From the NCBI GenBank assembly GCA_035643915.1, contig DASQPN010000119.1:1-61361 (forward strand): a DNA stretch of 61,361 nucleotides. Direction: 5' to 3'. Source of the DNA: Terriglobales bacterium (lineage in GTDB: Bacteria > Acidobacteriota > Terriglobia > Terriglobales > Acidobacteriaceae). A model generated the notes under the pieces. The model worked only from the letters and a program-made list of their open reading frames with translations, did no database searches and had not been told where the DNA came from. The translations under genes were made by a program, and so were the position numbers. How positions within the stretch are numbered: the first letter of the stretch is position 1; the number at the start of each line of letters is the position of its first letter. This document shows, piece after piece, positions 1 through 61,361 of this stretch.

Positions 1-467
1 TACCAGCGGAGCGCCTCAAGCGAACTCTTAGGCACACCCCGACCATGTTCGTACATGGACGCCAGATTGTTTTCTGCGGTTGCGTGACCCTGCTCGGCGG
101 CCGCGCGGTAGTATCGGACTGCCTCGCGGTAGTTTTGCGCAACGCCCCCACCTCGCTCATACAGGTACCCCAAAGCAAATTGGGCAGCGGGGAGATTCTG
201 CTCTGCGGCCGCGGCATACCATTTGGCAGCTTCTCGATAGTCCTGGCGAACGCCCGAGCCCGCAAGATACGCGTCACCGAGCGCAGACTGAGCGACCGCA
301 TCGCCCCTCTCCGCTTTTTGCTTCACATTCACAAGTTCGGGAGGCACGCTTGCCTTTGACAATTGTTGGGTGTCAGGGGGATTCCGCTCCTCCTGTGCAG
401 AAACCGCAGAAACATAGAACGAAGCCACCACCAACAACGTAATGGATTGAAAGGGTCGCAATTGCAT
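1..467 (-). CDS. Sel1-like (SLR/TPR family) repeat protein with N-terminal signal peptide; partial, continues beyond the window start
   Basis: Not in the ORF track (runs off the edge). Hand translation from ATG at 467: MQLRPFQSITLLVVASFYVSAVSAQ... followed by repeats AQSALGDAYLAGSGVRQDYREAAKWY, AQFALGYLYERGGGVAQNYREAVRYY, AENNLASMYEHGRGVPKS, which is the typical Sel1 pattern. Confidence 0.7.
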   Translation of the reverse strand, partial: MQLRPFQSITLLVVASFYVSAVSAQEERNPPDTQQLSKASVPPELVNVKQKAERGDAVAQSALGDAYLAGSGVRQDYREAAKWYAAAAEQNLPAAQFALGYLYERGGGVAQNYREAVRYYRAAAEQGHATAENNLASMYEHGRGVPKSSLEALRW

Positions 468-714
468 GTCACGTCCTTGCATTGAAGAGGGTCAAACGCT
501 CTCGACCTGCCCTACCCCACTGTGTGCCGACGACTGTGGGCGGTTGGGGTTGGCAGGGCAATGCACAGGTCCACATGTGTCGAACACGCGTGGCTCACGC
601 GGCAATCGCTTGAAGGGATTGCGTTTGCCCGTGAGATCTCTTCGAAAAATGAACCCGGAGCGACGCGGGACACTAACGCCGGTGATCGAAATTCGTCTAA
701 TGACCTAGGGCCCT

Positions 715-2853
715 ATGTCACAACTAGCTTCCCTTCCCCCGCTGGTTCGTTTTGCAGACTTCGAAGTCGATTTTCGGGCCGGAGAACTGCGCAAGCGGGG
801 TCGGAGAATCAGGCTCCAGGAACAACCTTTTCGGGTTTTAACCATGCTCCTGGAGCGATCCGGGGAGGTGGTTTCACGCGAGGATCTGCGCCAGAACCTC
901 TGGCCGGTGGACACGTTTGTGGACTTCGACCACGGTCTGAACAGTGCCGTGGCCAGGTTGCGGGAAACCCTGAATGATTCCGCGGAAGAGCCCCGATTCG
1001 TTGAGACTGTTCCCAAGCGCGGCTACCGCTTCATTGGGTGGCTGGAGGAAGACCATCCGCCTTGGGAGGCCCCTCGATCGGGCCCCAAGGCCCGCCAAAA
1101 GACCTGGCCATGGCTCAGCACCGGTACAGGTCGGATGGCAGGCGTTGCTGCATTTTTTTTGCTGCTGCTCCTCGCCGCCGCAACCGAAACCCGACGAGCC
1201 TCTCGCGGACACGGCCAGACACCGTTGCCCCCAATGGAAATCGTGCCGATGGCCGTCCTGCCCGGCTATGAGGTCGAGCCCGCCTTTTCGGCCGACGGCA
1301 ATCAGGTTGCATTCCGGGAGATTAACGGGCACAGAAATTCCGGAATCTATACCGCCATGGTCGGTGGTGACAGCTCACTCCGACTCACGAATCACCCAAC
1401 CGACTGTTGTGAAGCATGGTCGCCTGATAGCCGGCAGGTCGCGTTCGTTCGCCGCAGCGATTCGGAAGATGATATCTACGTCGTCCCCGCTCTCGGCGGC
1501 ACGGAACGCAGACTGTATTCGAGCCCCCCCGATCTCTATCCCAAGCTGGCCTGGTCCCCGGACGGAAAGGTGCTGGCGTTCCCGGAGAACAACGGCACCA
1601 ACACCCACTCCTGGATCACGCTGCTGTCGCTCGCGGATTCCACCAAGCGTGCGCTCACATTCCCTCCTGCGGAGGATCGTGACGAGGGTCCCGCTTTCTC
1701 CCCGGACGGCTCGCAGGTGGCTTTCATCCGCGGCGCCATTGCCGGCGTTGTCAACAACGTGTTTGTCGTTCCCACGACCGGTGGCGAGCCCAGGCGCCTG
1801 ACCTTCGATAACCGTCCGCTCTTCGGTCTCACCTGGACTGCTGATGGCCGCGAGATCATTTACTCCACGATCCGCGAGGGTCCTACCGCTTTGTGGCGGG
1901 TGCCCACTTCTGGCGGAACCCCGCGCCCCGTAGCAGGCGTCGGCTTGATGGCCTACTCTCCGTCGGTTTCTGCAAAAGGCAATGAACTCGCTTACCAGCA
2001 GGCCATCGGGCGGGACAACATTTGGAGGATTACGCTGAAGGGTGGGAAACATCTGCGGGGCGCGCCGACTATCGCGATAGCCGCCAAAGGGCGCAAATTG
2101 CGGCCGAGCTTCTCCCCGGACGGCAAAAGGATCGCCTTCGAGTCTGACCGGCTGGGTGCCATGGAGATCTGGGCCTGCGACAACAATGGAACAAATTGTG
2201 CGCAATTGACTTCGCTTCACGGCACGGCGGGAACTGCTCGTTGGTCCCCGGATGGCCGCTCCATCGCCTTTGAATTTCACCGGGCTGAGCGCGCCGAGGT
2301 TTACTTGCTGGACATCGAAACGCGCGTCCCTCGGCCAGTCTCAACGATTCCGGGCGCAGACAATCTCGCGCCCAGTTGGTCACGGGATGGTCAATGGCTG
2401 TATTTCGCCTCCCGGCAAGGGAACGGACCGTTTCAGCTGTGGAAGGTCTCGCCGAGAGCTGGGTCGCCTGTCAAGATCACAAGAGCAGGCGGAATTGCCG
2501 CCGCCGAGTCCAGCGACGGACACTTTCTCTACTATTCCAAGTATGAAGCAGACGGAATATGGAGAATGCCCCTGCCCGGCGGCCCCGAAGTCCGGGTCTT
2601 GGATCGACCTGTCGGCACCGAGTGGTTCAATTGGGGGTTGGCGCGGGATGGCATTTATTTTCTAAACACTTCGGCCCCGCCCAGGACGACCATACAGTTC
2701 TTCGAATTTGCAACCCACAGGATCACCGACATCGCGAGTTTCGACAAGCCTTGGGGTTGGGGGTTCGCCGTGTCTCCCGACGGTAAATCCGTTCTGTATG
2801 TGCAGAGTGAATTTGAGGAATCGAACATCATGGTGGTGAAGAATTTTCGCTGA
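715..2853 (+). CDS. Membrane-anchored winged-helix (OmpR/CadC-type) DNA-binding protein fused to a TolB-like PD40 beta-propeller
   Basis: N-terminus FEVDFRAGELRKRGRRIRLQEQPFRVLTMLLERSGEVVSREDL...VETVPKRGYRFIG. One hydrophobic span MAGVAAFFLLLLLAAA. Repeated blades FSADGNQVAF, WSPDSRQVAF, WSPDGKVLAF, FSPDGSQVAF, FSPDGKRIAF, WSPDGRSIAF, VSPDGKSVLY. Confidence 0.8.
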   Translation: MSQLASLPPLVRFADFEVDFRAGELRKRGRRIRLQEQPFRVLTMLLERSGEVVSREDLRQNLWPVDTFVDFDHGLNSAVARLRETLNDSAEEPRFVETVPKRGYRFIGWLEEDHPPWEAPRSGPKARQKTWPWLSTGTGRMAGVAAFFLLLLLAAATETRRASRGHGQTPLPPMEIVPMAVLPGYEVEPAFSADGNQVAFREINGHRNSGIYTAMVGGDSSLRLTNHPTDCCEAWSPDSRQVAFVRRSDSEDDIYVVPALGGTERRLYSSPPDLYPKLAWSPDGKVLAFPENNGTNTHSWITLLSLADSTKRALTFPPAEDRDEGPAFSPDGSQVAFIRGAIAGVVNNVFVVPTTGGEPRRLTFDNRPLFGLTWTADGREIIYSTIREGPTALWRVPTSGGTPRPVAGVGLMAYSPSVSAKGNELAYQQAIGRDNIWRITLKGGKHLRGAPTIAIAAKGRKLRPSFSPDGKRIAFESDRLGAMEIWACDNNGTNCAQLTSLHGTAGTARWSPDGRSIAFEFHRAERAEVYLLDIETRVPRPVSTIPGADNLAPSWSRDGQWLYFASRQGNGPFQLWKVSPRAGSPVKITRAGGIAAAESSDGHFLYYSKYEADGIWRMPLPGGPEVRVLDRPVGTEWFNWGLARDGIYFLNTSAPPRTTIQFFEFATHRITDIASFDKPWGWGFAVSPDGKSVLYVQSEFEESNIMVVKNFR

Positions 2854-2904
2854 CACCCCCTGGCTTCTTCGAACCGCTGCTGGCCGACTCGCCCCCGCTC
2901 GGCG

Positions 2905-3672
2905 TCACACCTCGATCTTCAACTCATCCCGTTCCAGGAATTCCTGCACGATCGGTTCCGGGGACTTCTCCATTTCCGGATGCGTTCCGAAGAAGATCGC
3001 CCTAGCCTCGTGTAGAAACACGATTCGATCTGCCAATTTCTTCGCCAGCCGCATATCGTGCGTGACCACCACGCTGGTCAGGTGAAGTTGAATCTTCAAC
3101 CGCTTGATGAGATCGCCAAGCAACTGCGCCATGAGTGGATCGACCATGGTCGTCGGCTCGTCGTAGAGCACGCACTCAGGCTGCGCTGCCAGTGCCCGCG
3201 CGATCGCGACCGAGCGCTTCATCCCGGTGGAGAGGTCCGAGGGTAGGAGGTCCCGCATGTGTCCAACACCAACCATTTCGAGGAGCCCGTCCACGATCTG
3301 GTAGATCTGGTCTTCCGTAAGGTCTCGGCGCTCGCGCAGCGGAAACGCGATATTCTCTCCCACGGTGAGCGAGTCGAATAGTGCTCCGTTCTGAAACACC
3401 ATGGTGACCTTCTTGCGGATTGCCTCCATCTGCACTTCGTTGTAGTCGGTCACGTCCTCGTGCGCGACAATCACTCGCCCCGAGTCCGGCTTGAGAAACC
3501 CCATGATGTGGTGCAACGCAACCGACTTACCGACGCCGCTGCGCCCCAGGATGCAGACCGTCTCGCCCGCCCGCACGTCGAAGCTAACGCTGTCGAGCAC
3601 ACGCTTGTCTCCAAATGACTTGCTGACATGCTTGAATGCGATGTAGGGCGTGGTTTGGGGATCGTCCGGCAT
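2905..3672 (-). CDS. ABC transporter ATP-binding protein (MlaF-like)
   Basis: Walker A GRSGVGKS, signature LSTGMKRSVAIARAL, Walker B CVLYDEPT, H-loop VVVTHD. Confidence 0.85.
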   Translation of the reverse strand: MPDDPQTTPYIAFKHVSKSFGDKRVLDSVSFDVRAGETVCILGRSGVGKSVALHHIMGFLKPDSGRVIVAHEDVTDYNEVQMEAIRKKVTMVFQNGALFDSLTVGENIAFPLRERRDLTEDQIYQIVDGLLEMVGVGHMRDLLPSDLSTGMKRSVAIARALAAQPECVLYDEPTTMVDPLMAQLLGDLIKRLKIQLHLTSVVVTHDMRLAKKLADRIVFLHEARAIFFGTHPEMEKSPEPIVQEFLERDELKIEV

Positions 3673-3706
3673 TTTGGAACAGTTCTCTGCTCTCGGTTCT
3701 CAGTAC

Positions 3707-4351
3707 TCAGATCCTTGGAACGGGTCGAATCTTGCTCACTTGATCCGCGGCCCATCCGGCCTTTCGCGCCTCGCTCAGCTCTTGCTGCGTGTTTAGATTC
3801 CGAAACATGTCGGGCGAAAAGCCCGCATTCTTCAACTCATCCTCTTCCACCTCGCGAACATTCGCCGGCGCGAACAATGGATCAATCTTGTTTCTACCCT
3901 TGCGCAGCGCTGGTTCCGCAACCTTCACGAACTGCTTGCGGTAGACCGCGCACAGCGGCTGCCAACCTCCGCCCGCGCGCGGCACGGTGATGAGGGCCTT
4001 TCCACTTGCCGCCCGGGCCAACAGATATTCCAGGAATCGAGTCTCCACGAACGGCATATCGACGGCCAGCACCAGGTTCAAATCCGTGCTCGAAGCACGC
4101 AGGGCGGCGTGGATTCCCCCGAGCGGACCGTGGCTCGGAAACTCGTCTTCCACCACCCGCCCAAATTCCGCGAACTTCTGCCTGTGGCCAACGATCCAGA
4201 CCTCGGACGCCACGGCTTCCGCCAGCTTCAGAGCCCTGGCCAGCAACGTCGAACCATTGAATTCGATGAAGGCCTTGTCTGCACCCATCCGCCTGCTCTG
4301 CCCGCCGGCCAGGACGAACGCACTCACCCCGTCCATGTCGCGATCATACAC
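3707..4351 (-). CDS. mobA: Molybdenum cofactor guanylyltransferase
   Basis: FVLAGGQSRRMGADKAF and LVLAVDMPFV motifs; about 200 aa, typical MobA size. Confidence 0.7.
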   Translation of the reverse strand: MYDRDMDGVSAFVLAGGQSRRMGADKAFIEFNGSTLLARALKLAEAVASEVWIVGHRQKFAEFGRVVEDEFPSHGPLGGIHAALRASSTDLNLVLAVDMPFVETRFLEYLLARAASGKALITVPRAGGGWQPLCAVYRKQFVKVAEPALRKGRNKIDPLFAPANVREVEEDELKNAGFSPDMFRNLNTQQELSEARKAGWAADQVSKIRPVPRI

Positions 4352-4471
4352 AAATCACCTTTCCCGAAAAAACATCCACAGGCCAAGTCATAGCAGCGGC
4401 TCGCATTACGCGGACGCCCAAGAAACTCTTACACGAAAGTAACCTATCCAACGCGTCCCAACCGTTAGATC

Positions 4472-5035
4472 ATGAACGCTGTCCGGGAGGTCCGTCCGGA
4501 AGTCAATATGCCTCAGAAACTCATGGATGTCCTCAGGCTCGGGCGCTGTTCCCACGAGTTCTCCTGGCCCCGGCGAGCTGCCGACGGTCACTATTACCAG
4601 GTGTGCTTGTCGTGCGCGGTGGAATACAAGTACGACTGGACCACGATGCGCCGCACCGAACGGGTCGCCCTCACGGTCACGGAGCCGGGCACGCGGCGGC
4701 GGACTCGGGAGAAAAAGCCCACATGGGTTCCCCGGGCGCGGCGGCTCAAGCTGAATCTTCCCGTGCGCTACCGTGTGAAAAATCTGAGCACGTGGTCGGA
4801 AGGCACGATCAGGAACATCAGCCAGTCCGGCGTGCTTTTCCATGGGACCGCTCAGCTTCCCGTCAACGCGCTGGTGGAGATGGTCTTCGAGATGCCCGAG
4901 GAAATTTCTGGCCAGAAGAACAGCAACGTGCTGTGCCAAGCTCGCGTGACCCGGTCGAAGGAAGCCCGAGCTGCGGACGAGAGTTCTGGACTGGCGGCGT
5001 CGATCCTCGACTACAAATTCGTGCATCAGAGCTGA
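4472..5035 (+). CDS. PilZ-domain protein with Cys-rich N-terminus
   Basis: C-terminal half LPVRYRV...GTIRNISQSGVLFHG matches the (D/N)xSxxG PilZ motif region. N-terminus has CSHEF...CLSCAVEY. Confidence 0.5.
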   Translation: MNAVREVRPEVNMPQKLMDVLRLGRCSHEFSWPRRAADGHYYQVCLSCAVEYKYDWTTMRRTERVALTVTEPGTRRRTREKKPTWVPRARRLKLNLPVRYRVKNLSTWSEGTIRNISQSGVLFHGTAQLPVNALVEMVFEMPEEISGQKNSNVLCQARVTRSKEARAADESSGLAASILDYKFVHQS

Positions 5036-5205
5036 CGTTTCGCGGGATTGAACCTGCCTCGCTGCCGTGGCTGGCGGAATTCTGCGGACCTAGCGCTTTT
5101 CCCACCTCAGCCCTCCCGAGCGTCCTCTCTTTGGGCTGGAGAAGACAACCTGCCTGCATCTAAACTAGTATGAACTGAACGACAACAATCCTCAGGAGTG
5201 ACCTT

Positions 5206-6288
5206 ATGAAGGCGAGGACTTCGCTCTATCTCCCCATCCTTTTGCTCATCACGATGATGGGCGGGACTGTGGCCTGCAACCAGGCGCCCAACGACGATCA
5301 AATCAAAAGCCAGCTTCAGGACAGGCTCAACACTGATTCCGGCCTGCAGGGAAAGCAGTTGAGCGTGCAGGCCTCCAATGGCGTCGTGACGCTTTCCGGC
5401 AACGTGGACAACCAAGCCCAGCGAGAGGCCGCGGCGCGCTACTCGTCCGCGATCCCGGGTGTGAGGCAAGTCGTCAATAACCTGCAGATTGCGCCTGCGC
5501 CAGCCGTGGCGGAGGAACACGCCCCGCCCCCTCCGGTCGAAACACCTAAGCCTGCGCCGGCCACCAGGAAGGAGACGCACAGGAAGCGTTCTGCGACCAG
5601 AGAATCCTCCCAAGGTGCGGAGGACAGAGCAGGGATGGGAACGGACATGGCGATGGCCCACCAGGATTCGATGACGCCGGCCGCTCCCGCACCGCCTCCA
5701 GCGCCACCGCCGCCGCAGAAAGTCACCATTCCAGCGGGAACCACATTGGCGGTGCGCCTGGTCGATCCGATTGATTCGGAGAGGAACCAGCCCGGCGAGA
5801 CTTTCAAGGCCACGCTGAATTCACCTCTGTCGGTCGAGGGTGACGTAACCATTCCGGCCGGGTATGACGTTGAAGGTCACATCGTGGACGTCAAAAGCGC
5901 GGGCAAGTTTGCTGGCCAATCGCTGCTCGTGCTGCAACTGGACCGGATCTCGGTGGGCGGCAAGGCGTACAGCATCCAGACGGATCAATACAAGCGTCAG
6001 GGCAGCTCGCGGGGCAAGAACACCGCCGAGAAGGTCGGCGCAGGTGCGGCGATTGGTGCGATCATCGGCGGCATCGCCGGCGGCGGCAAGGGAGCCGCGA
6101 TCGGTGCGGCGGCGGGCGGCGGGCTGGGCGGAGGCGTACAGGCAGCCACCAAGGGTCAGCAGATCAAGCTGCCTTCGGAAACTGTCCTGACCTTCACGCT
6201 GCAGAGTCCCCTGACGGTGATCCCGGCCCAAGGGCCGGATTCGCATCGTCACAGGATGGATACACCACCCGACGACAACAAGCAGTAG
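5206..6288 (+). CDS. Secreted BON-domain protein with Pro-rich linker and C-terminal glycine-zipper segment
   Basis: Signal peptide. BON-like LQDRLNTDSGLQGKQLSVQASNGVVTLSGNVDNQAQREAAARYSSAIPGVRQVVNNL. GAGAAIGAIIGGIAGGGKGAAIGAAAGGGLGGG near the C-terminus. Confidence 0.7.
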   Translation: MKARTSLYLPILLLITMMGGTVACNQAPNDDQIKSQLQDRLNTDSGLQGKQLSVQASNGVVTLSGNVDNQAQREAAARYSSAIPGVRQVVNNLQIAPAPAVAEEHAPPPPVETPKPAPATRKETHRKRSATRESSQGAEDRAGMGTDMAMAHQDSMTPAAPAPPPAPPPPQKVTIPAGTTLAVRLVDPIDSERNQPGETFKATLNSPLSVEGDVTIPAGYDVEGHIVDVKSAGKFAGQSLLVLQLDRISVGGKAYSIQTDQYKRQGSSRGKNTAEKVGAGAAIGAIIGGIAGGGKGAAIGAAAGGGLGGGVQAATKGQQIKLPSETVLTFTLQSPLTVIPAQGPDSHRHRMDTPPDDNKQ

Positions 6289-6307
6289 TGTCAATTGTTC
6301 TCCGAAA

Positions 6308-6332
6308 GGGCGCGGAATCCCGTGCCCTTTTT
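6308..6332 (+). terminator. Rho-independent terminator after the BON-domain gene
   Basis: GGGCGCG (6308-6314) pairs with CGTGCCC (6321-6327) including one G-U, 6-nt loop, followed by TTTTT. Confidence 0.55.
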
Positions 6333-6381
6333 CATTTGAGGAGTTGCTGCTTCTCGTCAACTGTGTTCCCATGGCCTGTTC

Positions 6382-6867
6382 GTGATGCCGCCGATCACCG
6401 CCATCCTGCACACCTCGAACGACGGCCTCCGTCTGGGGCGGGCCCTCGAGACACTCCATCCCTGCGACGAAATCCTGGTCCTCGACCACGGGTCGACGGA
6501 TCAGACTCTGCGCGTTGCGCGAGAATATGCCGCCACCGTCCACGCCCTCGGCCCGGGTCAATCCGCGCGCGACCAAATCCTTATGGCCCGACACCCATGG
6601 GTTCTATTTGTGCTGCCCTCCGAGTCCCTCAGCGAGGCCCTGGAAGCCGCGCTTTTCGAGTGGAAGCTCTATGATGACCGCGAGGTGGCGGAAGTCACAG
6701 CCTGCTCCGTCTTTCTGCGGGAAGAAACCGAAAACGGCTGGGCCGAACTCCACCCCACTACGCGTCTGATCCCGAGATCTTGGAACGCCTGGGAAGACAA
6801 CCTTCCGCGTCACGATCCGCAGAGCATAATGCTCCAGGGCGGTCTGCTGCGCTTCTACCTGCCCTGA
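6382..6867 (+). CDS. Short glycosyltransferase family 2-like protein
   Basis: N-terminus ITAILHTSNDGLRLGRALETLHPCDEILVLDHGSTDQT resembles the GT2 nucleotide-binding fold. At 161 aa it is short for the family. Confidence 0.45.
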   Translation: MMPPITAILHTSNDGLRLGRALETLHPCDEILVLDHGSTDQTLRVAREYAATVHALGPGQSARDQILMARHPWVLFVLPSESLSEALEAALFEWKLYDDREVAEVTACSVFLREETENGWAELHPTTRLIPRSWNAWEDNLPRHDPQSIMLQGGLLRFYLP

Positions 6868-6985
6868 GGCCCTCTCCCTGACGGTTTTTTTTCACAACCG
6901 ATTGTGACGTACCGCATCGCGCGGCGGCGCTCCCTCCTGTTGGTTGCAAGTTCGGCTTGGTGTACCGCAGTTCCAGGAGGAAATC

Positions 6986-7440
6986 ATGTTCCCGCGCAAG
7001 CGTTATTGAATTGCCGCTGCTTTTGTGACCTGTGCGTGATTCGCCATGGCCCAACCAGCACAGCAATCGGCCCAAACCCCAAAGAGTCATCCAGCGCGTT
7101 CCGGTCAAGGCGACCCATGCCCCCTCTGGGGAGGAAATGTTCACCAGCTACTGCGCAGTCTGCCAGGGGGGCCCCCAGGGCAAGGGCAACCGGCCCGGCA
7201 GCGTCGGCCCTGAAATCGCCAACCTCGGACCCGACAGTGCTCGCGCAGAAAAACATCGGGAACCACCTGGCGCGGCACGTCACCAGCGTCATCCGCGGCC
7301 AAGCCGACCTGCCGGCCCATGGCAACCAGGAAATGCCGGTTGGGTGTTCTTCCGGGCTATCTCAGAGCCACAAGAGTGAGGTGCAGCAGCGCACTGAGAA
7401 CCTCAATCAGCACATCGAATCCATCCAGAAGAAGCAGGCA
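6986..7440 (+). pseudogene. Decayed class-I c-type cytochrome gene
   Basis: SD AGGAGG plus ATG 6986. The signal-peptide-like MFPRKRY*IAAAFVTCA*FAMAQ has two in-frame TGA codons (7007, 7037). The heme-motif region GEEMFTSYCAVCQGGPQGKGN is in a second frame (CxxCQ at 7152-7166 rather than CxxCH). GPAASALKSP...AHGNQEMPV...IESIQKK is in a third frame. Confidence 0.5.
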
Positions 7441-7669
7441 CGCTGGGAATCGAGTGGGTGGATCGACTTGTCCCGCTACGCGGGCCAGTGCGCGCTTCGA
7501 GCGCGCCCTCCCCTCCCCTCTCTCTTCCGTGGTGTCGGGCTTGACCGACGTTGCGGGACGCCCCTCCCCCTTGATACATTGATGCCCGAGCGCGAACAGC
7601 CTTTCTGGACGATCCGGGCATCCAAGTAACTAATCCTCCTGCTGTTTCGGACCGCAGAGAATTCCATCG

Positions 7670-9115
7670 ATGGGTCTCGACCGCGAAAGCACGCCAGCAT
7701 TTATTCGCTCCAGCCGGCTTCCGTGGCCGGTGCGCTACGGCGGAGCCTTGCTCGTGGTGGGCGCGGCTGTCGGCCTCTGGCTCCCGTCTTCTCTGATACA
7801 CCGCGACCCGTTTGCCGTTTTCATTCTGGGGGTGGTCTTCACCGCCCGGTTTCTCGGCTTCGGCCCGGCGGTGGTTGGGACTGCACTATCGGTCATTGCC
7901 ATCGACTATTTCGCGTTCGAGCCGCCTTTTTCCCTCGCGATGGCCAGCGCAGATATCGCCAGGCTGGTCATTTTCGTATTCATTTCCCTACTGGCGGCGA
8001 GCCTTGCACGGCAGAGATCCCGAGCCGAAGTCCGGGCCGATCAAACTCTCGAAGAAATGGCCGCCATCGTCGAATCGTCGGAAGACGCCATCTACAGTGC
8101 GACCCGCGAAGGCGTGATCACAAGCTGGAACCACGGCGCGGAAGAACTCTACGGGTATCGGGCCGAAGAGGTGCTAGGCCAATCGGTACTTGTCACCGTC
8201 CCCCCTGAGCGGGCGCACGAAACCCGGTCGAATCTTGCCAAGTTGAGCCGGGGGGGAAGCGTGGAGAGCTACCAAACCGAACGTCGGCGCAAAGACGGAT
8301 CGCTGATCAGCATCCTGCTGTCGATTTCCCCGTTGCGCAACCGGAAAGGCTTGGTCGTCGGAGCTTCTGCGATCGCGCGCGATGTTACTACGCAGCTGCG
8401 CGCGGAGGAGGCTTTGCGGCGTACCGAGAAACTGGCGACCGCCGGGCGTCTCACCGCGGCCATTGCACACGAGATCAACAACCCGCTCGAGGCTATCACC
8501 AACCTCCTGTATCTCGCTCGCCGTGATCCCACCCGAGCCGACCAGCATCTCGAAATGGCGGAGCGCGAAGTTCTGCGCATCGCTGATATCGCCCAGCAGA
8601 CTCTCGGCTTCGTGCGTGATGTCTCCGATACCCGGCCTCTGAATGTCTCTTTGACGCTGGAAGAAGTGCTACAGCTTTACGCTCTGAAAATCACCAGCAA
8701 GCAGATTCATACGAAGAAGGAGTTCGACGAACATTGCGAAATCCGCGGTTTCGCCGGTGAGTTGCGCCAGCTCTTCTCCAACTTGATCGTCAACGCCGTT
8801 GATGCCATGCCACAAGGCGGACAGCTGCGCTTGCGCGTGAGCCGCGCCCAAGAACGGTCGGGAAGCCAGCGTTCGGGAGTGCGGGTGATCTTCGCAGACA
8901 ACGGCAGCGGGATCCCGGACTCTGACCAGGCCCGCATCTTCGAGCCTTTCTTCACCACCAAGAAGGACTCGGGCACCGGCCTTGGCCTTTGGCTGTCCGA
9001 AGGCATCGTCCGCAAGCACGGCGGCCAGATCACGGTGCGCAGTAGCACCCGACCCGGCCGAAGCGGCACTGTGTTCTCGGTATTCCTTCCGCAGGCGGCC
9101 ACGACCCCAGCCTGA
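7670..9115 (+). CDS. Membrane PAS sensor histidine kinase (DUF4118-like TM domain, PAS, HisKA, HATPase)
   Basis: PAS MAAIVESSEDAIYSATREGVITSWNHGAEELYGY; H-box AAIAHEINNPLEAI; N-box LFSNLIVNAVDAM; G-boxes DNGSGIP and GTGLGLW. Confidence 0.85.
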   Translation: MGLDRESTPAFIRSSRLPWPVRYGGALLVVGAAVGLWLPSSLIHRDPFAVFILGVVFTARFLGFGPAVVGTALSVIAIDYFAFEPPFSLAMASADIARLVIFVFISLLAASLARQRSRAEVRADQTLEEMAAIVESSEDAIYSATREGVITSWNHGAEELYGYRAEEVLGQSVLVTVPPERAHETRSNLAKLSRGGSVESYQTERRRKDGSLISILLSISPLRNRKGLVVGASAIARDVTTQLRAEEALRRTEKLATAGRLTAAIAHEINNPLEAITNLLYLARRDPTRADQHLEMAEREVLRIADIAQQTLGFVRDVSDTRPLNVSLTLEEVLQLYALKITSKQIHTKKEFDEHCEIRGFAGELRQLFSNLIVNAVDAMPQGGQLRLRVSRAQERSGSQRSGVRVIFADNGSGIPDSDQARIFEPFFTTKKDSGTGLGLWLSEGIVRKHGGQITVRSSTRPGRSGTVFSVFLPQAATTPA

Positions 9116-9308
9116 GCGGATTGGCTACCAAGGCGCGCGAGCGACCCCCGCGCCACACTTCGTTGATCTGGAAGCTCCTCGGCTGCTAGCAGTTACACGC
9201 ATTTGTCCGGAAGGACACTGACTTCGGTACTCAGCTCTCCGCTGGGGATCAACCGTATAATCAAGGCACAACCAGTGCAATTGAGCACGTTCTGTTGACA
9301 AGGGAGCG

Positions 9309-10235
9309 GTGGATCCTTTTCTGGCATCGGCGAGTGTTGTCCTAGGGCTGATTTTCGGCAGCTTTCTGAACGTGTGTATCTATCGCTTGCCAAGGGACTT
9401 GTCGGTGCTGCGCCCCCGCCGCTCTCTATGCCCTCACTGCCAGCATCAGATCGCCTCCTACGACAACATCCCGGTGTGCAGTTGGCTGTTCCTGCGCGGA
9501 CGCTGCCGACATTGCAACGCGTCGATTTCGCCCCGCTATCTGCTGGTCGAGTTGCTCACAGCGTTTCTCTTTCTGGCCTGCTACGAGCGCTTTGGGCTGA
9601 CGTGGACGACGCTTAAATACTGCACCCTCGCTTTCCTGCTTCTGGGACTCATCTTCACCGACGCGGAAACCAAGCTTCTGCCCGACAAGATGACGCTGTC
9701 CGGCCTTGCGCTGGGTGTCGCCTTCAGCCTGTTCGTCCCGGTGAACGACCTGGCCTCGCAATTTCTGCCGGGCGTCGTTTCCCTGCCGATAAGTTCCGAC
9801 ATTTCCTCGCATCTGCTTTCGCTGGCCGACTCCGTGCTGGGCGCACTCGTGGGCGCCTCGTTCATTTACGGGGCGGGTGCAATCTATCTGCGCGCGCGTG
9901 GAATCGAGGGCATGGGCTTCGGAGATGTCAAATTGATGGCCATGATCGGCGCTTTTCTCGGCGTGAAGCTCACCGTGTTTACGATCTTCGCGGCGTCGAT
10001 CGCTGGATCGCTGTTCGGAGTGAGCACGATTTTCATGGTCTGGATCAAGCGTACCCGGCGCTTCGCCCAGCGCCAACCCGCAACCATGCAGCAAGCCCGC
10101 CGCCGCGCCTGGCGGTCGGCGCAAACCGTCTATCGCCACTACGAGATGCCCTTCGGTGTCTTCCTGGGCAGCATGGCCATGGTGGCTTTCTTCTTCGGCA
10201 ACCGGCTGCTCGACTGGTACTGGAGACTGCTGTGA
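9309..10235 (+). CDS. pilD: Type IV prepilin peptidase / N-methyltransferase (A24 family)
   Basis: GTG start. LGLIFGSFLNVCIYRLP, zinc-type CPHCQHQI...GRCRHC, and the active-site region GFGDVKLMAMIGAFLG. Confidence 0.85.
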   Translation: MDPFLASASVVLGLIFGSFLNVCIYRLPRDLSVLRPRRSLCPHCQHQIASYDNIPVCSWLFLRGRCRHCNASISPRYLLVELLTAFLFLACYERFGLTWTTLKYCTLAFLLLGLIFTDAETKLLPDKMTLSGLALGVAFSLFVPVNDLASQFLPGVVSLPISSDISSHLLSLADSVLGALVGASFIYGAGAIYLRARGIEGMGFGDVKLMAMIGAFLGVKLTVFTIFAASIAGSLFGVSTIFMVWIKRTRRFAQRQPATMQQARRRAWRSAQTVYRHYEMPFGVFLGSMAMVAFFFGNRLLDWYWRLL

Positions 10236-11101
10236 GGCAGCTGACCAACCCGATTCTCCTGAAGATGGTGCTCGTGCTGTTTGCCTCCGGCTTCGCCTTC
10301 CTTATGGCCGTGCTCATCATGCGGCGCATTCGCAAAAGCCTCGGTGAAGATGCTTCGTTGCCGGAAACCGCAGCCTCGGCCAATCAGCTTCCCCTGCACA
10401 CCTATCATGCGGTCATTCAGCAGCTCAAACAGCAGAAACATGAGTTGCTGGCGATGCAGCAGGAGGAGCACCGGCGGGCCAAGACTTCGGAGAGCATCAG
10501 TGCCTCGGTCCTGTCAAATCTCTCAAGCGGCGTGTTGTTTTTCGGCTCCAACGGACTGGTCCGTCAGGCGAACCAGGCCGCCAAGAATATTCTGGGCATC
10601 GCTTGCCCGACCGGCATGGACGCGGAAGCCATCTTCCGCGACACGTTAGTCGAAAGCTCGCCCGGGGGACCTGCACCACAGACTCTGGTGACCGGGGTGA
10701 AAGTGGCTTTGACACAGGGAACGACGCTCAAGCCATCGCAAGCCGAATACCTGACTCCGGGCGGCGAAAGGCGCGTGATCGAAGTGACTGCCTCACGCGT
10801 GCCGGCCGCGGACGGCAGTGCGCTTGGTGTGGCCTGCCTGATCAACGATCAAACCATGATCGCTGCGATTCGCCGCCAGGTCGACCTCGACGGCGAGATC
10901 TCGGCGGAGATGGCCCTGGCCCTGCGCAATTCTCTAGTCACCATTTCCGGTTATGCCCAGCAGTTGGCGCAGAACCGCGATCCAGACTTGGCAAGGCAAC
11001 TGGCATCCGACATCGCAGCCGAGGCCAAGCATCTGGATCACACCATTGGTGGGTTCCTCGCCGAAAACAAGAAGGCGAAGACTTCCTCGGCCAGTTACTA
11101 A
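10232..11101 (+). CDS. TM, coiled-coil, PAS-like and DHp-like protein lacking both the phospho-acceptor His and any ATPase domain (pseudo-kinase)
   Basis: GTGA overlap with the pilD stop. TM LKMVLVLFASGFAFLMAVLIM. PAS-like VLSNLSSGVLFFGSNGLVRQANQAAKNILG. DHp-like AEMALALRNSLVTISGYAQQLA, where a kinase would read SHELRTPLTxIxGY. The protein ends about 40 aa later. Confidence 0.55.
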   Translation: MRQLTNPILLKMVLVLFASGFAFLMAVLIMRRIRKSLGEDASLPETAASANQLPLHTYHAVIQQLKQQKHELLAMQQEEHRRAKTSESISASVLSNLSSGVLFFGSNGLVRQANQAAKNILGIACPTGMDAEAIFRDTLVESSPGGPAPQTLVTGVKVALTQGTTLKPSQAEYLTPGGERRVIEVTASRVPAADGSALGVACLINDQTMIAAIRRQVDLDGEISAEMALALRNSLVTISGYAQQLAQNRDPDLARQLASDIAAEAKHLDHTIGGFLAENKKAKTSSASY

Positions 11102-11149
11102 GAAGAGTCACGGAGGCCGCGGCTCTCACCCCGGCTACCGCAATATAGG

Positions 11150-11803
11150 ATGGTGAACATGAAGCGCATGGCATTTGTCTCGACCATTGTTGTATTCGTT
11201 GCCTGCCTGGCAATCTCGCTCGCGGGGGCCCAGGACACGGCGTTGGGTGATTACGCCCGCCAGACCCGCAAGCAAAAAGGGCAGAAGGCCCCGGCCGCCA
11301 AAAGGTTCGACAACGACAACCTACCCACGGACAACAGAGTTTCGGTCGTCGGACAGGAACCCTCCCAGGCGGCCGACGCCAATGGAGTTGCGACCGTCAA
11401 CAACGACGGGGTTCCTGCGTCTTCTGGCGCAGCGGCTACGCCCGCACCCGGCGCCGATCAGACGCAGGCTGGCCAGGATAAGGCAGCGGCCGAGGATGAA
11501 GCAGCCCGGAAGAAGCAGACGTTCGAGGGCTGGAAGAAGAAGATCCAGGATCAGCAGGGGCAGATCGATCTGCTCGCGCGTGAACTGGACATCCTGAACC
11601 GCGAGTACCGCCTTCGAGCGGCCTCGTTCTACGCGGACGCGGGTAATCGCCTGCGCAATTCGGGGGCCTGGGACAAAGAAGACTCCCAGTTCAAGGACCA
11701 GATCGCAGGCAAACAGAAACAGCTCGAAGACAGTAAGAAACAGCTGGACGATATGCAGGAACAGGCCCGAAAAGCGGGTGTGCCCTCTTCGATGCGGGAA
11801 TAG
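11150..11803 (+). CDS. Secreted low-complexity/coiled-coil protein, function unknown
   Basis: Signal peptide MKRMAFVSTIVVFVACLAISLAGAQ; charged coiled-coil C-terminal half; followed by a strong terminator. Confidence 0.6.
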   Translation: MVNMKRMAFVSTIVVFVACLAISLAGAQDTALGDYARQTRKQKGQKAPAAKRFDNDNLPTDNRVSVVGQEPSQAADANGVATVNNDGVPASSGAAATPAPGADQTQAGQDKAAAEDEAARKKQTFEGWKKKIQDQQGQIDLLARELDILNREYRLRAASFYADAGNRLRNSGAWDKEDSQFKDQIAGKQKQLEDSKKQLDDMQEQARKAGVPSSMRE

Positions 11804-11827
11804 CACATCGGCTTGAGGAGGTCTTCC

Positions 11828-11862
11828 AAGCTTTCCGGCCCTGCGGCCGGGAAGCTTTTTTT
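11828..11862 (+). terminator. Rho-independent terminator
   Basis: 13-bp stem AAGCTTTCCGGCC / GGCCGGGAAGCTT (one G-U), CTGC loop, T7 run. Confidence 0.75.
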
Positions 11863-12169
11863 GCCAATCGCTGGCAATCTCCCTGCGCGCTTCTCCAGCC
11901 GACCCGGGTTATTGTACGGTCTCCAAGAGCGCCGATCGCGCCTACTTAATCGTTTAAATAGTTTTTTTCGATTGGACTTTCAGGGGCGTTTGCCCCACAG
12001 TACCAGTATCCCTCCTGCGATGTAGCGGAGGGATCGTGTGAACTCTGTGCTTGGGTTTCAACCCGCCGTTCATTCACCTTCCTGACCTCGTCGTCTCACC
12101 GACAATCTGCGCGATGCTGCGAGTTTTGCGCTCGTTGGCCTCGTCTCACGACTTTTTAGGAGGTTAGGT

Positions 12170-12610
12170 ATGCGATTTACGATCGGCTCTTCGGTTCCCA
12201 AAATGCTGTTCGCTGCGGTCACGGGGCTGGGTCTGCTTTCTGCTCCGGCTCTGGCGCAAGACGCCGCCGGAAAATTCACCCTCACCAAGGAAGTCCGTTG
12301 GGGGAGTGCTGTTCTCCCGGCGGGCGACTATCAATACTCACTCGAGCACCGCGCTGGAGCATTGCTGTTGCTGCGCAACACAAATGGCCAGATGGGCGCG
12401 ATCGTGCTGGTCAAATCGACCACCGCCGTTAACGACCAGGGACCAGCCCGGCTGGTGCTCGAGCGTAGCGGCGACGGCTGGTTCGTAAGCTCCATGGTGA
12501 TCACCGACATCGGGGAAGAGCTTTCCTTCGGTGCGCCCAGTCTGCGCACGGAAGCCGCAAAGAAGGGGATCAGCAGCCCCGCCAAGGTCGCTTCCCTGTC
12601 CAACCCGTAG
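12170..12610 (+). CDS. Secreted hypothetical protein
   Basis: SD AGGAGG upstream. Signal peptide MLFAAVTGLGLLSAPALAQ. No recognised domain. Confidence 0.55.
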   Translation: MRFTIGSSVPKMLFAAVTGLGLLSAPALAQDAAGKFTLTKEVRWGSAVLPAGDYQYSLEHRAGALLLLRNTNGQMGAIVLVKSTTAVNDQGPARLVLERSGDGWFVSSMVITDIGEELSFGAPSLRTEAAKKGISSPAKVASLSNP

Positions 12611-12700
12611 CCGTAGATGTTGACCGCGGGAGCGGCCGAACCTGGCTACTTCCGCGGTCACCAAAACCGCTGAAAAAGAGAGTTCACTGGGAGGAATCTC

Positions 12701-13387
12701 ATGCTGAAGAACGAGAGCAACACGCCGCAGGAAAGAATTACCGTGACCCTTCGGACAGTCGCCGAAAAGGTGGGACTGGCGCCCTGCTCGGTCTCCGCGG
12801 TATTGAACAATTCGCCGGCTGCCGTTGCCATCCCGCAGCGCACCAAGAATCGCATCTTGCGCGCGGCTAGACAGCTAAACTACCGCCCCAATTTTTCCGC
12901 CCGCTCGTTGCGGACCAAACGGACCTACACGGTAGCGCTGATCGCCTCCGACTTCGGCAATCCCCAGGTAGCGCGGATTGTGGCCGGGGTAGAGATATTC
13001 CTGCGCGAGAAGGGCTATTGCCTGCTGATCGCGGCCTGCGACCGAAGTCTGGATTGGTTCGACGGCCACTCCACGCAGTTGCTGCAAAGGGGAGTCGAAG
13101 GCGTGATTACCGTCGATGCAACCCCGCCCAGGTCATTCGCATTGCCCTTGGTATTGGTCGATTTGCCGAACTCGAAATTTCCCGACCCCATCACCAACCT
13201 CAAGCGCCAGCGCTTGACGGCGATGGGCGAGGCAGCTGCCCAAGCGATGCTGGGACATATCGAGCAGAAAACCGGGCATCTGACCAGGATTGCACTCGCT
13301 CCGGAACCGTTAGTGGGATTTCTGCCCCCGGAAACGGTGGTCACAGTGCACAGACTCGACGCGCCGGTGGGACACTTCGCGGACTAG
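12701..13387 (+). CDS. LacI-family transcriptional regulator, unusually short (228 aa)
   Basis: HTH VTLRTVAEKVGLAPCSVSAVLNN...RILRAARQLNYRPNFSARSLRT, then an N-subdomain TVALIASDFGNPQVARIVAGVE. It appears to jump to a C-terminal-like LTAMGEAAAQAMLGHIEQK. Confidence 0.65.
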   Translation: MLKNESNTPQERITVTLRTVAEKVGLAPCSVSAVLNNSPAAVAIPQRTKNRILRAARQLNYRPNFSARSLRTKRTYTVALIASDFGNPQVARIVAGVEIFLREKGYCLLIAACDRSLDWFDGHSTQLLQRGVEGVITVDATPPRSFALPLVLVDLPNSKFPDPITNLKRQRLTAMGEAAAQAMLGHIEQKTGHLTRIALAPEPLVGFLPPETVVTVHRLDAPVGHFAD

Positions 13388-13555
13388 GCTGGCAGGATGC
13401 GGAGAAACTCGGCAGGCCTGGCACGGGGATTTCCGTCGGAGAGAATCAGGGCAGCGTGCTGCTCGTCTTACCGATGTAGCACGGCACGTCGTCTCGATAC
13501 AGCGCACGCACTGCGGGTTGATTCAGGTTCTACTCCAGAACGGCTTTGCCATCTT

Positions 13556-13867
13556 TCATGTGAAACAGCGCCCGTGGCCACATTCGAAGGAAGTGGAGCG
13601 TTTTCCTGTCCGATAAAGCGTGTTCAGAACGATCGGCACTGTCGGTAGAAGCTTGCCAACGGCTTGCGCTGCGCTCAGACCGTCCCTGCGCGGCACGACC
13701 GAATCCAGTACCATCGCGTCCGGGCGCAGCTCGGTGGCCCTTGCGATCGCTTCTTTCCCATCCAAGGCATCGCCACAAACCTCCCAATCAGGATTGGCTC
13801 CCAGCAACGACCGAAGTCCTCGCAGCACCGATTCGTGATCATCGGCAATTAGGATTCGCTTCGCCAC
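13556..13867 (-). CDS. Response-regulator receiver domain only (no output domain; C-terminus atypical)
   Basis: GTG start at 13867: VAKRILIADDHESVLRGLRSLL...LRPDAMVLDSVVPRRDGL. It ends shortly after alpha-4 with a non-canonical tail. Confidence 0.55.
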   Translation of the reverse strand: MAKRILIADDHESVLRGLRSLLGANPDWEVCGDALDGKEAIARATELRPDAMVLDSVVPRRDGLSAAQAVGKLLPTVPIVLNTLYRTGKRSTSFECGHGRCFT

Positions 13868-14159
13868 ATGCGGCCTGCAAAACGAACCCCGCGTCGTCGC
13901 CTGGAGAGAACCCGCAAAAGGGGAAATCCGGCACGGGGGTGAAGGCTCTTGCGTTAAACGGAAAGGTACCTTCAACCGCCTCAGCCAACCGCCTCAGCCT
14001 AGCAATACAGCAAACGATGTAGCTCCCCATACATCGAGCTCTGTATTGACGAGGCACACTCGCCCTCCCTAATATCCCTGGGGAATCTTTCTGGGGGTAA
14101 CAGCCTTGTTTGACGTGAGGTTGATCCAAAGAATCTGCCAAGCAAGAAGGAGGTGGTCC

Positions 14160-14321
14160 ATGACCATTGTTCGCGAACTTTGGGTAGACGATCAAGGACA
14201 AGACATCGCAGAGTACGCTGTCATGTTTGCGGCCATACTTGTGATAGTCATCGGCACGATAAGGCTAGTCGGTTCAAACGCCAACAACGCGTTTTCAGCA
14301 GTCGCCAGTTCGATCCAGTAG
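14160..14321 (+). CDS. flp: Flp/Fap-family type IVb pilin
   Basis: SD AGGAGG then ATG 14160. MTIVRELWVDDQGQDIAEYAVMFAAILVIVIG carries the G/xxxxEY processing motif followed by a hydrophobic helix. 53 aa. Confidence 0.75.
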   Translation: MTIVRELWVDDQGQDIAEYAVMFAAILVIVIGTIRLVGSNANNAFSAVASSIQ

Positions 14322-15009
14322 AGGGCTTTCTGCTGTCTGCTGACCTGTCCCTTTTGGGATTCGGCGGGGTGGACGGTGAATCTTCTTTCAGCTGTACATC
14401 AGTTGGCGTGGACGCAACACCCCGTCGATCTGGCTGTGCGAGTCCTGCGCAATCCCGTGGCTGGTGGTTCGGGCAGTTCGATCGCCTTGGGTTCGGGCAG
14501 GCGTTCTGAAACTGCTGTGTGGACTGATGCTGAATGCGCTGGTGACCGACGCGAATGCCGGAGCGACGCCAGTTGTCGGCATAGCCCCCCACTCTGCGTC
14601 CAGCGAGCCCCGTGTGGCAGGCCGCGACGCCCAAAACGCGCGCCTGGCCTTTCTGGCGGATCAAGCGCAGCTGGGACTGTTTAGCGCCGGTGGTCTCGTG
14701 ACGCTGTTCGGGGGCATTCTCATCGTTGCGATTTGCCTTGGCCGAATCCTCAAGACGGAGGGCAGCCTGAATTGCAAGCGGCTGGGATGGAACCTCCGAG
14801 GTGACGTCGGCTGAAGGAACAAGCCGACAAACATGGCATCGAACGCCGGGTTGAATGAAGGTCGCAGCCGACTTCGGCGACTGCGTCCATGCAATATAGA
14901 GCACCCTGCGGTGGGTCGGAATCCCCACTAGAAAGCCAGCCTGTCCGCACTAGAAAGTGAGGCATGGCCTGGGAAGAAATCGCCCGGGTGCCGGGTACCG
15001 CCTCGCGTT

Positions 15010-15726
15010 CTAGTTGCTGGGGGAGCCTCGCCGGATCTCTTCGCCCAGAACAATCGCCTCGGCGATTTCCTTGAGAGACTTGCGCTTCTGGCGGCTCTGA
15101 CGCTGTAACGCCAGGTAAGCCTGCTCTTCATCAATTCCGAGATCCCTCTGCAGAATGCCTTTAGCGCGCTCGACCAGTTTGCGAGTCTCGAGTTGCTGCA
15201 GCAGTTGGGAATTCTCGCCTTCGAGTCTCGCCATCTCGATCTCCGCACCCACCAGAAAACCGATGGTAGAGATCAGTCGAATCTGCCGACGTGTATAGGT
15301 GTGCGGCCCACGATGCTGCAGGTTAATCACACCCACAACTCTGCCGCGCGACAAAATCGGGACGGACAGAAAGGCCTCGTAAGAGTCTTCCGGTAGTTCA
15401 TTGAAAAATTTGAAACGTACATCTTGTGAGGCGTTATGGGAAATCGCCACCGGTTCGCGACGCTCCGCCACCCACCCGGTGATGCCCTGTCCCACTCGCA
15501 ATTTGAGCCGGTCAATGACTTCTTCGTGGGGATTCTTCGAAGCCCGAAGAACCAGTTCGTCCTCCTCGCGGACGTAGACGAAGCAGGAGTCGCACTTCAC
15601 CACCGCAGAAGCGAACTCTACAATTTGATTAAGGTCCTGATGTAACGGGTCGGCCGCAGCCATGCGGCTGCTTATATCGTGCAGAAAATCAATATCGACA
15701 TCAGCGTGGAAAGAATTGGCACTCAT
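15010..15726 (-). CDS. GAF-ANTAR RNA-binding antitermination regulator
   Basis: GAF core VYVREEDELVLRASK...GQGITGWVAE...SVPILSRGRVVGVINLQH. ANTAR LETRKLVERAKGILQRDLGIDEEQAYLALQRQSRQKRKSLKEIAEAIV. Confidence 0.85.
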   Translation of the reverse strand: MSANSFHADVDIDFLHDISSRMAAADPLHQDLNQIVEFASAVVKCDSCFVYVREEDELVLRASKNPHEEVIDRLKLRVGQGITGWVAERREPVAISHNASQDVRFKFFNELPEDSYEAFLSVPILSRGRVVGVINLQHRGPHTYTRRQIRLISTIGFLVGAEIEMARLEGENSQLLQQLETRKLVERAKGILQRDLGIDEEQAYLALQRQSRQKRKSLKEIAEAIVLGEEIRRGSPSN

Positions 15727-16039
15727 GGCCTAACGTAGCCGCCCCTGCCAGCGATGTCAAATTGCAGTTTTCAATGTGAACGATCACTAACATTGCGATG
15801 AAAATTTGAATCGTTCCCGCCAAAGTGCAGCTTCGGGGTAGCGAGCCGATCGGTAGGCGTGTCGGCGCGCCCAATTGAGGCAGGTGACTATTACACCCGA
15901 CACAAGACAGGAGATGCCCACCCATCGCGACGCAGGAAGGGGGCTTCAACGATCCCGCTCGTTTTCCGAACCATCGGTCCCCTCCGGGCGGCGAACCCGC
16001 CAGATCTCTCACCGGAGCCAACAGGCCAGCAGACAAATT

Positions 16040-16588
16040 CTAGTCGGAGAACGTCCCTCGCAGATTGCTGATCTGTCTCACATGATGCTGCCCATGTATC
16101 CAGTGAAATTTGCGCCATTCCCGCGCTCGCAGAGGCCCGAGAATCGGGTGATCCAGCAGCTTGATCTGTCTGCCATATTTCTGCTCGGCTTGGGCGATGA
16201 CGGTATCCATTGCCCGAATCTTCTCCGGCATCTGGGCCAGGACATGTTCCGCCGGCAGACCTCGCGGAGTTGCATTTCTTGGTGCCTTGCGGCCTTCGGG
16301 CAAATGACCGAGCCCGACCACGACGAAGGTCCTAAAATGATCCTTCCAGGTCGGAACGCGGGCCAGCGGTTTGCCGGCCTCGAGACACCGCTCAAATCCC
16401 TTGATCGTTCCGGTGTACGTCAGGTAAAGATGCTCCAGGATCTCGGCAACGCTCCACTTCCCCTCCGGATGCTCGTGGAGCGACTCCTCGCTCATGCCCT
16501 CCGTCGCCGACCCGATGGCATTCTGGAGTCGCTGCAGATAGAAATCCATGGCGACACGTTTCCCTTCATTTAGAATGAGCGCAGTCAT
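16040..16588 (-). CDS. DinB-superfamily (DUF1569-like) protein
   Basis: WSVAEILEHLYLTY and HPILGPLRAREWRKFHWIHGQHHVRQI, typical DinB-fold metal-binding His pattern. Confidence 0.7.
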   Translation of the reverse strand: MTALILNEGKRVAMDFYLQRLQNAIGSATEGMSEESLHEHPEGKWSVAEILEHLYLTYTGTIKGFERCLEAGKPLARVPTWKDHFRTFVVVGLGHLPEGRKAPRNATPRGLPAEHVLAQMPEKIRAMDTVIAQAEQKYGRQIKLLDHPILGPLRAREWRKFHWIHGQHHVRQISNLRGTFSD

Positions 16589-16621
16589 CCAGCCATCAAA
16601 ACTTACTACAGGACGGTAGCT

Positions 16622-17233
16622 ATGCAGAAGCTGCTCGTGGCGATGTTCATGCTAGCACTGTTGACCGGGTGCTCGTCGGCGCCCACCAAATCCGCGGAGT
16701 CGGCCAAGCCGCAACCCAAGCCGCCGGAGATCCTCACCGCGCGCAGCGCCTTCCAGAAGCTTTACATCTCGGCCCACGGCTGGGGTCAGGATGCGCGGCC
16801 CTACCGGCTCGAATCCGTGCCCAATGCCGACTCCAACGGCCGGGACGGAAAGTCTGCCATCTGGCGCGCCGGATTCGCTTCCGCTGTGCAGCGCGGCACC
16901 AAGCCTTATACCTGGTCCGGCTCCGAGGGCTCTGAGCGAGGCGTCAACGCGGGCATCGAAGACAACTACAACCCGAACAACGCTTCCAATCAAGTCTTCG
17001 ACATAGCTTTTCTGAAGATCGACTCCGACAAAGCTTTCGGTGTCGCCCAGCAGCACGGCGGCGAGAAGTTACTCGAGAAGTCTCCGGACACTCCCGTCCT
17101 CTATATCCTCGAATGGAATCGGGTCGAGAACCTGCTTCTGTGGCATGTCATCTACGGGAGTCGCGATATTGCGAAGCTGAAGGTAGCCGTGAATGCGAGT
17201 ACCGGCGAGTTCCTGCGGGTCGAAAAGTCGTAG
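16622..17233 (+). CDS. Lipoprotein, function unknown
   Basis: Lipobox LALLTGCSS after a hydrophobic N-terminus. Confidence 0.6.
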   Translation: MQKLLVAMFMLALLTGCSSAPTKSAESAKPQPKPPEILTARSAFQKLYISAHGWGQDARPYRLESVPNADSNGRDGKSAIWRAGFASAVQRGTKPYTWSGSEGSERGVNAGIEDNYNPNNASNQVFDIAFLKIDSDKAFGVAQQHGGEKLLEKSPDTPVLYILEWNRVENLLLWHVIYGSRDIAKLKVAVNASTGEFLRVEKS

Positions 17234-17272
17234 CCGGCTCGAACGACGTGCCGGAAAACTTCGAATTCCGGA

Positions 17273-17896
17273 CTACGGTTGCGTCCGGCTGTCGCCAGGC
17301 GAGGGGCTCTCCGTGGCGCTCTGCGGCTTGAGCCTCTCCAGCGCCTGGTGCGCTTCCACGGCAAAAGGCCCTTGCGGCAAGATCTTCAGGTAAGCTTCGT
17401 AGCCCTTGCGGGCCTCACTCGTGTTGCCAAGTTTCTCCTGGCACACCGCCAAGCGGAACGTAGCGACCGCGTCGTTGTACTTGTAGTAGAGCGCTTCCCG
17501 GTAGCGGTCGAGCGCGGCGCGATAGTTCTTGCGTTTGAAATAAAAATCCCCGACCTCCACATCCTTCTCCGCCTTGTGGGGATTCCACGGCTTGAATTCC
17601 TGTACGCCTCCGATTTCATCGCCTTCGTAAAGGCCAGCCGCATCTTCCGCTTCGTGCAAAGCAGTGGCACTGTCCGGGTAGAGCTTGTCGTCGTCCTTCG
17701 GAGGAGCCAGATCCACCTTCGTGTCTTTGCTGGAACTGCCACTCCCGGCCGGAGGTTGCCCGTGGTCTTGACCCTGGGCCTGGTCGGAACGAGGCGGCGC
17801 CTGGTTGGCTGGCGGGAGCTTCCGTGGCTTGGGGCTTTCCTGCCCTGCGGCCGCGACAGAAAGGGTTAGGACGAATAGGGCAACGATTCGAAACAT
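17273..17896 (-). CDS. Secreted TPR-repeat protein
   Basis: Signal peptide MFRIVALFVLTLSVAAAGQ. TPR-like VGDFYFKRKNYRAALDRYREALYYKYNDAVATFRLAVCQEKLGNTSEARKGYEAYL. Confidence 0.65.
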   Translation of the reverse strand: MFRIVALFVLTLSVAAAGQESPKPRKLPPANQAPPRSDQAQGQDHGQPPAGSGSSSKDTKVDLAPPKDDDKLYPDSATALHEAEDAAGLYEGDEIGGVQEFKPWNPHKAEKDVEVGDFYFKRKNYRAALDRYREALYYKYNDAVATFRLAVCQEKLGNTSEARKGYEAYLKILPQGPFAVEAHQALERLKPQSATESPSPGDSRTQP

Positions 17897-17977
17897 CAAG
17901 ATATATTCTAACCCCGAACGGTGGTCCCGCGCCGCCGAAACTCCGGAGAACACCAGGGGCAGACAGTCCGGCCACCC

Positions 17978-18904
17978 TCATTCCGCGGCCCCAGCCAATA
18001 CGGCGGCCCTGACCTTTGCGCTAATGGATTTGGCCACATCGCTCTCCAGCGCCAGCAAGTCGTCATCTTCACGGTCGAACTCATCTCCCCAAACACGAGC
18101 CTGATCACTCACGCGAACCAGTTCCGCCGACACCCGCACGTGCCGGCCGTTGTTGCGCAGACTTCCTTCCATAAGGTAGTCCGCACGTAGCTCACTCCCG
18201 ACTTGCACCACCGTTTTCGAGGTATGCCGATATTGCTGCACCATGGTGCGCGAGGCTACTTGCAGCCGGGCGGGATCGGTTCGGCCGAGCTGCGTAATCA
18301 GTTCTTGGGCAATGCGCTCACCAAGGAACGCTTGCCGGGAATCGTCGCTCCAGTTCTCGAACGGGAGAATGGCCAGCACAACCCGCTTGGCCCCGTGATT
18401 CTGCGCAGCCCGCAAGCGATGCGCCAGCTGAAAAGCAATTAGAGCGCTGATCGCAATGGTGACCAAGACCTTTCCGGCAAGTTTCCATGCTGAGGAAGGG
18501 TTGCCGGCATTGACACGCGGCACTACCTCGATCCGGCCATCTCTGGTCAAATCTGCGGGCGGTTGCACAGTGCCAATCAATCGATACCCCCGCCGCGAAA
18601 TGGTCTCCACATAACGAGGCGCCATGGCGTCGTCGCCAAGGGCAAAGCGGACCTTCTTCACAGCGGTATTCAGCGCATGATCGAACTCGACGAAAGTGTC
18701 TTCAGGCCAGACTTCACGGCGCAGTTGTTCGCGTCGCACCAACCGTCCCGAGTGAAGCAACAAAACAGCCAGCACATGAAAAGGTTGCCCCTGCAGATGG
18801 ACCTTCATGCCGTTCTTGCGCAATTCTCCCGCGTCAAGATCAGCTTCGAAGACTCCAAAACGCCAGATGCCAGCCGGTCGGCGAGACTCGCTCATAGCCA
18901 CCAC
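17978..18904 (-). CDS. Membrane-anchored winged-helix (CadC/OmpR-type) regulator with periplasmic C-terminal domain
   Basis: FGVFEADLDAGELRKNGMKVHLQGQPFHVLAVLLLHSGRLVRREQL...VETISRRGYRLIG, then TM KVLVTIAISALIAFQLA. Confidence 0.75.
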   Translation of the reverse strand: MVAMSESRRPAGIWRFGVFEADLDAGELRKNGMKVHLQGQPFHVLAVLLLHSGRLVRREQLRREVWPEDTFVEFDHALNTAVKKVRFALGDDAMAPRYVETISRRGYRLIGTVQPPADLTRDGRIEVVPRVNAGNPSSAWKLAGKVLVTIAISALIAFQLAHRLRAAQNHGAKRVVLAILPFENWSDDSRQAFLGERIAQELITQLGRTDPARLQVASRTMVQQYRHTSKTVVQVGSELRADYLMEGSLRNNGRHVRVSAELVRVSDQARVWGDEFDREDDDLLALESDVAKSISAKVRAAVLAGAAE

Positions 18905-19094
18905 TCGTGACTATGGACGCATTCGAGTGTCGTTTGTTTCGATTTATTTTCGCATTCCCGCAGCCACAACGTTCCCCAAGCCGCTGACCGGCAGCACCTT
19001 CGCAAGATACCTGCAATCCAGCGGAAGTGCAGACGCTGGAGACTTGCGATTTCAAATCCCGAACGTCCTTCCCCAGAAAGCGCTGGGGGATGCT

Positions 19095-20150
19095 ATGCAA
19101 CGCTCTACAGTCCTGTCCCTTCTGTCTGTCGTGTTGTTGTTCGGCAGTCCGGCGAGCGCCCGATCGGCGATCTCGAACGATGGTGTACTGCCTGTGAAGT
19201 TGTATGAGGGCTATCTGATCATCGTGCAGGGTACGCTTGGCGATCTTGAGAAGCGCAACCTCGTGATCGACACCGGAGCTTATCCAAGCATTGTCGGTCG
19301 TGATATCGCCAAGAAGCTGCACCTTTTCGGGCACAGCGAAGAGCTGCGCGTGGCAGCCCATAACCTCAACAGTCAGGCAGCGTCCCTGCCGCACCTGCGT
19401 GTGGGACCCATTCAGGTCGAAAATCTGAGGATGATGGTGCAGAACCTTACACCGCTCTCCCTGAAGTTCGGGGCTCGCATCGACGCAGTGATTGGTCTCG
19501 ACGTGCTCGCACACAGCAGCTTTCGAATCGACTACGGCGAGAAAAAAATGATTTTCGGTTCGGTGGATCCCTTGCCGTTCTCGGCGCCACTCCGCTGGAA
19601 GACCTTCATGGCCTGTGTCGAGATCAGAGTCAATGACCATCCGACACACCTGCTGGTTGACACCGGAGCTGCCAACATCCTTCTTTTCAGCCAGCGCATG
19701 CCCTGGCTCAAAGGCCACTCCGGCAGGGTGCGCGACGCCACCAACCTCGGGGGTGACTTCGAGCTTCGCGAGGTCACGCTGGACAGCCTAGAACTGGCCG
19801 GCGTCAATCTGGGCCCGCGTGACATTTTGGTCTCCGATACTCTCAACATGTCGCCCTATCCTTTCGATGGACTCATGGCGACCGGGGAACTACGCCAGAT
19901 TGCGTTCGACTTCGAGCACCAGCAATTCAGCTGGCAACCGGTCAAGATGAGGGACGATCTCCTTCGGGCCGCGCGCGGCAGGGTAGCCCTGCCCCATTCG
20001 CGGGGGCTTACCTCCCCTGGCCCCGAACTAGGCCCGGCGGGAGCGCTGGGCCGGTGCGCACCAGATTCCCCCACCGGGTCGAGCGGGGTTTGCGCTCCTG
20101 CGGTACAGACCGGAACACCGAACAGTCATCACCCGCAGGTTGCGTTCTAG
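19095..20150 (+). CDS. Secreted protein with two retropepsin-like aspartic protease lobes
   Basis: Start chosen at ATG 19095 (signal peptide MQRSTVLSLLSVVLLFGSPASA). Two D-T-G motifs: NLVIDTGAYPSIV and HLLVDTGAANILLF. Confidence 0.6.
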   Translation: MQRSTVLSLLSVVLLFGSPASARSAISNDGVLPVKLYEGYLIIVQGTLGDLEKRNLVIDTGAYPSIVGRDIAKKLHLFGHSEELRVAAHNLNSQAASLPHLRVGPIQVENLRMMVQNLTPLSLKFGARIDAVIGLDVLAHSSFRIDYGEKKMIFGSVDPLPFSAPLRWKTFMACVEIRVNDHPTHLLVDTGAANILLFSQRMPWLKGHSGRVRDATNLGGDFELREVTLDSLELAGVNLGPRDILVSDTLNMSPYPFDGLMATGELRQIAFDFEHQQFSWQPVKMRDDLLRAARGRVALPHSRGLTSPGPELGPAGALGRCAPDSPTGSSGVCAPAVQTGTPNSHHPQVAF

Positions 20151-20155
20151 GGACG

Positions 20156-20193
20156 ACAAAAAATCAGGCCATCTCATGGGGGCGAGATGGCCT
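20156..20193 (-). terminator. Rho-independent terminator of the OmpA-family gene
   Basis: 10-bp stem AGGCCATCTC / GAGATGGCCT (20166-20175, 20184-20193). On the minus strand it is followed by a TTTTTT run. Confidence 0.7.
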
Positions 20194-20230
20194 GTGTTGG
20201 CGAAGTCCTCCGGGGAGGAGGGAAAATTGT

Positions 20231-21013
20231 TTACAAGCTCGGCGGTGTCTGGGTGCTGGCCGTCGGGCTCTGTCCAGGAGCAGCCGGCTGCTCCGGAGTC
20301 GCGTTGTCGCCCGTCGTGTTCGTCATCAGGCGAACATCCACGCGGCGGTTCTTGGCGCGGCCATCGGAAGTCTTGTTCGAGTCCACCGGCTTATCCTTGC
20401 CCAGTCCAATCAAGTAAATCTTATGCGCCGGGATGTTGTGCTGCGACGCCAGATACTGGATCACGGAGTTCGCGCGGCGCTGGCTCAGGTCGTAGTTGTA
20501 GTCCGCCGGACCGACTGAGTCCGTCCCGCCTTCGACCGTTACGAGGTAGCCCTTGGTATTCGGGACATCGGTTGCGAGCTGGTCAAGGGCTTCCTTGGCC
20601 TGCTTGGTCAGGTTGTCCCTGTTGAACCCAAAGTGCACCGAGGTCTCGGCTACCGGGCGATAGTTATCCAGGTTCGCCACCGTGTTCGTGAGCACATCCA
20701 CGCGCTTGGTCGCCACGTTGGCGATGGTTTGGGCCTGATCGGCGGTCTGACCGGCGGCCAGTGCCTTCTGGTCAACTTCGCTGGCCTTGGCCTGTACAGC
20801 CTCGATTCCAGCCTGCGCCCGAGCGTCTACGTCCTTGATGTCCTTGGTGTTCTTCGCGGTCAGGTCGTCCAGCTCGTTCGTTTTGTTGATGAGCGGCGTG
20901 GTCTCCTGCCGGACATAGTTCTTGGTGGCACATCCCACAGAAGCGGCCATGCCGGCCGCTAAGAGAATCGTTAACGAAGTGCGAGTCATAGTCTTAGAGG
21001 GCTCCTTCCTCAT
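20231..21013 (-). CDS. OmpA-family lipoprotein with coiled-coil N-terminal region
   Basis: Lipobox AASVGC. OmpA_C core VHFGFNRDNL...GGTDSVGPADYNYDLSQRRANSV...NRRVDVRL. Confidence 0.85.
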   Translation of the reverse strand: MRKEPSKTMTRTSLTILLAAGMAASVGCATKNYVRQETTPLINKTNELDDLTAKNTKDIKDVDARAQAGIEAVQAKASEVDQKALAAGQTADQAQTIANVATKRVDVLTNTVANLDNYRPVAETSVHFGFNRDNLTKQAKEALDQLATDVPNTKGYLVTVEGGTDSVGPADYNYDLSQRRANSVIQYLASQHNIPAHKIYLIGLGKDKPVDSNKTSDGRAKNRRVDVRLMTNTTGDNATPEQPAAPGQSPTASTQTPPSL

Positions 21014-21271
21014 CTGTACTTCCCTTTGAGTCCCTTGGGCTGCGAACTTTCGCGCCCTGCCGAGTACTAATGCACGGGGTATGCCAAGTCACGGAACCTG
21101 TGGCGTTGGCCGTAAACCATTCTACAGCAATGTCTTGCATGATGCCGCAAATAGTTTCCGTCAGACAACATGGAGCAAAGGAAACACACGGCCATAGAAA
21201 TTTTATACGGTTGCGGTCGGCCCGAAGCCAGCAAACCGCAAAACCCGCTAGACTTCTAGTAAACGCTTCGG

Positions 21272-23179
21272 ATGGATCTCCTCCAGAAAATCCGGACTCT
21301 CCCCACCGAGCCTGGTGTGTACCTGTATAAGAACGCTGAAGGGGAGGTCATCTATGTCGGCAAGGCCAACAACCTGCGCAGCCGCGTCGCCTCGTACTTT
21401 CATGAAGGCCGCTGGCAGGACGCCAAGACGGGCACCCTGGTCCGCGAGGCGGTTGACCTCGATTACATCGTCGTCGCCAACAACAAAGAGGCCCTCGCGC
21501 TCGAAAACAACCTGATCAAGCAGAAGAAGCCGCGCTTCAACATTTTGCTGCGCGACGACAAGACCTATCCCTATGTGAAGCTCACGCTCGGCGAGCGCTA
21601 TCCGCGGGTCTACGTGACCCGCCGCCTGCGCAAAGATGGCGGCGCTTACTATGGACCGTACTTCCCTGCCAACCTTGCGTACCGGATCGTCGACCTGATT
21701 CACCGACACTTCCTGATTCCGTCCTGCAAGGTTGACCTCACCCGCTTTCATCCCCGCCCGTGCCTGCAGTACTACATCAAACGCTGCCTGGGGCCCTGTG
21801 TTGAAGGCCTCACTACGCCGGAGATCTACCAGGAGGCGGTGCGCGACGTGAAGCTGTTCCTGGAAGGCCGCCAAACCGATCTGGTTCGCTCCCTGCGGGA
21901 GCGTATGGAGGAAGCCGCCACCGGGCAGGAATACGAGCGAGCCGGGAAGTATCGCGATCTGATCTCGACGGTCGAACAACTGCAGGAAAAACAGCGCATG
22001 GCGTCGGTCGAAGGCGACGACGCGGACGTTTTCGGCTACCACTACGAAAATGGCATGCTGGCGGTGAATCTGTTTCACATGCGCGGCGGCCGGGTGGTTG
22101 ATCGAAGAGAATTTTTCTGGGAAGACTTGCCCCACTTCGAACCCGATGCTGAGACCGCCAAGGACCGCGCAAGGACGGCCGCCCCCGGTCGTCCAGCCGC
22201 GCAAAGCGCAGCGACTCCCGAACAGGCCTTTCATCCCGCGGACTTCTTCTCGGCCTTTCTCAGTCAGCTCTACCTAGGCCAGCCTTACGTCCCGCGCAAG
22301 GTCTACGTTCCCACCGACTTCGAAGATCGCGAGATGCTGGAAGAGCTTCTCTCCGAGCAACTGGCCCACAGGGGCGCTCGGGCCACCCGAGTCCACATCG
22401 AAGGTCCCCTCCGCGGTGAGAAGCGTTCCCTCATCGACTTGGCCGGGAACAATGCAAAACAATCCTACGATCAGCGCTTCCGAGTCATGAAGCCAAACAC
22501 GCGCGCAATCCAGGAAGCGCTGCAAGACGCACTTGCGTTGCCCGAACGGCCAGAGCGCATCGAGTGCTTCGACATCTCCCACATTCAGGGCGCGGAAACC
22601 GTGGCCTCTATGGTGGTATGGGAAGACGGCCGTATGAAGAAGTCCGACTATCGGAAATTCATCATCAAGACGGTCGCGGGCGTGGACGACTTTGCTTCCA
22701 TGCGCGAAGTGGTCACGCGCCGCTACGGGCGGCTGCAGGAAGAAAAGAAGAAGATGCCCAGCCTGATCCTGATCGACGGTGGCCTCGGGCAGCTGCACGC
22801 CGCTGCCCAGGCGCTGGAGTCACTGGAGATCATCAACCAGCCTCTGGTCTCGATTGCCAAGCGCGAGGAACTCATCTACGTGTACGGACAGGAAGACGAA
22901 CCCGTCGCGCTCGACCACCACTCGCCGGTCCTGCACGTGGTGCAGCTGGTCCGCGACGAAGCTCACCGCTTCGCCGTGACTTTCCACCGCAAGCGCCGCC
23001 AGATGCGCGACCGCTCCAGCGAACTGCTCGAGATCCCGGGCGTCGGCGCCAGCACCACCCGCCGCTTGCTGGAGCATTTTGGGAGCGTCCAAGCCGTCAA
23101 GCAGGCAGATGCGGCGGCGTTGTCGGCAGTCGTGACACACACCCAGGCGGACGCGATTCTGAGCCACTTTCGGAAGTGA
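21272..23179 (+). CDS. uvrC: Excinuclease ABC subunit C
   Basis: GIY-YIG GVYLYKNAEGEVIYVGKANNLRSRV; UVR motif EYERAGKYRDLISTVEQL; endonuclease region IECFDISHIQG; C-terminal HhH LLEIPGVGASTTRRLLEHFGS. Confidence 0.95.
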   Translation: MDLLQKIRTLPTEPGVYLYKNAEGEVIYVGKANNLRSRVASYFHEGRWQDAKTGTLVREAVDLDYIVVANNKEALALENNLIKQKKPRFNILLRDDKTYPYVKLTLGERYPRVYVTRRLRKDGGAYYGPYFPANLAYRIVDLIHRHFLIPSCKVDLTRFHPRPCLQYYIKRCLGPCVEGLTTPEIYQEAVRDVKLFLEGRQTDLVRSLRERMEEAATGQEYERAGKYRDLISTVEQLQEKQRMASVEGDDADVFGYHYENGMLAVNLFHMRGGRVVDRREFFWEDLPHFEPDAETAKDRARTAAPGRPAAQSAATPEQAFHPADFFSAFLSQLYLGQPYVPRKVYVPTDFEDREMLEELLSEQLAHRGARATRVHIEGPLRGEKRSLIDLAGNNAKQSYDQRFRVMKPNTRAIQEALQDALALPERPERIECFDISHIQGAETVASMVVWEDGRMKKSDYRKFIIKTVAGVDDFASMREVVTRRYGRLQEEKKKMPSLILIDGGLGQLHAAAQALESLEIINQPLVSIAKREELIYVYGQEDEPVALDHHSPVLHVVQLVRDEAHRFAVTFHRKRRQMRDRSSELLEIPGVGASTTRRLLEHFGSVQAVKQADAAALSAVVTHTQADAILSHFRK

Positions 23180-23222
23180 ATCTTTCCATCCAAAGGAGGA
23201 TCGAGCGCTCTCGGTCAAAGAC

Positions 23223-23729
23223 CTACGTCCCATTGGGCGCCGGGCTATCATTCCCCATATCCAGCACGACCTTCCATCTGCCGTCTTTTTGCCTCTTCCA
23301 AATGCTGGTGTACTTCCCATGCCCCACCACAGGCTTACCATCCTTGTCCTTGGAGCGGAACTCGAAGGTTCCGTAGGTGTAGCCCAAATCACCGGAGGAG
23401 GCCATGTCCGCATAGACCGGCGTCCAGACAAGCTGGTTGTCTTTGTTATTCAGGAAGCCCATCGTCTTCGCGATGTTGTCTTTGCCCTGGATTGCGTCCG
23501 CGCCGTTGGGTAGCTCGACCGCATCTTCGGCGTAGTACGACATGTAACCGTCCGCGCCTCGTACTGCCGCCGCGTTCATGAACTCGCCTTCCAGTTTAAG
23601 CAGATATTCCGCCGTAGCCGGTTTCGGATCTGCCCCAGACGAGCGCACACCGCTCCCAACAACCGATCCCACGATGACTGCTGCGAGCACAGCAACCGGA
23701 CAAGTTTTCATAAGAATCTCCTCGAGCAA
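23223..23729 (-). CDS. Secreted SnoaL-like / DUF4440 (NTF2-fold) protein
   Basis: GYMSYYAEDAVELPNGADAIQGKDNI...GKYTSIWKRQKDGRWKVVLDMGN, a typical DUF4440 ending. Confidence 0.65.
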   Translation of the reverse strand: MLEEILMKTCPVAVLAAVIVGSVVGSGVRSSGADPKPATAEYLLKLEGEFMNAAAVRGADGYMSYYAEDAVELPNGADAIQGKDNIAKTMGFLNNKDNQLVWTPVYADMASSGDLGYTYGTFEFRSKDKDGKPVVGHGKYTSIWKRQKDGRWKVVLDMGNDSPAPNGT

Positions 23730-23870
23730 GCAGGCGAGATTCTATCCCATCGCAATTCGCGACCACGAGCACAGTCCCCCCGACGCCTTCCTGTTAAACT
23801 ACCTGTCGTCGTACGGCGGGACCCCCCGCAGCGCATCAGTTTTCGCGTGCACATCGATTCAGAGGAGAGA

Positions 23871-24419
23871 ATGATGAGCTCTGAAGAGCTCCAGGAACTT
23901 CGGGAACACGCCGAACACGCGAAACACAATCCCTCGCTCGCGCCCGTCTCCCTCAGCATGGCAATTCTGGCCGTGCTGGTGGCCGTGGTGTCGTTACTGG
24001 GACACCGGGCACACACCGAAGAAGTGATCCTCCAGGCCAAAACCTCGGATCAGTGGGCGTACTACCAGGCAAAAAATATTCGTGGGCATGAGGACAAGCT
24101 ATTTGCGAGTCTGACCGCGATTGCCACCAGCACGAACCCCGAATCCCTGGCAAAGGTCAGGGAAGAGTACTTGCAGGAGTCCGATCGCTACAAGGACGAC
24201 CAGAAAGAGATCGAGAGCGAGGCCCGCAAGCTGGAGCAGGAGGTTGTAACGGAGCGTAGGCGCGCCGACCGCTACGATCTAGGGGAGGTGTTCCTGGAGA
24301 TCGGGCTGGTGGTGACCTCCATCACGCTGCTCTCGGGTCGGAAGATCTTCTGGCACCTTGGCTTGTTGATGGGCGCGCTCGGCGTGATAGTGGCTGTGAC
24401 AGGGTTCCTCGTGAAATAG
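23871..24419 (+). CDS. DUF4337-like membrane protein
   Basis: SD GAGGAGAG then ATG 23871. EHAKHNPSLAPVSLSMAILAVLVAVVSLLGHRAHTEEVILQAKTSDQWAYYQAKNIR. Confidence 0.65.
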   Translation: MMSSEELQELREHAEHAKHNPSLAPVSLSMAILAVLVAVVSLLGHRAHTEEVILQAKTSDQWAYYQAKNIRGHEDKLFASLTAIATSTNPESLAKVREEYLQESDRYKDDQKEIESEARKLEQEVVTERRRADRYDLGEVFLEIGLVVTSITLLSGRKIFWHLGLLMGALGVIVAVTGFLVK

Positions 24420-24780
24420 GCCGGACTTTGGGATTTGTCCTTCCCACCGCCTTTCGCAACTTGCGTTTATTCAGGCTTCTCGATCCCGTATCCTCTTCAA
24501 CCCGGCCCACTTTGGCCGGGGATGCAGAGACATGGCCCCACCCCCGAACTGGAACACACTCCCACCCGTCGCCGGTCACGTTCAGAAATGACTCCCCTCA
24601 CAGCTGACAACTCCTCAAAAGCCGACACCTAAGCACGTAAGGCGAAATGCGCTGAGGTCTGTTGCAGCGTTTTTCTGCCGCGTGTGGATCAGCGGTTCGT
24701 TTCGCAACAGCCGGTTCAGCCCGCGCGAGCCGCCACTGTTTCCACTAGGCGGTTGAATGGCGAAGGAGAGGAAAGCAATC

Positions 24781-24978
24781 ATGAAGACGACGAAGCCGGT
24801 CATGCTGGCCATGACGGTCGCTGTGGCCCTGGTCACCGTGATCCCCGACTTGTCGCGGGCGGCGGATGACGGCGCGGCCATCTACAAGACAAAGTGCGCC
24901 GCCCGCCATGCCGCCGATGCTGCCGGCAAACCGGCTGCCGGTATTCCCGGCCTCATCGACGACGGTCTTCTGGGGTGA
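24781..24978 (+). pseudogene. Possible degenerate small c-type cytochrome (heme motif lost, truncated)
   Basis: SD then ATG 24781. The signal peptide is followed by DGAAIYKTKCAARHAADAAGKPA, where CxxCH would be expected (CGC Arg where TGC Cys would be). Stop after 65 aa. Confidence 0.3.
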
Positions 24979-25360
24979 AAAAGGACGGCGGCAGGCGAGC
25001 ACTGCTGACCCCAGAAGACTGCCCGGCCCCCCCTCCAAGACCCCCACAAGCCGCTACCTCAGCGGCGGGCCGGACATTTTCCTGGGTTGTCCGTCATCAC
25101 TCGCCTGACGGTTCCGCGCCCCTATTGCCTCGCCGAGTCGTTTCGGGTCCCTATGGATCAGGGACCGAAGAGGTACCGACCCGCATAACCGCATCAGCGT
25201 CCTAGCTCGTCACGTCACTCTCAGTGTGTCAGCCCTGGCACATCGTCTTCAGCGCGACACGACCTGGATGCGACGGGAACCCTATAACTCATTTCTTATC
25301 AGTCGCATGAGGAATGGGCCCAGCCCTGCCACTTGAGTTGCGCAAGTCGAAGCTGAGGAC

Positions 25361-25987
25361 GTGGCGACGATGGATGAGACGACCATGGATGAAACAAGGA
25401 GAAGAGGCGCCGACCGAAAAGGCCGGGCGGCGCTGGTTCTTGCCCTCACGGTGGCCCTTACGGCTTCCGCTTTCGGGCAGAACAACGCTCCCGCCCCAGT
25501 AGTCCCACCACGCGCGAAGAGGCGGGTCATCGTCAGCATTCCGGATCGCAAGCTTGCGGTGTTGGAAAACGGGGTCGTGATCCGCAGGTTTGCCGTTGCG
25601 GTGGGGGCGGTGGTCAGCCCGAGTCCGACCGGCGAGTTCGAGATCATCAACCGTCTGGCAGAACCGACCTACTACCACCCCGGGGTTGTTATTCCGCCCG
25701 GTAGCGGCAACCCTCTCGGCCCGCGCTGGGTGGGGCTCAATAAGCAGAGTTATGGCATCCACGGAACCAATGCTCCCGGTTCGATCGGGAAGGCGGCATC
25801 GCACGGCTGCATCCGCCTGCGCAATCCCGACATCGTGCAGCTGTTCACGATGGTGAGGGTGGGTGACACGGTCGAAATCCGCGGTGAACGCGATGAGCAG
25901 ATCGCTCGGATCTTCGGCGGTGAGGTCAGTGCGCCGGTGGCGGTTGCGCAAGCGCGGTCTTTGGCAGCAGTGGGCGGCGGGCAATAG
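25361..25987 (+). CDS. L,D-transpeptidase (YkuD family)
   Basis: PSPTGEFEIINR...NPLGPRWVGLNKQSYGIHGTNAPGSIGKAASHGCIRLRNPD, containing the catalytic SHGC(I/V)R motif. Confidence 0.85.
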   Translation: MATMDETTMDETRRRGADRKGRAALVLALTVALTASAFGQNNAPAPVVPPRAKRRVIVSIPDRKLAVLENGVVIRRFAVAVGAVVSPSPTGEFEIINRLAEPTYYHPGVVIPPGSGNPLGPRWVGLNKQSYGIHGTNAPGSIGKAASHGCIRLRNPDIVQLFTMVRVGDTVEIRGERDEQIARIFGGEVSAPVAVAQARSLAAVGGGQ

Positions 25988-26025
25988 GTTGGGGTAAACA
26001 CTAAGGACTCTATAGGAGAAAGGTT

Positions 26026-26196
26026 ATGCAACTGGTAATCACAGCGATCGCAGTCGGAGCGGGGATGGTTTTCTCATTGGCTATCGCACTCCTGGTGGAG
26101 GAATTGATTTTCGGGGAAGTGTTCCGCTTGTTGTTTGCCCGGCAGCCGGTGCGGGTTGAAGGCAGGGCAGAAGGGCTGAGCGCGGAGTTGGAGTAG
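26026..26196 (+). CDS. Small (56 aa) single-TM protein, hypothetical
   Basis: Below the track cut-off. SD AGGAGA 6 nt before ATG 26026. MQLVITAIAVGAGMVFSLAIALLVEELIFGEVFRLLFARQPVRVEGRAEGLSAELE. Confidence 0.4.
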   Translation: MQLVITAIAVGAGMVFSLAIALLVEELIFGEVFRLLFARQPVRVEGRAEGLSAELE

Positions 26197-26211
26197 GGAT
26201 CAGGATTGCTC

Positions 26212-27384
26212 ATGACGCCGAGTCGGCCCGGGGAATTGCACCCCGAGCCGCTCACAGATCCGGACTTGAACCTCTCGATTCATCCGGCTCGTGCCACCCA
26301 ATGAAGACTGCCGTCCTCCATCTCGACCGTATCGGTTCCTCCTGTTGCCAGTTGACCAAACCGGCCAAGACGCGAGTGGCCTGTCCCCTTCGCTCCCCGG
26401 GCATTACCCCGGTTCCTCACTACTACGAGACAGTCCGCCCCTGCTCAACGGATCAGTACTTTCGGCCTCGCGGGGCTTCCGCTTGTGCCTTTTCCCTTAG
26501 CACCGCCGGCAGGTTCTCAAGTTCCGTACCAGAGCCCGGGATAGAGTCACGCCACCTGTGCACCGGACACCACATGGCCAGTAAGCAGGTTTCCGCCATG
26601 CCTTTTCCCAGAGAAGATGGGCCGCTCCGGTTTCGATGTCATCGGTTGATCCGCTTCGATGCTTTCTCAGTGGTTCACTTGCGTTCGTCTCTCTATTCCA
26701 CACATGACGTGATTTTCTCACGTCTTTTGACCATGACGTTCACCACCGCGGCTTTTGACCGAAGCAGCTCATGGCTGTTTGAAGCCTGTTCCTACAAACC
26801 GGCTTCGAAGGGCCTTCCTTCATGTCCAGCACAGCATCGTGCTCTTACGAGCGCGTTCTTGACACAACCCCTCCACGGATCCGGACGAGCGGGTTTCCCG
26901 CACCCGGCTCTTGCCTTAGGTAACGACGCCCATGCGCCGCAGGGGATAGGGATGACAGACAGAAGGCAGAGGCGACTTCTCAGGTACTTCAGGTCTGTCC
27001 GACTTCCCAGGTCCGTTCGTCATCGGCGTACGTCCTTAGACTTCCCGATGCGTCCCAAGTCCACTGTGGCCCTGGGCGAGCCTGGGATATCCCGGTTCCC
27101 GCGCGAGGTGCTTCCGTACGTGCACGGGGTCTCTGACCGCGCGGGACTCTGGCACACCTCGCGATATCGGTGCACCGGATGGGGCCTTCCGCATCTCCTG
27201 ACAGCGTCGGCGTCCCGGAGCAATTGTCTTACGCGGCTCAATACCCGGCCCGCACGTTCCCTTGTCAACGCTTCGACGCCGCCCTCGCGAGCGGCTCCGC
27301 ATGACTCGGGGCCGATGTGGGTCGCTGGTCCACTTTCGTATGACTCTTTCATTCACTACACCTCGCCGGTTTTAACCGGCGCAC
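26212..27384 (-). mobile_element. Bacterial group II intron lacking an intron-encoded protein (ORF-less / IEP-deleted); 3' boundary approximate
   Basis: On the minus strand the 5' end reads GUGCGCC at 27384. The 34-nt domain V is complement(26257..26290), GAGCCGGAUGAAUC-GAGA-GGUUCA-AG-UCCGGAUC, with an AGC triad, GNRA loop and 2-nt bulge. Domain VI has a bulged A at 26223. Domain-I sequence gives the familiar spurious peptide ESYESGPATHIGPESCGAAREGGVEALT. Only about 35 RT-like codons remain (around 26487-26612). Confidence 0.8.
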
Positions 27385-27397
27385 CAGGAGAACCACT

Positions 27398-28723
27398 ATG
27401 TTGTTCCTGAAGTACTTGCTGATGACCGGCGGCGTCGGGATGATCCTGATCGCCTTGGGAATTTTCGCGTATGACCTGACTATGGAAATGCGGTACCGGC
27501 AAGCCGTGGCGGCGGAAGGTCCGGGGCCGCTGCCTGCCATCCCAAAACTTCGCTGGCGGATCGCGATGGCACTTGCAATGTTGGCGTGGGCGCCGATCCT
27601 GATCGCTTTGAGCATCGTCGTGATTCCCAGCGGGACGGCAGGAGTTCGAGTGAGCCAGACGCAAGGGACGTTGGCTGGAACACTGTACCCAGGCGTCCAC
27701 TTCGTGACTCCCCTGCTTGAGAAAGTGGAACTGTTCGATACGCGGGATCAACTGTTTACAACCGGGTCGATCGAGGACGAAAAGACCACGACTGGGGCAA
27801 TCGTCAAAGCGCGGCCGCTGAATGTTCAGGCGAAAGAAGGCCTCACACTGGGACTGGCCATCACCGTGCGGTACCGGGTCGATCCCAAGCGGCTGGATTC
27901 CGTGGAGGCGAACCTGCCGCAGCCGGTGGAGAAGGAGATCGTTCCCCCCGTGGTGGCGAGTGTATGGCGGGAAATCGTGCCGAACTACACGGTGCGCGAT
28001 GTTTTCGCAGCAAAACGTGAAGAGGTGAGGATGAGGGCGGCAAACATCATCATGCAGAAGCTGGCAGCCGATGGAATCGTGGTGAAGGAAGTCATGCTGC
28101 GCGATATCCAACTGCCGCCGGAATACGCCAAGGGGCTGGAAACGCTGCTGCTGAAGGAGCAGGAAAATGACCGGATGGGGGTCGATACCGAGATCCAGCA
28201 AAAACACGTGAAGATTGCGGAGCTCGAGGCAGAGGCGACCAAGGTCCGGCAGGTAAAGCAGGCGGAGGGAGAAGCTCAAGTGCATGTGCTGCAAGCCAAA
28301 GGCGAAGCGGACGCAATGCAATACACCCTGCCGTTGAAGGCAAAGCAGATTCAGCAATCGAAACTCGAAGCCGAGGCTCGAAAGGAATCGACCATCAAGA
28401 ACGCAGAAGCGGCCGCGGAAGCCAAGGTGATCGACAGCCACGCAGAAATGGAGCGTCGGAAGCTGTTGGCGGACGCGGAGGCAGACCGGATCCGAGTGAC
28501 CGCAGCCGCGGATGCAGAAAGGCTGAAGGGCGAGGCCGCGATCCTGAAGCAGAATCCGCTGCTCATCAACAAGATCGTTGCCGAGCGGCTCTCCGACAAG
28601 TTGCAGATCATGATGGTTCCATCGGACGGTAAGTTTTTCTTTGCCAATGACGTGCTGCGCAGTATGAACGTGGCAAACCACACCAGCCAGGCGGAACAGC
28701 CCGAGGATCCGCAAGACAAATAG
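27398..28723 (+). CDS. SPFH/band-7 (prohibitin/HflC-like) membrane protein with long charged coiled-coil tail
   Basis: Two N-terminal TM spans. SPFH core GTAGVRVSQTQGTLAGTLYPGVHFVTPLLEKVELFDTR...LTLGLAITVRYRV. E/A/K-rich C-terminal half. Confidence 0.85.
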   Translation: MLFLKYLLMTGGVGMILIALGIFAYDLTMEMRYRQAVAAEGPGPLPAIPKLRWRIAMALAMLAWAPILIALSIVVIPSGTAGVRVSQTQGTLAGTLYPGVHFVTPLLEKVELFDTRDQLFTTGSIEDEKTTTGAIVKARPLNVQAKEGLTLGLAITVRYRVDPKRLDSVEANLPQPVEKEIVPPVVASVWREIVPNYTVRDVFAAKREEVRMRAANIIMQKLAADGIVVKEVMLRDIQLPPEYAKGLETLLLKEQENDRMGVDTEIQQKHVKIAELEAEATKVRQVKQAEGEAQVHVLQAKGEADAMQYTLPLKAKQIQQSKLEAEARKESTIKNAEAAAEAKVIDSHAEMERRKLLADAEADRIRVTAAADAERLKGEAAILKQNPLLINKIVAERLSDKLQIMMVPSDGKFFFANDVLRSMNVANHTSQAEQPEDPQDK

Positions 28724-28878
28724 GCTTCCTAGGCGGCGCTCGAAGCGGGGGCAGCCGCCGTCTCGAGTGAACTCGGCGGCCTTCAGGGGTGTTCGGGATT
28801 GAAAGGTGACTCTGCTGAGTACAGACTCCCATGACCTGCGCCCGGCATCACGCGGTTTATAATTTGCCCGTCCCGGAG

Positions 28879-30105
28879 ATGCTCATTCCCTCGCCAGGCT
28901 CCCCTCGCCGTGCCTGCTTCCTGCTGCTCGCGTTTTGTTGGCTGGCAACATCGGCGAGTTATGCCACCGACTGGACGACTCCGGAGCAGGAGCTCGCGAG
29001 GAAGATCGCCGCGGCCACAGGTCCGGGGGCAGTTGCCCTGGACGTGGTAAATCGTTCGTCCCTGAACAAGAAAGATACGGACGAAATCAGCCGGGGCCTG
29101 CGGGTGCAGCTGGAAACGCTGGGAGTGCGCAGCGTGAAGCCGGAACAAGCCGCCGCGACCGTGCAGGTTTCCCTCTCTGAGAATTTGCAGAGTTATGTCT
29201 GGGTGGCGGAGATCCACCAAGGCGCTGACGAGTTTTCGGTTGTGCTGGCCTCTGCGCCACGCCTGGGCGCGGCCACCTTCGTGCGGGAACCTGCGCCACT
29301 CACCATTCGCAAGATTCCCCTCTGGTCACAGGAAGAGCGCATACTCGATGTGGCAGTGCTCGAAGAAGCCTCGGGTCCGTCGCATCTGGCGGTGCTCGAC
29401 CCGGACAAGGTTGCGCTCTACCGGCTCACGGACGGCCGCTGGCAGAAGGAACAGGTCATGGAAGTGACCCATTCGCAGCTTTGGCCACGGGACCTACGTG
29501 GGCGGCTTGTGCTACGGCGAGATCATCTGCTTGACGTGTACTTGCCTGGAGTTCTCTGCCAAAGTTCGAACACTGCTCCCCTCAGTCTTACATGCCGTGC
29601 GAGCGATGATCCATGGCCGCTGTCAGGCCAGTTCCCACTCGGTGGATTCTTCGCGCCAACGCGAAATTACTTTACGGGTGTACTGTCGCCCGGCATCGGC
29701 AAGCAGACATCCACCGCAAAATTCTATTCGGCGGCAGCGATTCCGCGACCAAGTTACACCCTGTGGATGTTGGCCGCCGTGGACGGCCAGGTACATCTGC
29801 TGGACGGAATCACGGATCAGACGGCACGCTTGAATTGGGGCAGCGATGTTGCCAGCGTGAAGACGTCGTGCGGTTTGGGCTGGCAGATCCTGGCCACTCG
29901 GCGGGGTGATCACGCAGGCGATTTCGTGCGGGCGTACGAATTGGCTGACCGGGACCCGGTTCCGGTCAGCCAACCGATGGACTTTGCCGGGGGTGTTACG
30001 GCACTGTGGACCGAAACCACAGGCGCGACCGCGATTGCGGTGTCGCGAAACGCAGAAACGGGGAACTATGAAGCTTTTCGCCTGGCGGTGGCTTGCGGTC
30101 AGTAG
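28879..30105 (+). CDS. Secreted hypothetical protein; first gene of the SBP, kinase and NtrC-type regulator cluster
   Basis: Start chosen at ATG 28879 (signal peptide MLIPSPGSPRRACFLLLAFCWLATSASYA). No recognised domain. Its 3' end overlaps the next gene by 38 nt. Confidence 0.55.
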   Translation: MLIPSPGSPRRACFLLLAFCWLATSASYATDWTTPEQELARKIAAATGPGAVALDVVNRSSLNKKDTDEISRGLRVQLETLGVRSVKPEQAAATVQVSLSENLQSYVWVAEIHQGADEFSVVLASAPRLGAATFVREPAPLTIRKIPLWSQEERILDVAVLEEASGPSHLAVLDPDKVALYRLTDGRWQKEQVMEVTHSQLWPRDLRGRLVLRRDHLLDVYLPGVLCQSSNTAPLSLTCRASDDPWPLSGQFPLGGFFAPTRNYFTGVLSPGIGKQTSTAKFYSAAAIPRPSYTLWMLAAVDGQVHLLDGITDQTARLNWGSDVASVKTSCGLGWQILATRRGDHAGDFVRAYELADRDPVPVSQPMDFAGGVTALWTETTGATAIAVSRNAETGNYEAFRLAVACGQ

Positions 30106-31438
30106 TCTGCTGCTCGGAAGGTTGGCGACCGCAGAGACCCGGCCGCAATATGGAGGAACCTTGCGGGCGACGACCCGGATCGCCCCGGCTTCGCTCGACC
30201 CCGCGGACAAGTCCCAGCCCGACTCCGTCGCCCGCCAGAACCTCGGCAGCCTGATGTTCGAAACGCTTATCACCGTGGACAATCACGGACGGCTGCAGCC
30301 GGCACTCGCTACCTCTTGGCAGGCGGAACCGGGAAACCAACGCTGGCGGCTCTGGCTGAGGCGTGGAGTCAAATTTCATGATGGATCGCCCCTGACTCCG
30401 GAAGCGGTGGCCGCGTCGCTCCGGGTAGCGAACCCAGGCTGGAATGTATCGGCGGCGGTCGATTCGGTCGTCATCGAACGGGACACGCCTGCGCCTGAAC
30501 TGGGAGCGGAGTTGGCTCGGGCGCGCAATGGGATTGCGAAACGCGGTCCGGCAGGGAGTGTCACGGGCAGCGGTCCGTTCCACGTTACCGACTGGCAACC
30601 CGGAAAGAAGCTCGCTTTGGCGGCCGAAGAAGGATACTGGGCTGGGCGCCCGTTTCTGGATGCGATTGAAGTCGAGATGGGCAAGAGTTCTCGCGATCAA
30701 CTCATTGCCCTCGAACTCGGCAAGGCTGATGTCGCCGAAGTTGCCCCAGAGCAAGCCCACCGGGCGGCGATTGAGGGTCGGCGGGTAGTGACATCGGCGC
30801 CGATCGAATTGATGGCATTAGTTTTTGCGAAGGAGCGACTATCGCCCGAGCATGGCAAGCTTCGGAATGCGCTGGCGCTCAGCATCGACCGCACATCGAT
30901 CCGCACCGTCGTGCTGCAAGGCGAGGGAGAGCCCTCTGGCGCCATTCTTCCCAATTGGTTAAGCGGGTACGCGTTTGTGTTTCCGACCGACCAGAATCTC
31001 TCGCGCGCGCGGCAAGAGCGGAGCGAGATTCAGCAAGCTCCTTCCTGGGCCTTGGGATACGATTCGGGAGACGCGCTGGCGCGTGTAGTCGCGGAGCGCA
31101 TCGCACTGAACGCACGAGACGCGGGCATCACGTTGCAGACCACAACGTCCGCCAATCCCGACCTGCGCCTGACGCGTATCCCGCTGCCGTCTACGAACCC
31201 ACGAATCGCGTTGAGGGCAGTTGCAGCCATGACGGGAATGCCCTCGCCGAAGCTGACCAGTGGCTCGGCGGATGACCTGTATCAGGGGGAGAGTGGAATG
31301 CTGCAGACCCAGCGGATGATTCCGCTCTTTCAGCTGCCGGCGAGTTATGCGTTGAATCCCACCGTGCAAGACTGGAATCAGGACCGTGATGGCAGTTGGC
31401 ATCTGGAAGATGTCTGGCTGGGGACCGACCAGCCGTGA
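30068..31438 (+). CDS. Family-5 (peptide/nickel type) extracellular solute-binding protein homolog
   Basis: Signal peptide MKLFAWRWLAVSSLLLGRLATAE, then RPQYGGTLRATTRIAPASLDPAD and GVKFHDGSPLTPEAVAASL, typical of SBP_bac_5. Confidence 0.75.
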   Translation: MKLFAWRWLAVSSLLLGRLATAETRPQYGGTLRATTRIAPASLDPADKSQPDSVARQNLGSLMFETLITVDNHGRLQPALATSWQAEPGNQRWRLWLRRGVKFHDGSPLTPEAVAASLRVANPGWNVSAAVDSVVIERDTPAPELGAELARARNGIAKRGPAGSVTGSGPFHVTDWQPGKKLALAAEEGYWAGRPFLDAIEVEMGKSSRDQLIALELGKADVAEVAPEQAHRAAIEGRRVVTSAPIELMALVFAKERLSPEHGKLRNALALSIDRTSIRTVVLQGEGEPSGAILPNWLSGYAFVFPTDQNLSRARQERSEIQQAPSWALGYDSGDALARVVAERIALNARDAGITLQTTTSANPDLRLTRIPLPSTNPRIALRAVAAMTGMPSPKLTSGSADDLYQGESGMLQTQRMIPLFQLPASYALNPTVQDWNQDRDGSWHLEDVWLGTDQP

Positions 31439-33270
31439 GCTTTCGTCGCAAACTGCTCCTGGTATTGGCGCTGACGGTTTTTTTGTCGGTGGCAGCGGTC
31501 GCCTGGATTGTCTCCCTCGTGACGCGGCGGGCGTTTGAGCAATCGAACGAAGAGCGCACGGCTGCGCTGGTAGCGCAATTCCAGCACGAATTCAAACGGC
31601 ACTCCGACGATGTGGTCCAGAGAGTGGAAGCGATTGCCTCGAGCGAGGCAACGACGCGCATGGCGCTGGCTCTGAGCCATGCGTCCACCCAGCAGGGCGG
31701 CTACCTGAACGAAGCGGGGCCGACTGCCCAGAGTCACCAGCTGGACTTCCTGGAGTTTGTCGACTCCCGGGACACGATTGTGTCCTCCGCGCAGTCGCCT
31801 GCGAGGTTTGGCTATCCCGAAACCTCGCTGGCGAATTTGCCGCAATTGGTCACCAAATCAGCGTTCCTGAAGCAGGAGGAACTTCCCGAGGGCGCAACCC
31901 TCGGCCTGTTTTCCGTGCGGGCCGCAACGGTGGGTGACAAACCGCTTTTTGTGATCGGCGGGCAGCGCCTGGACAGGAACTCGCTCGCCGCCTTGGAATT
32001 GCCAGTCGGTATGAGGGTCATGCTGTACCAGATTTCAGGCACGGGATTCATGCCGCAGATGCTCATCGATGCCTCGGGCAGCGCGAAACGGCCGGAGGCG
32101 CTTCGTCCACTCATTCAGCAGGTCCAGAAACAGGGAGGCGAGATCACTGAGTTGATGCACTGGTCGTCCGATCCTGCCGACGATGAGACCATCCGCGCGA
32201 TTCCGCTCAATGGGCCGGACGACAAGACACTGGGAATCCTGTTGATCGCCAGTTCGCGTCGGCCCTACGTGGAGGTGAAGCGTCATATCCAGACAGCGGC
32301 CATGCTGGTGGGCGGCGCGGGGATCCTGCTGGCGATACTGCTGAGCAGTTGGGCCGCTGCCCGCGTCACGCGCCCGGTGGAGCAACTCGCAGCAGCGGCC
32401 CGCGAGGTGGCCGCGGGAAACCTGAATAGCAAGGTTGAAGTCACCTCCCGGGATGAAGTGGGGGAACTGGCCGAGGCATTCAACCGTATGACTCGAGAAC
32501 TGCTGGAGCAAAAGGAGCGGCTGGTCCAGACCGAGCGCGTGGCCGCGTGGCGCGAACTTGCGCGGCGCCTGGCGCATGAGCTGAAGAATCCGTTGTTCCC
32601 TCTGCAACTGACGGTTGAGAACCTGATCCGGGCACACCAGCAAAGCCCGCAGATGTTTGAAGAAATTTTCCGCGAAAGCTCGGCTACGCTGCTGGCAGAA
32701 ATCAGCAATCTGAAGCAGATCATTGGGCGCTTCAGCGAGTTCTCTACCATGCCCCAGCCACGGCTTCAGCGAGTCCAGGTCAATGACGTAGTGCGGGGCG
32801 TCCTGCGCCTGTTTCAAGCGCAACTGGAGTCGAGCAATGGCGCAGCCATCGCCTGCCGGCCTGATTTGAGGGAGAATATCGAACCGGTCGCCGCAGATCC
32901 GGAGTTGTTGCATCGAGCCATTTCCAATCTTGTCCTGAATGCCATGGACGCGATGCCCCGAGGCGGAACCCTGACGCTCCGCACATGGCAGGATTTGGGT
33001 CGCGTGCACATCGACGTCGGCGATACGGGAATTGGTCTCACGCCCGAAGAGTGCGAGCGCTTGTTTACTCCCTACTACACCAGCAAGCACCACGGGACTG
33101 GGCTGGGCCTAGCCATTGTCCAGTCGGTGATCAGCGATCACGGCGGTACCATCAACGTACAAAGCCAACCGGGTCAAGGCACGACATTCCTGATTGAATT
33201 GCCGCTGAATCTGGATAAACTGCACGCGCCGGTTCAGAACGGGTCGGCGGTCGTGATTCGGAGTCAGTAG
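31435..33270 (+). CDS. Sensor histidine kinase (periplasmic domain, HAMP, HisKA, HATPase; NtrY/AtoS-like)
   Basis: GTGA overlap with the SBP stop. HAMP PVEQLAAAAREVAAGNLNSKVEVTSRDEVGELAEAFNRM; H-box LAHELKNPLFPLQL; G-box HHGTGLGLAIV. Confidence 0.85.
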   Translation: MSFRRKLLLVLALTVFLSVAAVAWIVSLVTRRAFEQSNEERTAALVAQFQHEFKRHSDDVVQRVEAIASSEATTRMALALSHASTQQGGYLNEAGPTAQSHQLDFLEFVDSRDTIVSSAQSPARFGYPETSLANLPQLVTKSAFLKQEELPEGATLGLFSVRAATVGDKPLFVIGGQRLDRNSLAALELPVGMRVMLYQISGTGFMPQMLIDASGSAKRPEALRPLIQQVQKQGGEITELMHWSSDPADDETIRAIPLNGPDDKTLGILLIASSRRPYVEVKRHIQTAAMLVGGAGILLAILLSSWAAARVTRPVEQLAAAAREVAAGNLNSKVEVTSRDEVGELAEAFNRMTRELLEQKERLVQTERVAAWRELARRLAHELKNPLFPLQLTVENLIRAHQQSPQMFEEIFRESSATLLAEISNLKQIIGRFSEFSTMPQPRLQRVQVNDVVRGVLRLFQAQLESSNGAAIACRPDLRENIEPVAADPELLHRAISNLVLNAMDAMPRGGTLTLRTWQDLGRVHIDVGDTGIGLTPEECERLFTPYYTSKHHGTGLGLAIVQSVISDHGGTINVQSQPGQGTTFLIELPLNLDKLHAPVQNGSAVVIRSQ

Positions 33271-33281
33271 GAGAGAGCAGA

Positions 33282-34673
33282 TTGCCGCAGAAAGCACACC
33301 TTCTGATCGTGGACGATGAAGCCAATACTCTGGCCTCTCTATCACGGGCGTTCCGTCTTGCGGGCCACGAGGCGGTGGTTTGTGACAGTGCGGCCAAGGC
33401 ACTGGATCTGGCGAAGGCGCAGTCGTTCGATCTAATTTTGTCAGACGTTGTCATGCCAGGGAAGGACGGGCTTTCCCTGCTAGAAGAATTGAAGTCGCAA
33501 GGCGTCACGGCGCCGGTCGTCATGATGTCGGGCCAGGCGCATATCGAGATGGCAGTTCGCGCCACGCGGCTAGGAGCACTCGACTTTCTCGAAAAACCGA
33601 TTTCCACCGAGAAGCTCTTGCTGACCGTGGACAACGCGTTGCGTTTGCAGCGATTGGAGAGTGAAAACCGGCAACTGCGACACCGGCTCGGGAAACACGA
33701 GATCGTCTGGAAAGGCGAGGCGATGCGCCGGGTCATGGCGCAAGTGGAGCGAGTGGCGGCGAGCGAAACGCGCGTCTGCATCCTGGGTGAAACTGGAACC
33801 GGCAAGGAACTGGTGGCGCGCACGCTTCATGATCGGAGCGCAAGGGCGGCTGGTCCTTTCATTCCCCTGAATTGTGCGGCGGTGCCCGCCGAACTGATCG
33901 AGTCTGAACTGTTCGGTCACGAGAAGGGTTCCTTCACCGGCGCGGCGGGCCGGCATGCGGGCAAGTTTGAGCAAGCAGACCATGGCACCATCTTTCTGGA
34001 CGAAATTGGCGATATGCCTTTGCACATGCAGGCCAAGCTGTTGCGGGTATTGGAGGAGAATGAAGTCGAGCGCATCGGCGGGGACAGGCCCATTCGGGTA
34101 GATGTTCGTGTGCTGGTGGCAACCCATCGCGATCTGGATGCACAAGTCAAGGAACACAAGTTTCGGCAAGACCTGTTCCACAGAATTTATGTCTTTCCGT
34201 TGACTCTTCCTCCGTTGCGCGAACGACGGGAAGACATTGCCACTCTTGTCGGACACTTCGCAGCGCAGGTCACCGCCCAGAACGGGTGGAAGCCTGTTCC
34301 CTTTACCGCGGAAGCCATTGACGCGTTGCAGGCCCATGCGTGGCCAGGAAACGTGCGGGAACTGCGGAACATGGTGGAGCGCCTGATGTTGCTGGCTCCA
34401 GACGACGAAGTGGATCTTGCGACGGTTCGTCTTGCAATGCCACAAGATTCGAGTGGGCCGTCGACCGCGATTCCGGATTCCGGCCCATTGGCCGACCGAG
34501 TGCAGACGTTCGAACGCGAGGTGATTCTGGCGGAGCTTAAGCGGAGCCAGTACAACGTAACCAGCACCGCCAGGGCTTTGCATCTTGAGCGCAGCCATCT
34601 GTATAAGAAAGCCGAACAGTTGGGGATCGACCTTCGCACGATTCGGAAGGAACAGGATCCCCCGCACAACTGA
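33282..34673 (+). CDS. Sigma-54-dependent response regulator (NtrC family)
   Basis: TTG start. Receiver LLIVDDE...DLILSDVVMPGKDG. AAA+ GETGTGKE, ESELFGHEKGSFTGA (GAFTGA variant). C-terminal Fis-type HTH NVTSTARALHLERSHLYKK. Confidence 0.9.
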   Translation: MPQKAHLLIVDDEANTLASLSRAFRLAGHEAVVCDSAAKALDLAKAQSFDLILSDVVMPGKDGLSLLEELKSQGVTAPVVMMSGQAHIEMAVRATRLGALDFLEKPISTEKLLLTVDNALRLQRLESENRQLRHRLGKHEIVWKGEAMRRVMAQVERVAASETRVCILGETGTGKELVARTLHDRSARAAGPFIPLNCAAVPAELIESELFGHEKGSFTGAAGRHAGKFEQADHGTIFLDEIGDMPLHMQAKLLRVLEENEVERIGGDRPIRVDVRVLVATHRDLDAQVKEHKFRQDLFHRIYVFPLTLPPLRERREDIATLVGHFAAQVTAQNGWKPVPFTAEAIDALQAHAWPGNVRELRNMVERLMLLAPDDEVDLATVRLAMPQDSSGPSTAIPDSGPLADRVQTFEREVILAELKRSQYNVTSTARALHLERSHLYKKAEQLGIDLRTIRKEQDPPHN

Positions 34674-34713
34674 TCTCAGTACCCGTGACAATTCAGGATC
34701 GCAGGAGGAAGGC

Positions 34714-36756
34714 TTGCTTCGCCGAGCGCGTTTCCCTGGTTTCGTACTCTTACTGATCACCTCCGTCTTCGCGGCCGAACCACCGTCTCCGCCCGTCTAC
34801 GGAGTTCGCATGGAGCGGGCATGGATTCCCATGCAAGATGGCGTGCGACTGGCCGTCACTCTCTACATGCCTGAGGGTGCGAAGCCTGGCGACAAGCTTC
34901 CTGCTCTGCTCGACTACCTACCTTACCGTAAGGACGACAGCACGGCTGCCGGCGACTATCCAAGGAACGCGTACTTTGCCCGAAGAGGCTACGTGGGCGC
35001 GCGTGTGGATATCCGCGGGTTCGGAGCAAGCGAGGGTCGGCCCACGGAGCGCGAGTACTCGGAACAGGAGCAGGTCGATGGCGAGCAGGTGATTCACTGG
35101 CTCGCGACTCAACCCTGGTCGAACGGCAACGTGGGCATGTATGGGATTTCCTGGGGCGGATTCAACGCGCTGCAGATGGCGATGCGGAATCCGCCCGAAT
35201 TGAAGGCGATCATCGCTACGGATGCGACCGAGGAACTCTTCCACGACGATATCCACTACATCGATGGAATGATGCACATCGATGAATTCGAGTTGAATAT
35301 GGATATGGCGCCCGGGATGACCGGCGCGCCCGACTACACGCTGAACGAGAATGTTCTCGGGCCCCGGTTCGACGCCCCGCCCTGGTCGCTTTTGTACCTC
35401 AAGCATCAGCGAGACGGGGTGTTCTGGCGAAGTCCCGTGCGTCCGCTGAGCGAGATCAGGGTACCGTGCTTTTTGATCGGCGGACTGGCGGATGGCTACC
35501 GGGACAGCATTCCCCGGATGCTCGAACAGGTGAAAGCGCCGGTCCGAGCGCTGCTCGGTCCGTGGAACCATTCGTATCCGAACGACGCTGATTTTGGACC
35601 GCGCATAGAGTGGCGAGAGGATGCGGTGCGCTGGTGGGACTATTGGCTCAAGGCGCGCGACACAGGTGTGCTCGAGGACCCCAAGCTCGTCATCTTTATG
35701 CGCCACTGGTTCCCGCCCGATCCGATGCTGGAAACAGTTCCGGGAGAATGGCGGGCGGAGACGGGGTGGCCGCCGAAAGACGTGAAGAATTCGACTCTCT
35801 ACTTGCAGCCAAACCACATGCTCGCGAGCCTTGCATCCGAGGCGGATACTCATCGCCTGAAATACATCCCCTCGATGGGCGTCGAGGCAGGGTTCTGGTG
35901 GGGCGAACTGCTCTCCGATCAGCGTCCCGTGGATGCATTCAGCCTGGTGTACGATTCGGCACCGTTGAAAGAGGAGTTGGCAATCATGGGACGACCGCAC
36001 GGGTTGCTGCGAGCCGCCGCGGACGCTCCTCTTGCGAACTGGTTCGCGCGGCTTTCCGATGTTGCACCCGACGGCAGCGTAACCCAGATCACGGGCGCGG
36101 GCCTGAGTGGCGCGCAGCGGGAATCGATGAGCGACTCCAAGCCGCTTGAGCCGGGTAAGATCTACCACCTCGATGTTGCAATGCATCTGACGACCTGGGT
36201 GTTTCCGAAGGGACATCGCATTCGACTGTCTGTTTCAAATGCCCTGTGGCCCATGGTCTTGTCGACGCCTTACAACATGACTACCTCTCTTCAACTCGGC
36301 GGCACCAGCGGTTCGCGGCTAACGTTGCCGGTCGTTCCTGTCCAGGGCGTGGTGGCGCGCGTCTCTCCGCCGCAGCCGTCAGAAGAACGCACGGACTTGA
36401 AATCGTTCGGGTTCCCGTGGCCGGGTGAGTGGCTGGTGACCCGCGATGAAGGCCGTCAGAAGACGACCGTAGTTTGGCGAGGTAAGATGGGCGGCGAGTA
36501 TCCGTGGGGCAAAGAGACTGACTTGGAGAAGCTAACCTACGAGATTGAGGATACCCACCCCGAGGTGAATGTGATTCGCGGCGAAGCGGAAACGACACTG
36601 GATCTAAGAGACCGCGTGCTGGTGTGGAGCGGACATCTGTCGTTCACCAGCGACCCGAAGAACTTTTTCTACAAATACACCCGCGAGTTGCGGAAGGACG
36701 GGAATCTTCTCAAAACGAAGACCTGGGAGGAGAGGATTCCTAGGGATCTCCAGTAG
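34714..36756 (+). CDS. CocE/NonD-family (S15 X-Pro dipeptidyl-peptidase-like) hydrolase, secreted
   Basis: SD AGGAGG then TTG 34714 and a signal peptide. IPMQDGVRLAVTLYMPEG...LPYRKDD, nucleophile elbow GISWGG, C-terminal beta-sandwich region. Confidence 0.8.
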   Translation: MLRRARFPGFVLLLITSVFAAEPPSPPVYGVRMERAWIPMQDGVRLAVTLYMPEGAKPGDKLPALLDYLPYRKDDSTAAGDYPRNAYFARRGYVGARVDIRGFGASEGRPTEREYSEQEQVDGEQVIHWLATQPWSNGNVGMYGISWGGFNALQMAMRNPPELKAIIATDATEELFHDDIHYIDGMMHIDEFELNMDMAPGMTGAPDYTLNENVLGPRFDAPPWSLLYLKHQRDGVFWRSPVRPLSEIRVPCFLIGGLADGYRDSIPRMLEQVKAPVRALLGPWNHSYPNDADFGPRIEWREDAVRWWDYWLKARDTGVLEDPKLVIFMRHWFPPDPMLETVPGEWRAETGWPPKDVKNSTLYLQPNHMLASLASEADTHRLKYIPSMGVEAGFWWGELLSDQRPVDAFSLVYDSAPLKEELAIMGRPHGLLRAAADAPLANWFARLSDVAPDGSVTQITGAGLSGAQRESMSDSKPLEPGKIYHLDVAMHLTTWVFPKGHRIRLSVSNALWPMVLSTPYNMTTSLQLGGTSGSRLTLPVVPVQGVVARVSPPQPSEERTDLKSFGFPWPGEWLVTRDEGRQKTTVVWRGKMGGEYPWGKETDLEKLTYEIEDTHPEVNVIRGEAETTLDLRDRVLVWSGHLSFTSDPKNFFYKYTRELRKDGNLLKTKTWEERIPRDLQ

Positions 36757-36875
36757 GACGTGATGCCGAGCGAGAGATGCTGGCGCCACGGCTTGAGTGT
36801 GACAGTCGGATCGATCCTAAAAGAACAGCCGCCCCCCCTTCCGGGGTCGGAAATGGTAACCAGGGACGGCCCCCG

Positions 36876-38183
36876 CTATTTCGCCGCGCACGCGTCCGGT
36901 TTGGGCTGCTTGTACACAGCTCCGTCTTTCATGACGAAGTCGACTTGCTCCAGCACGCTTACGTCCCGGAGCGGGTCAGCGGAGACTGCGATCACATCAG
37001 CGTACTTGCCGGGCTTGATCGAGCCGACTTCCTTCGAGTGGCCGAGCAGATCGGCGGCGTTCGTGGTCGCCGCCTGGATGGCTTGCATCGGTGTCATTCC
37101 ATACTTCACCATAAACGCGAATTGCTTTGCGCTGGTGCCGTAGGGACACACCCCGGCGTCCGTCCCGAAAGCCATCTTCACTCCCGCTTTCACTGATTTG
37201 CGAAAGTTGTCTCGTTGGAGCTGCCCAAGCTCCGCGTCATGCTCCAGGAAGTCTTTGGGAGTCGTTCCCTTCTTGCCGCCTTCCTGGATGCATTCTTCGT
37301 CGTAGATATCCATGTCGAAGTAGGTGCCGTGATTCAATGCCATGGCAATGCCTTCATCGTCGACCATCTCAACGTGCTCGATCGAGGCAGCCCCCGCGAG
37401 GATGGCATTCTTGATTCCCTGGGCCGCGTGCGCGTGGACTGCCACCGCCAAGCCGAAGTGGCGGGCTTCATCCACCGCCGCCTGCAGTTCTTCCAGCGTG
37501 AATTCGAGCGAGTTGGGATTGCTGCCGTGAGTGAGGACCGCGCCGGTGGAAAGGACTTTGATAAGGTCCACACCGTCGTGGGCCAGCTGGCGGATTCGCT
37601 GGCGCACTTCCCAGGGGCTGTTGGCTTCTCCGTAGTGCAGATCCCAGGGCAATTGAATGTCGGGAGCCTGGCCGGTCATCGCTCCCGCGCCGCCCGTAAT
37701 CGTGATGTAAGCCCCCGCGACGTACATACGTGGGCCCGGCACATATCCGCGAGCGATGGCGTCGCGCAGGGCTACGTCGTTCAGCGCACGATAGGTACCC
37801 ACATCACGAACGGTTGTGAAGCCCGACTCAAGCATCTGCTTGGCGTTGGTCACCGATTCGAGCACAACCTGGGAGGCCGTTTTCCTCAGAACGTTAAATG
37901 GCTCGCCGTCGCTGTGACCGTCCGCGACGTGGGTGTGGCAATCAATCAGGCCGGGGAGGACGGTCATACTCGAGAGATCGATGATGTTGGCTCCGGCTGG
38001 AATGGCCAACCTTTTGCCGAGGGCTTCAATTTTGTTCTCGTGGATCAGAATGACCTGGTCGGTGAGAACCGTGCCCGTGTCCGGATCCACGAGACGCCCC
38101 GCTTTGATTGCCGTCACTTGGGCAGAGGCTCGATTCATGCACAACAGCCAGAGAACAACCGCGAAGAGATGAGTCGGTTTCAC
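36876..38183 (-). CDS. Secreted metal-dependent amidohydrolase (imidazolonepropionase / Xaa-Pro dipeptidase-like)
   Basis: Signal peptide. GLIDCHTH (HxH); HAHAAQG; FGTDAGV (metal-binding Asp). Confidence 0.85.
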   Translation of the reverse strand: MKPTHLFAVVLWLLCMNRASAQVTAIKAGRLVDPDTGTVLTDQVILIHENKIEALGKRLAIPAGANIIDLSSMTVLPGLIDCHTHVADGHSDGEPFNVLRKTASQVVLESVTNAKQMLESGFTTVRDVGTYRALNDVALRDAIARGYVPGPRMYVAGAYITITGGAGAMTGQAPDIQLPWDLHYGEANSPWEVRQRIRQLAHDGVDLIKVLSTGAVLTHGSNPNSLEFTLEELQAAVDEARHFGLAVAVHAHAAQGIKNAILAGAASIEHVEMVDDEGIAMALNHGTYFDMDIYDEECIQEGGKKGTTPKDFLEHDAELGQLQRDNFRKSVKAGVKMAFGTDAGVCPYGTSAKQFAFMVKYGMTPMQAIQAATTNAADLLGHSKEVGSIKPGKYADVIAVSADPLRDVSVLEQVDFVMKDGAVYKQPKPDACAAK

Positions 38184-38258
38184 CGTATCTCCCTTTGCAA
38201 ACGAAGAAGGAGGGCAAACGCCCCCCTGAAAATATACCCAGCGGAACTGCGCAAGATT

Positions 38259-39401
38259 TCAATCCGCGGCAATCGCCCCCTCCGTCAGGCCGTTCTTCAA
38301 GTCCGCCGCCAACAAACGATGGAACAATTGCTCGCCTGCCTCACGACGTACGGAGAGGCGCCCAGCGCCGTAGGCTCGCGACTTGAGTCCGCGTTGAACG
38401 TCCTCACAGATACCCAGGTCTTCGCCTTGGACTCGATCACCAACCGCGATGCTCTGCGCGTTGTGTTCCCTACGGAAATCGCTGACGTCGCTGAAGTAGA
38501 AGTCGAAAATTACTCGGCAATGGTCGACGTCCAGCGGCAGCACCAGGTTGGTGTCCATGTAACCCGCGTAACAGTTGATCATGAAGTTGGGATATTGCCA
38601 GAAGTACCAAGCGCGATCGCCTTTGCGAGTAGCGCCGGTAGCAGCGTCTTCATCGGAGGCCACCATCGGGCTCGACTGCAGGCAGTACCGGTCTTCGTTT
38701 TCGACGGTGTATTGCTTGTAATCGAGAACGCTGCTGAGGGCCTTGTGCAGGTGCGGAACGTGGTAGCCACCATCAAGATAATTGTCGACGAAGACCTTCC
38801 AGTTGCATGCAATGTCGTAGACCTTGCGGTCAAAGAAGTGCAGCTTGCCAAGGCCGAGCGGCTGGCAGCGCTTCACCAATCCACCCAGGAAACTGCTCAG
38901 TGGTTCGGCCTCTGGATCGAGGTTGACGAAGACAAACGCTTCCCAGGTTTCCACCTTTACCGGAAGCAATCCGTTTTCCTGGCGGTCAAAGTTCTCCACG
39001 CCCTCGAACTCCGGCATTCCCTTCAAAGAGCCGTCCAGACCGTAATTCCACCCGTGATATGGACAATGGAGGATCGAGGCACGGCCGCATGGTTCCGTGA
39101 CCACTTTGGCAGCGTGGTGACGACATACATTGTAGAAGGCCCGCAACTGCCCGTCTGTTCCACGCACCGCCACGACCGGTTCGCCCGCCAGCGTGGCGGT
39201 GACGAACTGACCCGGTTTTTCCACCTGGTCTGCGCGGCCGATCGCTTGCCAGGTCTTGCTGAAGACGATCAGGTTTTCCAGTTCTGCGATCCGCGGATCG
39301 ACGTACCAAGGCGCGGGAATCGTGGACGCTTCTGACAACGGCGCCCTATCGTTGTAGCTTGCCAGAATCTCTTCGACCGAGGTCCGCCTGATCATTCGCA
39401 T
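38259..39401 (-). CDS. Rieske [2Fe-2S] non-heme-iron oxygenase alpha subunit, choline-monooxygenase-like subgroup
   Basis: Start chosen at ATG 39401, 40 nt after the TetR stop. Rieske motif CRHHAAKVV...CPYHGWNYGLDG. The overall pattern (WYVDP..., LLPVKVETWEAFVFVNL) resembles CMO-type RHOs from memory. Confidence 0.75.
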   Translation of the reverse strand: MRMIRRTSVEEILASYNDRAPLSEASTIPAPWYVDPRIAELENLIVFSKTWQAIGRADQVEKPGQFVTATLAGEPVVAVRGTDGQLRAFYNVCRHHAAKVVTEPCGRASILHCPYHGWNYGLDGSLKGMPEFEGVENFDRQENGLLPVKVETWEAFVFVNLDPEAEPLSSFLGGLVKRCQPLGLGKLHFFDRKVYDIACNWKVFVDNYLDGGYHVPHLHKALSSVLDYKQYTVENEDRYCLQSSPMVASDEDAATGATRKGDRAWYFWQYPNFMINCYAGYMDTNLVLPLDVDHCRVIFDFYFSDVSDFRREHNAQSIAVGDRVQGEDLGICEDVQRGLKSRAYGAGRLSVRREAGEQLFHRLLAADLKNGLTEGAIAAD

Positions 39402-39441
39402 GGCCCCCTGATACCGGTGTCGTGCAAGGTGCTGGCCTTCG

Positions 39442-40122
39442 TCAGGCTCCAATCGCCCGTTCGAGGATATCGAGGAACTGATTGATGCGCGCTTCTTTTC
39501 GCTCTCCAATCTCACCCTGACGGCGGAAAAGGCCGGGATCGAGTTCCTCGGTGAGCAGCGCGTCCTGAAAACGCTCCATCATCCAGTCGAGAATCGAGAC
39601 GATCATCTCCAGGTCGAGGTCCTGGTGCAGTTCCGCACGCTGCACGCCGAATCGGACGAAGGCAACCGTGCCATAGGGGTCTTCCGCCATGAGGAAACGG
39701 TTGATCTCGCGCTTAAGGGTCAGATCGGTTCCATAGTTCCCGAGCAAGGAAACACGATACGGGATCCAGTCCTCATGCAGCATGTGCTCGGTACGCACGA
39801 GCCAATAGCGCAGGACTTCAAAAAATCCCCGCTCCTGCACTTCCTGAGGGGCATCCAGATAGGCCGGGAACGCTCTCACGGCTTTCTTGTAGACCTCAAA
39901 GAACAGGCCATCTTTGCTACCGAAGTGCTGGAAGACGGAACCCTTGGCGATGCCGAGTTGTGCGGCGATGTCTCCCACGCGGGCGGCGTGATAGCCCTGC
40001 TCCGCGAAGTGCCGCATGGCAGCGTCAATGATCCGAGCACGCTTGGCCTCGGAACGCGGACGCGGGGGAACGTGGTTCCGATATCGGGGTGGACTTGCCA
40101 GACTGGAAGAAATGCCGCTCAT
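39442..40122 (-). CDS. TetR-family transcriptional regulator
   Basis: HTH RIIDAAMRHFAEQGYHAARVGDIAAQLGIAKGSVFQHFGSKDGLF. Confidence 0.85.
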   Translation of the reverse strand: MSGISSSLASPPRYRNHVPPRPRSEAKRARIIDAAMRHFAEQGYHAARVGDIAAQLGIAKGSVFQHFGSKDGLFFEVYKKAVRAFPAYLDAPQEVQERGFFEVLRYWLVRTEHMLHEDWIPYRVSLLGNYGTDLTLKREINRFLMAEDPYGTVAFVRFGVQRAELHQDLDLEMIVSILDWMMERFQDALLTEELDPGLFRRQGEIGERKEARINQFLDILERAIGA

Positions 40123-40255
40123 GATATTGACCTCAAGTCAGGAAACAATACAGAAAAATAGTTGCTTTTTCAATTTCATTTTTTCAGTCGTCTGCGTTAA
40201 TGTATGGATCCCTACGAGGGCATATTTTTGACCATGAGTCATTAACCGATTACCG

Positions 40256-41875
40256 ATGCCGGGCACGACTTACGACGCGATCGTGGTGGGTGGCGGACAT
40301 AACGGACTTACGGCCGGTGCGTATCTGGCGCGCGCGGGACTGAGCACGCTGGTGCTCGAACGCCGGGACATCGTGGGCGGCTGTTGCGTAACCGAGGAAA
40401 TTGCGCCCAGGTGTCGCGCCTCTACCACTTCATACATTGCCAGCATGCTTCGTCCAGAGGTCATCCGTGATCTGAGGTTGGCGGAGCACGGGTTGCGCAT
40501 GGTGCCGTGTGATCCTGCGATCCAGGTCGCATTTCCCGACGGTCGGGTTGTTCCCTGGTGGGCGGATCGTGAGCGCGCAAGGATGGAGTTTCGCCGGCAC
40601 TCGCTGAAGGACGCGGAAACATTTATACGAGTCGATGATCGGCTCAAGACGCTGGCCCGCTACTTGCAGCCGTTTTTTCTTGAGCCACCTCCCGAGATCG
40701 ATGCCAAGAGCGTGGCGGGATGGAGTGACCTGTTTCGTGTTGGGAAGAGGTTTCGTAATATTTCCAGCGGGGAAATTGCTCAGTTGGTGTCCTTCCTGAC
40801 AGGGAGCCTGGGCGAGTTTCTGGATCGTAACTACGAGTCGGACACGATCAAGACGATGTTTCTCGCCAACAACGTTTACGGCAAACACGGGGGACCTTAC
40901 CAGCCGGGCACGGCGATCGGGTTGCTGTTTCATTTGCTGAGCGGTGGAGAGCAAGGACTGCAAGGCTTCTACGGGCACGTGATGGGTGGCATGGGAGCGA
41001 TCACGCAGGCCCTGGCGGCTGCAGGCCAAAAGCTCGGAGTTGAGATTCGGACTTCGGCCTCGGTGGGCCGGATCGACATACGCAACGGACGGGTACGCGG
41101 AGTCGTGCTGGAAGACGGCACCGAGATCCGGGGGCGGATGGTCCTGTCGAATGCCGACCCCAAGCGGACCTTTCTGAAAATGCTTCCGGAGAGCGAGCTG
41201 CCCTCCGAGTTTGTACACGCGGTGCGCGGAATCAAGATGGCGGGCCCCTGCGCCAAGGTGAACCTGGCGCTTTCCGAGGAGCCGCGTTTCACAGGTACTC
41301 CAGTGAGTCACACGCCGCTCGAGCGAACCTTCTACACGCTCGTTCCTTCCCTCGAATTTGCCGAGCGGTGCTATGACATCTCCAAGTTCGGCGAGATTCC
41401 CGAGGACCTCTGGGTGGATTGTGTGATCGCCTCGAACGCCGACGACTCCTTGGCGCCCGCAGGCACCCATATCATGACCTGCTTTGTGCAATACGTTCCT
41501 TACCGTTTAAGTCAGGGCACATGGGACGAGAATCGGGAAATGCTGGGGGATCGCGTCATCCAAAAGATTGCGGAGCATGCGCCCAATGTTCCCGGCTCGA
41601 TCATCGCTCACCAGGTGTTGACGCCCTTGGACCTGGAGCGGACCTATGGCCTCACGGAGGGCAATATCTTCCACGGGGATCTGACGCTCGAACAATTATT
41701 CTTTATGCGGCCCGTGGCGGGATGGTCTCAATATCGCACTCCGATTGACGGTCTCTATCTCTGTGGAGCGGGCGCCCATCCCGGGGGTGGAGTGACGGGT
41801 GCTCCGGGACACAATGCGGCTCAGCAGGCGCTGCGCGACTGGAAGAAGGGTCGCTTCAAGAAGGCTGCCGCATGA
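40256..41875 (+). CDS. Phytoene-desaturase-family (CrtI-like) NAD(P)/FAD-dependent oxidoreductase
   Basis: Rossmann YDAIVVGGGHNGLTAGAYLARAG. C-terminal LYLCGAGAHPGGGVTGAPG, typical of the family. Confidence 0.8.
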   Translation: MPGTTYDAIVVGGGHNGLTAGAYLARAGLSTLVLERRDIVGGCCVTEEIAPRCRASTTSYIASMLRPEVIRDLRLAEHGLRMVPCDPAIQVAFPDGRVVPWWADRERARMEFRRHSLKDAETFIRVDDRLKTLARYLQPFFLEPPPEIDAKSVAGWSDLFRVGKRFRNISSGEIAQLVSFLTGSLGEFLDRNYESDTIKTMFLANNVYGKHGGPYQPGTAIGLLFHLLSGGEQGLQGFYGHVMGGMGAITQALAAAGQKLGVEIRTSASVGRIDIRNGRVRGVVLEDGTEIRGRMVLSNADPKRTFLKMLPESELPSEFVHAVRGIKMAGPCAKVNLALSEEPRFTGTPVSHTPLERTFYTLVPSLEFAERCYDISKFGEIPEDLWVDCVIASNADDSLAPAGTHIMTCFVQYVPYRLSQGTWDENREMLGDRVIQKIAEHAPNVPGSIIAHQVLTPLDLERTYGLTEGNIFHGDLTLEQLFFMRPVAGWSQYRTPIDGLYLCGAGAHPGGGVTGAPGHNAAQQALRDWKKGRFKKAAA

Positions 41876-43050
41876 GCACGAACGGGACCAGAACCGCCGA
41901 CTTTGTCATTCTGGGTGCTGGGGTCATGGGCGCCTCCATTGCTTTCCACCTGGCCCAGCGAAGGGCGGGACGTGTTCTGGTCATCGACAAGGATCATGTT
42001 GGGCGCGGTGGGAGCGGCCGTTCTTCCGCTCTCATCCGCATGCACTACAGTTTTCCGGCTGAAGTACAGTTGGCGCTGGTGAGTCTGCGAATGTTCGAGC
42101 GCTGGGGAGAACTGGTCGGAGAAGCAACGCTTTTCCAGAAAACCGGTTTCGTCCGCATCGTGCACCCCCACGAGATGGAACGCCTCAAGCGCAATGTGGA
42201 CATGCAGCAAAAGCTGGGCGTAAACGTGAGTCTCGTCTCCCGGCAGGATCTTCGGAAGCTTGAGCCCGACTGGGTCGTGGACGAGGTCGAACTGGCGGCC
42301 TATGAACCGGACTCAGGCTATGGGGATGGCGCCGGCGTCGCAAGCGATTTTCTGGCCCGGGCTCGTGATCTGGGCGCGGGTTATTTGCCTCGAACCCAAG
42401 CAACCGCTTTTCAAGTGGAGGGCGGACAGGTTGGCGGTGTAGCGACGGACCAGGGCAACATCGACGCTCCTGTGGTGATCGCCGCCACCGGCCCGTGGAC
42501 ACGTCCACTGCTCCAGAAGATCGGCTACGATCTGCCGGTCGAAAGCGAGTACCACCAGGTTGCGATTCTCAAGAATGCGCCTGACATGGAGGGTGGCGGC
42601 TGCGCCTGCATTGATTCTGGAACGCAAACCTACTTCCGGCCAGACGCGCACGATAAATTCCTGGTGGGCGACTTCTACGGGAAACGGCCGGTCGATCCCA
42701 ACGATTTTCCGCAGCGCGCCTCGGACGAGTCACTCGAAGACGTGATTGAGCGTGCTTGCCGGCGTGTGCCGAAGCTGGAGAACGCGGAGGTCCTGCGCGG
42801 AGTCACCGGCGTGTACGACATGACTCCTGACTCCCGACCGCTGCTCGGTGAGATTCCCGGCGTCGCCGGGCTTCATGTGTGCGCAGGCTTTTCGGGCATG
42901 GGCTTCAAGATCTCCCCGGCGATTGGTCTGGTGATGTCCGAGTTGATCCTGGATGGCGTTGCAAAGACAGTGGACATCAGCGCGTTTCGACCCAGCCGGT
43001 TCGTCGAAGGCAAGCCGATCAAAGCGGAATTCGAGTACGTGGATGACTAG
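41872..43050 (+). CDS. FAD-dependent oxidoreductase (DAO family; sarcosine/dimethylglycine oxidase beta-like)
   Basis: ATGA overlap with the upstream gene. ADFVILGAGVMGASIAFHLAQRR...GGSGRSSALIRMHY...GFSGMGFKISPAIG. Confidence 0.8.
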   Translation: MSTNGTRTADFVILGAGVMGASIAFHLAQRRAGRVLVIDKDHVGRGGSGRSSALIRMHYSFPAEVQLALVSLRMFERWGELVGEATLFQKTGFVRIVHPHEMERLKRNVDMQQKLGVNVSLVSRQDLRKLEPDWVVDEVELAAYEPDSGYGDGAGVASDFLARARDLGAGYLPRTQATAFQVEGGQVGGVATDQGNIDAPVVIAATGPWTRPLLQKIGYDLPVESEYHQVAILKNAPDMEGGGCACIDSGTQTYFRPDAHDKFLVGDFYGKRPVDPNDFPQRASDESLEDVIERACRRVPKLENAEVLRGVTGVYDMTPDSRPLLGEIPGVAGLHVCAGFSGMGFKISPAIGLVMSELILDGVAKTVDISAFRPSRFVEGKPIKAEFEYVDD

Positions 43051-43068
43051 CGGTGTAAGGAGCAGGCA

Positions 43069-44064
43069 ATGAAAAAGAAAGGCATTCTCGAGCGTCTGCA
43101 GGAAGGGCCGGTTCTCGGCGATGGCGGGTACCTGTTGGAATTGGAAAAGCGTGGCTGGGTGCGTCCGGGGCCGTTTACACCGGAGGTGGCAATCGTCTAT
43201 CCGGAAGCGCTTCGCGAATTGCACGTCGAGTTTCGGGAAGCCGGGGCTGAGGTTCTGCAGGCGCTGACCTTCTATGCCAGCCGCGACAAGCTAGCCACCG
43301 TCGGTCTCGAAGACCGCGTGGAGGATATCAATCGCTCCGCCGTGCGCATTGCGAAGGAAGTCGCGGGCGATGAGTGCCTGGTCGCAGGCAATCTGAGCCT
43401 TACCTGGATGTATGAACCGAACAGTCCTTCCGCCGCGGACCGCGTGCGCCAGACTTTCGATGAACAATTGCGTATTCAGGTCCAAGAAGGGGTCGACTTC
43501 ATCGTGGGCGAGACCTTTTCCTGGCTGGGTGAAGCACTGCTTGCCGTCGAACGTGCGAAGAAAACAGGTCTGCCCGTGATGGTGACGATCTGCTTCGAGA
43601 ACAAGGACGCAACCATGGAAGGCACCAGCGCCGCAGACGCCGCCAAAGCTTTGCTCGATCGAGGTGCCGACATCGTCGGCATGAACTGTCTCCGTCCCCC
43701 GGAACACATGATCGGACCGATGGAACAGATGCGCAAAGCCGTTTCCGGCTACCTGGCCTGTCAGCCGGTCGGCTATCGAACTCCAAAGGATAAGCCGGAT
43801 TTCACGAGCTTGCCAGAGTTCCCGTACGCGCTGGACCCGCTGCAGCTTACCCGTAAGGAAATGGGAGACTACGCGGTACGCGCGCGCGAGATCGGAATTA
43901 ACTACATTGGCTCCTGCTGCGGTTCGGTCGCGTCCCACGTTCGCGAGATGGCCAAGGCGCTCGGCAAGTTGCGCCCGGACAACCGTATCTGGAAGAAGGG
44001 TGGGGCCAAACCGATGTCCGCTTTCGAATACTACGACCACGATAAGCAGGCCGTGCAGAAGTGA
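43069..44064 (+). CDS. Homocysteine S-methyltransferase, betaine-homocysteine methyltransferase (BHMT)-like
   Basis: GILERLQEGPVLGDGGYLLELEKRG. Zinc-ligand Cys motifs GMNC and IGSCCG. Confidence 0.8.
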   Translation: MKKKGILERLQEGPVLGDGGYLLELEKRGWVRPGPFTPEVAIVYPEALRELHVEFREAGAEVLQALTFYASRDKLATVGLEDRVEDINRSAVRIAKEVAGDECLVAGNLSLTWMYEPNSPSAADRVRQTFDEQLRIQVQEGVDFIVGETFSWLGEALLAVERAKKTGLPVMVTICFENKDATMEGTSAADAAKALLDRGADIVGMNCLRPPEHMIGPMEQMRKAVSGYLACQPVGYRTPKDKPDFTSLPEFPYALDPLQLTRKEMGDYAVRAREIGINYIGSCCGSVASHVREMAKALGKLRPDNRIWKKGGAKPMSAFEYYDHDKQAVQK

Positions 44065-44232
44065 GGCCGGCTGCGAGCGGCAGTCGTCAAGACAGCGGGC
44101 CCGTTCTGTGGGAACGGACCCGCTGCCCGCAAGCCGTCGTCCGACTCATAAGCCAACAGGATTCCGACGGAGTCTAGGGCGTTAGTCGTGACCTGGTCGG
44201 CGCCTCGGGATGAGGCTTCGCGCCAGCCCTCG

Positions 44233-44850
44233 CTAAGCGGCCTTTCCTGGTTCTTGCGCGATCACCAAAGGTACGTTTACCAGATGTTCACTGAGAAACC
44301 ATACCTGCATTTCGTTGGTGCGCAGCACGTCGCTCACAACCAGATCGTTGGTGCCGTCATCCCCGATGGTCGAGGCGCGGCGAGCCAGTTTGCGAGCTTG
44401 ACGAATGATCACCTGGTGCCCATCCAGCAGACGCGAAATCTGCACAGGGACTTCCTCCCTTCCGCGCGGGGGGCGCTCGATCTGTGTGGTCTCGGCAACA
44501 TCCGCTGCCATGGCCAGGCTGACCCCGCCCAGAATCTGAATTCGCTCGGCGATCGTGTCCACCAGTTCGTTCTGTTCGCCAAAGTGCTTATCAAATAGAA
44601 GGTGCAACTGATAAAAGGTCGGGCCGGCGACTTGCCAGTGTGACTTCTTGTACAGGTCGCGAAGGGTGATGGTGTCGGCTAACAGCTGGTTGAGCTGCTC
44701 GGTCATTTCGAGGCGCACCGGTTCTTCCAACTCGAGCGGCAGCAGGTATGAGACCGTGCCATAAGCCTGGATCTCGCCAGCTCTTTGGTGAAGTCGAGGT
44801 TGTGCACTCACTTTGCCGTGGTTTCCGGGAGCTGCGTCCTTCTTTGCCAT
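44233..44850 (-). CDS. dps: Dps-family DNA-protection/ferritin-like protein
   Basis: LNQLLADTITLRDLYKKSHWQVAGPTFYQLHLLFDKHFGEQNELVDTIAERIQILGG. Confidence 0.85.
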   Translation of the reverse strand: MAKKDAAPGNHGKVSAQPRLHQRAGEIQAYGTVSYLLPLELEEPVRLEMTEQLNQLLADTITLRDLYKKSHWQVAGPTFYQLHLLFDKHFGEQNELVDTIAERIQILGGVSLAMAADVAETTQIERPPRGREEVPVQISRLLDGHQVIIRQARKLARRASTIGDDGTNDLVVSDVLRTNEMQVWFLSEHLVNVPLVIAQEPGKAA

Positions 44851-45041
44851 TGGGATATTCCTCGCGGTGTTGTAGGGATGGGCTGGGGACAGCCAGTCAC
44901 TCGGGAATTGGATGATGGGTTGTGCGGCTTCGATTCGAGGACTTGCATCGTGAGTATTGGACGTTCCGGCTAACCTCCATTCAACAGCGACTTGGCGACC
45001 ATATCTGCTGAGTTAGGTGAACTCAAGCGGGTCCTGCGGGC

Positions 45042-45523
45042 TCACGTTGCATCGAGCGCCAGGTTCCACTCGAGAACATTCACGCTGGGCTCACCCAGGA
45101 AACCGAGTTGGCGCGACTTTGTGTGCTCCTCGACCAGACGCCGCACCTGATCCTGAGGCAAGCCGCGCTACCCACAGAACGTCCTGCATGTTCCATCTCC
45201 TGACAGAAACTCGCGATCGGTCGCTACCATTACCGATGGGCGATGTGACGGCGTTTTCCATGTTTGGCGACCACTCCGCAAAAAGGACACTGTGGGTCGG
45301 AGCATGGCAGCCAGCGCTGCGGCCAACGGGCGGGTTGTCCAAAACGCCCCCCAGACTCGTTTCGGCTTGGGGAAAACATGAATCCGGGTGGATCGACGAT
45401 TTCTCCGAGAGCAGCGTGCCGCGGCCTATACGAATGGCGGTCGGAGCAGAGCTTCCACAGGAAGCCCGTATAGCACAGAATGGCAGCGCCCGCCAAGGCG
45501 GTGAGCATCCATTGGGCTGTCAT
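45042..45523 (-). pseudogene. kdpC: Relic of kdpC (K+-transporting ATPase subunit C) with several frameshifts and in-frame stops
   Basis: SD plus ATG 45523 gives a TM start MTAQWMLTALAGAAILCYTG. A second frame gives VLYGLPVEALLRPPFV*AAARCS (compare YPL..T...Q..FP.QA.GS). Another gives AVTSPIGNGSD.... The last 41 codons (45045..45167) read [41 protein letters not shown], which is the KdpC C-terminal signature. Confidence 0.65.
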
Positions 45524-45649
45524 GTTTCCTCGCCTCCCTCTGAATCGTGCGAACCAACAGCACGTTCAGTAGAACGGCGACCCCGTAAGCCTGGGGTAAG
45601 GCTTTCCCAAAAATTTCATAAAGATAGTAAGTATTGGCGGGGGTCAGGG

Positions 45650-46348
45650 TTATGGACTGCCGGGCTCAAAGCGGTAACCGACCCAGGGCTCGGTGACAAT
45701 GTAGCGCGGTGCGGCGGCGTCGGGTTCGAGCTTCTTACGAAGCTGCCCGACAAAGACGCGCAGGTACTCCACTTGCTCGGTGCTCTGTCCGCCCCAGATC
45801 GCACCCAGCAGGGCCCGGTGGGGAATAACTTTGCCGGCGTGCCGTGCAAGGTAGACCAGGAGATCAAATTCCTTTGGCGTGAGATGAACTACTTTTCCTC
45901 GAACCATTGCCCTGTGCGCTGCTAGGTCGATGTGAAAATCTCCCACCTCGATCTTGGACGGTTCGGGATCGCCAGCCGGGGGCGCTCGCCGCAGCGCCAC
46001 GCGAACCCGCGCTAACAACTCCTCCATACCGAAGGGCTTCGTCACGTAGTCGTCGGCGCCCGCGTCGAGCGCCTGCACCTTGGTTCGTTCTTCCCCACGA
46101 ACCGAGAGCACAACAATCGGGACCTTGGTCGTAGTTCTTAGTCTTCGGGTGAGTTCGAGCCCGTCCATGTTGGGCATCGAGAGATCTGTGATCACCAGAT
46201 CCGGGGTCCAGTCTTTCATGATCTCCAGCGCGGTTTCGCCGTCGTTGGCAACGCGAACATCGTAGGCATGACTGGAAAGGCTGGTGCGCAGCACTCGCGT
46301 GATCTGGGGCTCGTCATCGACAACCAGAATTCTGCGATGCTCAGTCAT
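45650..46348 (-). CDS. kdpE: OmpR-family response regulator, KdpE-like
   Basis: ILVVDDEPQITRVL...DLVITDLSMPNMDGLEL; winged helix LTPKEFDLLVYLARHAGKV...EPWVGYRF. It lies 10 nt downstream of the KdpD N-terminal-domain gene. Confidence 0.8.
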   Translation of the reverse strand: MTEHRRILVVDDEPQITRVLRTSLSSHAYDVRVANDGETALEIMKDWTPDLVITDLSMPNMDGLELTRRLRTTTKVPIVVLSVRGEERTKVQALDAGADDYVTKPFGMEELLARVRVALRRAPPAGDPEPSKIEVGDFHIDLAAHRAMVRGKVVHLTPKEFDLLVYLARHAGKVIPHRALLGAIWGGQSTEQVEYLRVFVGQLRKKLEPDAAAPRYIVTEPWVGYRFEPGSP

Positions 46349-46357
46349 GATGGAGGG

Positions 46358-47479
46358 CTAGGCGGGTTCCTGTGTGACGATGTGCACGTCCACTGCGGGG
46401 GCGTCCCGGAGGAAACGGTGGACGGCGGAGAAGTACAAATAGCGTCTCCACCCTCGGGTCGCGGATCGTCCAAATACAACCTGGGTGAGATGCTTTTCAT
46501 GCACCACCTCGGCCACGGCGGCTGCCACCGTGGTCCCTTTTACGCGCACCACGGTGGCCCCGACATTTTCCGCAAATTGGACGTTGGCCTGCAGAGTCTT
46601 CTGATTCCGCTGGCTGTCATCCTGTCCCAGGTCGACGTACACGACGTATAGCTCGCCATCCAGAGCCTGCGCCATGCGGGCACCCCGTGCGATGAGGTGC
46701 TGAGCTGCCGGATTCGAACTGATGCAGACGGCGATCCGCTCCCGGACGCCGAAATTCCTTCGGGTCTCCTGTTTGTCGAGATAGGTCTCCAGGCTACGGT
46801 CCACGGCGTGGGCGACCTGACGCAGCGCCAGCTCGCGCAGCGCGATCAGGTTTCCCGGGCGGAAGAAATTGCCCAAGGCGCGCTCTACCCGCTCGAGCGG
46901 GTAGACGTCCCCGCGCCGCATTCGGTTCTGCAGCGCCTCGGGCGTGAGATCCGCCATGACCACTTCGTCTACACGCTTCAGAACCCAGTCTGGAACGGTC
47001 TCCCGCACCTGGATCCCGGTGATGCCTTGGACGGTGGGTGTCACGCTCTCCAGATGCTGGATGTTCATGGTGGAGAGAACATCGATACCCGCGTCGAGCA
47101 GTTCGTACACGTCTTCGTAGCGCTTCCGGTGTTTGCTGCCTTCGATATTGGTGTGCGCCAACTCATCCACGATCGCGACCTGGGGCTTGCGAGCCAGAAT
47201 CGCATCCACATCCATCTCCTCAAAGAGCGCACCCTTGTAATCGACCCGCCGGCGCGGAACCGGCTCCAACTGAGTTGCCAGCTCTGCGGTCGCTTTGCGG
47301 CCGTGAGTCTCAACCACACCAAGCACAACGTCTTCCCCGCGACTGTGGCGCCGGATGGCCTCGCTCAGCATGCTGTAGGTCTTGCCCACACCCGGCGCGT
47401 AGCCGAGGAACAGCTTGAAAACGCCGCCCTTCTTGACAGGGGCGGCTTCTTCCAGCCACTGTTCCGGAGTCTTGGTCAT
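46358..47479 (-). CDS. kdpD: KdpD N-terminal sensor module only (KdpD domain plus Usp domain; no TM or kinase part)
   Basis: Start chosen at ATG 47479. FKLFLGYAPGVGKTYSML, VVETHGR, VDELAHTN, then Usp-like RIAVCISSNPAAQHLIARGARMA...LYVVYV...VVFGRS. Ends without DUF4118 or HisKA. Confidence 0.8.
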   Translation of the reverse strand: MTKTPEQWLEEAAPVKKGGVFKLFLGYAPGVGKTYSMLSEAIRRHSRGEDVVLGVVETHGRKATAELATQLEPVPRRRVDYKGALFEEMDVDAILARKPQVAIVDELAHTNIEGSKHRKRYEDVYELLDAGIDVLSTMNIQHLESVTPTVQGITGIQVRETVPDWVLKRVDEVVMADLTPEALQNRMRRGDVYPLERVERALGNFFRPGNLIALRELALRQVAHAVDRSLETYLDKQETRRNFGVRERIAVCISSNPAAQHLIARGARMAQALDGELYVVYVDLGQDDSQRNQKTLQANVQFAENVGATVVRVKGTTVAAAVAEVVHEKHLTQVVFGRSATRGWRRYLYFSAVHRFLRDAPAVDVHIVTQEPA

Positions 47480-47537
47480 TGCCAAGTATTGTGCGTTAGC
47501 TGCCTGAAATTGTCGAACGTCAGCTACAATCGCCGTC

Positions 47538-48977
47538 GTGAAAGAGACCCTGGCCAAGCAGATCGTCCGCTACCTGGTGGCGGCAGCTGCGGTTTTCGTC
47601 ATCGTTTTCAGCTATCGGGCGATTCGTGTTAGCAACCCGACCACGGTGGCGCTCACGTTCCTGCTGACGGTGCTGATCGTTTCTACGGTCTGGGGACTCC
47701 GGACCTCCGTGTTCACCGCGGTCGTGGCGACCCTGGCCTTCAACTACTACTTTCTGCCTCCGGTTGGCACTTTCAACATCGCCGATCACCAGAATTGGGT
47801 GGCGCTGTTCGCATTTCTTGTCACAGCGGTGATCGCCAGCCAACTGTCGGCCCGGGCCCGGCGCGAAGCCTTGAATGCAAACGAAAGGCGCCGGGACGTT
47901 GAGCGGCTCTACGCCTTCAGCCAGCAACTTCTCTCCAGTGACAATGTCGTCGAGTTGCTGAACGTGTTGCCCAGCTACGTGGTGGAAGCTTTTGGGGTTG
48001 AGGCCGCCGCCATTTCCTTACCCGAACGTCAGGACGTATATCGCTCCAGGGCCGAGATCGGCGCCTTGGAAGCGCATGACTTGCAACTGGTGTGCAGTCG
48101 TGGAGAACCGCGCATCGATCCCCAGAAGAATCTAGCTTTCATGCCGCTGCGTATGGGAGTGCGTACGGTGGGCGCTCTGGGTATTTCGGGGAGCCGGTTG
48201 TCTCGTGGAACGCTGGATGCGATCAGCAGCCTGATTGCCATCGCGATTGAGCGGGCACGAGCGGTCGAAAATTTGAGTCGCACCGAAGCCGCGCGAGCGA
48301 GCGAACAGCTGCGCTCCGTGCTGCTCGATTCGGTTACCCATGAGTTCCGCACCCCGCTGACTGCCATCAAGGCCTCGGTGACTTCTCTGCTATCGAACTC
48401 CCAAATGGATGGGTCGCAGAAACAGGAATTGCTTACCGTCATCAACGAAGAAAGCGACCGGTTGAATCGTCTGGTTGGAGAAGCGGCAGAAATGGCCCAG
48501 CTCGACGCGAACCAAGTGGAGCTGCATCTGGCGTCGCACCCGATCCCCGAGGCTCTCGACAGCGCTCTGGAAGATTCCAAGCAGGTCCTGGGTAAGCACC
48601 CAGTGGAGGTGCGTTTGCCGGCAACTCTGCCGCCCGTGCGCATGGATGCGACCCGGATCAAGGAAGTCCTCATGCACTTGCTGGAGAATGCGGCCAAATA
48701 CTCGCCTCCGGAGTCTCCGATTCACATTACCGGCGAAGTGCGGAATCGCACCCTGATGACCAGCGTCTCGGATCGAGGTGCGGGCATCGACGACTTCGAA
48801 CAAGCACTCATTTTCGATAAGTTCTATCGCGGACGAAATCAGCGGCTGACGGTCCAAGGCACGGGCATGGGACTCGCGATTGCCAAGGCAATCGTTGAAG
48901 CCCACGGTGGGACCATGGGAGTCACCAGCCAACTCGGACACGGGTCGGTCTTTTATTTCACGCTGCCAGTTGCCTAA
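47538..48977 (+). CDS. Histidine kinase corresponding to the KdpD C-terminal half (DUF4118 TM domain, GAF-like, HisKA, HATPase)
   Basis: GTG start. TTVALTFLLTVLIVSTVWGLRTSVFTAVVATLAFNYYFLPPVGTF; H-box VTHEFRTPLTAIKAS; GTGMGLAIAKAIVEAHGG. Confidence 0.8.
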   Translation: MKETLAKQIVRYLVAAAAVFVIVFSYRAIRVSNPTTVALTFLLTVLIVSTVWGLRTSVFTAVVATLAFNYYFLPPVGTFNIADHQNWVALFAFLVTAVIASQLSARARREALNANERRRDVERLYAFSQQLLSSDNVVELLNVLPSYVVEAFGVEAAAISLPERQDVYRSRAEIGALEAHDLQLVCSRGEPRIDPQKNLAFMPLRMGVRTVGALGISGSRLSRGTLDAISSLIAIAIERARAVENLSRTEAARASEQLRSVLLDSVTHEFRTPLTAIKASVTSLLSNSQMDGSQKQELLTVINEESDRLNRLVGEAAEMAQLDANQVELHLASHPIPEALDSALEDSKQVLGKHPVEVRLPATLPPVRMDATRIKEVLMHLLENAAKYSPPESPIHITGEVRNRTLMTSVSDRGAGIDDFEQALIFDKFYRGRNQRLTVQGTGMGLAIAKAIVEAHGGTMGVTSQLGHGSVFYFTLPVA

Positions 48978-48978
48978 G

Positions 48979-49365
48979 TCACACGGCTGACCCAAGCAAG
49001 CTGTAGAGCAGCACCATGAGCACGAAGCTTGCGACCCACACGTAGAGCCAGTCCCGCTCGAGGGCGAAGGCAAACGCGGCGAATCCCACCCGCGCCACCG
49101 GCGTTGCAATCAAGAACAATAGCCCCAACTGGATGATGCCCCGGCCACGCCCTGCCAGGGCCGCGCCCACAATCCCTTTCCAGTGGCGCAATTCTGTCGG
49201 CTCACCGCCAAAGACGCGGTAGTTGGCGTGGGCAAGCCCATGGCGCCGGAGGAAGACCAAGCCCCCGGTGAGCACAATGGCTGCGGACAGGGTCACGCCG
49301 GCACGCAGCAGGTTGGCGATGACGGTTTCTATCTTCTGATCGCTCCAGTCAGCCTTGGTGAACAT
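48979..49365 (-). CDS. DUF1634 membrane protein (usual partner of TauE/SafE)
   Basis: IETVIANLLRAGVTLSAAIVLTGGLVFLRRHG. It lies 2 nt downstream of the TauE-like gene. Confidence 0.65.
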   Translation of the reverse strand: MFTKADWSDQKIETVIANLLRAGVTLSAAIVLTGGLVFLRRHGLAHANYRVFGGEPTELRHWKGIVGAALAGRGRGIIQLGLLFLIATPVARVGFAAFAFALERDWLYVWVASFVLMVLLYSLLGSAV

Positions 49366-49367
49366 CG

Positions 49368-50204
49368 TCAGATCTTTCCCGTGAACGCGCCATAGAGCAT
49401 CTCAGCGCCGAGAGCGACAATCACCGCAGCAAATACCAGTCGCAGCTGCTTTGTTTTGGTGCGGGCCAGGACACGGGCACCTGCCAGAGAACCGGCCAAC
49501 ACACCGAGCATGACCGGCATCGACAACCCCGGGTCCACGTACCCGCGGCTCAAATACACGCCGGCGCTGGCGGCTGCCGTCACTCCGATCATGAAGTTGC
49601 TGGTGGTGGTCGAGACCTTGAAAGGGATTCCCATGGCCTGGTCCATGGCGAGAACTTTCACGGCTCCCGATCCAATCCCAAGAAGCCCGGAAAGCGCCCC
49701 GGCTCCGAACATCAGACTGAATCCCGCGGGAACCCGGTGGACGTAGTATCGCTTTGGACCGCTCAGGGAAGGATACGTGCCGTTCATGCCCAGACGGGTT
49801 GCGAGTTCGTCGGGCTGATCGTCAGCAGGAGACTCAGCCGGAGTCCGGCTGGAGAGATACCCGGAATAGAGAAGAACCAGACCAAAGACGACGCCAATGG
49901 CGGTGGTCGAAACGCTGGCCGCGAGAAAGGCACCGAAGAGCGCTCCTAATGTGGTGGCGATTTCAAGAAACATCCCGATGCGGATGTTGGAGAACCCGTC
50001 CTTCAAATAGGCCGCGGCCGCTCCGGATGAAGTTGCGATTACCGAGACCAGCGAGGCGCCGACCGCATACCGAATGTCCACCTTGAACACCAGGGTGAGC
50101 AAGGGGACCAGCACCACTCCACCGCCCAGGCCGGTGAGAGCCCCCAAAAATCCGGCCATGAACGAGGCCAGCCCAACCAGGACGGTGAATTCCAGGATAT
50201 TCAT
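49368..50204 (-). CDS. TauE/SafE-family sulfite/anion exporter-like permease
   Basis: Start chosen at ATG 50204. MNILEFTVLVGLASFMAGFLGALTGLGGGVVLVPLL, a multi-TM Gly-rich pattern. Confidence 0.75.
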   Translation of the reverse strand: MNILEFTVLVGLASFMAGFLGALTGLGGGVVLVPLLTLVFKVDIRYAVGASLVSVIATSSGAAAAYLKDGFSNIRIGMFLEIATTLGALFGAFLAASVSTTAIGVVFGLVLLYSGYLSSRTPAESPADDQPDELATRLGMNGTYPSLSGPKRYYVHRVPAGFSLMFGAGALSGLLGIGSGAVKVLAMDQAMGIPFKVSTTTSNFMIGVTAAASAGVYLSRGYVDPGLSMPVMLGVLAGSLAGARVLARTKTKQLRLVFAAVIVALGAEMLYGAFTGKI

Positions 50205-50419
50205 GCGACTCCCGCACCAGTGTGCCACAGGGAGTGCTTCCGGGTCTTTGGGTTGGGGGCTGGAACCTTTGATGCCCAGGTCCTTGCTTTGAATCGGGGT
50301 GGGCTCGATTCGCGGAGCCAATCGCCGCGGAAATCGGACTGCCCATGGCGCCCTGGGGGTTCAGGAGCATGAGTTTTACGAGAGCCGTCGGTATTCGGCC
50401 CGTCTCAGCGCTCCCCGGC

Positions 50420-51196
50420 TCAGGATCCGGCATCCCCCAACTGAACGAGCGGGGAGGGCGCGCCGGGCGGATCGGGAAGATGTAGGCCGCACTCAGTTTT
50501 CTGCAATCCAGCCCAACGCCCGGCGCGGGCATCTTCGCCGGGACGGACCGCACGAGTGCAATGAGTGCAACCGATACTGGGGTAGTCGGAATCATGGAGC
50601 GGGTTGTAGGGCACATCATGAGCGCGGACGTAGCCCCACACTTGTTCGCTGCTCCAGTCCACAATCGGGTTGATTTTCACGAGCCGGAACTTCTCGTCCC
50701 ATTCCACTTTGCGTGCCTTCGCACGAACTGAAGTTTGCCCGCGGCGAATGGCCGTGATCCAGGCGCGCAATCCGGCCAGCTTGTCGGCCAGGGGCCTGAC
50801 TTTCCGCAATCCGCAGCACTGATCCGGGTTGGTGCTCCACAGGGCGGGCCCGTAGATGTTTGCTTGATCTTCCGGCGTCAATGGAGAACGCAGTCTTTCG
50901 ACAGTCAAGCCATAGCGCCGCTCCACTCTCTCCATAAGCTCGTAGGTTTCTGGGAAGAGAAAATCCGTATCGACCGTGAACACCCGGAGATTCGGATTGA
51001 CGCCCACCGCGATGTCGACGAGCACCATGCCTTCCACACCGAAACCTGACGCCATCTCGACGCTGTTGCCGAAAGTCTTGAAGGCCCATTCGAGCAACTC
51101 TTGCGGATTCCATGTTTCGGCTAAGCTCTGCGTTCTTTCCACGATCTCGATCACCGATTCGCTCCTAGTCACCCAAAAACGCCTGGTTGTCCACAA
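50420..51196 (-). CDS. cysH: Assimilatory adenylyl-sulfate/phosphoadenylyl-sulfate reductase, thioredoxin-dependent (Fe-S type Cys motifs present)
   Basis: C-terminal KTECGLH. Cluster-type cysteines DQCCGLRKV and SIGCTHCT suggest the APS-reductase subtype. The start may be a few codons downstream of 51196. Confidence 0.85.
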   Translation of the reverse strand: MWTTRRFWVTRSESVIEIVERTQSLAETWNPQELLEWAFKTFGNSVEMASGFGVEGMVLVDIAVGVNPNLRVFTVDTDFLFPETYELMERVERRYGLTVERLRSPLTPEDQANIYGPALWSTNPDQCCGLRKVRPLADKLAGLRAWITAIRRGQTSVRAKARKVEWDEKFRLVKINPIVDWSSEQVWGYVRAHDVPYNPLHDSDYPSIGCTHCTRAVRPGEDARAGRWAGLQKTECGLHLPDPPGAPSPLVQLGDAGS

Positions 51197-51986
51197 AAAC
51201 GTCGAGCACGTTTGCGAGTGGACCAGAGGGGTCCGCCTCGAAATCGCTCATGGCGAGCTCCCCATGGGAGCGCACGGAATCTCCTTGGCCAATCACATCG
51301 CCGACCAGCAGCAGCGTTGGCGCAGGGAGCAGGGGTGCGCTTGGCAAGTTCTTCACCGTGGTGCGATGGATCTGCTCACGGTTCGAACTGGCTCGCGAAA
51401 CGATGGCACAGGCAGTCTCGCCCCTCATCCCCGCCGACATCAGTTGCTGAGAAGTCTGTGCGTAACTGAAGCCGGGCATGTAGATCGCGAGAGTTGCGCC
51501 GGATCGCACGAATGCCTCCCACTCCACGGTCTGGTTGCAATTCGCATGATGGCTGGTAAGAAACACCACCGCGGAAGCGGTGTCGCGCTGCGTTAAGGAC
51601 ACTCGTGCGGCCGCTGCCGATGCCAAAGCCGACGTCACGCCGGGGATAATTTCGAAATCGACGTTGGCCTTGCGGAGCGCACCCATTTCCTCCCCCGCAC
51701 GGCCGAAAATCAGGGGGTCTCCTCCCTTGAGTCGCACCACCTTGAGTCCGAAAGAGGCGAAAGCCACCAACAAAGCGTTGATCTCTGCCTGCTGCACGGC
51801 CTTGCGTCCGCAGCGCTTACCAACGTTCCGCACCTCTGCGCTCTTGGGGACCAGCGCCAGAATCTCGGAACCGATCAGGTCATCGTGCAGCACGGCCTCG
51901 GCCGATTGCAGTACCCGGAGAGCTTTGAGCGTGAGCAACTCCGGATCGCCCGGCCCGGCCCCGACCAAGAAGACCTTACCGTTCAT
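51165..51986 (-). CDS. cobA: Uroporphyrinogen-III C-methyltransferase (SUMT)
   Basis: Start chosen at ATG 51986: MNGKVFLVGAGPGDPELLTLKALRVLQSAEAVLHDDL. The longer tracked ORF (to 52334) overlaps the upstream gene out of frame. Confidence 0.85.
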   Translation of the reverse strand: MNGKVFLVGAGPGDPELLTLKALRVLQSAEAVLHDDLIGSEILALVPKSAEVRNVGKRCGRKAVQQAEINALLVAFASFGLKVVRLKGGDPLIFGRAGEEMGALRKANVDFEIIPGVTSALASAAAARVSLTQRDTASAVVFLTSHHANCNQTVEWEAFVRSGATLAIYMPGFSYAQTSQQLMSAGMRGETACAIVSRASSNREQIHRTTVKNLPSAPLLPAPTLLLVGDVIGQGDSVRSHGELAMSDFEADPSGPLANVLDVFVDNQAFLGD

Positions 51987-52605
51987 GACCCACCCCTTGC
52001 GCAACTCTCTCCCGGGATTGTCGAACCGACTCGCGCACTTCAAACGACTGGCGGCTGGCCGCTGCATGCAACAGGCTGCGGCGACGGTCCGGGTTGAGCG
52101 GACGGGAAAAAAGGCCCTTTCGGATTCTTCCCAACTCCTCGAGCCAGCCCGCGTAGACGGGCGCCAGCTGCGCCTCGAACTCGCGACGCAATCTCTGAGC
52201 AAGCGCTGGGCTGCGTCCTGCCGTCGAGATGGCAACCTGAAGCTCTCCACGGCGAACCACGGCCGGGTAGTAGAAGTCACAGCGGGCGGGATCATCCACC
52301 ACGTTCGACAGAACATGGCGGCTCTGCGCTTCACGGTAGACAGAGTCGTTTACTTCTATGCAGGAGGTGGCCGCGACGACCAGGAAGATCGAGTCCAGAT
52401 CCGCGGGCTGGAATGGACGAGCGTCCCACTCCAACACCCCAGCACGAGCCCAGGCTGCAACCGCCGGTGTTGCCCACGGTGCGACGACCCGAACCTCTGC
52501 ATGAGCAACCAGCAGGCTGCGAATCTTGGATTCGCCGATCTTGCCGGCTCCTACAACCAGACAAGGCCGATCTTCGAGTTTCAGGAACATTGGAAAAAGG
52601 CTCAT
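51976..52605 (-). CDS. Precorrin-2 dehydrogenase / sirohydrochlorin ferrochelatase (SirC/CysG N-terminal type)
   Basis: MFLKLEDRPCLVVGAGKIGESKIRSLLVAHAEVRVVAP. Confidence 0.8.
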   Translation of the reverse strand: MSLFPMFLKLEDRPCLVVGAGKIGESKIRSLLVAHAEVRVVAPWATPAVAAWARAGVLEWDARPFQPADLDSIFLVVAATSCIEVNDSVYREAQSRHVLSNVVDDPARCDFYYPAVVRRGELQVAISTAGRSPALAQRLRREFEAQLAPVYAGWLEELGRIRKGLFSRPLNPDRRRSLLHAAASRQSFEVRESVRQSRERVAQGVGHER

Positions 52606-52632
52606 AGCTATTTCTCTTCCATCTCGTCCGCT

Positions 52633-54336
52633 CTACCCCTCTACCCCGTGCGGCACCCGTCCAGGCGAGGCATCGCGCACGACCGCCGCCACCAACTCGC
52701 CCGCCAGGAATTCCCGCAGTTCGACGTCGCTGTGCCTTGAGAAAAACTGACGCAGGTTTTCGCGAGGTCCACGATCCTCGAGATAGCGCTTTAGCAAGCG
52801 TTCAATCGCACCGGGAACCTCGCTGGCCAGGCATCGGTATCCCACTGGGCGCGCGATCGATTGGTGCATGCCCAGGGCGCCGCCCACGCAGAAGTAGTAG
52901 GCGTCCTCCATCCGATCGCCCACTTTGATCTTTTTGCCTTCGATCCCCAGGTCCGCGATCCAATGCTGGCCACAACTGTTGGGGCATCCGGTGACATGCA
53001 GCTTCAAGTGCTCTTCGAAGCCCGGCAGCCTCTCTTCCAGTTCCTCCACCAGCCAACGTGAGAAGCTCTTGGTCTCGGTGATCGCCAGCTTGCAGAACTC
53101 CGAGCCGCTGCACGCGACCGCCCCGCGCCAGAAAGGCGAACCGTTCACACGGAGTCCTGCCGCATCCAGCTCCTTCACCAACGGCTCGACGTTCGGTCGC
53201 GGCAGGTTGACGATGAGCAGGTTCTGCATGTTGGTCGTACGGAGTTGTCCGTCCGCAAATCGCTCTGAAAGATCCGCCGCGATTTGCATTTGCCGGGCCG
53301 TGATTCGCCCCCGCAAAACAGCAGCGCCCACGAAGAAATATCCCGGTTGTTTTTGGGCGTGAATCCCGACATGATCCCGATAGAGGTCGTCGGGGAGTTG
53401 CTCTTCGGCCGCGGGCTCCAGTGGAAATCCCATCCGGCTCTCGAGCTCTTTCTGGAAGGTCTCTGCGGTCCAGCCGTGCTTGAGGAAAAGGAATTTCAGA
53501 CGGGCGCGTTCGCGGTTTTCACGGAGTACTTCGCTATCCCGGAATATTTCGGCGACCCCGTTGAGAACCGGCACGACCTGGCTCTGTCGCACGAACGCGT
53601 TGAGCCGGGTCGCCAGATGGGGATCGGTCGAGAGTCCACCGCCTATGCGGAGCGAGAAGCCTATCTCCTGCTCGCCTTGGACCCGGCGGCTGACCGCCGT
53701 AAGACCGACGTCATTGATCTCCGGATAAGCACACCAGGAACGGCATCCGGTGATGCAGATTTTGAATTTTCGCGGGAGGTTGTAAAACTCGGCGTTACCG
53801 ACAAAGAACCGGTTGGCTTCGAGAGCCAGGGCGGACGCATCGAAGATTTCGTCTGCATCCACCCCCGCCAGCGGGCACCCGGTGATGTTGCGCGTGTCAT
53901 CGCCGCAGGAGCCCTTGGTGGTCAGTCCAGCTCGCCAGAGAGCATCGAGAACTTCGGGGAGGGCTTCGATGGTCACCCAGTGAAGCTGCACATTTTGACG
54001 AACCGTGAGATCGGCCGAGCCACGCGCATATCGTTCGGTCACTTCGGCGATGGCCCGGAGTTGATGCGCAAGGAGCAGGCCGTTGGGGATTCGGATACGC
54101 ACCATGAAGTAAGGCAACGCCTTACCTTCCCCGCCCTTCCCGCCCACCACCCCGGCACCGTCTCCCTGGGTGTAGACGCCCCACCAGCGAAAGTAGGTGC
54201 CGATCCACTCCGGCGGAATGGAACTGAAGCCTTCCCGCGCGAAACGGCGAATTTCGTCGAGCCCCTCCCACGGGTTCTTCTCCCGCTTCAGGCGCTCGAC
54301 TCGTTGCGCCTTCGTCTCTTTGGCTGGATTGTTCAT
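52633..54336 (-). CDS. sir: Assimilatory sulfite reductase hemoprotein (ferredoxin/NiR-SiR family)
   Basis: Two NiR/SiR ferredoxin-like halves. Siroheme and 4Fe-4S Cys motifs ACSGSEFCK and VTGCPNSCGQHW. Confidence 0.9.
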   Translation of the reverse strand: MNNPAKETKAQRVERLKREKNPWEGLDEIRRFAREGFSSIPPEWIGTYFRWWGVYTQGDGAGVVGGKGGEGKALPYFMVRIRIPNGLLLAHQLRAIAEVTERYARGSADLTVRQNVQLHWVTIEALPEVLDALWRAGLTTKGSCGDDTRNITGCPLAGVDADEIFDASALALEANRFFVGNAEFYNLPRKFKICITGCRSWCAYPEINDVGLTAVSRRVQGEQEIGFSLRIGGGLSTDPHLATRLNAFVRQSQVVPVLNGVAEIFRDSEVLRENRERARLKFLFLKHGWTAETFQKELESRMGFPLEPAAEEQLPDDLYRDHVGIHAQKQPGYFFVGAAVLRGRITARQMQIAADLSERFADGQLRTTNMQNLLIVNLPRPNVEPLVKELDAAGLRVNGSPFWRGAVACSGSEFCKLAITETKSFSRWLVEELEERLPGFEEHLKLHVTGCPNSCGQHWIADLGIEGKKIKVGDRMEDAYYFCVGGALGMHQSIARPVGYRCLASEVPGAIERLLKRYLEDRGPRENLRQFFSRHSDVELREFLAGELVAAVVRDASPGRVPHGVEG

Positions 54337-54378
54337 AAAAACAAAAAGCCCACCGCCAGATATGTCTCTGGCGGTGGG
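54337..54378 (-). terminator. Intrinsic terminator (attenuator) between the Cys-rich sORF and the sir start codon
   Basis: Minus strand: CCCACCGCCAGA (54378-54367), GACATA, TCTGGCGGTGGG (54360-54349), a perfect 12-bp stem. It is followed by CTTTTTGTTTTT (54348-54337) and then immediately the sir ATG (54336). Confidence 0.75.
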
Positions 54379-54405
54379 CGATAATTGCTGATTCTTAAGG
54401 ACTTA

Positions 54406-54495
54406 CTAGGTCAGCAGCCTCCCTGTGCCAGAAGACGCGCGCGTACAACAACAAGTACAACAACACGCGATCGAGGTCTGGCAGGAAGCCAACAT
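54406..54495 (-). CDS. Cysteine-rich leader peptide sORF (29 aa), candidate attenuator leader of the sir operon
   Basis: Hand-read: ATG TTG GCT TCC TGC CAG ACC TCG ATC GCG TGT TGT TGT ACT TGT TGT TGT ACG CGC GCG TCT TCT GGC ACA GGG AGG CTG CTG ACC TAG (TAA) = MLASCQTSIACCCTCCCTRASSGTGRLLT. Confidence 0.6.
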   Translation of the reverse strand: MLASCQTSIACCCTCCCTRASSGTGRLLT

Positions 54496-54504
54496 GATCT
54501 GGCG

Positions 54505-54533
54505 ATAGTAGAGGCTGGTGGAAATCCTGTCAA
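54505..54533 (-). promoter_or_regulatory. Sigma70-like promoter for the Cys leader (predicted leaderless or near-leaderless transcript)
   Basis: Minus strand: TTGACA (54533-54528), 17 nt, TACTAT (54510-54505), then 9 nt to the ATG. No SD. Confidence 0.4.
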
Positions 54534-54612
54534 CTCGGTTCTGTCGCTCGAGCTATCAAAACTTCGAATAGCGGTAATCGAAAAATTCGAATGGTCAGCC
54601 CCAGGTCACCGT

Positions 54613-54641
54613 TTGACTAACACCTTCGCCTCCACTACTCT
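54613..54641 (+). promoter_or_regulatory. Sigma70-like promoter for the His leader (predicted leaderless or near-leaderless transcript)
   Basis: TTGACT (54613-54618), 17 nt, TACTCT (54636-54641), then 8 nt to the ATG at 54650. No SD. Confidence 0.4.
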
Positions 54642-54649
54642 CTAGGTCG

Positions 54650-54718
54650 ATGTCATCTCATCGCCATCATCGCCATCATCATCACGCGCACAGCGCGTTG
54701 GCGGGGGTGCATTCCTGA
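54650..54718 (+). CDS. Histidine-rich leader peptide sORF (22 aa) of the his operon
   Basis: Hand-read: ATG TCA TCT CAT CGC CAT CAT CGC CAT CAT CAT CAC GCG CAC AGC GCG TTG GCG GGG GTG CAT TCC TGA = MSSHRHHRHHHHAHSALAGVHS. Eight His fall within 11 codons. Confidence 0.75.
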   Translation: MSSHRHHRHHHHAHSALAGVHS

Positions 54719-54743
54719 GTTAGACCAGCACTCATCGAAGTTC

Positions 54744-54783
54744 AGCCCGCTGACGCAAAAGGCTCAGCGGGCTTTTTGTTTTT
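54744..54783 (+). terminator. Intrinsic terminator (attenuator) between the His leader and hisI
   Basis: Perfect 10-bp stem AGCCCGCTGA (54744-54753) / TCAGCGGGCT (54764-54773), 10-nt loop, then TTTTGTTTTT. The hisI SD GGAGG follows at 54793-54797. Confidence 0.75.
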
Positions 54784-54803
54784 CCGCGAAACGGAGGCCG
54801 CGG

Positions 54804-55172
54804 ATGGATATGGAGATTGACTTCAACAAAATGCAGGGTCTGGTACCAGCCATCGTGCAAGACGCAGGCTCGGACCAGATCCTAATGCTCGGCTTCATGA
54901 ATCAGGAGGCGTTCGAGCGCACGTTGCGCTGCGGATACGTGACCTTCTTCAGCAGAACCCGCAACCAACTGTGGACCAAAGGCGAAAGTTCGGGCAATCG
55001 GCTGAAGGTCATCTCCGTAAGCACCGACTGCGACCGTGACTCATTTCTGGTGCGCGTCCAGGTGGAGGGAGCGGGGGTGGTCTGCCACTTGGGAACGCGC
55101 TCCTGCTTCACTCAGGAGATCCCGCTTTCCTCTGCGCCAAAGCTGGAAGAGGCGCGGGAGATCCAGCGATGA
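54804..55172 (+). CDS. hisI: Phosphoribosyl-AMP cyclohydrolase (monofunctional, no HisE domain)
   Basis: [54 protein letters not shown]; 122 aa. Confidence 0.9.
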
Positions 55173-56038
55173 AACTGCGCATCGGTATCCCAAAAGGCAG
55201 CTTGCAGGAAGCAACGCTCCAACTCTTTGCCCGCGCGGGTCTGGAGGTGTACACGAGTGCGAGATCTTATTTCGCCTCGACCGCTGATCCTGAGATCGAG
55301 TGCATGCTGATCCGCGCGCAGGAAATGGCACGCTACGTCGAGCACGGAGCCTTGGACGCCGGCCTCACCGGGCTCGACTGGGTGGTGGAGAGCGGACTTC
55401 AAGTCATTCCGGTCGTTGATTTGATCTACGCGAAACGGAGTCGCGGAAAAGTGAGGTGGGTTCTTGCCGCTCCGGAAGACTCCCCGTTTCATCGAGCCGA
55501 AGACCTTTCCGGGCGGATTATCGCCACCGAACTCGTAAACGTTACGCGCAACTACTTTCGCGGCAAAGGTGTCGAGGTCGAGGTAGAGTTCTCCTGGGGC
55601 GCCACTGAAGTCAAACCCCCCATGCTGGCCGACGCGATCGTGGAGGTTACAGAGACGGGCAGTTCCCTCAAAGCAAATCGCTTGCGCATCCTGGAGACCG
55701 TTCTCGAATCGAACACCCAGGTGATTGCCAACAAGACAGCATGGGGGGATGGCGAGAAGCGTCGCAAGATCGAGAACCTCGCCCTGATGCTCTGTGGCGC
55801 GATGGAAGCCCAGGATCGCGTCGGACTGATGCTGAACGTGCGCAAGGAGAACCTCGACCGTGTTTTGGCCGTGCTGCCCGCACTGAAGAAACCGACCATC
55901 TCGACACTGAGCGACGGCGAATGGGTCGCAGTAAACACGGTGATCGAGGAATCGGAGGCTTGGGAGGTGATTCCACGGCTGAAAGCGGCCCAGGCGCAAG
56001 GTATCGTCGAGTACCCCCTGAATAAGGTGGTGATGTAA
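55169..56038 (+). CDS. hisG: ATP phosphoribosyltransferase, long form
   Basis: ATGA overlap with his[25 protein letters not shown]...; 289 aa including the C-terminal regulatory domain. Confidence 0.9.
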
Positions 56039-57279
56039 TGCGCATCCTCACCGGGCCCGCCGCGGCGCGGCGGGTGGACCAACTGGCGAAACGCGGCTCC
56101 CAGTTTGCGGCTTTGGAGCCGCAGGTGAGCAAGATTGTGGAGGACGTGCGTCGGCAGGGCGACCGGGCTCTGCGCCGGTACGCCGCCAATTGGGATGGGC
56201 TGCCTTCGAACCGTGGACTGCGAGTCTCGGAAGCGGAACTGGAGGCCGCGTGGACAATCGCATCACCGCGGTTGCGCAGCTCGCTCCGCCAGGCGTCCGC
56301 GAACATCCGTCGCTTCTGCAGATGGCAACAGCCGCAGGAGTGGCACCGCCAGGCGGGCGGCATGTTGCTGGGGCAGATCGTCCGTCCCCTGGGGTCCGTC
56401 GGATGCTACGTTCCCGGCGGACGTCATCCGCTGGTCTCCTCCCTCCTGATGACAGTCGTTCCAGCCCAGGTCGCGGGCGTGCCTGAAATCCGCGTGGTCT
56501 CGCCCAACCCTCGAGTTGAAGTCCTGGCCGCAGCGCACATGCTGGGAGTTCGCGAGTTCTATCGAGTGGGAGGAGCCCAGGCGATCGCGGCCCTGGCTTA
56601 TGGTACGAAGAGTATCCCGCGCGTGGACAAGATTGTGGGTCCCGGCAATCAATACGTCACCCTTGCCAAGAAACTGGTGTCGTTCGACTGTTCGATCGAT
56701 TTTCTGGCGGGACCAACCGAAGTGGTCATCCTCAGCCATCGGGGCCGGGCGAATTTCATCGCGGCCGACTTGGTAGCGCAAGCAGAACATGATCCCGATG
56801 CCGTACCGGTTTTCATTACAAGCTCGACCCGGCTGGCCCGTGCCACCGCAACCGCAGTCAAGCAACTCACGGATCACAACGACATCGCACGCCAGTCGGT
56901 GGCTCGACAGGGGTGCGTACTACTCGCGCATTCTCGAGCGGAGGCCGTCGAGTGGGCCAACCGGATTGCCCCCGAACACATCACCGTCGACGCGCGAGAC
57001 CTGCCCTCCATTCAGAATGCCGGTTCCATTTTTGTCGGTGAATACTCCGCCCAGGCGGCGGGTGACTACGCATCCGGGCCGAACCATGTATTGCCCACAG
57101 CCGGGGTGGCACGCTTTCGCGGCGGCCTCGCCATCATGGACTTTGTAAAGATCATTACGGTCCAGGAACTCTCAGAACGAGGACTCCAGAGAATTGGAAG
57201 AACGGTCGCCTACCTGGCCGAGACGGAAGGCCTGAGGGCGCACGCCGAATCCATTCGGGTCAGGTGTCCAGATGCTTAA
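56038..57279 (+). CDS. hisD: Histidinol dehydrogenase
   Basis: GGAQAIAALAYGT, VGPGNQYVTLAK, AQAEHDPDA, GDYASGPNHVLPT. Confidence 0.9.
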   Translation: MRILTGPAAARRVDQLAKRGSQFAALEPQVSKIVEDVRRQGDRALRRYAANWDGLPSNRGLRVSEAELEAAWTIASPRLRSSLRQASANIRRFCRWQQPQEWHRQAGGMLLGQIVRPLGSVGCYVPGGRHPLVSSLLMTVVPAQVAGVPEIRVVSPNPRVEVLAAAHMLGVREFYRVGGAQAIAALAYGTKSIPRVDKIVGPGNQYVTLAKKLVSFDCSIDFLAGPTEVVILSHRGRANFIAADLVAQAEHDPDAVPVFITSSTRLARATATAVKQLTDHNDIARQSVARQGCVLLAHSRAEAVEWANRIAPEHITVDARDLPSIQNAGSIFVGEYSAQAAGDYASGPNHVLPTAGVARFRGGLAIMDFVKIITVQELSERGLQRIGRTVAYLAETEGLRAHAESIRVRCPDA

Positions 57280-58351
57280 CCCACGCGAGTCGGTACGCAA
57301 CCTTCCCACTTATCATCCTCCGCTCGCAGGACGCACGGGGCTGCGCCTTGATTTTAACGAGAATACCGTCGGCTGCTCTCCACGGGTTCTGGCGCGCCTA
57401 CGATCGATCGATTTCGAGGAACTGGCACGTTACCCCGAACGTGAACCGGTCGAAGCCGCGGTTGCCGGTCACCTTGGGACAGAACCAGGGGAACTCCTGC
57501 TCACGAACGGGGTTGACGAGGCCATCCACCTCTTGTCCGAGACCTACTTGGAGGCCGGGGATGAAGCCTTGCTGGTGGTCCCGACGTTTTCCATGTATGA
57601 GATTTTTGCGGCAGCTACCGGCGCACGAGTCATCAAGATTCCGGCGGGGGAGGATTTCTCGTTTCCGGTGGCCGACATTCTGCGCCAAATCACCCCGGCC
57701 ACTCGGCTCATCGCGATCGCCAACCCAAACAATCCCACTGGTTCGGTTGCGACCGTGGAGGATCTTCTGCGGGTGGCTGAATCTGCCCCCGACGCGGCGC
57801 TGTTGGTGGACGAAGCGTACTACGAATTTCATGGCGAGTCTCTACGGAGTAGGTGGAGGGAACACCCCAGCCTTTTCGTGGCTCGCACTTTCTCGAAGGC
57901 TTACGGTCTCGCAGGACTGCGAGTAGGACTGCTGATGGGCGACGCACACCAGATGAGTGCCGTCCGGCGCGTGGCTTCCCCCTACAACGTCAACGCGGTC
58001 GCGCTGGCCTGCTTGCCCGAGGCGCTCGCGGATGAACCCTACGTGCGTCAGTACGTGTTGGAAGTCTGCCGTGGGCGAGAGCGTCTCGAATGCGAACTGA
58101 AATCCCTCGGAATTCCCTTCTGGCCCAGCCGCGCGAACTTTGTTCTGATGCGGCTGGGCTCTTTGAACTCCGCCTTCATCGGCCGCATGCGCGAGCGAGG
58201 CATTCTCGTCCGTGACCGCTCCCGCGACCCTGGGTGCGAGGGGTGTGTGCGGATCACACTGGGCTCGGCGGAACAGACGGACAGGCTGTCGGGCGTCCTT
58301 CGGGAAACGCTGCATGAAATTGGCGCCCTACGACAAGAGGTCCAGCGATGA
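57272..58351 (+). CDS. hisC: Histidinol-phosphate aminotransferase
   Basis: Class-II aminotransferase pattern NPNNPTG and the PLP-Lys motif [15 protein letters not shown]. Confidence 0.9.
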
Positions 58352-58935
58352 GGAAAGCACGCATTCACCGGCCCACCAAGGAAACCGACATTCGCGCGGT
58401 CCTGAACATCGACGGCCGTGGACACTACAAAATCTCGACCGGGATCCATTTCTTTGACCACATGCTTGAGCTGTTTGCTCATCACGGCGGATTTGACCTT
58501 GATCTTAAAGCTCGCGGTGACCTTGAGGTTGATCAGCATCACACCGTAGAAGATGTTGGGATCGTGCTTGGCCAAGCATTCGACCAGGCACTGGGCAGCA
58601 AGCGAGGAATCCTGCGCGCGGGCTACTTCCTGATGCCGATGGATGAAACCTTAGGTCTTGCCGCCGTGGACTTCTGTGGCCGAACGTCGGTGTTGGTGGA
58701 TACCCAGGTGCGAGTGAGGCTGGTGGGCGATTTGCAGGCAGAACTCGTCCATGACTTCTTTGAAGGCTTCGCACGAGGGGCGCGGGCCAACGTGCACACC
58801 CGGGTTTTGTACGGCCGCTCCAATCATCACAAGATCGAGTCTCTCTTCAAGGCTTTTGCGCGAGCGGTGCGGGCTGCCTGTTGGAGGGATCGTCGAATGG
58901 CTCGCTTTATCCCCAGCACCAAGGGAGTCTTGTGA
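58348..58935 (+). CDS. hisB: Imidazoleglycerol-phosphate dehydratase (monofunctional)
   Basis: [11 protein letters not shown]..., [29 protein letters not shown]. Confidence 0.9.
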
Positions 58936-59531
58936 CGATCGCAATCGTCGATTACGGCGCCGGGAATCTGACCTCCGTGAAGAAGGCTTTGGATTGGCTC
59001 GGCCAGGTCGCGGTCATCACATCCGATGCTGAGCAAGTAGCGCGCGCTGAGAAATTGATCGTCCCCGGTGTTGGTCATTTTGCGGCCACCCGGGCTCTCC
59101 ATAGCTCCGGGCTGAAAGACGCCATCGACGTAGCCCTGGGTCGCGGAACACCGTTCCTGGGCATCTGTCTCGGCATGCAATGGATGTTCGCTTCAAGCAC
59201 AGAAGCGCCTGAGGTCGCGGGTTTGGGGGTTTTCTCCGGTGAATGCGTGCACTTTCCCGCAGACGTGAAATCGCCACACGTGGGCTGGAACCGACTTCAG
59301 CTTTCGGGGGACGGCCGCCTCTTGCGCGAGATTCCCGCCGAGTCCTTTGTCTATTTCACGCATTCCTATCGTGTTCCGCCGGTTGAGCAAACGGTCGCAA
59401 CCTGTGAGTACGGCGGGACTTTTTCGGCGGTCGTCGAGCGTGACCATCTGTTCGGCGTCCAGTTCCATCCGGAAAAGTCGGGGCCGGTCGGCATAAAGCT
59501 ACTCCGGAATTTCTGCGAGTTGAAATGCTGA
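58932..59531 (+). CDS. hisH: Imidazole glycerol phosphate synthase, glutaminase subunit
   Basis: GTGA overlap with his[26 protein letters not shown] (catalytic Cys), FHPEKSG. Confidence 0.9.
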
Positions 59532-60292
59532 CGAAACGAATCATCGCTTGTCTGGACGTGGACGGCGGCCGGGTCGTCAAGGGCGTGCAGTTCCTGAACC
59601 TGCGGGATGCTGGGGATCCAGCGGAGCTGGCAATGGCACACAGCCAGGGCGGCGCTGACGAGATCGTGCTGCTCGACATTTCAGCAACCGCTGAGAGACG
59701 TCAGACGCTGCTCGAAACCGTAAGGCGAACCGCGCGAGAGTTATTTATTCCGTTTACTGTGGGCGGTGGTGTGCGCACACTGGACGATGCTTCCGCGGTG
59801 TTCGATGCAGGCGCCGACAAGGTGAGCATCAATTCCGCGGCCCTGTCCGATCCCGGCCTGATCACGTGCATCGCCCAGCGGTTCGGTTCGCAAGCGGTGA
59901 TTGTCGCCATCGATGCCAAGCGCGGGGACGGGGGAGTCGCGTACCAGGCGTTTGCCGGAGGCGGCAGGAAGCCCAGCGGACGGGATGCCGCAGCCTGGGC
60001 GCGTGAGGCGGAGTCACGAGGCGCGGGCGAGATTCTTCTCACTTCCATGGACCGCGACGGTACCGGCAATGGTTTCGACTGCCAACTCACACGTTCGATC
60101 TCCGATGGCGTCCGGATCCCGGTGATCGCTTCGGGCGGGGCGGGGTCGGCGGGCCACTTTGTCGAGGTCTTCCAGAAGGGCCACGCCGACGCGGCGCTAG
60201 CAGCTTCGATCCTGCACTACCGAGTGACCGAGCTTGCCGACCTCAAACAAGAGCTTGCGGCCGCAGGAATTCCCGTGAGGTGGCCATGCTGA
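59525..60292 (+). CDS. hisF: Imidazole glycerol phosphate synthase, cyclase subunit
   Basis: [20 protein letters not shown]...[10 protein letters not shown]...[15 protein letters not shown]. Confidence 0.9.
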
Positions 60293-60975
60293 TCCCGTCG
60301 ATCGATCTCATGGGGGGCAAGATCGTCCAACTGGTACAGGGGGAGAAGAAGGCCCTGGAGTTCGACAATTTTGAGGAATGGATTCTTCGCTTTTCGAAGT
60401 ATCCACTGGTGCAACTCATTGACCTCGACGCCGCGATCGGAAGCGGGGACAACCGCAGATTGCTGCGGCAATTTACCAAGCGTCTCTCCTGCCAGGTGGG
60501 AGGCGGGATACGATCCATCGATTGCGCGCAGGAAATACTGGCGATGGGAGCGGAGCGGGTCATTCTTGGTTCAACCTTGGTCCAAAATGACAAGGTCAAC
60601 ACTGCCACTGCCGAACAGTTCGCCCAGCGATTCAGCGCTGACCGTCTGACCTTTGCAGTCGACTCGAAGAACGGCAGGGTCGCGATCAGCGGATGGCGAG
60701 AAATGACCACGCTCGCTCCGGCTGAGATGATGCAGGCCCTGGAACCTTACTGCCGCGCCTTCCTGTACACGCACATTGACACCGAAGGCCTCCTGAAAGG
60801 AATCCCGCTTGACGCAGTTCGGGCTTTGCGCGGGATCACCTCGCGACAACTCATGGTCGCCGGCGGAATCGCAAGCCAAGAAGAAGTGGGCCGACTCGAC
60901 AAGCTCGGGGTGGATGCCGTCGTCGGCATGGCGATCTATTCGGGCCGGATGAAGCTGGACCCGAGCCCAGCATGA
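60280..60975 (+). CDS. hisA: ProFAR isomerase (HisA family, somewhat divergent)
   Basis: [18 protein letters not shown]...QVGGGIRS...ILGS...[10 protein letters not shown]...AGGI. An alternative ATG start lies at 60286. Confidence 0.8.
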
Positions 60976-60992
60976 GAGTTGCCGCCCGGGCG

Positions 60993-61361
60993 CTAATTTC
61001 GAGGACGATACCTGGCCATGGCCAATTCCACGATTTCCCCAATCAGCTGCGTGTAGGAGCGGCCTGAGGCCTTCGCCGCCATCACAAACTCCTGCTTGCT
61101 CGAGAGCCATGGATTCGGATTGGCCTCGATCACGTAGACTTCGCCTTTCGCCGAGAGGCGCATATCAATGCGGCCATAGTCGCGTAATTTCACGGCACGG
61201 TGGGCGGCCAGGGCAGTTTCCGTCAAACGAGTGATGGTCTCCTCGTCGAGATCTTCGGCCACGGCCGATTTGGTCAGCTTGTACGCCTCGGCATCCTTTT
61301 CAAACTTGACGTCATAACTGGCGATCTTGGGCGTCCCCTTGGGCAGCTTCGAGAAGTCCAG
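60993..61361 (-). CDS. ATP-grasp enzyme, D-alanine--D-alanine ligase family, C-terminal part (5' end beyond the window)
   Basis: The frame is open to the window edge. ...LRDYGRIDMRLSAKGEVYVIEANPNPWLS...SYTQLIGEIVELA. Confidence 0.6.
   Translation of the reverse strand: MDFSKLPKGTPKIASYDVKFEKDAEAYKLTKSAVAEDLDEETITRLTETALAAHRAVKLRDYGRIDMRLSAKGEVYVIEANPNPWLSSKQEFVMAAKASGRSYTQLIGEIVELAMARYRPRN

Follow-up and report, generated by a model that had tools for sequence, protein, structure and literature searches.

A candidate cysteine-sensing transcription attenuator with a poly-cysteine leader reading frame upstream of the sulfite reductase operon in Acidobacteriota

The sulfite reductase operon of a Terriglobales bacterium is preceded by a short open reading frame (sORF) rich in cysteine codons, by RNA segments able to form alternative helices (R1 to R4) and by an intrinsic terminator, which together very probably constitute a classical four-segment ribosome-mediated transcription attenuator reading the charging of tRNA(Cys). 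This interpretation is based on sequence elements, conservation, covariation, geometry and genomic context, from which we infer translation of the sORF, ribosome stalling and a regulatory response to cysteine; the module would most likely switch sulfur assimilation on when charged cysteine-tRNA is low. A chance origin of the Cys-run leader is excluded by its uniqueness in the window (the whole stretch of DNA analysed, 61,361 nucleotides), by folding against shuffled sequences and by its conservation in 78 of 80 related loci.

Classical leader-peptide transcription attenuators control the enterobacterial trp, his, leu, thr, pheA and ilv operons. Cysteine is a gap in this catalogue (trp, his, leu, thr, phe, ilv), and the Cys-codon leaders that have been studied are mycobacterial and translational. 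With the Cys leader described here, terminator-based attenuation would reach cysteine as well as the Acidobacteriota, which are abundant in soil and hard to cultivate. As a small and sharply defined module found before many sulfur genes, it could serve as a marker by which the sulfur-assimilation regulon of soil metagenomes is annotated, allow the coupling of leaderless translation to transcription termination to be tested and supply a compact cysteine-responsive genetic part.

The leader reading frame and its promoter

An earlier note on this DNA had placed a 29-codon sORF with six Cys in seven consecutive codons at 54495..54406 on the minus strand, and it lies exactly there (Table 1). The peptide contains seven Cys in total, six within codons 11-17 and the seventh at codon 5, and its reading frame is the sole one among the six frames of the 61 kb to hold at least five Cys in eight codons. 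When 578 kb were read in six frames, Cys runs occurred 76 times at the leader position and four times elsewhere.

Table 1. Features of the Cys leader and of the operon downstream (window positions)
Feature	Position	Strand	Details
Promoter, sigma-70-type	54505..54533	-	TTGACA 54533-54528, 17-nt spacer, TACTAT 54510-54505
Leader sORF	54406..54495	-	29 codons + TAG; peptide MLASCQTSIACCCTCCCTRASSGTGRLLT; second stop TAA 54405-54403
R1, putative anti-antiterminator	54477..54490	-	GGCUUCCUGCCAGA; predicted partner of R2 and of the GGGAGGCU after it
Regulatory Cys run, codons 11-17	54445..54465	-	UGU UGU UGU ACU UGU UGU UGU; proposed stalling site
R2, switch segment, codons 22-25	54421..54432	-	UCUGGCACAGGG; predicted to pair with either R1 or R3
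Small hairpin UGCUGA/UCAGCA	54386..54416	-	both stop codons in the loop; nested in the antiterminator
R3, terminator 5' arm and antiterminator partner of R2	54367..54379	-	GCCCACCGCCAGA
R4, terminator 3' arm	54348..54360	-	UCUGGCGGUGGGC
U-tract of the intrinsic terminator	54337..54347	-	UUUUUGUUUUU; adjoins the sir ATG at 54336
Controlled operon	48979..54336	-	sir, sirC-like, cobA, cysH, tauE, DUF1634
sir	52633-54336	-	ferredoxin-type sulfite/nitrite reductase
sirC-like gene	51976-52605	-	
cobA	about 51165-51990	-	
cysH	50420-51196	-	
tauE	49368-50321	-	
DUF1634	48979-49365	-	

The promoter matches the consensus at 10 of 12 positions and is the sole such match in 1.5 kb. The AUG of the sORF stands 9 nt downstream of the -10 box and is not preceded by a Shine-Dalgarno (SD) sequence. 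An equivalent promoter is present in 74 of 79 related sequences, where the distance from the end of the -10 box to the ATG has its mode at 9-10 nt, again with no SD sequence. Transcription probably starts a few nucleotides before the AUG, or at it, and the sORF would be leaderless or nearly so, a reading that amends the earlier note; this promoter abutting the AUG, segment R1 (54490-54477) and a His-codon leader on the opposite strand had all been missed there.

The sORFs of relatives have about 30 codons and 5-10 Cys codons (median 7), with the run at codons 11-18, and the N-terminal third of the peptide is highly variable. The arrangement of the run differs (CCCTCCC, CACCCC, CQCCTCCC) with the frame kept, insertions and deletions in it being multiples of 3. 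Two of its codons are UGU in 79 of 79 sequences, and UGU usage reaches 60% in the leader against 10% in the sir genes. A rare, wobble-decoded codon is fixed in the Cys run, and its use suggests how sensitivity to tRNA charging is tuned. Coding was further assessed on 118 metagenome instances, retrieved with a search pattern that demanded no ATG and no stop: the Cys frame was open in 114 of them, as against 53 and 85 for the other two frames, in-frame ATGs occurred in all 118, and the stop was fixed, exactly 17 nt past CUGGCG, in 115. A simple (TGT)n microsatellite was considered and rejected, because frame, flanks and partner helices are all conserved.

The leader peptide is not annotated as a gene in any public source checked, and an exact look-up of ten leader peptides among about 15 billion proteins returned none of them. 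Scans of the Cys and His leader peptides against Pfam and NCBIfam at E <= 10 gave no matches.

A terminator with conserved competing helices

The earlier note had described a terminator hairpin 27 nt after the TAG, followed by a U-tract and the sir ATG at 54336. These positions stand, and only the length of the stem needs correction, from 12 bp to a perfect 13 bp (54379-54348; dG -29.1 kcal/mol). Conservation was examined in the 80 best genome matches to sir, all of Terriglobales type with 71-90% Sir identity. The Cys-run sORF and a terminator with a U-run lie upstream of sir in 78 of the 80 loci, the terminators of these 78 having dG values of -17 to -31, and the two sir-like loci that do not have the leader do not have the sulfur operon either. 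In an alignment of 79 sequences the terminator is 95.7% paired, 7 of its 13 pairs have changed on both sides, and none of 500 shuffles was as good. The comparison of orthologs that the earlier note had proposed thus finds sORF and terminator retained, with covarying stems.

RNAalifold applied to the 79-sequence alignment returned the terminator only and no alternative helix, and the alternative helices were therefore tested with named structures. The elements from which the earlier note had drawn a competing antiterminator, TCTGGCACAGGG (54432-54421, codons 22-25), TGCTGA (54416-54411) and TCAGCA (54391-54386), are all correct, and folding, as had been suggested there, recovers that structure as the unconstrained minimum-free-energy (MFE) fold of the R2..R3 segment, with a 6-bp helix and a distal one of 2-3 bp around the nested stop-codon hairpin (dG -21.0). 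The R2:R3 antiterminator is the MFE fold of this segment in 74 of 79 sequences and is kept by compensatory changes in the divergent lineages L064, L076, L013, L050 and L041, for example as UUCUGACGC:GCGUCAGAA in L064 and as GGGCGG:CCGCCC in L050. The first position of codon 22 covaries with its partner in R3 (U-A 41, A-U 9; Fisher p = 0.001, kinship ignored), and the changes at this position alter the amino acid (S/T/A/P) with the pairing preserved. Because R2 and R3 are so conserved, covariation of the antiterminator is limited to few positions and to divergent lineages. Shuffling of the antiterminator segment gave weak z-scores, mostly -1 to -3, because it kept the G-rich composition and the nested hairpin, and these scores were given no weight. 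This small hairpin, which brings R2 and R3 together, is 83.5% paired across the 79 sequences; at its pair 118/148, 34 sequences have U-A, 32 have U-G and 6 have C-G.

In the MFE fold of the window leader, the helix formed by R1 closes a long 5' hairpin (dG -35.0) that carries the Cys run at its apex. In the full-length MFE fold of 79 out of 79 sequences, R2 pairs with the upstream R1 and the terminator forms. R1[+1] covaries with R2[-1] (A-U 31, U-A 7, G-U 7; Fisher p = 0.004, kinship ignored). The R1:R2 pairing amounts to 12.3 bp versus 6.9 bp in shuffles, a modest separation, and 63% of trials with a shuffled R1 still reach 6 bp or more because R2 is G-rich. The window leader as a whole folds with z = -5.4 relative to dinucleotide shuffles, none of 200 folding as well. 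All three alternative helices thus appear to be conserved with compensatory changes. Third-codon-position entropy is 0.23-0.81 bits at paired positions versus 0.77-1.56 bits at unpaired ones, and within R2 the paired third positions are conserved and the one in the internal loop is free. Outside the Cys run, the constraint on the leader would seem to act on the RNA rather than on the peptide.

Geometry and proposed mechanism

Three spacings are conserved: 12 nt separate the Cys run from R2, another 12 nt lie between R2 and the stop, and R3 follows the stop at 28 nt. In model calculations, masking the RNA under a ribosome on Cys codons 11-17 allows R2:R3, which agrees with the proposal of the earlier note that a ribosome stalled on the Cys run would free the antiterminator. 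With the masking ribosome moved to the stop codon, R2:R3 is lost and R1:R2 returns. The note had also expected a ribosome at the stop to remove the antiterminator; the predicted loss of R2:R3 bears this out, but R2 would mostly be recaptured by R1 rather than simply sat upon.

A sequence of events can be proposed on this basis. Transcription would begin at or just before the sORF AUG, from which translation is assumed to start without an SD sequence on a leader of about 0-4 nt, and in the nascent RNA R1 would pair with R2 into the long hairpin whose apex holds the Cys codons. As long as cysteine suffices, the ribosome would pass the seven Cys codons and reach the stop, melt the small stop-codon hairpin and cover the 3' edge of R2. 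R1, lying behind the terminating ribosome, could then recapture the core of R2, leaving R3 unpaired and free to pair with R4, and RNA polymerase would terminate at the U-tract ahead of sir. Under a shortage of Cys-tRNA(Cys), the ribosome would stall on the UGU run at codons 11-17 and separate R1 from R2; since R2 starts 12 nt past the last Cys codon, the stalled ribosome would leave it free. On emerging, R3 would be captured at once by R2 and the nested hairpin, R4 would find no partner, and the polymerase would read on into sir-sirC-cobA-cysH-tauE. In the absence of translation, the R1:R2 hairpin should favour termination.

Two points qualify this scheme. In the absence of a ribosome and before R4 is transcribed, the window leader at equilibrium favours R2:R3 over R1:R2, so a default-off behaviour would depend on folding kinetics. 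In addition, a terminating ribosome would cover only the last ~3 nt of R2, together with the nested hairpin, and the branch for sufficient cysteine would therefore rely on the presumed recapture by R1 and on steric hindrance. If the scheme is right and the sORF is leaderless, the leader would be a natural system in which ribosome loading on a 5'-terminal AUG must match the pace of RNA polymerase to decide termination.

The controlled operon and the spread of the module

The genes downstream had been named in the earlier note as sir, sirC, cobA, cysH and tauE, and the annotation agrees with it that their products fit the amino acid presumably sensed. The order sir-sirC-(cobA)-cysH is conserved in related genomes, among which the presence of cobA is an under-count (the query start was wrong, with a partial codon). 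In a metagenome scan, the same module was found in related soil bacteria upstream of cysDN, cysK, cysG/cobA-cysH, sirC-cobA-cysH, cysH-ridA and rhodanese genes, and 23 of 24 non-sir contexts had sulfate-assimilation, cysteine or rhodanese genes downstream. The CysD, CysN, CysK, CysG and CysH proteins encoded downstream of leaders all score above the NCBIfam cut-offs.

The occurrence of one module before several cysteine and sulfur operons indicates a regulon, and the module may have been copied before other sulfate-assimilation and cysteine-synthesis operons of the lineage to form it. No convincing contig with two leader copies appeared in the flanks examined, so the regulon is deduced across contigs and not within one genome. 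With confidence only slightly better than even, we would extend this to the view that Terriglobia-type sulfate assimilation and cysteine synthesis form a regulon run by one portable RNA module, a leaderless poly-Cys sORF with a terminator/antiterminator, at no fewer than six operon types (sir, cysDN, cysK, cysG/cobA-cysH, cysH-ridA and rhodanese), and not primarily by a CysB- or CymR-like factor. If so, this portable module would be the missing classical attenuator for cysteine.

Relation to known systems

The layout resembles that of the classical enterobacterial attenuators in its short ORF rich in codons for the end product, in the putative control of genes that make the sensed amino acid, in the predicted mutual exclusion of the 1:2, 2:3 and 3:4 helices and in the position of the terminator just before the first gene. 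The Cys leader also shares with the classical systems a terminator of greater stability than the antiterminator, which would make the choice between them kinetic. The differences are that the Cys leader would sense cysteine, belongs to Acidobacteriota and has no sequence or Rfam relationship to them; that its sORF does not have an SD sequence and has its AUG about 9-10 nt past the -10 box; that the regulatory codons lie at the apex between segments 1 and 2 instead of inside segment 1; and that segment 2 lies within the coding region, with the stop codon in the hairpin nested in the antiterminator.

Closer in appearance are the polycysteine leaderless sORFs of mycobacteria (Canestrari et al. 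2020, bioRxiv 10.1101/834739), first noted as leader peptides by Seliverstov et al. 2005 (PMC1262725). They too consist of about 30 codons with a poly-Cys run, do not have an SD sequence and precede cysteine or sulfur genes, and they open the transcript, as the Cys leader probably does. In both cases several copies would make up a regulon that reads the availability of Cys-tRNA by ribosome stalling. Their action is nonetheless translational: the Cys tract pairs with the downstream SD, no terminator is present, and reporters show no transcription termination (bioRxiv 10.1101/834739). The Cys leader, from a different phylum and without sequence similarity, instead has a conserved terminator/antiterminator and shows no specific pairing between its Cys tract and the start region of sir.

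Brewer et al. 2021 (PMC8632094) described uORFC-8-2, a motif that precedes cysS in Rhodobacterales and is likewise a ribosome-mediated attenuator, though by prediction only, with a uORF holding conserved Cys codons and an intrinsic terminator. It has two tandem Cys codons, mostly UGC, at about positions 14-15 inside the first stem, as compared with 5-10 in the apical loop region of the Cys leader; it is alphaproteobacterial, controls a tRNA synthetase gene and comes without a described antiterminator or regulon. The genes downstream of the Cys leader are sir, cysDN, cysK, cysG and cysH, never cysS among the contexts examined. This separation relies on the published description of the motif.

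The earlier note had known of Cys-codon leaders from mycobacteria only and had taken the present case as new. For Acidobacteria and for sulfite reductase operons, the openly accessible full-text literature gave no description, and no terminator-based attenuator of a biosynthetic operon sensing cysteine was found described in the literature searched. The broader claim has to be narrowed, as the Rhodobacterales cysS uORF with its terminator had already been predicted (PMC8632094) and Cys leader peptides that lack a terminator had been reported from Actinobacteria in 2005 (PMC1262725). In a 2010 survey, almost none of the attenuators predicted in Acidobacteriota had an assigned function (PMC2965389). 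The Cys leader falls outside the known RNA families (T-box, SAM/S-box, other riboswitches and Rfam leaders): for it, cmscan of 53800-55200 at E <= 10 reported only a sub-threshold hit to RAGATH-24, at 16 bits against a gathering score of 45.3.

Alternative explanations

The mycobacterial precedent (bioRxiv 10.1101/834739) raises the question of whether the ribosome on the sORF, which looks leaderless here as well, could control access to the sir start or Rho-dependent polarity, the hairpin and U-tract not being the regulated step. The sir AUG abuts the terminator, and a re-formed R3:R4 hairpin could affect initiation. A pairing between the Cys tract and the sir initiation region was nevertheless rejected, being no better than in shuffles (-6.8 kcal/mol versus -7.1 for shuffles, in the window). 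A canonical intrinsic terminator with a 13-bp GC-rich stem and a U-run in 78 of 78 leaders, a distance to sir that varies among relatives from 6 to ~130 nt and suits transcription termination but not masking of a start site, and the precise competition of R2 for the terminator 5' arm likewise speak against this translational mechanism, which we regard as very unlikely. A protein or small ligand that binds the leader RNA, at the UGU repeats or the R2/R3 module, and chooses the structure, the ORF being incidental, is a shade less likely again. TRAP-type and riboswitch attenuators also use terminator/antiterminator competition, and the UGU core and R2/R3/R4 are conserved at the nucleotide level, synonymous sites included. 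An incidental ORF, however, fits poorly with an AUG, a frame and a stop position conserved through indels and across operons, with Cys codons that vary in number and arrangement yet stay in frame and with a promoter fixed right at the AUG; Rfam offers no family match, and a His-codon sibling of the same layout adjoins.

That the leader reports overall translation capacity or a sulfur-independent stress, and not cysteine, would be compatible with the predicted structures, as any slowdown of the lead ribosome within codons ~8-18 gives the same outcome. Against such general coupling stand the run of 5-10 Cys codons with the rare UGU fixed, which is the sole invariant coding feature, the restriction of all controlled genes to sulfate assimilation or cysteine synthesis and the use of His codons by the neighbouring his operon, and we consider it highly improbable. 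Least probable of all is a functional Cys-rich micropeptide, for example one binding metal or sulfur, expressed together with the sulfur genes and encoded ahead of an ordinary leaky terminator. The length and Cys content of the peptide are indeed conserved, and a small-protein role for conserved non-Cys residues has been raised for the mycobacterial sORFs (Canestrari et al., bioRxiv 10.1101/834739). Beyond the Cys run, however, conservation tracks RNA pairing and not amino-acid identity, the N-terminal third varies greatly, neither Pfam nor NCBIfam gave a match, and a stand-alone peptide gene would leave unexplained the covarying mimicry of the terminator 3' arm by R2. Cysteine-responsive attenuation of the sulfite reductase operon, as the earlier note had proposed, is the reading favoured by conservation, compensatory changes, masked folding and the other operons.

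A His-codon leader in the same intergenic region

A divergent leader with His codons lies at window positions 54650-54718 on the plus strand, upstream of hisIGD. Its -10 box ends 8 nt before an AUG without an SD sequence, the reading frame has 7 His in 10 codons, and a GC-rich hairpin with a U-run directly precedes hisI. Compared with all Rfam leader families, it scored below threshold. The same organism thus carries a second leader with a promoter-abutting AUG, a codon run and a terminator, and because of this shared layout it was counted as a same-organism precedent for the Cys attenuator. Unlike the Cys leader it would sense histidine and, by analogy, would be a functional counterpart of the well-known his attenuator.

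A cysteine leader upstream of the sulfite reductase operon

Sequence comparison and modelled folding make it quite likely that the leader of the sulfite reductase (sir) operon acts like a classical trp/his transcription attenuator, specific for cysteine. Conservation, covariation, spacing and gene context thus support the reading of the earlier note, a Cys leader peptide with a terminator/antiterminator switch; its core attenuator is kept, while a fourth segment (R1), a probably leaderless or near-leaderless start of the sORF and predicted regulon membership, absent from it, are added.

Reading and translating the minus strand confirmed the Cys-run sORF at the position originally proposed. The frame runs from ATG through TGC at codon 5 and TGT at codons 11-13 and 15-17, separated by ACT, to TAG and then TAA, and encodes MLASCQTSIACCCTCCCTRASSGTGRLLT. 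The hairpin 27 nt past TAG was correctly placed and is perfect, but its stem measures 13 bp with the outer G-C pair counted, not 12 bp; UUUUUGUUUUU and the sir ATG (54336) follow, and the competing segments named earlier are all in place. The sORF is the sole open frame with at least five Cys in eight codons on both strands of the 61-kb window, and the folding energy of the 164-nt leader, -70.5 kcal/mol (z = -5.4), is matched by 0 of 200 shuffles, so a chance origin is rejected.

No Shine-Dalgarno sequence precedes the sORF AUG in the window. A TTGAC-N16-18-TAnnnT promoter occurs in 74 of 79 related sequences, with 9-10 nt (mode) from the end of the -10 box to ATG, and in-frame ATGs farther 5' precede the promoter and are irrelevant; the sORF is therefore predicted to be leaderless or almost so. 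The sir ATG itself abuts the terminator U-tract (54336-54348, minus strand), likewise without a Shine-Dalgarno sequence, and just 9 of 79 related loci have an SD-like tetramer at a distance of 4-16 nt upstream of the sir start as defined by tblastn, in contrast to hisI with its canonical GGAGG.

Features of the two divergent leader regions in the window
Feature	Position	Strand	Detail
Cys-leader promoter	directly upstream of sORF	-	TTGACA-17 nt-TACTAT; -10 box only 9 nt from AUG
Cys-run sORF	54495..54406	-	
R1	54490-54477	-	
R2	54432-54421	-	TCTGGCACAGGG
Stop-codon hairpin, 5' arm	54416-54411	-	TGCTGA
Stop-codon hairpin, 3' arm	54391-54386	-	TCAGCA
Terminator (R3:R4)	54379-54348	-	dG -29.1 kcal/mol
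sir	52633-54336	-	ferredoxin-type sulfite/nitrite reductase
Operon after sir, in order		-	sirC-like precorrin-2 dehydrogenase/ferrochelatase, cobA (uroporphyrinogen-III methyltransferase), cysH, TauE-family exporter, DUF1634
His-leader promoter	54613-54618, 54636-54641	+	TTGACT, 17 nt, TACTCT; 8 nt to AUG
His-leader sORF	54650-54718	+	MSSHRHHRHHHHAHSALAGVHS
His-leader GC-rich hairpin and U-run	~54744-54785	+	
hisI	start 54804	+	then hisG, hisD; all 3' of hairpin

Conservation at related loci

With the Sir protein as query against a one-genome-per-species collection, the best 80 loci (Sir identity 71-90%) were labelled nearly all Acidobacteriota, as Terriglobales, Acidobacteriaceae or Candidatus Sulfotelmatobacter. 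A Cys-run sORF, typically encoding MSESQNLRAVCCCTCCCCACVCTGAGRLLT, ends 63-192 nt upstream of sir in 78 of them, each time followed by a hairpin (dG -17 to -31) and U-run (78/78), and the helices carry compensatory changes, a positive outcome for the conservation check proposed in the earlier note. Across six frames of 578 kb of these loci, 76 Cys runs lie at the leader position versus 4 elsewhere. The two exceptions (L066, L069; Sir-like identity 73%) also lack downstream sirC/cysH and carry non-acidobacterial labels (uncultured bacterium, Methylomirabilota); their Sir-like gene may have another role, e.g. nitrite reduction. Three leader-bearing loci (L017, L037, L079) come from MAGs labelled Verrucomicrobiia, Candidatus Eisenbacteria and Candidatus Acidiferrales, which are either mis-binned acidobacterial contigs or a sign of broader spread of the leader.

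Alternative helices and the ribosome

Each helix was tested separately on the alignment of 79 leader sequences (A1). The terminator is 95.7% paired, with 7 of 13 pairs changed on both sides; 0 of 500 shuffles reach its covariation score, and pairing drops to 27-47% in slid registers. The antiterminator (R2:R3) consists of a core helix of 7 bp and a distal one of 3 bp, with a conserved 2-nt mismatch between them; it is 76.7% paired overall, with double changes at position 103/171 (G-C/A-U) and at the helix edge. Where lineages have altered stems, compensatory change preserves this pairing: L064/L068/L075 (UUCUGACGC:GCGUCAGAA), L050 (GGGCGG:CCGCCC), L076 and L013 through other changes, and L041 and L030 through G-U pairs. 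Sequence conservation in the terminator stem is unusual, as expected where one stretch has to serve two pairing partners. The nested stop-codon hairpin is 83.5% paired, with U-A, U-G and C-G alternating.

The full-length minimum free energy structure combines the terminator with R2 paired to the upstream R1 (~nt 7-30 of the sORF) in 79/79 sequences, and the R2..R3 segment folded alone forms an R2:R3 helix of 8 bp or more in 74/79. The position beside the CCAG/CUGG core of R1:R2, the helix with the Cys run at its apex, covaries (A-U 31, U-A 7, G-U 7; Fisher p = 0.004, uncorrected for phylogeny), and this helix exceeds its shuffle control by a moderate gap (12.3 vs 6.9 bp; -40.2 vs -34.8 kcal/mol).

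Median geometry in the 79 sequences is an sORF of 30 codons with the Cys run at codons 11-18, 12 nt from its last Cys codon to R2, 12 nt from R2 to the stop codon and 28 nt from there to R3. Folding yielded both alternative structures (terminator -29.1, antiterminator -21.0). Once R4 is made, the terminator is always the more stable, so the choice would be kinetic, as in the trp attenuator. Without ribosome and R4, the equilibrium fold of the window leader favours R2:R3, and termination without translation would therefore depend on R1:R2 forming first. In ribosome-masked folding of this leader (footprint from -15 to +11 relative to the A site), R2 stays accessible with the ribosome placed on any of Cys codons 11-17 and R2:R3 forms in a transcript ending at R3, whereas with the ribosome at the stop codon R2:R3 is lost, the R1:R2 core (7 bp) can re-form behind and R3 is left for R4. 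The model thus agrees with the stall/stop logic first proposed, now amended by R1: stalling on the Cys codons would free R2 for the antiterminator, and a ribosome reaching the stop codon would let R1:R2 re-form behind it, R3 pair with R4 and transcription terminate.

Coding signature and RNA constraint

A metagenome scan for TGTTGTTG, gap, CTGGCG, gap, CCCAYCGCCAG, demanding neither ATG nor stop, returned at least 120 loci. Among the matches listed, 118 instances were usable: 114 keep the Cys frame open (53 and 85 do so for the other two frames), an in-frame ATG is present in all 118 and a stop codon lies exactly 17 nt past CUGGCG in 115. Cys-run indels in A1 are multiples of three. UGU makes up 60% of leader Cys codons, whereas its share is 28% in the long ORFs of the window and 10% across the 80 sir genes; two core Cys codons are UGU in 79/79 sequences (A1 columns 77-85; window 54445-54465, minus strand), against ~90% UGC in sir genes of the clade. 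With this invariance, wobble decoding may tune sensitivity, or the apical loop may be held unstructured. Outside the Cys run, conservation tracks RNA pairing, not the peptide. Third-codon positions predicted to be paired have an entropy of 0.23-0.81 bits, unpaired ones drift (0.77-1.56 bits), and at codon 22 the amino acid varies (S/T/A/P) as the first base covaries with its R3 partner.

A predicted sulfur regulon

Among the matches listed, sir lies downstream of the leader in ~85 metagenome loci, and 24 loci with enough flank have a non-sir downstream gene, all with a bona fide poly-Cys leader and terminator. The next genes belong to sulfur assimilation in 23 of these 24; the sole non-sulfur context is L148:2867-3373 (minus strand), with a histidine kinase 417 nt away as nearest downstream gene. 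Such gene neighbourhoods strongly and independently support a response of the module to cysteine or sulfur status, and point to its being part of a sulfur regulon.

Sulfur genes next to the leader at non-sir metagenome loci, among the matches listed
Genes	Loci	NCBIfam score
cysD-cysN	L119, L152, L161, L183	CysD 457.5 vs cut-off 413; CysN 603.8 vs 590
cysK	L103	461.2 vs cut-off 351
cysG-cysH	L102, L121, L137, L169, L193	CysG 468.6 vs cut-off 400
sirC-cobA-cysH	L107, L198, L146, L156, L132, L131	
cobA-cysH	L173	
cysH-ridA-SDR	L127, L130, L134, L154	CysH 266 vs cut-off 154
rhodanese-type sulfurtransferase	L124, L191	below cut-off

Relation to known systems

No Rfam family matches the Cys leader, no Pfam or NCBIfam model matches its peptide, and none of ten representative leader peptides is a called gene among ~15 billion public proteins. 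The polycysteine leaderless sORFs of mycobacteria act translationally, via SD sequestration and without involvement of transcription termination (Canestrari et al. 2020, 10.1101/834739), and uORF-mediated attenuation for cysteine was stated there to be undescribed. Earlier, in 2005, Seliverstov et al. (PMC1262725) had noted Cys leader peptides lacking terminators in Actinobacteria, and in a 2010 attenuator survey (PMC2965389) almost none of the attenuators predicted for Acidobacteriota could be given a function. A mechanism of this type was rejected for the window leader, whose Cys tract shows no pairing to the start region of sir and which, unlike the mycobacterial sORFs, has a terminator; structurally, the acidobacterial leader resembles the classical trp/his attenuators. 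The novelty claimed in the earlier note holds in that no description of a Cys leader in Acidobacteria or at sulfite-reductase/sulfate-assimilation operons was found in open-access full text, but upstream of Rhodobacterales cysS, Brewer et al. 2021 (PMC8632094) had already predicted an intrinsic terminator together with a uORF containing two Cys codons in tandem. The attenuation principle is already established; new here is the combination of cysteine specificity joined to a terminator/antiterminator switch, a promoter-abutting sORF without SD, regulatory codons placed apically, between segments 1 and 2, and modular spread across a predicted sulfur regulon in Acidobacteriota.

A divergent His-codon leader and an apparently split sensor

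The same intergenic region holds a second, His-codon leader (54613-54803, plus strand), divergent from the Cys leader, with the same promoter-sORF layout and kept in the 6 related loci that have the his operon as divergent neighbour. Against Rfam it gave sub-threshold matches only (Trp_leader 19.2 bits, Thr_leader 16.8 bits). Histidine, too, thus appears to be under leader-peptide attenuation in this organism, with the shared promoter-abutting sORF design.

Elsewhere in the window, a KdpD-like sensor appears split into KdpD N-terminal sensor and Usp domains (46358-47557, minus strand) and DUF4118, HisKA and HATPase_c (47538-48977, plus strand); the divergent ORF starts overlap by ~20 nt, and the arrangement could reflect an inversion or two separate genes.

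Follow-up and report, generated by a model that had tools for sequence, protein, structure and literature searches.

The 467 nt that lie between the cysI ATG (54336) and the hisI ATG (54804) in a 61,361-nt stretch of Terriglobales DNA (contig DASQPN010000119.1, hereafter the window) very probably hold two independent ribosome-mediated transcription attenuators, each near-leaderless by prediction and with its own promoter, which would sense the charging of Cys-tRNA and of His-tRNA. Most likely, these leaders switch on the cys and his operons of this soil acidobacterium only under shortage of the cognate amino acid. We favour this reading because, on each side, a promoter, a short open reading frame (sORF) rich in cognate codons and devoid of a Shine-Dalgarno sequence (SD), an intrinsic terminator and the matching operon follow in this order. 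The sequence anatomy of both leaders, their alternative pairings, the conservation of these and a partial covariation are described below; from them we infer the position of the transcription start sites (TSS), that the sORFs are translated and that the operons respond to amino-acid supply.

Organisation of the divergent control region

The Cys-rich sORF (minus strand) and the His-rich sORF (plus strand) are divergent. The features of the locus, in order of position, are as follows.

49368-50321: membrane protein gene, after cysH
50420-51196: cysH, 3' of the sirohaem synthase genes
51976-52605 and 51165-51971: split sirohaem synthase, 3' of cysI
52633..54336, minus: cysI, ferredoxin-type sulfite reductase (NirA/Sir family), first regulated gene on the Cys side
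54337..54379, minus: Cys intrinsic terminator and tail UUUUUGUUUUU, 13-bp stem, 6-nt loop
54364..54436, minus: Cys antiterminator (segments 2:3), two tiers, UAG stop in the 19-nt apical loop, -25.9 kcal/mol
54406..54495, minus: Cys leader sORF, 29 codons plus stop, 7 Cys, no SD, peptide MLASCQTSIACCCTCCCTRASSGTGRLLT
54445..54465, minus: Cys regulatory codon run TGT TGT TGT ACT TGT TGT TGT, invariant TGTTGTTGT core
54477..54490, minus: Cys segment 1 (5' strand of the anti-antiterminator), codons 2-7, from the fold
54505..54510, minus: -10 box TACTAT of the Cys-leader promoter, 17-nt spacer, 9 nt to the ATG
54528..54533, minus: -35 box TTGACA of the Cys-leader promoter, 71 related loci having TTGAC[A/G/C] here
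54553..54593, no strand assigned: A/T-rich operator-like element between the -35 boxes, with TTCGAAT at 54563-69 and ATTCGAAT at 54585-92
54613..54618, plus: -35 box TTGACT of the His-leader promoter, position kept in 57 related His leaders
54636..54641, plus: -10 box TACTCT of the His-leader promoter, 17-nt spacer, 8 nt to the ATG
54650..54718, plus: His leader sORF, 22 codons plus stop, 9 His, no SD, peptide MSSHRHHRHHHHAHSALAGVHS
54659..54691, plus: His regulatory codon run (H R H H R H H H H A H)
54695..54756, plus: His antiterminator (segments 2:3), lower tier GCGUUGGCGGG/CCCGCUGACGC, UGA stop apical, -25.6 kcal/mol
54744..54783, plus: His intrinsic terminator and tail UUUUUGUUUUU, -22.0 kcal/mol
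54804..55172, plus: hisI, first regulated gene on the His side, SD GGAGG at 54793-97

The initial annotation had described back-to-back leaders with ATGs 155 nt apart inside a 467-nt control region, and a codon run in each sORF; all these elements were recovered, at the positions listed above. Homologues of the cysI product carry the JGI name sulfite reductase (ferredoxin), and hisI is followed by hisG, hisD, hisC, hisB, hisH and hisF/A. The amino acid of the run always fits the pathway of the adjacent downstream operon on the same strand. The two first genes differ in their start regions. The cysI ATG has no SD and lies 11 nt past the Cys hairpin, the tail of the terminator directly adjoining it, so that SD-less internal initiation must exist in the host organism; the GGAGG of hisI is located 20 nt downstream of the His terminator stem and is free of it.

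Promoters and predicted near-leaderless sORFs in the Terriglobales

In about 76 of 80 Terriglobales genomes (CysI identity 71-90%), cysI has a Cys-rich sORF ahead of it, and a His-rich sORF was found before the his operon in 61 of the 64 metagenome loci with enough upstream sequence. Both promoters appear to be of the sigma-70 type and constitutive-looking. The Cys promoter was called by the promoter scan (10/12 matches); the His promoter was missed, because its -10 box agrees with the consensus at just 3 of 6 positions, the position of this box being nonetheless conserved in relatives. No SD is present before either sORF in the window, and a promoter-to-ATG distance of 8-10 nt leaves no room for one. 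The geometry previously claimed (a -35 box, a 17-nt spacer, then a -10 box at 9 or 8 nt from the ATG, and no SD) is thus present as described. Moreover, it is lineage-wide and not a local accident: among the Terriglobales loci, the gap from -10 box to ATG measures 9-10 nt for 60 of the 71 Cys leaders and 8-10 nt for 41 of the 57 His leaders (range 6-13, mode 9), so that each leader constitutes a lineage-wide family.

From the conserved promoter position, the 5' UTR of both leaders is predicted to be about 0-4 nt long, or about 2-4 nt if the spacing between -10 box and TSS is canonical; a canonical distance of 7 nt would place the ATG at +3 to +5, not at +1. Such very short leaders are poorly translated in E. 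coli; efficient translation of the sORFs is assumed here. Alternatively, transcription could start farther upstream and the sORFs would be translated internally, independently of any SD, within long leaders that would be ordinary attenuators. The TSS positions are indeed predicted ones, the His -10 box TACTCT (3/6) was not called, and cysI attests SD-less internal initiation. However, hexamers, spacing (17-18 nt) and ATG distance are kept across 128 leaders, the sequence between them being free to vary, and the pattern (TTGACN, 16-18 nt, TANNNT, a short gap, ATG) is almost exclusive to these sORFs, since 160 of its 170 occurrences in 1.43 Mb of related DNA are starts of Cys or His leaders. In addition, the two -35 boxes are 79 nt apart in the window, which leaves little space for other promoters. 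We therefore consider upstream starts improbable.

Ahead of 56 of 71 Cys promoters, and of 27 of 56 on the His side, lie boxes related to those of the operator-like element, at a constant distance from the promoter, as against 14% of random 100-mers. This suggests an extra control at initiation besides attenuation, in which case attenuation may not be the sole or main regulator.

Terminators, alternative pairings and the proposed switch

The GC-rich, perfect terminator stems announced by the initial annotation were found on both sides: 13 bp for Cys (54379-54348, -30.5 kcal/mol, z = -9.3) and 10 bp plus 2 bp for His (54744-54773, z = -4.3). Whole-leader folds gave z = -6.5 (Cys) and z = -3.9 (His), and these scores, together with the conservation in dozens of related loci, place the anatomy beyond chance. 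The Cys hairpin is kept in about 70 of 70 relatives, with compensatory changes at 5 of 11 pairs. Among the His leaders, 97% of terminator cells are paired (64 sequences), and a hairpin at least as strong as -12 kcal/mol, with a U-run behind it, is present in 62 of 64 relatives.

RNAalifold run on the 70-sequence Cys alignment recovered the terminator alone, and the alternative helices were consequently tested by means of named structures and constrained folding. In the Cys antiterminator, 93.3% of cells are paired over 70 sequences (35-46% in slid controls); in the His antiterminator, the values are 84% and 76% over 64 sequences (33-53% in slid controls). In three loci (L064, L068 and L075), a G:C pair of Cys helix 2:3 is replaced by A:U with a matching change in segment 4. 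Double changes are nevertheless restricted to 3 of the 14 Cys antiterminator pairs and the His antiterminator displays almost no covariation; the covariation test proposed earlier therefore gives support for the Cys terminator (5/11) and part of the Cys antiterminator (3/14) and hardly any for the His antiterminator, the support being thin because most paired positions are invariant. The two-tier antiterminator with the stop codon in its apical loop was recovered on the Cys side with the 19-nt loop, whereas the minimum-energy pairing of the His upper tier differs from the proposed version with a 17-nt loop; the stop codon is apical either way.

We scored, by constrained folding of ribosome-blocked states, the leaders whose terminator 5' arm is captured by upstream sequence. 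With a ribosome stalled in the codon run, the antiterminator formed in 58 of 67 Cys leaders and 58 of 62 His leaders, and folding without ribosome gave capture in 24/67 and 27/62, respectively. A ribosome at the stop codon reduced this to a single Cys leader (1/67). For the His leaders, the same state gave 29/62, no lower than without ribosome, and the off state of the His leader is less cleanly predicted by this thermodynamic modelling. In nascent-RNA folds, the segment-2 core is paired with upstream sequence at a mean of 81% (Cys) and 87% (His). Its partners in relatives lie upstream of the Cys run and mostly inside the His run, in which scattered CGC codons provide a CGCC pairing with segment 2. 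Classical attenuators have their regulatory codons inside segment 1, and the His leader does likewise.

These elements can be assembled into the following mechanism. A ribosome would load on the 5'-proximal AUG as soon as this emerges from RNA polymerase. When charged tRNA is plentiful, the ribosome would reach the stop codon and, since this codon sits atop the antiterminator, would cover segment 2, for which renewed pairing with segment 1 is a further possibility; formation of the GC-rich terminator (3:4) would follow and transcription would stop before cysI or hisI. When cognate charged tRNA is scarce, the ribosome would stall at the Cys or His codons of the run, with segment 1 held or blocked; the 5' arm of the terminator would be taken up by segment 2 (2:3) and the polymerase would continue into the operon.

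The sORFs could also be translational attenuators, in which a stalled ribosome unmasks the start region of the first gene and termination is irrelevant. The closest Cys precedent, in mycobacteria, acts in this way (bioRxiv 10.1101/834739), and a hairpin ending 11 nt before the SD-less cysI ATG could hinder 30S loading. Nonetheless, we hold this explanation to be quite improbable, considering that both hairpins are textbook intrinsic terminators (GC-rich stems of 10-13 bp directly before U5-N-U5), that they are kept in the relatives in the proportions given above for His (62/64) and Cys (~70/70), that neither contains a start codon and that hisI possesses its own free GGAGG.

A third possibility is that the sORFs encode functional Cys- or His-rich micro-proteins, for example metal-binding ones, whose genes are merely ended by the hairpins. 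The peptides are indeed conserved, including the tail SGAGRLLT among the Cys leaders. However, nucleotides are kept in preference to residues: the Cys leader of locus L027 is frameshifted and retains the segment-2 nucleotides, and those of L064, L068 and L075 have an altered C-terminal peptide with intact pairings. As judged from these sequences, the constraint bears on the RNA and not on the peptide tail, and SGAGRLLT was ruled out as a functional or arrest peptide, the four loci retaining the RNA and not the peptide. The micro-protein explanation is also at odds with the constant match between run and downstream pathway, with the conserved alternative pairing 2:3 and with operons that begin 11-20 nt past the terminator with no promoter of their own in view; we regard it as very improbable. 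Codon choice also favours attenuation: TGT is enriched in the Cys run relative to local codon usage, and TGT and TGC are used 326 and 211 times in Cys leaders, as against 90 and 864 times in cysI orthologues.

Relationship between the two leaders and comparison with known systems

The initial annotation had noticed an identical 15-nt tail on both arms and had proposed a reusable attenuator module. The first observation is correct: GGGCTTTTTGTTTTT occurs exactly twice in the window, at the two leaders only, for 0.07 occurrences expected. The general T5-N-T3 form is also seen at other terminator-like sites of the window, where the sequence is different. Among relatives, the His tail GGCTTTTTGTTT is conserved, and the Cys tails vary by lineage (GGGTTTTTTATTTT, GGGTTTTTCTTTTT), being equal to the His tail only in the clade of the window itself; this variation rules out the tail as a module signature. 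The common module was not upheld, as the profile HMMs of the two families cross-match through terminator and tail only. The full-length His HMM matched the Cys leader of the window with E = 3.7e-4, the aligned columns corresponding to terminator and tail, and sub-models without terminator gave no cross-family match in 0.97 Mb and 0.41 Mb. A shared origin for both leaders was rejected, their resemblance being limited to the terminator and U-tail; at the sequence level, they have a common design with no demonstrable descent. Accordingly, the suggested lineage-wide family holds for each leader separately across the Terriglobales and not, by sequence, for one common module.

Leaders with codon runs for other amino acids were searched with strict and relaxed scans in 160 loci plus the window. 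None was detected in the 1.43 Mb sampled, which surrounds cys and his loci only, the scans giving just out-of-frame artefacts of the Cys leader; as this sample is biased to cys/his neighbourhoods, a wider family, as suggested initially for trp, leu, thr, ilv and phe, is neither supported nor refuted. We see as unlikely, though worth stating, a broader reading in which promoter-abutting, SD-less leader peptides form a general Terriglobales "ribulon" beyond Cys and His and the Cys element has three functions. This element may then fuse, in about 200 nt, an operator-like site upstream of the promoter that recurs at many His promoters, a polycysteine attenuator of the terminator type, which would be the first classical one for sulfate assimilation, and a terminator U-tract that doubles as the SD-less ribosome landing site of cysI, in which case the conformer that escapes termination would be the one open to translation as well. 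A cultured carrier was sought by protein homologue search, whose matches, at identities of at least 81%, were all environmental sequences.

At the gathering threshold, no leader family of Rfam was matched, and His_leader (RF00514) was absent even at E <= 10. The best leader scores were sub-threshold and terminator-driven (Trp_leader, 19.2 bits for a gathering value of 41; Thr_leader, 16.8 for 55). This result bears on a last alternative, antitermination by a ligand or protein (riboswitch, T-box-like tRNA binding or RNA-binding protein) with incidental codon runs. T-boxes and riboswitches do control many amino-acid operons of other phyla (PMC2965389), but here only the sub-threshold likeness to Trp and Thr leaders was seen, the leaders are short (~130-150 nt) with no conserved aptamer besides the 1:2, 2:3 and 3:4 helices, and ribosome sensing has as its hallmark just such codon runs, in frame and invariant, together with start and stop codons that are conserved. 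Such a mechanism therefore seems extremely improbable.

We propose both leaders as cis-regulatory RNAs that are well defined and conserved, whose signal and read-out are obvious and which can be added to RNA family libraries. Gene callers at present overlook the sORFs as well as the leaders, and these can therefore also serve to correct annotation. Acidobacteriota are among the most abundant soil phyla and gene regulation in them is almost uncharted: no description of leader peptides in this phylum was found in the literature searched, and almost no Acidobacteriota attenuator predicted in a 2010 survey had an assigned function (PMC2965389). Finally, the strict promoter-ATG distance makes these leaders a natural system to study how (near-)leaderless initiation couples the first ribosome to RNA polymerase.

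The attenuators described here, which we take as acting on transcription, resemble classical ones (enterobacterial his, RF00514; trp, thr, leu, phe and ilv) by an sORF containing the regulated codons, a terminator before a biosynthetic operon and 1:2, 2:3 and 3:4 helices predicted to be mutually exclusive. They differ from them by the lack of SD, an sORF placed 8-10 nt after the -10 box, their occurrence in Acidobacteriota and a his operon that begins with hisI.

Leader-peptide attenuators of Corynebacterium glutamicum have been reported for ilvBNC, trp, leuA and aroF (PMC4046766; PMC3890552), and the ilvBNC leader peptide is made without a ribosome-binding site according to Morbach et al. 2000, as cited in PMC4046766. 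Together with the mycobacterial sORFs discussed below, these leaders are the nearest precedents: like ours, they combine an SD-less sORF at the 5' terminus with a terminator behind it, ahead of amino-acid operons. They belong to Actinobacteria, none concerns Cys or His, and sequence kinship is not expected. The his genes of C. glutamicum are under other control.

For cysteine, the nearest counterparts are the polycysteine leaderless sORFs of mycobacteria, or "Cys ribulon" (Canestrari et al. 2020, bioRxiv 10.1101/834739), and the actinobacterial cys leader peptides (Seliverstov et al. 2005, PMC1262725). They are (near-)leaderless, as is predicted for the Cys leader here, with consecutive Cys codons at the head of sulfur or cysteine operons, and the ribosome senses Cys-tRNA. 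However, the mycobacterial element is translational, a duplex sequestering the RBS of the next gene, and no terminator was found in it (bioRxiv 10.1101/834739), whereas the Terriglobales Cys leader has a terminator and an antiterminator that are both conserved, and cysI, whose ATG is outside the hairpin, offers no SD for sequestration. The uORFC-8-2 motif, located before cysS in Rhodobacterales, combines a Cys-codon uORF and an intrinsic terminator and was proposed to act by ribosome-mediated attenuation (PMC8632094, Breaker laboratory). It differs by having two tandem Cys codons only, by controlling a tRNA synthetase gene and by its occurrence in Alphaproteobacteria, and it was not described as leaderless. 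Earlier support for sensing by Cys leaders was confined to this cysS case and to the translational form of mycobacteria; the Cys element would be a classical terminator-type leader peptide serving as a sensor of cysteine supply. The mechanism itself is classical, and the Cys and His leaders add new members to it.

Anatomy and surroundings of the two leaders

Two leader elements are transcribed divergently, the Cys leader before the cysI operon and the His leader before the his operon, with the ATGs of their short leader ORFs (sORFs) 155 nt apart. Their features in the window are the following:

54533-54528 and 54510-54505, minus strand: Cys promoter, sigma-70-type (TTGACA, 17-nt spacer, TACTAT), with ATG 54495 9 nt further
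54495, minus strand: ATG opening the Cys sORF, 29 codons, MLASCQTSIACCCTCCCTRASSGTGRLLT then stop
54445-54465, minus strand: Cys codon run TGT TGT TGT ACT TGT TGT TGT
54379-54348, minus strand: Cys terminator hairpin, 13-bp perfect stem, -30.5 kcal/mol, z = -9.3
54613-54618 and 54636-54641, plus strand: His promoter (TTGACT, 17-nt spacer, TACTCT), with 8 nt to ATG 54650
54650, plus strand: ATG opening the His sORF, MSSHRHHRHHHHAHSALAGVHS then stop
54744-54773, plus strand: His terminator hairpin, -22.0 kcal/mol, z = -4.3

Downstream of each sORF in the window come a GC-rich hairpin and then a U-tract, and no Shine-Dalgarno sequence (SD) precedes either ATG. Every particular of the initial annotation concerning the divergent leaders, their promoter geometry, lack of SD, codon runs, terminators and shared 15-nt tail was re-found in the sequence.

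The operon behind the Cys leader encodes a NirA/Sir-family sulfite reductase ("sulfite reductase (ferredoxin)" in JGI records), two sirohaem synthase halves, CysH and a membrane protein; the His leader precedes hisI, hisG, hisD and the remainder of the his operon. The SD of hisI is GGAGG (54793-97). The cysI ATG (54336) has no SD and directly abuts the terminator U-tract, at which ribosomes may also land independently of an SD; the distance from stem to ATG is 11 nt in the window (54336-54347 region) and, in most of the related loci gathered via CysI (L001-L080), 6-26 nt.

The spacer between the two promoters (54553-54593) is filled by an A/T-rich operator-like element, roughly aaAAttcTGATTCcttncATCGAAAttATGAATCgAAg. 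In L004-L080, and in many of the loci L081-L123 (later loci being gathered via HisG), this element lies about 20-60 nt 5' of the -35 box, and AT[CT][CGA]AA boxes stand at a fixed distance 5' of 56/71 Cys and 27/56 His promoters, compared with 14% of random 100-mers. The element may be a transcription-factor site common to the cys and his operons.

Elsewhere in the window, three consecutive group II intron Rfam matches (26217-27347, minus strand; D1-D4-6, 160 bits; D1-D4-2, 108 bits; domain V/VI, 44.6 bits) span only about 1.2 kb, so this intron may be ORF-less or degenerate. A KdpD-like non-kinase potassium sensor (46358-47557, minus strand) adjoins a divergent histidine kinase (47538-48977, plus strand) that resembles the C-terminal part of KdpD, the starts of the two ORFs overlapping by about 20 nt.

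Conservation and the predicted leaderless or near-leaderless start

Scanning with CysI, one genome per species, gave 80 loci with 71-90% identity, labelled nearly all as Terriglobales, Acidobacteriaceae or Ca. Sulfotelmatobacter. About 76 of them have a Cys-rich sORF immediately 5' of cysI, with the peptide consensus M-S-x-F-S-N-L-R-x-x-C-M-C-A-C-C-C-C-A-C-V-C-S-G-A-G-R-L-L-T then stop. The promoter hexamers are kept while the bases between them vary freely, and the -10 box lies 9 or 10 nt from the ATG in 60/71 loci (range 6-12). A HisG metagenome scan added 80 loci, 64 with sufficient upstream DNA, among which a His-rich sORF was found in 61. From these a set of 64 His leaders was collected; a promoter with the geometry of the Cys leaders was called in 57 (-10 to ATG 6-13 nt, most often 9), and 62 show a strong hairpin with a U-run behind it. 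In 1.43 Mb of related DNA there are 170 occurrences of TTGACN-16..18-TANNNT-5..13-ATG/GTG, and 160 of them are Cys or His leader starts. The divergent arrangement is not universal, being found in the window, L001-L003, L043, L044, L049, L081, L082, L086 and L137. L017 and L037, whose labels are Verrucomicrobiia and Eisenbacteria respectively, have a Terriglobales-type Cys leader and a CysI 74-76% identical to that of the window; these labels probably result from mis-binning in the source MAGs. The Cys leader is missing in L069 (labelled Methylomirabilota, CysI 73% identity) and in L066.

An SD does not fit into the conserved spacing between -10 box and ATG, so that translation of the sORFs would have to begin right at the 5' end or close to it. 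The canonical distance from -10 box to transcription start is 7 nt, which would place the sORF AUG at +3 to +5; the sequence data allow both sORFs to be leaderless or to have no more than about 5 nt of leader. The start of a Ser/Thr protein kinase gene likewise lies 9-11 nt past TTGACT-17-TAACAT (L006:2573, plus strand; L008:4668, minus strand), which suggests that ordinary genes of this lineage may be leaderless or very short-leadered as well. Computational prediction assigns about 13% leaderless genes to Acidobacteria (PMC3160421).

Alternative pairing and codon use

Both leaders are predicted to form three helices, an anti-antiterminator (1:2), an antiterminator (2:3) that takes the 5' arm of the terminator, and the terminator (3:4). 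In the window, the Cys antiterminator has an energy of -25.9 kcal/mol and the His antiterminator one of -25.6 kcal/mol, and both hold the sORF stop codon in their apical part. The two-tier build proposed for them is present in both leaders, with the reservation that the upper-tier pairing of His varies with the fold chosen. Across relatives, 93.3% of antiterminator cells are paired in 70 Cys leaders (35-46% in slid controls), as against 84% and 76% for the His antiterminator (33-53% in slid controls) and 97% for the His terminator. In L064, L068 and L075, helix 2:3 has an A:U in place of a G:C pair and segment 4 has changed to match, which is what alternative pairing demands. The partner of segment 2 lies 5' of the Cys run in Cys leaders and within the His run in His leaders, where interspersed CGC (Arg) codons provide the complementary CGCC.

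Ribosome states were modelled on nascent RNA ending at the terminator loop, folded with the ribosome footprint masked, and capture of the terminator 5' arm by upstream sequence was scored. The arm was captured in 58/67 Cys and 58/62 His leaders with a ribosome stalled in the codon run, in 24/67 and 27/62 without ribosome, and in 1/67 and 29/62 with a ribosome at the stop codon. Read from their anatomy, alternative pairing and conservation, both elements are very probably classical ribosome-mediated transcription attenuators; for both, we infer the transcription start, sORF translation and physiological response.

TGT, although locally rare, is strongly favoured in Cys leaders, far above local-usage prediction (TGT:TGC = 326:211, versus 90:864 in cysI orthologues); the shift towards CAT in His leaders is weaker. 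The core TGTTGTTGT is invariant in the alignment of Cys leaders. A peptide constraint on their conserved C-terminus was considered and rejected: a 1-nt insertion in L027 (5828-5999) rewrites the C-terminal peptide and keeps the segment-2 nucleotides, and L064, L068 and L075 have another peptide tail, with segments 2, 3 and 4 changed in concert so that the pairings are kept. The conservation of this peptide is attributable to RNA constraint.

Common design and relation to known systems

The proposal of one reusable module holds as a common design, but not as demonstrable common ancestry. The full His HMM matches the Cys leader of the window (E = 3.7e-4) solely through terminator and tail, and sub-models without the terminator gave no cross-family match. 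The identical 15-mer tail GGGCTTTTTGTTTTT, found twice in the window and only at the two leader ends (0.07 expected), had been taken as a mark of the module; it is rather a coincidence of the window's clade. The His tail GGCTTTTTGTTT is conserved among His leaders, but the tails of Cys leaders differ from one lineage to another. Each of the six remaining terminator-like sites in the window has a tail of that general form, though not of that sequence. No leaders for other amino acids were found in the related DNA, sampled around cys and his operons.

Comparative sequence evidence supports the finding well, and we consider it real. With it, two new families of cis-regulatory RNA and sORF are defined in a phylum that has been little studied; no Rfam family matches either leader, and the literature searched held nothing specific on leader peptides or attenuation in Acidobacteria. 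Of the four closest precedents, the leaders of the enterobacterial his, trp and thr operons follow the same logic, but are SD-dependent and unrelated in sequence. A second is the group of leader peptides of Corynebacterium glutamicum made without a ribosome-binding site, as for ilvBNC (Morbach 2000, as cited in PMC4046766; see also PMC3890552). The leaderless polycysteine sORFs of mycobacteria, the third, act on translation and without terminators (bioRxiv 10.1101/834739; PMC1262725), unlike the Terriglobales Cys leader, and the fourth, the uORF 5' of cysS in Rhodobacterales, has a terminator but just two Cys codons (PMC8632094). The mechanism is one already known, leader-peptide attenuation, here from an SD-less start that abuts the promoter.

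Follow-up and report, generated by a model that had tools for sequence, protein, structure and literature searches.

The stretch of DNA analysed here (hereafter the window) comprises 61,361 nucleotides and carries on its plus strand a his operon in the order hisI-G-D-C-B-H-F-A, an order given in an initial annotation made from the sequence alone and with which the NCBIfam assignments agree. These place hisI at 54804-55172, a long-form hisG at 55169-56038, hisD at 56038-57279, hisC at 57272-58351, hisB at 58348-58935, hisH within 58881-59531, hisF at 59525-60292 and hisA at 60280-60975. Together with the Shine-Dalgarno (SD) sequence GGAGG of hisI (54793-54797), the putatively regulated unit thus spans 54793-60975. 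The leader described below sits in a divergent intergenic region, and the gene on the other side is equipped with a separate promoter and terminator.

Reading of positions 54300-55100 revealed a short open reading frame (sORF) of 22 codons on the plus strand (54650-54718), which is not preceded by an SD sequence, translates into MSSHRHHRHHHHAHSALAGVHS and ends with a UGA stop codon at 54716. Eight His residues lie within codons 4-14 and a ninth at codon 21, the main run (54659-54691), our candidate sensor, consisting of eight CAY codons interspersed with two CGC (Arg) codons and one GCG (Ala) codon. The coordinates and the count of eight His in 11 codons had been reported in the initial annotation and proved exact on re-reading. 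In the six-frame translation of the 61 kb window, a stop-free stretch of 11 residues with at least five His occurs at two places only, the second being an unrelated stretch on the minus strand near 23990. Upstream of the sORF, a -35-like box (TTGACT, 54613-54618) is followed after 17 nt by a -10-like box (TACTCT, 54636-54641) that ends 8 nt before the ATG, and this arrangement predicts a transcription start at about 54647-54650. Downstream, an intrinsic terminator (54744-54783, plus strand) starts 25 nt past the stop codon, with a perfect 10-bp stem formed by AGCCCGCTGA (54744-54753) and TCAGCGGGCT (54764-54773) and with the U-tract TTTTGTTTTT on its 3' side, reaching 54783. Stem length, 25-nt spacing, U-rich tail and the hisI SD and ATG that follow are all exactly as first described.

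The tail of the sORF and the terminator share a second pairing option. The segment GCGUUGGCGGG (region 2, 54695-54705), which ends 10 nt before the stop codon, forms the 5' strand of an antiterminator with CCCGCUGACGC (region 3, 54746-54756), which overlaps the terminator in its 5' arm and the first part of its loop. An alternative pairing of TTGGCGGG (54698-54705) with CCCGCTGA (54746-54753) had been proposed before, and it does exist; its length, however, is not 8 bp as stated then, as three further G-C pairs extend it to 11 bp. An optional inner helix of GGUGC with GCACU (54706-54710 with 54728-54732), which encloses the stop codon, would extend the antiterminator further. In addition to this earlier picture, the His and Arg codons form a region 1 that pairs with region 2, for which the MFE structure of the window contains the pairings 54670-54675 with 54699-54704 and 54684-54689 with 54693-54698. 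The calculated energies in the window amount to -22.0 kcal/mol for the terminator, -19.2 kcal/mol for the antiterminator alone, -23.5 kcal/mol for the antiterminator with inner helix and -8.5 kcal/mol for the short 1:2 hairpin. Overall, the 178-nt region folds better than 200 out of 200 shuffled versions (z = -3.35).

Relatives were collected by a HisG scan with one genome per GTDB species, which yielded 80 loci with 70-91% HisG identity, while a separate search for HisG homologues returned relatives at 87-91% identity only. Nearly all of the 80 loci stem from MAGs labelled Acidobacteriota, Terriglobia, Terriglobales, Acidobacteriaceae or Candidatus Sulfotelmatobacter. Judged by these labels, the window originates from a Terriglobales (Acidobacteriota) soil bacterium, and the initial suspicion of a lineage far from the enteric bacteria was thus borne out. 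The window's own HisG was also found on soil metagenome contigs. One locus (L065, DASPLH010000108.1) belongs to a MAG labelled 'Clostridia bacterium', carries the same His leader and encodes a HisG 75% identical to that of the window; this bin is probably mislabelled or contaminated. A database protein of 425 aa (P0001) matches HisG with E = 7.7e-175 and has a length equal to HisI plus HisG; it could therefore be a fusion of HisI with HisG or, on a short contig, the product of a frameshifted gene call.

A search of the his upstream regions of relatives had been suggested in the initial annotation. Of the 80 loci, 75 proved to have a His-run sORF in front of hisI, with a GC-rich hairpin and then a U-tract on its 3' side; the five loci without a leader have less than 500 nt of upstream DNA, which is too little to judge. 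These figures describe the distribution within Terriglobales relatives, the group that was sampled, in which MAGs labelled Terracidiphilus are among the carriers of the element. In all leader-bearing relatives the His-run sORF stands immediately upstream of hisI. Their peptides, represented by MTSLTHRHHHHHHAMSVSAGDNG and MLSHLHHRHHHHAHRVAAGVQT, contain 5-10 His codons with a mode of 7 (n = 76 sequences). Gene callers had left the sORF uncalled on all four metagenome contigs examined. The leaders, including that of the window, were combined in an alignment (A1) of 76 sequences and 173 columns with a mean identity of 54%. The covariance model R1 built from it, a step likewise suggested at the outset, assigns 116 bits to the copy in the window and found no other full-length copy there. 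Three weak partial extra matches of R1 (E 0.001-0.49) lie on the antisense strand of the His terminator, over the terminator of a Cys leader described below and at positions 49552-49620.

Both terminator and antiterminator are maintained throughout the family. The terminator is 95.6% paired in A1, with compensatory changes at 5 of its 10 pairs, and was predicted independently by RNAalifold. Pairing of the antiterminator is kept in 89.1% of cells, compared with 28-53% if the partner is slid by 1-3 columns. Two-sided compensatory changes in the antiterminator are restricted to four cells because regions 2 and 3 are so conserved; one-sided changes are numerous and all of them are wobble-compatible: one pair alternates among G-U, G-C and A-U and a second among U-G, C-G and U-A. 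The inner helix, which the initial annotation had correctly located in the window, turned out to be weakly conserved, with 67.6% pairing across the family against 15-58% in slid controls. Columns of the 1:2 hairpin are 83.6% paired in A1, with 12 double-change cells. The spacing of these elements is similarly constrained: the last His codon is separated from region 2 by 9 nt in 74 of 76 sequences, the end of region 2 from the stop codon by a modal 11 nt, and the stop codon from the terminator by 17-40 nt with a mode of 25-26 nt (76 sequences each). These conserved spacings fit ribosome footprints.

Two kinds of constraint can be distinguished along the sORF. Within the His run, A1 shows an almost invariant C at codon position 1 and A at position 2, the latter alternating with G to give Arg, and third positions that toggle only between C and T (about 1 bit). 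As the His codons vary solely at synonymous C/T third positions, we conclude that the run is constrained as codons. The tail behaves differently: third positions of region 2 are 89-99% conserved, which is equal to or above positions 1 and 2, and the conservation of all three codon positions indicates a constraint as RNA. A Leu/Ser replacement in the tail (TTG or TCG) is radical for the peptide and neutral for the pairing (U-G or C-G).

These observations bear on a reading in which the product itself matters, namely a functional His-rich micropeptide, for instance a metal-binding one, with the hairpin serving as a leaky terminator or insulator. His-rich peptides can indeed bind metals, and the tail motif A-x-S-V-S-A-G/E is recognisable across the family. 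Yet the conserved third positions and the pair-preserving Leu/Ser exchange explain the motif A-x-S-V-S-A-G at the RNA level, as a by-product of the RNA constraint, and 89% of cells retain complementarity between the tail and the terminator arm. Moreover, length and N-terminus of the peptide vary freely among relatives, while its position is invariably the one directly in front of hisI. We therefore regard a micropeptide function as extremely unlikely.

The Arg codons within the His run deserve separate mention. An in-frame CGY codon occurs inside the run in 63 of 76 sequences, creating CCGCC or UCGCC, to which the GGCGG core of region 2 is complementary; the two CGC codons of the window lie at 54662-54664 and 54671-54673 (the relevant stretch being A1 columns 16-30). 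It appears that the recurrent HRHHHH pattern arises because the Arg codon supplies this pairing partner; what maintains the Arg codons is probably their role in RNA pairing and not the peptide. In 58 of 76 nascent RNAs folded to a point shortly beyond region 2, the GGCGG core was paired with a YCGCC or YCACC stretch of the His run. The specific 6-bp 1:2 hairpin of the window was considered as a family feature and rejected, as it is part of the MFE structure in 16 of 76 sequences only, and was replaced by this more general pairing with His and Arg codons.

The switch was examined by folding a transcript that ends before region 4, the partner of region 3 in the terminator, with a 30-nt mask representing the ribosome. 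In the truncated RNA of the window, a mask centred on any of the His codons within codons 4-12 gave an MFE structure with the full 2:3 antiterminator, whereas in the RNA without a ribosome region 1 held region 2 and the antiterminator was not formed. With the ribosome at the stop codon the antiterminator was absent; here the mask is placed such that it inevitably covers the 3' half of region 2. A stall at the last His codon of the run (codon 14) would partly cover region 2. Across the family, the antiterminator was the predicted fold in 72 of 76 truncated RNAs with a ribosome on the His codons, and the terminator was part of the MFE structure in 72 of 76 free full-length RNAs. For 69 of 76 sequences, that of the window among them, the terminator remained the more stable structure in the full-length RNA at equilibrium with a stalled ribosome. 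Equilibrium folding of the full-length RNA was set aside as a test of the switch because attenuation is a kinetic process; since the terminator mostly wins at equilibrium, the model depends on the kinetics of co-transcriptional folding, as is the case for classical attenuators.

Promoter and start codon of the sORF are tightly linked in the relatives. Each of the 58 loci measured has a TTGAC that begins 36-41 nt ahead of the sORF ATG and, at a spacing of 16-19 nt, a TAnnnT box that leaves 6-11 nt to the ATG; of 72 loci, 70 contain TTGAC in the 75 nt preceding the sORF. An SD core precedes 3 of 70 sORFs, compared with 47 of 70 hisI genes. As the SD sequence is missing and the promoter abuts the ATG, we infer that the sORF is probably leaderless or nearly so, with a predicted 5' UTR of 0-4 nt; given the modal gap of 9-10 nt between -10 box and ATG, a 5' UTR of 2-4 nt would be just as likely as a 5'-terminal AUG.

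Such a start might also mean that the sORF is poorly translated and that the element acts as a constitutive partial terminator or is otherwise regulated through 1:2 versus 2:3 pairing. Leaderless initiation may be poor, the SD core is confined to the three sORFs mentioned, and the antiterminator forms by default, without any ribosome, in 39 of 76 truncated RNAs. Against this stand the strong purifying selection on the identity of the His codons, the strictly conserved promoter-to-ATG geometry, and the Cys leader of the same window, which has the same geometry and an enriched amino acid that matches its own operon. Poor translation of the sORF thus appears to us a very improbable account of the element.

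Comparison with known RNA families did not assign the element. At the gathering score, Rfam 15 gave no match to the leader in the window or in the loci of 20 diverse relatives, and the enteric His_leader (RF00514) gave none in 54337-54860 even at E ≤ 10. T-box elements were likewise absent from the window region at E ≤ 10 and from the 20 relatives at the gathering score. A sub-threshold match to Trp_leader (RF00513; 19.2 bits with a gathering score of 41) and weak Thr_leader and sRNA matches were dismissed as terminator-driven. A blastn search with positions 54600-54800 against 5,426 E. coli genomes returned no match.

These negative results are of relevance for the identity of the effector, as conserved alternative helices alone leave it unspecified: the switch might be real and respond to a HutP-like protein, to uncharged tRNA in a T-box-like manner or, as a riboswitch, to a small molecule, with the His codons being incidental. 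However, the His run keeps its frame, start and stop in 75 of 75 relatives, and its exclusively synonymous variation is a signature of decoding. In addition, neither a T-box nor, apart from the terminator-driven sub-threshold matches, any other Rfam family was found in the window region at E ≤ 10 or, at the gathering score, in the 20 relatives, and the spacings agree with ribosome footprints. We consider an effector other than the ribosome to be very unlikely.

Based on the sequence elements, their conservation, the codon and RNA constraints and the predicted alternative folds, it is highly likely that the locus constitutes a ribosome-mediated leader-peptide transcription attenuator of the Terriglobales his operon. 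The interpretation as a His leader-peptide attenuator had been offered in the initial annotation and gains support from conservation, from the two types of constraint and from ribosome-masked folding. The components of a classical attenuator are all discernible, namely an sORF rich in cognate codons, an intrinsic terminator and, as its mutually exclusive alternative, an antiterminator whose formation is predicted to be set by the position of the ribosome.

In the mechanism that we propose, transcription from the sigma-70-type promoter (TTGACT, 17 nt, TACTCT) would start at or a few nucleotides from the AUG of the sORF, so that the translated message would be leaderless or nearly so. With charged tRNA-His in plentiful supply, the ribosome would reach the UGA at 54716, where its footprint would cover the 3' half of region 2; region 3 would then pair with region 4, the terminator would form and polymerase would stop in the U-tract, releasing a leader RNA of about 130 nt. 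If charging of tRNA-His is low, the ribosome would presumably stall on the CAU/CAC codons (54659-54691), hold region 1 and leave region 2 exposed. Region 2 could then form its 11 bp with 54746-54756 before region 4 is made, which would block the terminator and allow readthrough into hisIGDCBHFA. If no ribosome is loaded, pairing of region 1 with region 2 would make termination the default outcome.

The enteric his leader hisL (RF00514) is the obvious point of reference, and the two elements share a His-codon sORF, a terminator and an exclusive antiterminator upstream of a his operon as well as, by our proposal, the logic by which ribosome stalling reports the charging of tRNA-His. In detail, they differ in several respects. 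While hisL contains seven consecutive His codons, the acidobacterial run is interrupted by Arg codons; while hisL forms a longer A:B/C:D/E:F series of helices, the acidobacterial leader has three alternative helices (1:2, 2:3 and 3:4). In contrast to hisL, the acidobacterial leader lacks an SD sequence and its promoter abuts the ATG, and the first gene of the operon is hisI, whereas hisG follows the enteric hisL. The acidobacterial leader does not belong to the Rfam His_leader family; at so short a length, the two may be related by descent or have arisen independently.

The layout resembles that of the trp leader more than that of the enteric hisL. The E. coli trpL (RF00513) has a four-region architecture, and as predicted for the acidobacterial leader region 1 comprises the regulatory codons, 3:4 is the terminator, region 2 pairs alternately with 1 or 3, and termination is the default without translation. 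Differences from trpL concern the amino acid and the operon as well as the regulatory run, which with 5-10 His codons is much longer. Leaderless leader peptides are known from Corynebacterium glutamicum (trp, leu and ilv) and from the poly-Cys sORF attenuators of mycobacteria. With these actinobacterial leaders the His leader shares a cognate-rich sORF at or next to the (here predicted) transcription start, the absence of an SD sequence and the position in front of biosynthetic genes, and the sequence traits of actinobacterial-type leaderless sORFs, i.e. a -10 box few nucleotides before the start and no SD, are those of the acidobacterial sORF. It differs from them in belonging to another phylum, in a start that is predicted from promoter geometry and in the presence of a canonical intrinsic terminator with U-tract. 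T-box leaders precede his genes in Firmicutes, and a T-box-like his leader has been reported in Corynebacterium; they resemble the present element as 5' leaders with terminator and antiterminator that respond, in the present case by prediction, to tRNA-His charging, whereas here a translated-looking sORF takes the place of specifier loop and T-box sequence.

The opposite strand of the same intergenic region harbours a second candidate leader, in this case for cysteine. On the minus strand, a promoter (TTGACA, 54533-54528; TACTAT, 54510-54505; spacing 17 nt) is followed after 9 nt by an sORF (54495-54406) that encodes MLASCQTSIACCCTCCCTRASSGTGRLLT with seven Cys, and then by a terminator of 13 bp (54379-54348), the U-tract of which reaches to the ATG at 54336 (minus). 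This ATG opens a NirA/Sir-type sulfite reductase gene, the first in an operon for assimilatory sulfate reduction (49368-54336, minus strand) that encodes the NirA/Sir-type reductase, a sirohaem synthase-like protein, a tetrapyrrole methylase, a PAPS/APS reductase and a TauE/SafE membrane protein. In masked folding, a ribosome on the Cys codons led to formation of an antiterminator. All 4 syntenic genome loci contain the Cys-rich sORF, as do 76 of the 77 metagenomic loci (L085-L164) that were retrieved by means of the reductase. It shares the geometry of the His leader, with no SD sequence and a start close behind the -10 box, and resembles the mycobacterial poly-Cys leaderless attenuators that serve as the known comparison; it is possibly more novel than the His leader. 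As its enriched amino acid matches the product of the operon, the reading of the His leader as an attenuator is strengthened, and a wider use of the attenuation mechanism in this lineage is suggested. A scan of the window for pairs of a single-amino-acid-enriched sORF and a terminator returned no pair beyond the His and Cys leaders.

Classical attenuation is usually taught as a speciality of enteric bacteria, and as the mechanism itself is textbook knowledge, the gain from the present findings lies in breadth and annotation rather than in principle. The His element is absent from Rfam 15, conserved, and very probably a classical-type attenuator in Terriglobales, to judge from its sequence; classical attenuation would accordingly be used widely in this order, in a compact trp-like form. 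Acidobacteria rank with the most abundant bacteria of soils, and to our knowledge very little is known about their gene regulation. If the present reading is true, the His and Cys attenuators would provide two concrete regulatory RNAs for the phylum, of which the His element can be annotated with model R1.

A further-reaching proposal, which we put forward tentatively and as possible rather than probable, is that Terriglobales run a set of leaderless or nearly leaderless attenuators (His, Cys and possibly more) that arose independently of the proteobacterial ones, in which the first ribosome loads on a 5'-terminal AUG just behind the promoter and Arg codons build region 1 through pairing of CCGCC with GGCGG. 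We know of no leaderless attenuator sORFs outside Actinobacteria, and if the transcription start coincides with the AUG, the set would be the first of its kind; we are likewise not aware of any cis-regulatory RNA families defined for Acidobacteria, so that these would be the first. A missing 5' UTR and SD sequence would tie ribosome loading to promoter escape, and the apparently leaderless start thereby bears on the coupling of transcription and translation in attenuation.

Elsewhere in the window, a group II intron lies on the minus strand at 26217-27347, with Rfam matches to group-II-D1D4-6 (160 bits) and group-II-D1D4-2 (108 bits) and a match of 44.6 bits to the domain V-VI model Intron_gpII.
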